Source: Candidatus Dadabacteria bacterium
GTDB lineage: Bacteria > Desulfobacterota_D > UBA1144 > Nemesobacterales > CSP1-2
NCBI GenBank assembly: GCA_040289575.1
Contig: PSLL01000001.1
Coordinates: 44,059 to 64,159, forward strand
Direction of reading: 5' to 3'
DNA length: 20,101 bases
A program made the position numbers and the translations under genes. Position 1 is the stretch's first letter. The number at the start of each line of letters is the position of its first letter. The notes below the pieces were generated by a model. The model was not told the DNA's origin and ran no database searches. It saw only the letters and a program-made list of their open reading frames with translations. This document shows, piece after piece, positions 1-20,101 of this stretch.

Positions 1-402
1 GGCAGGCGATATCATACCCCTACGTTCCACGGTGTTAGCGGGGTGTGGCGCTGCTAATACGAAGATGATATATACGAATATCTGCACGCTCAGAGTTATG
101 CATAAAAACCGCTTATCTATTCTTTCCTTTCTATATATCCTCCTGGTTTACTCCTAGATTTGTTTGTCATCCCATCCTCCTAGCTATATGCATCGAACAG
201 ATACTGTATGGGTTAAGCCCAGTTAAGAATCCAAACAAGGCTGTTCGAGTGCTTACAATGTATACGTTATCATGAATATGAAGTCAATTGGGCTTTAGTT
301 TGACTGCGGAGTTAATTCTTTTATGCCGAACTTACGTTGTTGCAAAGATTCGGTTCATTCGTGGTATATTTAGATGAGCGAAGTTAAGGAGGATTTGGGT
401 CT

Positions 403-2226
403 ATGACCGTAAATGCTATGCCGCTTGTTGTCGGTGCCCTCTGCGTGATGGCAATATTCTATAGGTATTATCACGGCTTTATTGCCTCGAAGGTTGCTGC
501 CCTCGATGATTCGCGAAAGACTCCTGCGCATACTATGTATGACGGCCAGAACTATTATCCTACAAATAAATGGGTTCTTTTCGGCCATCATTTTGCCGCA
601 ATAACCGGAGCGGGTCCGCTGATTGGTCCTGTTCTTGCCGCGCAGTTTGGGGTTCTTCCCGGATACCTCTGGATACTTATAGGTGTTGTAATTGCGGGGG
701 CGGTTCATGATTTTATTATATTTTTTTCATCTGTAAGGCATGGCGGAAAATCTCTTGCAGAGATTGCAAGGATGGAGATCAGTCCCCTCTCCGGAATTAT
801 AGCCTCCATTGCAATCCTTTTTATATTGGTTGTTGCCCTGGCCGGGCTTGGAATTGCCGTTATAAATGCCCTCTCGGAAAGCTCATGGGGAACGTTTACC
901 ATAGGCTGCACAATCCCGATTGCCCTTTTTATGGGGCTTTATATGTATAAGTTCAGAAAGGGAAGGATTGCCGAAGGGACTTTTATAGGAGTGATATTTC
1001 TTATACTTGCCGTTGTGTTTGGGAAAGACATTGCTCACTCATCTTTTGCTCCATACTTTACCCTTCCCAAAACAAAGATAACCCTTTTTATACTCATATA
1101 CGGATTCGTGGCTTCTGTTCTTCCCGTATGGATGCTCCTTTGCCCCAGGGATTATCTAAGTGCATTTATGAAGATCGGAACGATTGCATTTCTCGCAATG
1201 GGGATAATAATAGTCCATCCCGAACTAAAGATGCCGCTTCTTACCAACTATATTCACGGCGGAGGCCCGATAATTCATGGAAAGTTGTTTCCATTTGTAT
1301 TTATAACAATTGCATGCGGAGCGGTCTCCGGATTTCATGCCCTTGTGGCGTCAGGGACGTCTCCAAAGATGGTATCAAAGGAGTCGGACATTAAGACCAT
1401 CGGTTTCACCGCAATGCTGATTGAGGGTTTTATCGGAATCCTTGCATTGATTGCCGCGTGTTCCCTTTTCCCTGCAGACTATTTTGCGATAAACGTTCCA
1501 CCGGGGATATTTGGAAAGCTCGGTCTTAGTGTTGTAAATCTCCAACAGCTCTCTGCAGAAACTGGAGAAAACCTCTTGGGAAGAACCGGGGGGGCGGTTT
1601 CCCTTGCCGTAGGAATGGCGCAGATCTTTACGTCGGTTCCCGGAATGAGGCATCTGATGGATTATTGGTATCACTTTGCGATTATGTTTGAGGCCCTTTT
1701 TATACTCACGACGATTGACACGGGGACAAGGGTCGCAAGGTTTATGATTCAGGAGTTTGGCGGGAAGTTCTATAAGCCATTTGAGAGGGTTGACAACCTG
1801 CCATCCGCCATAGTTTCGACCGCACTCATTACATGCGGATGGGGATATTTTGTTTTTACAGGGAATATAAGTACAATATGGCCTATGTTTGGAACGGCAA
1901 ATCAGCTTCTTGCCGGAATTGCTCTCTGCGTTGGGACAACGGTCATTATAAATATGGGAAGGACAAAGTACGCATGGGTAACCCTCGTTCCGATGGCATT
2001 TGTTATGGCAACGACACTCTCTGCCGGTTGGATGAACATTACTCAGAATTTCATTCCCATGACACAAAAAGAGGGGTTTGTCTTTCAGGGGTATATAAAT
2101 TCAATTCTTACGGCGGCAATAATGATATGCGCGGTTATAATCATTTTAGATTCTTTCAGAAACTGGTATAGGTCTGTATTTATGGAGAAAAAGGAGATTC
2201 TTGTAAAGGAAGTGGTATCGGATTAG
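403..2226 (+). CDS. cstA: Carbon starvation protein A family peptide/pyruvate transporter
   Basis: 607 aa polytopic membrane protein with CstA motifs [39 protein letters not shown] and IWPMFG.ANQLLA. AGGAGG RBS upstream. Confidence 0.96.
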
Positions 2227-2236
2227 AAAATCATCT

Positions 2237-2608
2237 GTGATAATCGTAAGGGAAGATGACGGTACAGGAGGCTGTATCTGCTGTTCAGGCGGGATGGGAG
2301 GGTTTGCAAAAAAAGAACACTCCTATGATGGAATTAGAAAGGTAGCCGAAGAGTGCGAAAGACTCCATAGAGAGATTCGGGAGAGATTCGGAGATGACGG
2401 AGTTGATATTATACAGATTGAGCCAAGAGCCTATTTATATCTGATACCTAAGGTCTTAAAAGATATTTTAAAATTTAATCCATCTATACCTTCCGTCATC
2501 CGCACAATATTTCTCTGGTATCCAGTGCCTGTGGTGATTGTAAATGGAAAGCCAGTAGGCACAGGAAGGGTTCCGACAACTGATGAGGTTTTGAGGGAGT
2601 TGAAGTAG
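2237..2608 (+). CDS. Small Cys-rich protein (GGCICCS), probable thioredoxin-like fold, cstA-linked
   Basis: GTG start 10 nt after the cstA stop. N-terminal CxCC and C-terminal PVVIVNGK..G.G.VP, which resembles the cis-Pro/beta-hairpin end of thioredoxin-like folds. The fold is inferred. Confidence 0.65.
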   Translation: MIIVREDDGTGGCICCSGGMGGFAKKEHSYDGIRKVAEECERLHREIRERFGDDGVDIIQIEPRAYLYLIPKVLKDILKFNPSIPSVIRTIFLWYPVPVVIVNGKPVGTGRVPTTDEVLRELK

Positions 2609-2678
2609 CTCATTGCAAAACGCGAAGAAAAAACGAAGCATGGAGATTTGTCATTATAAATTCAATCAGGTTACAGGC

Positions 2679-2893
2679 GTGAAAGAGGTTGATGCCCTCT
2701 ACATTCGCTTTATTGAAACTACTGTTACCACTCAACATGTAGCCGAAGAAATCGCAGTGGACTATGCAGCGGATGGACGCATTGCTGGTATAGAAATCCC
2801 CGTGCTCGCGAACGCTTCGGTGATTCAGATATGTTTCGGCGTGTAGTATTAGAAGACATTACCTTGATAGAGCCTGCTGCATCGGTAAAGTAG
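2679..2893 (+). pseudogene. Frameshifted DUF2283-family protein
   Basis: KEVDALYIRFIETTVTTQHVAEEIAVDYAADGRIAGIEI matches the DUF2283 pattern. After the CCCC at 2798-2801 another frame continues ARERFGDSDMFRRVVLEDITLIEPAASVK* (TAG 2891-2893). The usual MKI.YD N-terminus is missing. Confidence 0.65.
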
Positions 2894-2895
2894 CT

Positions 2896-3825
2896 TTAGC
2901 TCAAATACCCGCCCAGCTTCATTACCTGTTTCTCTGCGTGGTAGGAGCTTCTGACAAGCGGGCCGGCTTCTATGTGCGGAATTCCGATTATTGCCTCCCC
3001 ATATTTCTTTAGAGATTCAAACTCAATCGGGTGGTAGTATCTCACAACGGGGAGGTGATTTATGCTCGGCCTCAGGTACTGACCGATTGTTACAATATCG
3101 CATCCTGCATTTTTTAAGTCCCAAAGCGTCTCAATAATCTCTTCGAGTTCTTCTCCAAGCCCGACCATAAGCCCCGACTTTGTGAGAAGTCCTTCGTGAC
3201 CAATCTCTTTGCTTTTCTCGAGAACTCTAAGTGACCACTCGTATTTTGCCTGAGGGCGCACCGATCGCTTCCTTCCGGATTCGGTTTCTACGGGGATGTA
3301 ATATAGCCTGGGCACTGTTTCAATATTGTGGTTCAGTACATCGGGTCTGGCATCCAAGACCTCTTTGAGGGCCTTTATATCCCCTTTGAAGTCGGGAATA
3401 AGAACCTCGATTTTTATTTGTGGGGTGTATTCTTTTACCTTTCGTATCGTTTCCGCAAATATAACTGCGCTCTCATAGTTCCTGTCATCTCTGTCAACGG
3501 ATGTGATGACAATATGGTTTAGATAGGCATCGTTAAGCGAAAGCTCACTTATAGCCTTTGCCACCCTTTCAGGCTCATTCCAGTCAATCTCGCCGGGCTT
3601 TCCGGTTTTCACAGCACAAAAACCGCAGCTCCTTGTACATGTATCGCCGAGGATCATAAACGTAAGCGTTCCTGCTCCCCAGCACTCCCCGATGTTTGGG
3701 CACTGAGCCTCTTCACATACTGTGTGGAGATTGAGATTCCTCATAAGGCTTCTCAGTCGGATGTAGTTAGAACCCCCGGGAAGCCTGGCTTTAATCCAAC
3801 TGGGTTTTCGTAAGGTTTGACTCAT
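2896..3825 (-). CDS. lipA: Lipoyl synthase
   Basis: Auxiliary cluster motif CEEAQCPNIGEC, radical SAM motif CTRSCGFC, HNIETV, TIGQYL and C-terminal RSSY. ATG 3825 preferred to TTG 3831. Confidence 0.97.
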   Translation of the reverse strand: MSQTLRKPSWIKARLPGGSNYIRLRSLMRNLNLHTVCEEAQCPNIGECWGAGTLTFMILGDTCTRSCGFCAVKTGKPGEIDWNEPERVAKAISELSLNDAYLNHIVITSVDRDDRNYESAVIFAETIRKVKEYTPQIKIEVLIPDFKGDIKALKEVLDARPDVLNHNIETVPRLYYIPVETESGRKRSVRPQAKYEWSLRVLEKSKEIGHEGLLTKSGLMVGLGEELEEIIETLWDLKNAGCDIVTIGQYLRPSINHLPVVRYYHPIEFESLKKYGEAIIGIPHIEAGPLVRSSYHAEKQVMKLGGYLS

Positions 3826-3862
3826 GCTCAATATTATATCCCAGGGCTAATGACGGATAAAG
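3747..3862 (+). repeat. Direct repeat copy 1 (functional lipA promoter plus first ~26 codons)
   Basis: By-eye alignment to 14289-14403 gives 10 substitutions and 1 indel over 116 nt. Confidence 0.95.
3833..3861 (-). promoter_or_regulatory. Putative sigma70 promoter of lipA (possibly leaderless)
   Basis: Minus strand TTTATC-17 nt-TATAAT. The -10 ends 7 nt before the ATG at 3825, and no Shine-Dalgarno sequence is present. Confidence 0.6.
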
Positions 3863-3872
3863 TAAATAATAT

Positions 3873-4736
3873 TCAGATTCTCCCTACCCCTTTTTGTGTC
3901 GATTTTTCCCATTCAACGACCTTAAGGTACTCATTTATATCTATAAGTCTATCAATCTCTTTTGGGTTTGATGGTTCAATTACAATCATCCAGCCTTCTC
4001 CATATGGGTCATAAACTAGAGGTAGCGGATCCTTAATTACGCTCTTATTTACTTCTAAAATCTTTCCACTTAGCGGTGAAGAGAGGTCAACTGTCGTTTT
4101 CTGTGATTCGATTATGCCTATAGTATCACCAGTCTTTATTTCATCCCCGACCTTTGGAAGCTCCACATTGGTGATAAGGGTCAAAAAATCAGACACACGC
4201 TGGGTGATTCCAAGGCGCGCATTTCTACCTTCAATCTTTACCCACCAGTGCTCCTTTGTGTATTTTAAGTTCCTAGGATAATTTTCCGCTTTAGCTTCCG
4301 GGGCAGCTGGGCGTCCCTCCAGGGCCTTTTCCTTTTGTTTTTCTTTCTGAAAGCGGGCTGTCACATCACGAATAATAGCCGCTGCGCCTAACAATTCACC
4401 CGATGTATCGCGCAGGAGGGCGATAGTAAATTCAAGAGAAATGCGCGTACCATCTTTGCGAATAGCCGGCACTGCAAGTAACTCTCGGGCATACCGTGTG
4501 AATCCGGTTTTCATTACGTTGCTATAACCCTCCCAGTGCCTTTCCCTCAGGCGCTCCGGAATAATCAAATCTAGGGTCTGTCCCAATGCCTCCTCGGCTT
4601 GATAGCCAAACATGGCCTCAGCCCCTAAATTCCAGAGGCGAATGATGCCATCCCGGTCTGCAAATATGATTGCATCCTGGGCTTTTTCCACGATTTGTTG
4701 ATATACCCACTCATATTTGTAGTTCTGCATATTCAT
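3873..4736 (-). CDS. PAS domain / glycine cleavage H-protein (lipoyl carrier) fusion
   Basis: N-terminal PAS (DAIIFADRDGIIRLWNLGAEAMFGY...RKDG...IIRDVT) followed by a GcvH-like domain (YTKEHWWV...GIT...VELPKVG...IESQKT...SPLSG...DPYGEGWM). The lipoyl Lys position is retained (ESQK). Confidence 0.88.
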   Translation of the reverse strand: MNMQNYKYEWVYQQIVEKAQDAIIFADRDGIIRLWNLGAEAMFGYQAEEALGQTLDLIIPERLRERHWEGYSNVMKTGFTRYARELLAVPAIRKDGTRISLEFTIALLRDTSGELLGAAAIIRDVTARFQKEKQKEKALEGRPAAPEAKAENYPRNLKYTKEHWWVKIEGRNARLGITQRVSDFLTLITNVELPKVGDEIKTGDTIGIIESQKTTVDLSSPLSGKILEVNKSVIKDPLPLVYDPYGEGWMIVIEPSNPKEIDRLIDINEYLKVVEWEKSTQKGVGRI

Positions 4737-4739
4737 GTT

Positions 4740-5336
4740 TCATCTCTCTATTGCAGAGTTAACCAAACGCCTTAGTACCTCATAGCTTTGAAGTCCGACT
4801 AATCTAGTTTTGTTCATTATAAATTTCGGTGTACCAAGCACACCATAGCTTGCTTTCTCTCTTCGAACTTCCTCCAATCTCTCATGATAAAGGTGTTTGT
4901 CTAATGCCAGATATAGTTCATCAGTATCTAGTCCTAGTTCTTGAGCAATACCCAAAATCACCGGCCTATCTCCTATGTTTCTACGTTCAAGAAAATACGC
5001 TTCAAAAACCATTTTATGAAATGGATCAAACACACCTTTTTCCCTTGCAAATTCTGAGGCCTCTAGTGCAATGTGCGAGTTGGAAATAAAGGAATTAGGT
5101 TTAATTTCAAGGCCTTCTAGCTTAGCAATTAGTCTTACGTTTTCTTCGACCGTTTTCATGTAGTTTTCCCCCAGAAAAGATTTCGGTGCGCCACCTTTGG
5201 GCATATCGGGATGGGTTGCATAGTTTTTCCATTCCACTTCTATATCGTATTCAGTCTGTAATTTTTCTACCCTTTTTAGGGCAAAGAAGCAGAAGGGACA
5301 TATATAATCAGAGAAAACTAGGAATTTTGGTTTCAT
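4740..5336 (-). CDS. DsbA/FrnE-like dithiol-disulfide oxidoreductase
   Basis: FSDYICPFC active site, AYF...NIGD and GVLGTP cis-Pro motif. ATG 5336 (MKPKFLVFSD) preferred to the ORF-track start at 5381. Confidence 0.88.
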   Translation of the reverse strand: MKPKFLVFSDYICPFCFFALKRVEKLQTEYDIEVEWKNYATHPDMPKGGAPKSFLGENYMKTVEENVRLIAKLEGLEIKPNSFISNSHIALEASEFAREKGVFDPFHKMVFEAYFLERRNIGDRPVILGIAQELGLDTDELYLALDKHLYHERLEEVRREKASYGVLGTPKFIMNKTRLVGLQSYEVLRRLVNSAIER

Positions 5337-5346
5337 GTTTTTCTCT

Positions 5347-5664
5347 TTAATGTTTAAATAGACCCGTCTCTTCAGGAGCACCGGGCGGCATAATACCCCT
5401 TCTTATTCGAATCATTATCGGGTCTAGTTGGAACCCATATCTTGTGTAGGTATATTTCTCCGGAACCTCTACCTCGACTGGAACGGTTTCGAGTCCTGTA
5501 TTTGTTGCCTCAATAAGGAGTTTTCTCCTCTTTTCTTCTGAGACGGAATCTGTAATTACAACGAGATAAAAAGCGTCTACTATAGCTATATCTTTCGGTT
5601 CAAGATATTTTTCCGCGACGTAATAAGAGTTATTTCCTACGAGTAGATAGCCCTTTCTAATCAA
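5347..5664 (-). CDS. Hypothetical protein (105 aa)
   Basis: TTG start, co-oriented and closely packed with neighbours (stop 10 nt before the DsbA-like start). No family recognised. Confidence 0.6.
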   Translation of the reverse strand: MIRKGYLLVGNNSYYVAEKYLEPKDIAIVDAFYLVVITDSVSEEKRRKLLIEATNTGLETVPVEVEVPEKYTYTRYGFQLDPIMIRIRRGIMPPGAPEETGLFKH

Positions 5665-5747
5665 ATTTCACCCGTTAGGTCCTCGGGAATTTATTATCTT
5701 CTTTAAAGTTTTCTTTTTCAGCAAAACTCATGTAGATTGCGCTTAGT

Positions 5748-6392
5748 TTATTTTTCTGCCTTATTAGTATCAATGTCATCCGGCAGCCCACGACGGTACT
5801 CTACTTCTTCGATAGGCACTTTATATTTTTGGACGATTTCTTCGTCGCTCAATTTTCTATCATTTGAGAATTCCACTCTGCCCATAGTAAGATAGGCGGC
5901 AAACCTGCGGAGTTCTTCTTCATCCCAGTCGGATTTCTCACCCGCACCGATTGCCATAGCAAGCACCCAGTTCTTTTCATTCTCTTCAAGATTCGGGTCT
6001 AGAGTGATGTTTTTTTGGGGCTCCCATTCTATAACCGCCGCCGCGCGACCTTTATATTGAATTACACGGTGTAGCCTGTGAGTTGACTCTATATTCCAGG
6101 GTGGAAGTTGATACCCATGCTCTTTGAGCCAATTACGGCTGGTTTCGTGAAAGCCTGACAGGTCTGTAGAACTCAGCACCATATAGTGAATATTTCTTCG
6201 GAGCATATTATCTGTTCCGGCAGATATCTCCGCCGAGGTTCTTGTGCCGAAGTGCTCTTTGTACTCATTTAAAAACTCCTGTAGTAGATTTGCATCTGAG
6301 AGTTCCGGGTCATGGCGGAGCATATCTTTAAGCCGATTCCTTAAAGGCTCATAACGCTCATCATCCATTGGTAAATTTGTTTTTTTCTCCAT
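5748..6392 (-). CDS. Protein with a degenerate IrrE/ImmA (DUF955)-like C-terminal domain lacking HExxH
   Basis: ITLDPNL..EKNWVLAMAIGA...EEELRRFAAYLTM...IVQKYKVPIEEVEYRR mirrors the IrrE pattern I.LN.NL...RF.LAHELGH...E.EAN.FAA.LLM...LA..F.VS...V.YR. GGAGG RBS. Confidence 0.6.
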   Translation of the reverse strand: MEKKTNLPMDDERYEPLRNRLKDMLRHDPELSDANLLQEFLNEYKEHFGTRTSAEISAGTDNMLRRNIHYMVLSSTDLSGFHETSRNWLKEHGYQLPPWNIESTHRLHRVIQYKGRAAAVIEWEPQKNITLDPNLEENEKNWVLAMAIGAGEKSDWDEEELRRFAAYLTMGRVEFSNDRKLSDEEIVQKYKVPIEEVEYRRGLPDDIDTNKAEK

Positions 6393-6434
6393 TGATTCCC
6401 TCCGCTTGGTTCTCTAAGAGGATAGATTCGGCTC

Positions 6435-6680
6435 TTAGAGAAGTTCATAAAACACAAAGAGCTCTGCTCCATTTATCTGCTTTTCGATAACCCTTCTCCT
6501 TTTGCCATCGGTTTCTTCCTCTTCGCCGATTTTGATATAGACATACTGGACAGGATGTCTTATCTCTGTTTGAATTTTGTCTGATTCACAAATCCATTCA
6601 ATCTCTTTATTCTCTATACCTGATAATGAGATTCTCTTACTGCAAGCCATTAAAGTTTGACACCTCGGACAGATGGGCAT
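6435..6680 (-). CDS. Small protein with N-terminal CxxC, possible zinc-binding
   Basis: MPICPRCQTLMAC...WICESD; AAGGAG RBS. Confidence 0.65.
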   Translation of the reverse strand: MPICPRCQTLMACSKRISLSGIENKEIEWICESDKIQTEIRHPVQYVYIKIGEEEETDGKRRRVIEKQINGAELFVFYELL

Positions 6681-6724
6681 TGGTCTCTCCTTATAATAAT
6701 GGTTTTTGCCGATTCGTGCCTAAA

Positions 6725-7756
6725 TTACCTTTTAAGCTCTAGGACGGTGGGTTCCGATTCCAAGGATTCGGTCTCTGGGGAAATTACTTCAAACTTAAGT
6801 TGATCACCTGTGTTTTCAACTAATATTTTACTGTTACGCGGTAAAATCTCCTCGATAATCAAACGGGCTAAGGGCTGGTGTAGGTGCTGGCGTAAAACCC
6901 TTTTTAAGGGACGAGCTCCGTATTTTAGATCAAATCCCTTTTCGATGAGAAATTCTTTTGCTTCTTGAGTCAGCTCAGCATGAAAACTGTGGTATCTTCG
7001 AAGCTGTTTATTTAGCTCCTCTATCTGAATATCAAGAATCCGCATGAGATCATCGTGACCCAGCCATTTAAAAACTATGATTCCGTCTATCCTGTTTATG
7101 AATTCGGGCTTGAATGTACGCTCAAGTGCCTCCATAGCAATCTGCTTACGTGAGAGTTCCCAGTCCATTTCGACACTCGTTTCACCCTTGTTGGTTACGT
7201 GTTTTAAAGACCCTTGATAGTCCGCAATTGCCTTTAGGGCTTCAGAGCCAACATTGCTTGTCATAATTATGATAGTGTTTGTGAAGTGGATCTCCTCAGT
7301 CCCGCTCGAGAGACGGAGAAGGGCGTTATCAAAGATCTGAAGAAGCGTCTGATGGACTACTGGATGTGCCTTTTCAACCTCATCAAGAAGAAGAATCCCC
7401 GGCTTACCAAACCTCCCTTCAATCCTGTTTTTATCGAGTATGGTGTTGTTCTCCCTACTTCCGATATACCCGGGAGGAGAACCGGAAAAAGAGGCTGCAT
7501 AATGCCTTTCAGAAAGACCGCTCATATCAACTCTGCAGTATGCACCAGATTCCCCATGAATCGCTTCGGCAAGGGCCTTTACGGTCTCTGTTTTTCCAAC
7601 CCCAGTCGGTCCGAGAAAGAGGAGAACACATAATGGCTTATCCGGTTCATTGAGCCCTGCTTCGGCAATCATCAAGGCTTCTTCTATACGGTTTATAGCT
7701 TCATCTTGGCTGATAATACGATGTCTTAAGTGGGCAATTACCTTTTTGTAATCCAT
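6725..7756 (-). CDS. Single-NBD Clp-type AAA+ ATPase (ClpB D2-like), similar in form and position to P. aeruginosa amidase-operon AmiB
   Basis: Walker A GPTGVGKT, pore loop GSPPGYIG, Walker B LLLDEVEKAHP, FKPEFINRID and GARPLKR. No NBD1 or N-domain. Lies directly downstream of the amidase. Confidence 0.88.
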   Translation of the reverse strand: MDYKKVIAHLRHRIISQDEAINRIEEALMIAEAGLNEPDKPLCVLLFLGPTGVGKTETVKALAEAIHGESGAYCRVDMSGLSERHYAASFSGSPPGYIGSRENNTILDKNRIEGRFGKPGILLLDEVEKAHPVVHQTLLQIFDNALLRLSSGTEEIHFTNTIIIMTSNVGSEALKAIADYQGSLKHVTNKGETSVEMDWELSRKQIAMEALERTFKPEFINRIDGIIVFKWLGHDDLMRILDIQIEELNKQLRRYHSFHAELTQEAKEFLIEKGFDLKYGARPLKRVLRQHLHQPLARLIIEEILPRNSKILVENTGDQLKFEVISPETESLESEPTVLELKR

Positions 7757-7796
7757 AACTCACTCTAAATTCCGCAAGAATTTCATACACAGTAAA

Positions 7797-7825
7797 ATTA
7801 TACCCACACGCCGCTTAAAGGTAAA
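7797..7825 (-). promoter_or_regulatory. Putative sigma70 promoter for the Clp-like ATPase gene
   Basis: Minus strand TTTACC-17 nt-TATAAT, overlapped by direct repeats GTAAAATTAYACC at 7792-7804 and 7821-7833. Confidence 0.45.
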
Positions 7826-7863
7826 ATTACACCTCCCTTTTACACTAGATGTGACAAATTTAT

Positions 7864-7897
7864 CAAAGGGAGTAAGATATAATTCTTACCCCCTTTG
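7864..7897 (-). terminator. Stem-loop downstream of the amidase, probable intrinsic terminator
   Basis: Minus strand CAAAGGGGGTAAGA-ATTATA-TCTTACTCCCTTTG (14 bp stem, one G.U pair), followed by AT-rich sequence. A second small hairpin AACCCC...GGGGTT lies at 7924-7942. Confidence 0.6.
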
Positions 7898-7961
7898 GAC
7901 TCCTACGCCAAGGAAATAATATCAACCCCTATTGTGGGGGTTTATAGAGTTCTTGATATTT

Positions 7962-8939
7962 TTATGCCGTTGCCTCCTCCTGTGGAATGGCGGTCTTACG
8001 GGTGAGCGACTCAACGAGTTCTTTCGCCTTAGCGGGGTTTTTCACCCAGAGTTTATAGAAGTCATAGGGACACTCAGCAACTCCGTCGGGCGGTAGAGCT
8101 GTGTATCCGCGATGTAGTGTGTTGAAGAGATGGTTTTCGGCAGTCCAGTTCTTCCTTGCATCACGAATCGCGGAGACTGAGAGAAGCGCATACTGTACCT
8201 CATCGGGACCGGTTCCACACTCCGCAAGTACCGTTCCATCAAAGTTTACGATGTTTGAATGGCCAAAGTATGAATAGACGAGGTCACGACCCGCCATATT
8301 GGCTACGACAAAGTATGTTAGATTCTCCCATGCACGAACCTGTGAGATCATTCTCTGCTGCTCCTTTGATGGGTACATATAACCCTGAATCCTGATTACC
8401 AACTCTGCGCCTTTCATGACTGTGTCACGGACGATCTCGGGATGGTTCCCATCGTAGCAAATAATCGATCCGATCTTTAATCCCTTTGGGCCATCTGCAA
8501 CCATCGTTTCATTGCCGGGATACCAAGGTTCCATTGGAACCCAGGGAAGAATCTTATGGTATTTGATAGCGATGTCACCCTTATCATTCATCAGTATAAA
8601 CGTGTTGAATGGATTTCCTTTAGGATTTTCTTCGCCGGTGATTGAGAATACACCCCAGACCTTGTTTCTCCTGCATCCATCGGCAAATATCTCGGTTTCC
8701 GGTCCGGGAACAGTAGTTGTAAGGTCACGCCATTTTACTGGATGAAACCCTTGTGTGCTGTACTCAGGGAAAATTATAAGGTCACAGCCGGGATAGCCCC
8801 TCTTGATACCGTCCATAAACGATGCGATGCGCTTACAGTTTTTAATCACATCGTCTTTGGATTCACAAATAGGCACTTGGTAATTAACAACGGCTACACC
8901 TACCATATCTTTAGACGATGATATTGTTCCTACAGGCAT
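7962..8939 (-). CDS. amiE: Aliphatic amidase, nitrilase superfamily (AmiE-like)
   Basis: ISSSKDMVGVAVVNY, FPEYSTQG (Glu), YHKILPW (Lys), IICYDGN.PE (Cys), KGAELVIR.QGYMYP and YSYFGHS. GAGGAGG RBS. Confidence 0.9.
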   Translation of the reverse strand: MPVGTISSSKDMVGVAVVNYQVPICESKDDVIKNCKRIASFMDGIKRGYPGCDLIIFPEYSTQGFHPVKWRDLTTTVPGPETEIFADGCRRNKVWGVFSITGEENPKGNPFNTFILMNDKGDIAIKYHKILPWVPMEPWYPGNETMVADGPKGLKIGSIICYDGNHPEIVRDTVMKGAELVIRIQGYMYPSKEQQRMISQVRAWENLTYFVVANMAGRDLVYSYFGHSNIVNFDGTVLAECGTGPDEVQYALLSVSAIRDARKNWTAENHLFNTLHRGYTALPPDGVAECPYDFYKLWVKNPAKAKELVESLTRKTAIPQEEATA

Positions 8940-8999
8940 GGCTATTTACCTCCTCTCATTGATTTTTTAGATTAAGGGAGTGAATCCCTTAAGTAGTTT

Positions 9000-9016
9000 G
9001 GCAATTTTTGTGCCGA
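9000..9016 (-). promoter_or_regulatory. Sigma54 (-24/-12) promoter of the amidase
   Basis: Minus strand TCGGCACAAAAATTGCC has exact GG-N10-GC spacing, ~60 nt upstream of the amidase ATG and adjacent to a GAFTGA activator gene. Confidence 0.85.
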
Positions 9017-9091
9017 GTTTAAGAGATTAAAGAAATCTCAATGATTTCAGGAAAAACTGAGCCTTTCTCGGAGGGTTATGAAAATTAGGAT

Positions 9092-9208
9092 TTGGTTTTT
9101 TTACCAAGGGTTGAAGTATGGGATAAGACAAAGAAATCGCCTTTTCCATTGACTTAAGCCACATTCAAGTTTGGTAAATTTACCAATAAATATTGGTAAA
9201 TTTACCAT
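9092..9208. promoter_or_regulatory. Three palindromic TTGGT-N6-ACCA(A/T) sites, candidate upstream activator sequences
   Basis: TTGGTTTTTTTACCAA at 9092-9107, perfect palindrome TTGGTAAATTTACCAA at 9171-9186, and TTGGTAAATTTACCAT at 9193-9208. Confidence 0.72.
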
Positions 9209-9213
9209 AGTTT

Positions 9214-10587
9214 CTATTCAAGAAACACGTCCCTTTTGATTCCATACTTCTTCATCTTCTCCCAAAGGTTCTTTACATCCATATCTGCATGTTTCGCTGC
9301 CTGTGTAAGCTTTCCTCCGTAGAGTTCTAAGAGTCCAGAAATATAGGTTTTCTCGAATTCTTCAATCACCTTGGTCTTGGCTGTCTTGAAGCTAGTTGTG
9401 AGATCAACCGAATCGGTTTTTTCCCTTGTTAAGAAAATCTCAATGTCGGTAATTATCTCCTTTTTCTCTACAATAACGGCTCTTTCAATAATGTTTTCGA
9501 GTTCTCTAACATTCCCAGGCCATGAGTAGTTGATTAATGTATTGATTGCCTCTTCGGAGATGGATTTTATGGGCTTATTAAACTTCTCTGCGTATTTCTT
9601 CAGAAAGAATCTTGTAAGAAGCGGTATATCCTCTTTTCTTTCTCTAAGAGGCGGTAGTTCAACAGGAATAACGTTCAATCTGTAGAAAAGGTCTTCTCTA
9701 AAATTCCCTTTTTCTACCTCTGACTTTAGATTCTTATTTGTAGTTGCGATGATTCTTACGTCAATGTCTACGCTCCTTTCACTGCCTAGGCTTGTGACCT
9801 TTTTATCTTCAATCACTCTAAGAAGTTTAGGCTGGAGTTTAAGAGGCATCTCTCCTATTTCGTCAAGGAGAATTGTGCCTCCATTTGCCATCTGAAAGAG
9901 CCCCCTTCTATTCTGATTTGCTCCTGTGAAAGCCCCTTTTTTAAAACCAAAGAGCTCACTTTCAAAAAGCTCGTCTGGAATAGCAGCACAGTTAACCGTA
10001 ATAAAAGGTTTTTCCCTTCTTGAGCTGTTAAAATGAATGGCGTTGGCAAGGAGTTCCTTACCGGTGCCGGTTTCACCATAGATGAGAATAGTGGTGTCAA
10101 GTTCTAGAATGTTCCTTGTAAGCTCTAAAATCTCCAGCATTTTTTTACTCTGAGAGATGATGTTTCTAAATGTAAATCGCTCGCGGTATTTATTTATCCG
10201 GCACTTATTTGCGAAGCTCAGTTCTTGCAACTTTAGGACCTTCTCAATCGCCATTATTATCTCCTCGTTTGAGAAGGGCTTCACTATATAGTCCTCGGCT
10301 CCTAGTTTCATTACTTCAACGGCGGATTCGATGGTGCCAAAGGCTGTCATCATAATTACTGCTAAATCCGGATTTTCGGCTTTGATGTACTTTACGAATT
10401 CCACTCCATCCATATCCGGAAGTTTTTTATCCGTGATTACGAGATCGAAGTCTTCTTTTTTCAAAAGGCTCATCGCCTCTTTTACATTGCCTGTGGTTGC
10501 CACTCTGTATCCCGCGCGTTCAATGTTTTTGACAAGAGGTTTTAGAAAAATTTCATCATCCTCAACTATTAGAATATTTCTTTTCAT
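9214..10587 (-). CDS. NtrC-family sigma54-dependent response regulator (CbrB-like architecture)
   Basis: REC domain (ILIVEDD, VITDKKLP, DYIVKPF), AAA+ domain (GETGTGKE, ESELFG.KKGAFTGA, LDEIGE, FREDLFYRLNV, WPGNVREL) and C-terminal Fis-like HTH. ATG 10587 has a GGAGGT RBS and overlaps the kinase end. Confidence 0.95.
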   Translation of the reverse strand: MKRNILIVEDDEIFLKPLVKNIERAGYRVATTGNVKEAMSLLKKEDFDLVITDKKLPDMDGVEFVKYIKAENPDLAVIMMTAFGTIESAVEVMKLGAEDYIVKPFSNEEIIMAIEKVLKLQELSFANKCRINKYRERFTFRNIISQSKKMLEILELTRNILELDTTILIYGETGTGKELLANAIHFNSSRREKPFITVNCAAIPDELFESELFGFKKGAFTGANQNRRGLFQMANGGTILLDEIGEMPLKLQPKLLRVIEDKKVTSLGSERSVDIDVRIIATTNKNLKSEVEKGNFREDLFYRLNVIPVELPPLRERKEDIPLLTRFFLKKYAEKFNKPIKSISEEAINTLINYSWPGNVRELENIIERAVIVEKKEIITDIEIFLTREKTDSVDLTTSFKTAKTKVIEEFEKTYISGLLELYGGKLTQAAKHADMDVKNLWEKMKKYGIKRDVFLE

Positions 10588-13570
10588 CGGATGCACCTCC
10601 TGCAGGTAGGATTATACTTACCTTTGTTCTCTCGCCTGGCATACTCTTTATGTCTACATCGCCTTTATGAAGATCAACGATCTTCTTTACTATAGCCATC
10701 CCAAGCCCAATTCCATTTGGTTTTGTTGTAAAAAATGGATGGTACATCTTTCCTAGATTCTCTTTTGAGATTCCAACGCCATTATCGACAAACTCTATAG
10801 AGATATAGGAGTCATGACTGTAGAGATTAATCAATATTTTTCCTTCCCTATGGTTTATTGCTTCAATTGCGTTCTTTAAAACATTTGCAAATACTTGCCT
10901 GATCTTTATACCATCAACATTTAGATTAATATTCTCTTGAAACCTGTTATATATCACCTGGATTCCCTTTTCATTGATTTCACGGTGAAATGAATTCACA
11001 ATTCCCCTGATTATTTGGGCGATGTTATAGTCTTCTTTTTCGAGTTTGTTTTCTCGCGCGAAATCAAGTAGGTCATTTATTATGTTTTCTATGTCTTTTA
11101 TTCCTGAAAGGATGCTGTCGAGCATATCTGTAGTAAAACTCCTTTCGCTTAAATCCCTGCGGATAAGGCCGACAGCCATCTTGATTCCTCCGAGAGGATT
11201 TCTTATTTCATGTGCTACACCGGCTGCCATCTCCCCTAAAGATGCCAGTTTTTCCCTCTGGATTAATCTTTTCTGCATCTCAATCTGATCGGTTATATCC
11301 CTCAGGATTCCCACTATACCAATCGTGTCCCCCCTCTCATTCAAGATCGAGGTTATGGAGAGATAAGCCGGAAACGTATCCCCATTCTTTTTTCTTACGA
11401 CAACCTCACCCTTCCAACCGCTTCCTGCTTGTGTTTCCTTTAGAATCCTTTTTCTTATTTCTTTGGGTGTGTTTTTGTCTATCAGTTTCATATAACGCCT
11501 TCCCGTAATTTCTTCTTTTGAATATCCAGTAAGCTTCTCTCCGGCGGCGTTTATAGTTATAACTCTTCCAAACATATCCGTGATGATAATGCTGTCGTCA
11601 ACGCTTCTTACAACGCTCGCAAAAAGCCTCTCCTGCTTTCTCATCTCTTCTTCGGTCAGGCGGAGGGAATCCTGCATCCTCTGAAATGATTCAACAATTT
11701 TCTCAGCTTCTGCTTTGGAAATCGTGAATTTATCCTCAATGATAAATTTTGCCGCTGCGGCCCCAAGATGAGCGGCGAGGAGCTTTTCAACCTTAATTCT
11801 CATCTCAAGAAGCTCGTGTATAGAGAAATCTAGATTTTCTAATTTATCCTCTGGAAAAAGGTCTTTTAGAAGTACGCTGGCTTCTTCATCACCGATGTAT
11901 TTGTGAATGAGTTTTTTTAGCTCCCATGTGGAAAGTATCGCTTTTCTCTGTGGGTAAGTTTCTATCTCGTCTCTCTGAAAAACCTTAACGAATGAGTTTG
12001 ATTGTATTATCTCTTCTTCGCCCTGCCTTGTGAAAAGAGATACAAGAACGTAGGCACCGGCATTAAAAAACATAGACCAAAAGGCTGTATGAGTTATATT
12101 ATCCAAACCGCGAAGTCCAAGAAATTCTGTGGGTTTAAGAATGGGTATACCGAATAGTCCCTGTGTCATAATCCCGGATGAGAGAAATCCCCTTTCAACA
12201 AGAGCGGGAATAATTAGGGTGTAGAACCAGATAATAAACCCAAGTGAAATGCCGGTAAACGCTCCTTTCTTATTCCCCTTTGTCCAGAATATTCCCAACA
12301 GCATAGCCGGGGCACACTGAGTTACGGCTGTAAACGAGAGAAGCCCGATGTCTACAAGGAGGTGCTCCTTTCCTAGAACTTTTGCATAAAGGTATCCGAA
12401 GAGTATGACAACAAGGATTGAGATTCTAGTCGAGTAGAGGTTTGCCTTGTATATGTTTCCCGGTTTTTGCATCTTTAGAATAATCGGAATCACAATGTCG
12501 TTTGTAATCATCTTGCTTACGGCGAGAGATGAGACCATGACCATAGCGGTTGCCGCGGAGAATCCACCCAGAAATGCAATCATCAAGGCCAGATTATTCT
12601 TATAGCTCATTGGGATGAGTAATATAAAATCGTCACCCCGAGAGGGCGGAAGGTTGAGGAGAAGCCCTGAGAACGCTATTGGAAGAACAAAGATATTTAT
12701 GAGTAGAAGATAAAGCGGGAATATCCAAGTGAGTTGACCTACGCGTCTTTCATCACGGTTCTGTACAACCATGACATGAAATTGTCTAGGAAGGAACATA
12801 ACCGCCATCATAGATATAAAAAGTAGCGAGAACCACCTTGAGTATGTAGTAAATTCATTGTTTAGGGTTAAAAGCCTTCTATATTCGGGATTTTCATAGA
12901 CCCTTCTAAATATCTCACCAAACCCGCCAAAGATTCCAAAGGTTATGTAGAAGCCGACTATGATAAAGGCAAGGAGTTTTACCATAGATTCGACGGCTAC
13001 AAGTGTAAGTAGCCCCCTTTGCTCTTTGGTAAAATCTAGGTTTTTTGCACCAAAGGTGATTGAGAAAATCCCAAGTGCTATTACGACAAAGAAGGTTAGA
13101 TCAAAGAGTTTAAGGTTCTTTCCTGTTATGACGCTGAACGAAAGGAAAATCGCCCTTAGCTGTAGAGCAATATAAGGGATGACTCCAAAAAAGATAAGAA
13201 GAGTGACCAACGTCCCTAAGGCATGGGATTTTCCATACCTGCTACTTATGAAGTCTGATATTGAAATGATATTCTGCTCCTTGGAGATTCGGATAATTTT
13301 CTTTAGAATAAGAGGCCAGAGTACTGCTATAAGAGTAGGGCCCAAATAGATGGTTAAAAATTCTAATCCTCTATTTGCTGCAAGCCCTATACTTCCATAA
13401 AACGTCCAGGCTGTACAGTAGACCGAAGCGGCAAGAACATATACGATGGATTTTAATCTATAAGAATCTAGAAATTTGCTGTATTTTTCGGAGAGGTAGG
13501 CTACTAGGAAAAGAAAGGTCAGATAAATTACGATAATCGAGAAAAGAGGAATGTATGTTAACTGATTCAT
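10562..13570 (-). CDS. SLC5 (Na+/solute symporter)-STAC-PAS-histidine kinase (CbrA/CrbS type)
   Basis: SLC5-kinase motifs VYCTAWTFYGSIG, ISDFISSRYGKS, PYIALQL, LPRQFHV and GGFSAATAMV; STAC-like EKLLAAHLGAAAAK; PAS; H-box AHEIRNPL; N/G boxes NVLKNA, DNGVG, FFTTK and GIGLGM. Confidence 0.95.
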   Translation of the reverse strand: MNQLTYIPLFSIIVIYLTFLFLVAYLSEKYSKFLDSYRLKSIVYVLAASVYCTAWTFYGSIGLAANRGLEFLTIYLGPTLIAVLWPLILKKIIRISKEQNIISISDFISSRYGKSHALGTLVTLLIFFGVIPYIALQLRAIFLSFSVITGKNLKLFDLTFFVVIALGIFSITFGAKNLDFTKEQRGLLTLVAVESMVKLLAFIIVGFYITFGIFGGFGEIFRRVYENPEYRRLLTLNNEFTTYSRWFSLLFISMMAVMFLPRQFHVMVVQNRDERRVGQLTWIFPLYLLLINIFVLPIAFSGLLLNLPPSRGDDFILLIPMSYKNNLALMIAFLGGFSAATAMVMVSSLAVSKMITNDIVIPIILKMQKPGNIYKANLYSTRISILVVILFGYLYAKVLGKEHLLVDIGLLSFTAVTQCAPAMLLGIFWTKGNKKGAFTGISLGFIIWFYTLIIPALVERGFLSSGIMTQGLFGIPILKPTEFLGLRGLDNITHTAFWSMFFNAGAYVLVSLFTRQGEEEIIQSNSFVKVFQRDEIETYPQRKAILSTWELKKLIHKYIGDEEASVLLKDLFPEDKLENLDFSIHELLEMRIKVEKLLAAHLGAAAAKFIIEDKFTISKAEAEKIVESFQRMQDSLRLTEEEMRKQERLFASVVRSVDDSIIITDMFGRVITINAAGEKLTGYSKEEITGRRYMKLIDKNTPKEIRKRILKETQAGSGWKGEVVVRKKNGDTFPAYLSITSILNERGDTIGIVGILRDITDQIEMQKRLIQREKLASLGEMAAGVAHEIRNPLGGIKMAVGLIRRDLSERSFTTDMLDSILSGIKDIENIINDLLDFARENKLEKEDYNIAQIIRGIVNSFHREINEKGIQVIYNRFQENINLNVDGIKIRQVFANVLKNAIEAINHREGKILINLYSHDSYISIEFVDNGVGISKENLGKMYHPFFTTKPNGIGLGMAIVKKIVDLHKGDVDIKSMPGERTKVSIILPAGGASDEKKYSNS

Positions 13571-13572
13571 TT

Positions 13573-13740
13573 CTAAGGTTCCTCTTTTTTGTTTCTTATG
13601 AGGTTTATGAGGAGGAGAATAGCGATAGTGATCAACCAGATAATAAACAGGTAAAGCACAAAAAGGGGAATCCCAAAAACAAGATTAGGATAATTAAATA
13701 TGCTAACTATGGGCCAGCTAAGAAAAGCCAAAAATATCAT
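13573..13740 (-). CDS. Small two-helix membrane protein upstream of the SLC5 kinase (cbrX-like position); absent from the ORF track
   Basis: MIFLAFLSWPIVSIFNYPNLVFGIPLFVLYLFIIWLITIAILLLINLIRNKKEEP* (55 aa). The stop is 2 nt before the kinase ATG. The WP...FN....FGIP...LYLF..W pattern is typical of small partners of SLC5 proteins. The start is uncertain. Confidence 0.75.
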   Translation of the reverse strand: MIFLAFLSWPIVSIFNYPNLVFGIPLFVLYLFIIWLITIAILLLINLIRNKKEEP

Positions 13741-13833
13741 GAAAACTGCTATCCAAAGCTCTCCTTTTACCCCATAGGCATCTCCCCCGGTTTAAAGATT
13801 ATAAAAGATTTAGGATTTATAATGCAACTTCTT

Positions 13834-14247
13834 TTAGTTTATCGAAGATTTCACAAATAGTGTGTTGAGAATCGGGAACAGGGTTGGAATATCGAGTTCT
13901 GCTTGGTCCAGTGTTTCCGGATATTGAGAAAGGGATTTCATCTTCTTAACACCATATTGCATAGAAAGCGTATCGGCTACCGCTCTTTCAACACATGCTC
14001 GCTTTAGTCTCTCAGGCTTCTCAAGAATCAGGTCTATTATTAAATCACTCAGCCTCTCCATAGCAATAGGAACTTGGTAGAGGTCTCGACAGTAAGGCTC
14101 TTCAGGAGTCCCGAAGATCAAATCCAGTTTCTTTAAAGCCTTTACGAGTTCATCGGTTTCAATCCACACCCTCATGTAGTAGGTTTTGTTCTCTAAATTG
14201 ATAGGGAGGAAAGCCTCATAGTGTCCAATGTGCAAGTAGCGTGACAT
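13834..14247 (-). CDS. Hypothetical protein (137 aa)
   Basis: ATG with AAGGAG RBS and plausible globular composition. No family recognised. Confidence 0.7.
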   Translation of the reverse strand: MSRYLHIGHYEAFLPINLENKTYYMRVWIETDELVKALKKLDLIFGTPEEPYCRDLYQVPIAMERLSDLIIDLILEKPERLKRACVERAVADTLSMQYGVKKMKSLSQYPETLDQAELDIPTLFPILNTLFVKSSIN

Positions 14248-14288
14248 ACCACTTCTCCTTAATTATTGACCCTCATCAAAAACAACAG

Positions 14289-14403
14289 GGTTTCTCGGTC
14301 GGACATAGTTAAAACCCCCAGGAAGCCTGGCTTTAATCCAACTGGATTTTCGTAAGATTTGACCCTTCTCAATATTATATCCCAGGGCTAATGACGGATA
14401 AAG
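14289..14403 (-). pseudogene. Direct repeat copy 2: decayed lipA 5' fragment with intact promoter
   Basis: Minus strand reads GQILRKSSWIKARLPGGFNYVRPRN versus LipA SQTLRKPSWIKARLPGGSNYIRLRS. The ATG is destroyed, while 14368-14403 is 36/36 identical to 3827-3862. Confidence 0.92.
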
Positions 14404-14428
14404 CGGGGTGTATAATATGCCCCTATAT

Positions 14429-15334
14429 TTAAAAAGCGGGCATTATCTCACGTGAAAACCTCTCCATTATATCAAACATCTCTTCATCGCTTCTTGCAAG
14501 GACATCCAATGCTATATGAGATATGCCTATATCTTTAAACCTCCATATGTAGTCAGTTATTTCTTCAGACGTGCCATAGAATAGAAATGGGTGTCTCCTA
14601 GACTCTATTTTCCCGGATTGTTTTTCGCCTGTGCTGAGTATATGAAGCCTACTCCTTAGAGAAAAAACGATTGTGGACGATTCCCTCCCCCATTCATTTG
14701 CAATTCTTTTTAGATAATTCAGTTCTCCCTCCATTTCTTCGGGGCTCAACCCCACGGGCTGCCATCCGTCTCCAAGTTCGACTGCGCGTCTTATGGCTTT
14801 TCTGCTATTCCCGCCGATCCATATGGGCGGACGCGGTTTTTGGTAGGGCTTCGGATAGAATTTAATATCGGAGAAACTGTAGAATTCGCCCTCAAATTTC
14901 GGATCGTAATTCTCCCAGAGTTCTTTAAAAATCCTTATGTATTCATCGGTTCTTTTTCCTCTTTCATGAAATGAGACGCTGAGTATATCAAACTCTTCTT
15001 TTAACCATCCAGAGGCAACGCCGAAAATGAGCCTTCCATTCGATAGCGCATCCAGAGTCGCAGCCGCCTTTGCGACGGCAATGGGATTTCGATAGGGAAG
15101 AACAATCACGCTGGTTCCCAGTTTTATCTTACTTGTGTAGGCGGCAATTGAAGCAAGAATCACAAAAGGGTCATAGAAGGTTTCGCTGAATCTGCCTACG
15201 TATTGGTTTGGAACTATTATGTGGTCGCTTGCCCAGATAGAGTCGAATCCAAGCCCTTCGGCCCTTTTAGCTATCTCTATATTCGCATGTGCCTCAACAT
15301 TCCTCAGGATAGGTATGGTGATTCCAAACTGCAT
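14429..15334 (-). CDS. LLM-class (luciferase-like) oxidoreductase, probably F420- or flavin-dependent
   Basis: AEGLGFDSIWASDH, LGTSVIVLPYRNP, ATLDALSNGRLIFG, PKPYQKPRPPIWIGG and GDGW. ATG 15334 with AAGGAG RBS preferred to 15436. Confidence 0.92.
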   Translation of the reverse strand: MQFGITIPILRNVEAHANIEIAKRAEGLGFDSIWASDHIIVPNQYVGRFSETFYDPFVILASIAAYTSKIKLGTSVIVLPYRNPIAVAKAAATLDALSNGRLIFGVASGWLKEEFDILSVSFHERGKRTDEYIRIFKELWENYDPKFEGEFYSFSDIKFYPKPYQKPRPPIWIGGNSRKAIRRAVELGDGWQPVGLSPEEMEGELNYLKRIANEWGRESSTIVFSLRSRLHILSTGEKQSGKIESRRHPFLFYGTSEEITDYIWRFKDIGISHIALDVLARSDEEMFDIMERFSREIMPAF

Positions 15335-15541
15335 TGTTTTCTCCTTCAAAAGATACGGTGGAGTTGATTCTCTAGAAACAGACGTTCTAAAAAGATTATA
15401 CGCTGATCGGAACGTACAAACAAATCTATAGAGCACTTGTTAATTGGCAACTGCGTGTATAAAATAGAATATCGTGTAATTGGAGCTAGAGAACACAATT
15501 GGCGGGCAAATTAGATGACAAATAGGGTTGAGGTGGTAGCC

Positions 15542-15967
15542 ATGCCTAGGAATTCCGATTATGAAGAGGTGATTAAGATAAACGAGAGGTTTTATAAGGC
15601 TCTTGGCACAAGAGACCTAGAGTTAATGGATACGGTTTGGGTAAAAGACTCAACGGCAGGCTGTGTTCATCCGGGCTGGGCAATGCTTCGCGGTTGGCAG
15701 GCCATAAGGCAGAGCTGGGAAAATGTGTTTGATCCGAGTGATCAAGTGGATATTAGGCTTTCGGGTATTTCTGTAGAAGTAAAAGGAGACGTTGCGTGGC
15801 TTACTTGTATACAAGAGCTAACATACATAAATAGAAACCCGATAATGATAAATGTATCTCAGTCAACGAACATATTTAAGCGCCACGATTCTGGCTGGCT
15901 TATGGTTTTGCACCATGCCTCTCCAATTCCAATAACGGATTATATTATGAAGGGTGAGTTACAGTAG
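15542..15967 (+). CDS. SnoaL/NTF2-like fold protein
   Basis: NERFYKAL...D...M..VW, CVHPGW..LRGW.AIR.SW, TNIF and W.MVLHHAS. GAGGTG RBS before ATG 15542 (alternative start 15515). Confidence 0.85.
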   Translation: MPRNSDYEEVIKINERFYKALGTRDLELMDTVWVKDSTAGCVHPGWAMLRGWQAIRQSWENVFDPSDQVDIRLSGISVEVKGDVAWLTCIQELTYINRNPIMINVSQSTNIFKRHDSGWLMVLHHASPIPITDYIMKGELQ

Positions 15968-15980
15968 AGTTATTGCGGAT

Positions 15981-16895
15981 TTACTTCCACACACCCACGA
16001 TTGGCTTTGTCCCGCCATCGCCGTCTGACAGTGTACCGAGACCGAAGTTGTCCTCAATTGTACGAAGCACGCTGTAGTGATTGTAATTTTCATTATATTC
16101 ACCGGGCTTTACCATGTCACCGAGAAGGACTGTATAGATGTGATTATTTGAATCATTGCGTGATTCGTCGAATGTCACTACAATCAGCGTGCCTTTCATG
16201 AATGCCTCGTTTTTACGGAGTGGCTCTAAGAAACCTTTCAGCCATTTTGAACAATACCCCAGTCCAGTATCATGTCCGTCGTTATCCATGTCCGGGGAGT
16301 AAAACATATAGTTTGGCAACGCCCCGCCATTTAAGTCCTCAGCAAAACGTGTGGCAGGAACAATATTCTCACACTCTTGCTCTTGGATTTGTATAAAGCT
16401 CATAAAAGGTACGTGTTTTCTTGCGTAAAGGCCGAATGTCGGGTATTTGAAGCAGTTGCCGGGATAACCTTCGGCATAATTCTTCCACGTAAGCCCTGCG
16501 GGTTTCAATAGGTCGGCAATCGTTCGCTCATTCAAGTTGACCTGCTTATCGCCTCTCGTGGGAATCTCTTTGCCGGTTATCATTGCTAGATAGTTTGGAT
16601 AGGAGGGATGGGTAATTGCATGGAAATTAGTTAAGTTTGCACCCTTCTTTGCCAACGAATTGAGATAAGGGTCTGCGATTGCATCTCCATAATTCTGGTT
16701 CTCGAGGATGATTATGAGCACACGCTCGAAGTGGTGGCCTCTGTTTGCCGATTTAGATTTCTGCGCCGAAGGGGAATTCATCGGCGTTTGGCTAAATCCA
16801 AGGGCTCCGATACCGCCGTATCCCAAGCAGATCATGACAAAGGCAGAAAGCACATATATAAAAAATCCTATAGCCCTGAAAAATATTGCATTCAT
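15981..16895 (-). CDS. Secreted phosphoesterase / acid phosphatase family protein
   Basis: Hydrophobic N-terminus, IIILENQNY, THPSYPNYLAM, WKNYAEG, RKHVPF, NDGHD, VTFDE and HYSVLRTIEDNFGL. AGGAGGT RBS. Confidence 0.9.
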   Translation of the reverse strand: MNAIFFRAIGFFIYVLSAFVMICLGYGGIGALGFSQTPMNSPSAQKSKSANRGHHFERVLIIILENQNYGDAIADPYLNSLAKKGANLTNFHAITHPSYPNYLAMITGKEIPTRGDKQVNLNERTIADLLKPAGLTWKNYAEGYPGNCFKYPTFGLYARKHVPFMSFIQIQEQECENIVPATRFAEDLNGGALPNYMFYSPDMDNDGHDTGLGYCSKWLKGFLEPLRKNEAFMKGTLIVVTFDESRNDSNNHIYTVLLGDMVKPGEYNENYNHYSVLRTIEDNFGLGTLSDGDGGTKPIVGVWK

Positions 16896-17214
16896 CAAGA
16901 ACCTCCTTAATAAAAACTGTATGCGGCTAAACTAGATTAACCATTTAGAATCTATCATACAACAGGAATAGATACCCTTGTCTAATAGCTCCGTTTTCTT
17001 AACTCGAATTATATACTCGTAAATGTTACGAGCAAGCCTGGGTTATTTGATTAGGCAATGTTATCTATCGACTGAGATTATCTAATTATGTATTGGGATA
17101 ATTTATGAAATTCGTCTTATCTTTCTCTCATTTCAATCAAATGGTAAAGTAATGTTTGAGTATAATACGTAATGTGTATTGGAAATGAAACTACCGTATG
17201 AGGGGGGGCAACAG

Positions 17215-17619
17215 ATGGCTACCGATGCTAAGGAGCTTATTAAATTACTCTCTGAAGCAAATAAAGCAAAAAAGGCTGTATACTTCATTCTAGATTATGT
17301 TGATCTTGTAAATTCGCACAAGAATGATTTCTCTGCTGATACCCAAATAGTGGTCAGTAGAATTAAAGACCATGCTTCAGAGATTGAAAAATACGTTGAA
17401 GAGATCAAGGGTCACATAAACACCATTCTAGATAAGATGCCGCTTAATATAGAAGAGGTTAAAAATGCCGCCGATAAAATGCTACTTTATGGCGGTGGCG
17501 TTTCCCAATCAATGAACTGGGTCCTAGTTGAGCAAAAGCGTTACTCCAAAAATTCCTAATGGTGGCGCCACTGGCAGGCTATATACGATATTTTAAAAGA
17601 GCAGGAGGGCCGGCAGTAG
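17215..17619 (+). pseudogene. Helical hypothetical protein, probably interrupted by an in-frame TAA at 17557-17559
   Basis: ATG 17215 follows GAGGGGG. After ...KNS-TAA the same frame continues WWRHWQAIYDILKEQEGRQ*. Confidence 0.5.
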
Positions 17620-17763
17620 TTTTGGATTCAGCTTGAAAAATTAACATCCAGTCAAGTAGCGAAAAGAAACTAACCTTGTGTTCGTCCTCATGCTAATATG
17701 TGCTTTTTATCTGCCCTGTTCCCGTTACTCGACCAATGGAGTAGAGGCGTATAGTGTACTTTC

Positions 17764-19239
17764 CTACAAATCCTCAACAAACTCGGCGACGTTTTCGAGG
17801 TTTATTCCTTTTACTGCAATCTCCGGTGCAATCACCGTTTCTTCAGAGCCCCAGATCGGTGTGGATTTTTTCTCCTTTGATATTGCATTGATGTTTTGGA
17901 GGAGTCTTACAAAATTGTCGTTAATTCTTACTGTGTTTGGTTTGAGTGGCTCTGATAATTTTCCATTTCTGATTATATATGAATCCCCAATCACGGTGCC
18001 TGTAAAATTCGCCTTTGCGAGTCCATGAACGGGATAGAGATACCATAGCCTTCCTATGTATATTCCGTTTTTTATACGTGAGATTAATTTTTCTGAGGTT
18101 ACTTCTCTTGTTCCCTCAATCACGACATTTGTAGCAAATATGGACGTACTTCGGCGGAAGCTCCTCTCTCCGCCGCTAAATCGAAATCCGTTTCTCGGCG
18201 TGAATTTTTTCAATTTGCTTTCGTATTTTTTTGCATAGTAGTGGTTTGAAAGAAAACCGACCAATCTTCCCTTCTCAATCAAATCCGTTTTTCCTGTGGG
18301 AAGCCCTTCGCATGTTATCTTTCTGCTTCCAATTTCTCCTGGTCTGTTTCCATCATCGTAAATGGAAACTGTATCGGAGGCGACCCTTTCACCAAGCCTT
18401 CCCACAAACGGCGAATTCCCCGAATCTATTGAACTGAGGGATAGAGCTGGGACTATCATCTCAGAAAAGAGCATAGCGACCGCCTGTCTTCCGAAAACCG
18501 TGTTGTATTTTCCCGACTCTATTCTTTTTCCTCCAATGGAGTTTATCACACTTCTTGCGGCCATCTCCCCTGACTCTTCGGGTTTGAAAATATCAAGATG
18601 GGTTGCCGTAGCCCAGCCTGTACCCTTTGCGTTTTTTTCTTCAATCATTGCAGTAATCGAGGATATAAGAGTCGTTGACTCATCAAAGTCGTCAACCCCC
18701 TTAGTATTTCCCACAGCCATTTTCCCTTTCAGAATCGTTATATCTCCTCCTATAATCAGGCTCCTTGTGTAGCCAGATTCTTTAAAAGTGAACAATGCTC
18801 CTTTTATTGCGCGCCAGCCGAGTGAGACCATATCTTCGTCTTCTAAATCCATTACCCTTTTATCGTGATATGAAGAGGGCTTAGGTGACTCATCTGAGGG
18901 AGAGGGAATGGATTTAAAATCGGGGTCGCCTACCGCGCCTCGCTTTGCTTTTTCCAATGCCCTTTTTATTCCCCCCAGGCTCAAATCTCCCGTATCACTT
19001 CCAAACCCTATTTTTAGTCCTTGGTGTGTGTCCAATACGACTAGGATTCCGAGCCCATATCCTTCGATGTTTTTTGGTTCATGAACGCCGTTGCATGGGA
19101 TGTCCGAGGTATAATTGATTCTCACAGTTATGTGGTCATTCCATGAGGCAAATACTTCGGCATCCCTTATATCCTTTTGAGATTTAATATATTCAAGTCC
19201 ATCTCTTACGCATCTCCTTAAATCCTCAATTGTGATCAT
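17764..19239 (-). CDS. pmbA: TldE/PmbA family protein
   Basis: 491 aa with IYDDG, EGLPT...LIEKGRLVGFL, TNVVIEG and G.F.G...I.NG.L..P pattern. No HExxH. Downstream of tldD, with AGGAG RBS. Confidence 0.85.
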   Translation of the reverse strand: MITIEDLRRCVRDGLEYIKSQKDIRDAEVFASWNDHITVRINYTSDIPCNGVHEPKNIEGYGLGILVVLDTHQGLKIGFGSDTGDLSLGGIKRALEKAKRGAVGDPDFKSIPSPSDESPKPSSYHDKRVMDLEDEDMVSLGWRAIKGALFTFKESGYTRSLIIGGDITILKGKMAVGNTKGVDDFDESTTLISSITAMIEEKNAKGTGWATATHLDIFKPEESGEMAARSVINSIGGKRIESGKYNTVFGRQAVAMLFSEMIVPALSLSSIDSGNSPFVGRLGERVASDTVSIYDDGNRPGEIGSRKITCEGLPTGKTDLIEKGRLVGFLSNHYYAKKYESKLKKFTPRNGFRFSGGERSFRRSTSIFATNVVIEGTREVTSEKLISRIKNGIYIGRLWYLYPVHGLAKANFTGTVIGDSYIIRNGKLSEPLKPNTVRINDNFVRLLQNINAISKEKKSTPIWGSEETVIAPEIAVKGINLENVAEFVEDL

Positions 19240-19270
19240 TAGTCTTTCTCCTGAGGTGTGCTGTTTTTAA

Positions 19271-19427
19271 TTAGACACAAATCTACACAAATGGAATAAA
19301 CAGAATACAGGAAACAGGGGTAAGGAACAAAATCTTTTTATATCTTCTCCTATATACTGTCTACTGTTTTCTGTCTACTTTCTTCCTGTATTCTCCTGTT
19401 CGTATGTATTCGTGTTCATTCATGGTT
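19271..19427. repeat. Nested imperfect inverted repeat element built from short tandem units
   Basis: Inner perfect 12 bp IR AGAATACAGGAA (19302-19313) / TTCCTGTATTCT (19383-19394). 7-mer runs TACTGTC-TACTGTT-TTCTGTC-TACTTTC. Outer ACACAAATCTACACAAAT versus ATTCGTGTTCATTCATGG. Confidence 0.6.
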
Positions 19428-19433
19428 AAATAA

Positions 19434-20101
19434 TTACTTTCCTCCCGTAAGCTTTGCCCTGCTTCGCATGGTTGGGCCTCCATTTCCCACTCGAAGCGCT
19501 TGCATTGGAACCCCCTTTCCGCAGTTGGGCATGGGAATCATGCGAAAGTCATCTCCTACGGCGTCAATCTTCATCAAATAATCCCTTGAGTCGGATGTTA
19601 TCCCGCCGCTTCTGTAGAGCTTTATAAGCTCACCGTTTTTGATCCTGTAAACGCGCCTTGCGGATATACTGAAATTCTCACGGGATTCGCCTATTGATGG
19701 TGTGCGATGGCTTACCAAATAGTAGCCGTCATCTACCTCTTTAATTATATCCTCCGGTTTCCTATAGCCTGGTGCAAACACAGTATTCGTCATCCTGACA
19801 AGCGGAATGAAATAGGCATCCGTTGCGCGCATAGCACCGTTTGGCTCTTCGCCCAGAATCGCCGCCGTCTCGCGACTGTTTAAAAATCCGCGAAATATCC
19901 CCCTGTCAATGTGGACTACCTTTTTTGCCTTCACTCCTTCGGAGTCGTATTTATATTGTCCGTATCCTGCAAGCGATGTATCGGAATAAGCCGTTACCAA
20001 ATCTGAGGCGACCCTTTTTCCAATTTGATTATCGTCAAGGCTCCTCATCAGCCAGCTCCTTCCCGCATAAGCGGTCTCCATCTTGAGTGCTCTATCGGCT
20101 T
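19434..20101 (-). CDS. tldD: TldD family metalloprotease, 5'-truncated by the window edge
   Basis: Frame is open to the edge (ADRALKMETAYAG...). YKYDSEG, PLVRMTNT and C-terminal CGKG.P.Q...VGNGGP. Confidence 0.9.
   Translation of the reverse strand, partial: ADRALKMETAYAGRSWLMRSLDDNQIGKRVASDLVTAYSDTSLAGYGQYKYDSEGVKAKKVVHIDRGIFRGFLNSRETAAILGEEPNGAMRATDAYFIPLVRMTNTVFAPGYRKPEDIIKEVDDGYYLVSHRTPSIGESRENFSISARRVYRIKNGELIKLYRSGGITSDSRDYLMKIDAVGDDFRMIPMPNCGKGVPMQALRVGNGGPTMRSRAKLTGGK

Follow-up and report, generated by a model that had tools for sequence, protein, structure and literature searches.

Studies of GcvH-L and LbpA, two relatives of the glycine cleavage H-protein (GcvH), have recently recast lipoate from a fixed cofactor into a regulated redox currency, and in M. 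tuberculosis Lpd, DlaT, AhpD and AhpC form a lipoyl-dependent relay. GcvH-L, which belongs to the lplA2-sirTM-macro operon of Staphylococcus and Streptococcus, is a second carrier outside glycine cleavage, reported to be tied to oxidative stress and regulated via ADP-ribosylation by a separate enzyme. LbpA of the sHdr sulfur oxidation system is likewise reported to be a GcvH-like lipoate-binding protein that is less acidic than GcvH, has conserved cysteines and serves a redox function separate from glycine cleavage; it is found in sHdr clusters, which include a dedicated ligase, sLpl(AB), and LipS1/LipS2. In lipoyl-dependent thiol relays a dihydrolipoyl group carried on a protein serves to reduce a redox protein of the Cys-based type, the path leading from Lpd via the lipoyl-E2 of a dehydrogenase complex to AhpD, Ohr or OsmC; PMC8945050 states that these three take electrons from lipoylated proteins, that FrnE of D. 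radiodurans is regenerated by its C-terminal CxxxxC, a motif that many FrnE-like proteins have but some lack, and that FrnE homologues without the C-terminal tail must be regenerated otherwise. Among sensor proteins, FixL, DosP and FG214 have PAS domains with the proximal His on the F-alpha helix and a kinase, c-di-GMP phosphodiesterase or HTH domain as output, and for FG214 the proximal ligand is His156 according to the mutagenesis and crystal structure given in a preprint (bioRxiv 10.64898/2026.03.15.711900). Searches of the literature gave nothing that joins GcvH or a GcvH-like protein with a PAS domain, the matches being judged unrelated by their titles, and "DsbA-like" is absent among the matches listed in the lipoyl/GcvH literature.

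Here we report on a window (the whole stretch of DNA that was analysed, 20,101 nt) from Candidatus Dadabacteria bacterium (GCA_040289575.1, contig PSLL01000001.1, positions 44,059 to 64,159 of the forward strand), where one ORF encodes a predicted haem-PAS domain fused to a GcvH paralogue and is preceded by a gene for a DsbA-like protein. The features, all on the minus strand, are as follows.

2896..3831 (-), lipA (TIGR00510, 351.9 bits vs cut-off 310.25), starting 41 nt after the stop codon of the fusion
3873..4736 (-), PAS-GcvH fusion ORF, ATG start, 287 aa, no interruption, zero cysteine
3912..4268 (-), GCV_H domain, residues 157-275, operon-specific GcvH paralogue
4098..4100 (-), Lys213 codon AAA, predicted lipoylation site within ESQK (residues 210-213)
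4269..4322 (-), charged/Ala-Pro linker, residues about 139-156
4362..4703 (-), PAS domain, residues 12-125, predicted haem-PAS type from its closest solved relatives
4536..4538 (-), His67 codon CAC, in the alignment column of the haem-ligating proximal His in FixL and FG214
4740..5336 (-), DsbA/FrnE-like thiol-disulfide oxidoreductase (PF01323, 101.9 bits), predicted to be cytoplasmic, 198 aa when counted from the Met common to the orthologues
5347..5664 (-), 105-aa protein without family match, conserved in 8/8 loci
5748..6392 (-), 214-aa protein without family match, C-terminal half with an ImmA/IrrE (CapP/PprI)-like fold lacking the metal-binding motif
6435..6680 (-), 81-aa Cys-rich protein without family match, conserved in 8/8 loci
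6725..7756 (-), single-domain AAA+ ATPase (AAA_2 and ClpB_D2-small), AmiB-like from its position after the amidase
7962..8939 (-), aliphatic amidase (NF009802, 475 bits vs cut-off 427)
9001..9015 (-), sequence resembling a sigma-54 promoter, CGGCAC-N5-TTGC, located 62 nt ahead of the amidase start
9214-10596 (-), NtrC-type sigma-54 activator
10562-13570 (-), sensor kinase combining a sodium:solute-symporter domain with a PAS domain and a kinase core

The original prediction of a single unbroken ORF composed of a PAS domain, a charged/Pro-Ala linker and an H-protein domain is confirmed by the ORF call, the Pfam matches and the disorder seen in the AlphaFold model, where linker residues 139-149 have a pLDDT <50. 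The model of the whole fusion (pTM 0.50) has no confident contact between the domains. Residues 12-125 match PF00989 (55.2 bits), PAS_4 (55.1) and PAS_9 (51.7), and the best solved sequence matches of this domain are the FG214 PAS (10jx, E 3.9e-12), FixL (E about 1e-10) and DosP (E about 1e-8); the same three were recovered when the predicted model was compared using Foldseek. It had been noticed that RERHWEGY occupies the position of the proximal His of FixL-type domains, and the alignment puts His67 of this motif in one column with the "RSRH" His of FixL from B. japonicum and the leading His of "VHQEH" in FG214. In the model His67 is positioned on the F-alpha helix (residues 61-77), and together with Trp68, Gly70 and Tyr71 it is invariant in 21/21 aligned family members. 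The distal haem ligands are different, with Ala83, Leu86 and Leu87 in the columns of Met172/His175 of FG214 and the distal Arg of FixL. A ferrochelatase gene is encoded in the same genome. We conclude that the PAS domain is of the FixL/DosP/FG214 haem-binding type, haem binding being predicted from homology; in contrast to the outputs of these three sensors, however, its output would be a carrier protein.

The second half matches GCV_H (PF01597) end to end at 104.3 bits vs a cut-off of 22.2 (profile positions 1-120 of 122), and its model superimposes on the T. thermophilus H-protein (1onl) with a TM of 0.93 and an rmsd of 1.2 over 124 columns (Foldseek). The E-S-x-K lipoyl-lysine hairpin is also shared with GcvH: K213 of ESQK aligns with the lipoyl-Lys column (ESTK) of the canonical copies, and motif and hairpin are invariant in all eight orthologues, which bears out the intact lipoylation-Lys motif that had been pointed out. 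On the other hand, the fusion half is 43% identical to the canonical GcvH of the same genome, which is encoded as gcvT-gcvH-gcvP on another contig (C82), and it has a 12-residue C-terminal extension in the alignment as well as the PAS domain attached. Its net charge is -2 vs -26 (-2 to -8 among the paralogues vs -26 to -28 for canonical GcvH), i.e. about 24 net negative charges are lost. With the NCBIfam GcvH models the scores stay below cut-off (104.8 vs 115.85 and 116.3 vs 117), whereas the canonical copy scores 166 and 186.5, and the cut-offs for GcvH_rel_desulf (NF045810, 42.8 vs 150) and not_gcvH (TIGR03077, 65.7 vs 144.05) are missed as well. The absence of gcvT and gcvP from the window, as first noted, holds; Pfam and NCBIfam profiles detected neither among the window ORFs, neither lies at any of the eight paralogue loci, and both flank the canonical gcvH on C82. 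Given the separate canonical operon, the low identity, the sub-cut-off scores and the reduced acidity, we conclude from these comparisons that the GcvH half is a lineage-specific paralogue, set apart from the glycine-cleavage H-protein. Like LbpA it is less acidic than GcvH, but LbpA has conserved cysteines and the paralogue has none in any of the eight orthologues; sHdr-type genes, sLpl(AB) and LipS1/LipS2 were not found among the window ORFs.

The DsbA-like protein has CPFC at residues 13-16, a cis-Pro loop, just two Cys and no export signal. It resembles the FrnE subfamily in having CP(W/F)C near the N-terminus, no signal peptide and a DSBA fold, whereas the C-terminal CxxxxC of D. radiodurans FrnE is missing, both Cys being part of CPFC. 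Its stop codon lies 3 nt before the ATG of the fusion in the window, while the two genes overlap by 4 nt in genome G008, and judging from the stop-start spacing it is translationally coupled to the (PAS-)GcvH gene with which it is paired in 7/8 loci. Orthologues (at least 63% identity) are present only in genomes with the GcvH paralogue (3/120 phylum genomes), and the protein, an operon-specific paralogue, is 30-41% identical to an FrnE-like protein present in 89/120. Genome G001, which is 97% complete, has kept the fusion although no DsbA orthologue was found anywhere in it, and therefore the carrier can work without its DsbA-like partner. By gene order the DsbA-like protein, to which the original prediction gave no more than a passing mention, and not lipA, is the conserved partner of (PAS-)GcvH. 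A predicted complex of the DsbA-like protein with the GcvH domain (score 0.00, mark 0.32; 7-row and 8-row alignments, without controls) carries no weight either way.

Fusions of this kind are rare, being present in only 5 protein clusters within a collection of 5.8 billion proteins. The two halves have their nearest relatives as separate genes, but the refuting case that had been put forward, i.e. genes that are always separate and a unique fusion, does not describe the data: the fusion occurs with an open frame in five loci from independent assemblies (65-93% identity) and in two further database proteins. An unfused GcvH orthologue of 137 aa is 79-82% identical to the GcvH half. In the GcvH tree, with canonical GcvH as outgroup, the fusion branches basally among the paralogues and the GcvH-only clade is nested among the fused forms, and in the PAS tree the fused PAS domains make up one group. 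The trees indicate that PAS was lost once, in the GcvH-only clade, and since this clade kept the DsbA-GcvH pair the PAS domain appears to be a modulator and not part of the core. Relatives of the PAS domain that stand alone are encoded within gas- or redox-related clusters (hcp-PAS-ric-norV; MarR-PAS-haemerythrin; a haemerythrin-PAS fusion).

Taken with the proximal His, the lipoyl-Lys motif invariant in 8/8 and the conservation of the fusion in several lineages, the signal-gated lipoyl carrier of the original prediction remains the most economical reading, while the weight then given to lipA is unsupported. We tentatively propose, at rather less than an even chance, that the fusion would serve the DsbA-like protein as a lipoyl dithiol/disulfide shuttle and that it would be gated by the haem-PAS. 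Lys213 would be lipoylated by LipB/LipA of the cell; dihydrolipoamide dehydrogenase would recycle the lipoyl dithiol/disulfide, which would provide the DsbA-like protein with an electron partner dedicated to it. The resulting cytoplasmic lipoyl-dependent thiol relay would be comparable to those feeding AhpD, Ohr and OsmC, with the difference that the donor would be a GcvH paralogue standing on its own, its gene next to that of its DsbA/FrnE-type client, instead of a dehydrogenase-complex E2. The haem-PAS would bind O2 or NO, or change its oxidation state, and thereby alter how the protein dimerises or how freely the lipoyl arm can reach its target, such that the relay would run solely under the sensed condition. 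According to a preprint, ligase specificity is decided by surface charge; the low acidity may make the paralogue a poor substrate for canonical octanoyl/lipoyl transferases, and lipoylation is therefore not assured.

If true, this would be the first case of a sensor exerting direct allosteric control on a lipoyl carrier and the first PAS domain with a swinging-arm cofactor as output. The architecture is rare and belongs to an uncultured lineage, and all functional steps are inferred; the system is, however, small (287 and 198 aa), its carrier is cysteine-free and the GcvH-only orthologue provides a natural sensor-less control, which makes signal gating of the lipoyl group directly testable in vitro. 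In a highly unlikely variant the lipoyl arm and the haem would interact within one protein or dimer, where the dihydrolipoyl thiol(ate) of Lys213, reaching into the PAS pocket by way of the flexible linker, would ligate or reduce the haem iron, O2 or NO would oxidise or displace the thiol(ate), and the disulfide would be passed to the CPFC protein. Such haem-lipoyl crosstalk would amount to a haem-dithiol logic gate derived from a metabolic carrier, integrating gas and NADH/dihydrolipoyl status, and to a new PAS output class.

Of the other explanations, a GcvH-L-like role as reservoir or donor of lipoyl groups survives best, although we consider it rather unlikely: the carrier would store lipoate and hand it to E2 subunits, or protect lipoate under O2/NO stress, with PAS controlling the release. 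S. aureus GcvH-L acts in this way under oxidative stress according to PMC12440151, two E2 genes and one Lpd gene in the genome require lipoate, and lipA is found, intact or as a remnant, beside the gene in 4/7 readable loci and within ~11 kb otherwise. However, the regulator of GcvH-L is a separate enzyme and that of the fusion would be its own sensor domain; SirTM, the macrodomain protein and LplA2 are absent among the window ORFs, and together with the amidotransferase (LipL) they are missing from the array. The genome has two lipoyl transferases, both of them LipB octanoyltransferases, which modify their targets directly, and G013 and G014, two genomes from the same genus, encode lipA but lack the GcvH paralogue.

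That the GcvH fold is instead a protein-binding output, either not lipoylated or not redox-active, is unlikely in our view; the protein would then be a small haem sensor regulating the amidase or the module of AAA+ and ImmA/IrrE-like proteins. The closest relatives of the PAS half are stand-alone PAS proteins at 60-74% identity, and such proteins make up 115 of the best 120 of 935 proteins (E <=0.001); gene surroundings of the family were taken from seven plasmid regions (six annotated, one, from Cupriavidus, without annotation). There the PAS genes are located at operon ends beside unrelated enzymes, as if they acted on their neighbours. GcvH domains are elsewhere fused to FHA and MerR signalling domains, and the CapP/PprI-like fold of the 214-aa neighbour also fits a regulatory module. 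The invariance of ESQK and the hairpin is nevertheless hard to explain if the Lys is not modified, and the GcvH-only form has no sensor. As to architecture, the ESM Atlas returned PAS-only clusters and nothing else with the fusion as query, and phmmer with the full protein gave 162,794 matches, the best 150 of which are mostly long multi-PAS proteins and uninformative in this respect.

A second, O2-regulated H-protein serving the ordinary glycine cleavage system is improbable. The full-length Pfam match and the close fit to the T. thermophilus H-protein would agree with it, but the NCBIfam equivalog scores and the loss of negative charge would not, and the gene is always in the amidase array and never beside gcvT/gcvP.

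We see only a slender prospect that the protein is a dedicated LipA scaffold for lipoate building (lipoyl relay), which would explain the adjacency of lipA. An intact lipA follows the (PAS-)GcvH gene in 2/7 readable loci (the window and L050, with a distance of 41 nt), and in two others (G008 and L052) a 48-aa LipA C-terminal remnant follows the GcvH-only gene. The relay, however, needs LipM and LipL, and since the transferases of the genome are LipB a GcvH relay is not needed for lipoate assembly. No lipoyl synthase gene other than the lipA of the window was found in the genome, and this lipA is therefore the housekeeping gene; relatives lacking the paralogue keep lipA, and in G001, G008 and G009 the intact copy occupies the opposite end of the same ~11-kb block. 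The adjacency seen in the window is not conserved, and the lipA link on which the original prediction leaned is weak. The remnants also led us to consider the block as an island integrated at the lipA 3' end; an integrase is absent and the window arrangement does not match simple integration.

That the fusion arose by accident or as an assembly chimera and has no function, which would fit the closer or equally close separate relatives of each half, is extremely unlikely, because recurrence in independent assemblies rules out a chimera, and the open frame, the linker length kept across the aligned fused relatives and the basal position of the fusion contradict an accident.

The array itself consists, in this order, of amidase, AmiB-like AAA+, the 81-, 214- and 105-aa proteins, the DsbA-like protein and (PAS-)GcvH as the last conserved gene. 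In a PADLOC search neither the fusion nor any of the 81-, 105- and 214-aa proteins matched a defence system; the AAA+ protein had generic Clp-type matches only, and the DsbA-like protein had one weak match (E 0.004). The 105-aa protein had no usable feature match in the ESM Atlas, its structural rows having TM values of 0.41-0.54, and a contig scan with the 214-aa alignment recovered two loci, both of which were already known.

The PAS-GcvH gene closes an array of genes that share the minus strand with the regulatory genes upstream and lipA downstream:

9214-13570, minus strand: sigma-54 activator (NtrC-type) and sensor kinase, upstream of the amidase gene
9001-9015, minus strand: sigma-54-like promoter CGGCAC-N5-TTGC, 62 nt before the amidase gene (consensus match only)
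7962-8939, minus strand: amidase
6725-7756, minus strand: AmiB-like AAA+ protein
6435-6680, minus strand: 81-aa protein
5748-6392, minus strand: 214-aa protein, no family match
5347-5664, minus strand: 105-aa protein
4740-5336, minus strand: DsbA-like protein
3873-4736, minus strand: PAS-GcvH fusion, single 287-aa ORF, ATG start
2896-3831, minus strand: lipA (TIGR00510, 351.9 bits vs 310.25), 41 nt downstream of the fusion

Residues 12-125 of the fusion constitute a PAS domain (Pfam: PAS, 55.2 bits; PAS_4, 55.1; PAS_9, 51.7) and residues 157-275 a GCV_H domain (104.3 bits vs a gathering score of 22.2), and the segment between them is charged and Ala/Pro-rich. The ESQK motif occupies residues 210-213, with Lys213 aligned to the lipoyl-lysine in canonical copies of GcvH; everything observed in the original prediction is borne out. 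The AlphaFold2 model (mean pLDDT 84.2, pTM 0.50) has residues 139-149 as its sole internal stretch with pLDDT <50 and gives no confident contact between the domains.

The closest solved sequence relative of the PAS half is the haem-binding PAS domain in FG214, a one-component regulator (10jx, E 3.9e-12), and further relatives are the FixL haem domains (E ~1e-10) and DosP (E ~1e-8); all three were also returned by Foldseek on the fusion model. His67 in RERHWEGY, predicted to take the position of the proximal haem His, does align with that residue in FixL (the His of 'RSRH'); its counterpart in FG214 is the His that opens 'HQEH' within 'VHQEH'. The available text of the FG214 preprint (bioRxiv 10.64898/2026.03.15.711900) gives this residue, His156, as the proximal ligand and Met172 and His175 as the distal ones. 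The distal side differs: the two FG214 positions are Ala83 and Leu86 in the fusion, and that of the FixL distal Arg is Leu87. His67, Trp68, Gly70 and Tyr71 are invariant in 21/21 aligned family members. The fusion has no cysteine, which excludes a c-type haem and a thiol switch within the protein. Since its own genome (G000) encodes ferrochelatase and several haem-copper oxidase genes, the organism makes haem and meets O2; cytochrome bd was not found in this genome (95% completeness). Judged by sequence and fold, the PAS half belongs with the haem-PAS domains, with haem as its predicted cofactor.

When 5.8 billion clustered proteins were searched, PAS and GCV_H occurred together in five of the best-listed 120 matches (P0001-P0005, 65-100% identity), and the same five fusions were recovered among 78 candidates when the GcvH half was searched against proteins of 157-503 aa. 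Full-length matches are present in 3/101 genomes of the order, G000 itself, G001 (87%) and G009 (67%), representing three different genera of one family. Two further fused loci, L050 (93%) and L053 (65%), came from scanning metagenomes. As the fused loci come from different assemblies, an assembly chimera is rejected, and the recurrence disposes of a unique fusion, which the original prediction had named as its refutation. Of 371 candidates from a search with canonical GcvH, 98 were longer proteins that contain GcvH, with GcvT, GcvP, LplA, FHA, MerR and other domains as partners and none with a PAS family domain. The architecture is rare and confined to a small uncultured clade, and we found no description of it in the literature. 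FHA-, zinc-ribbon- and MerR-type domains are fused to GcvH in the metagenomic proteins P0311, P0334, P0340, P0346, P0357 and P0363, and signalling proteins elsewhere may also make use of the H-protein fold.

The other 115 of the 120 matches are PAS-only proteins, mostly of 157-170 aa with 60-74% identity to the window PAS, and their source names include Binatia and Dehalococcoidia; Atlas clusters of the family are commonest in Pseudomonadota and Actinomycetota. This stand-alone PAS (P0006-P0120; loci L064-L070 and L025) is strikingly conserved across several phyla, has a C-terminal helix and lies in unrelated operons. Annotated plasmids gave 35 records, all <60% identity, in which the gene is tightly flanked by various genes of the same orientation:

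Pelobacter propionicus: hcp-PAS-ric-norV
Variovorax: MarR-PAS-haemerythrin
Skermanella: metB-PAS
Paraburkholderia: frc-PAS
Alloyangia: 5-formyl-THF cyclo-ligase-PAS, Rrf2 regulator adjoining
Azospirillum: PDR/VanB oxidoreductase-PAS

One database protein (P0052) fuses the family to haemerythrin, and in genome G097 a stand-alone PAS is followed by an AhpD-like CMD protein. From these neighbourhoods the family looks like a portable small gas/redox sensor acting on its neighbours; we found no account of its function in the literature.

The canonical gcvT-gcvH-gcvP cluster of G000 is located on another contig (C82), and its GcvH shares 43% identity with the fused copy. On the NCBIfam GcvH models the fused copy scores 104.8 and 116.3, below both cut-offs (115.85 and 117), and the C82 copy 166 and 186.5; the fused copy also falls under the cut-offs of two other GcvH-like models. 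The net charge is -2 (pI 5.5) for the fused GcvH, -6 to -8 for its orthologues and -26 to -28 (pI 4.05) for canonical copies, and the alignment reveals a C-terminal extension relative to the latter. Its model superimposes on the T. thermophilus H-protein (TM 0.93, rmsd 1.2, 124 columns), and ESQK is invariant in 8/8 orthologues. On this sequence evidence the fused GcvH is a distinct, lineage-specific paralogue.

We compared eight loci (window, L050, G001, G009, L053, G008, L051 and L052). The AAA+ (AAA_2 and ClpB_D2-small), 81-aa, ~214-aa and 105-aa genes are common to all, an aliphatic amidase gene lies ahead wherever the contig extends that far, and the GcvH gene, fused or not, ends the array in 8/8. 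A CPFC DsbA-like gene directly precedes it in 7/8, ending 3 nt upstream of the fusion in the window; the link to this neighbour is strong. The exception, G001 (fused), has none at the locus and no orthologue in its whole genome. The DsbA-like protein has a cis-Pro loop and two cysteines only, and with CPFC at residues 13-16 there is no room for a signal peptide; a C-terminal CxxxxC is absent. It shares 30-41% identity with a phylum-wide FrnE-like protein (89/120 genomes), and by sequence the array DsbA and GcvH are both private paralogues of housekeeping proteins. In G008, L051 and L052 the same array position is held by a GcvH-only orthologue (136-137 aa, 79-82% identity), and the closest stand-alone PAS elsewhere in G008 reaches only 35%. 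In a GcvH tree with the canonical copies as outgroup, the GcvH-only clade (100/97) branches from within the fused forms: a 100/99 group unites this clade with the other fused forms and excludes the fused G009/L053 lineage. In the PAS tree the fused domains form one group, weakly (60/94; 68% of bootstrap trees). One fusion event followed by one PAS loss is the simplest history, and the core function can therefore do without the PAS. Only 4/120 genomes of the phylum, and two loci in a species-level genome collection, have the 214-aa marker. The C-terminal half of its model (residues 92-206) matches CapP (7t5t, Z 8.8), PprI (8sln, Z 6.7) and the M. tuberculosis regulator 6d2s (Z 6.7); these ImmA/IrrE peptidases carry HExxH on the helix where this protein reads LAMAIGA, so a pseudo-peptidase is possible. 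The pairing of amidase and ATPase is reminiscent of amiE-amiB in P. aeruginosa, in which AmiB is an ATPase whose role is described as unsettled in the available text of PMC12591593.

According to the available text of a Deinococcus thiol-reductase review (PMC8945050), FrnE is a cytoplasmic reductase of the DsbA family with a CP(W/F)C site, which relies on its C-terminal CxxxxC tail for regeneration, and members without the tail must be regenerated by other means. The reading that we favour, tentatively and as somewhat short of probable, is a private lipoyl-to-CPFC thiol relay that the haem-PAS, where it occurs, would gate, because the DsbA-like protein lacks the tail, lipoylated proteins feed Ohr, OsmC and AhpD (same source), and both partners are private paralogues. 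Beyond the observed domain identities, paralogy, pairing and PAS loss pattern, it would require that Lys213 is lipoylated, that the PAS binds haem and that thiols are exchanged, in one direction or the other, between lipoyl-GcvH and the CPFC protein, with the catalytic cysteine of the amidase or other cytoplasmic proteins possibly as client. Against the relay, G001 keeps the fusion without any DsbA and the model gives no confident contact between the domains. Surface charge decides lipoylating-ligase specificity, according to the available part of a preprint, and the lower acidity of the paralogue may impair recognition by lipoylating enzymes, which also counts against the relay. One rival is a lipoyl reservoir like GcvH-L. 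The fusion would work much as GcvH-L (PMC12440151, available text) and LbpA do, two known 'moonlighting' lipoyl carriers, but it does not pass the tests of context and motif that define either of them, with LbpA-type cysteines absent. The GcvH half might instead be a non-lipoylated output domain, although the ESQK motif is intact throughout. A further rival is an O2-regulated H-protein, but the fusion, unlike canonical GcvH, is under the curated equivalog thresholds. The fusion is rare, coherent and directly testable.

A scaffold for LipA, an unlikely alternative, would fit the gene order in the window, where the fusion does lie directly upstream of the sole lipA of G000, but both lipoyl transferases of this genome are LipB (contigs C95 and C40; L006 and L007), one of them on C95 immediately next to Lpd, with an E2 gene close by, so lipoate assembly does not require a relay through GcvH. 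An intact lipA follows the array in the window and L050; a remnant of the last 48 LipA residues (71-73% identity to residues 263-311 of the LipA in the window) follows the GcvH-only gene in G008 (L024, 4905-5045) and L052 (3575-3715), and nothing of lipA is left after the fusion gene in G001, G009 and L053 (L051 stops short of this position; loci L054-L058 were also drawn on). In G001, G009 and G008 an intact lipA is at the opposite end of the 11-kb block, where it precedes the kinase and a gene for a 137-aa protein. The same-genus G014 lacks the whole block, and its lipA directly faces the thioredoxin-like and CstA genes that lipA also faces in the window. By this comparison lipA marks the borders of a block that was rearranged and lost, which makes its adjacency historical and not a conserved operon feature. 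The layout suggests that lipA was once duplicated at the edges of the block, with loss by recombination. The original interpretation thus finds partial support: the sensor-gated lipoyl carrier stays plausible, and its tie to lipA is weak. A gene at 2237-2608 (plus strand) encodes a protein of 123 aa whose Cys-rich N-terminus reads GGCICCSGG and which matches Thioredoxin_3 weakly; it always follows CstA, is 70-90% identical in six other loci and converges on the array end.

In the sensor kinase, a sodium:solute-symporter domain at the N-terminus is combined with a PAS and a kinase core, and the kinase/activator pair resembles the CbrA/CrbS type. An acetyl-CoA synthetase gene lies between this pair and the amidase in G001 and G009, a placement that hints at the use of acetamide or acetate. 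Between the amidase and AAA+ genes there are a terminator-like hairpin and a sigma-70-like site (consensus matches only). Some 170 nt further upstream of the sigma-54-like site, just below the activator gene, a perfect 36-nt palindrome (9172-9207) with two copies of TGGTAAATTTACCA is a candidate enhancer site. At the window end there are two adjacent PmbA/TldD-type metallopeptidase genes (17764-19239 and 19434-20081, minus strand).
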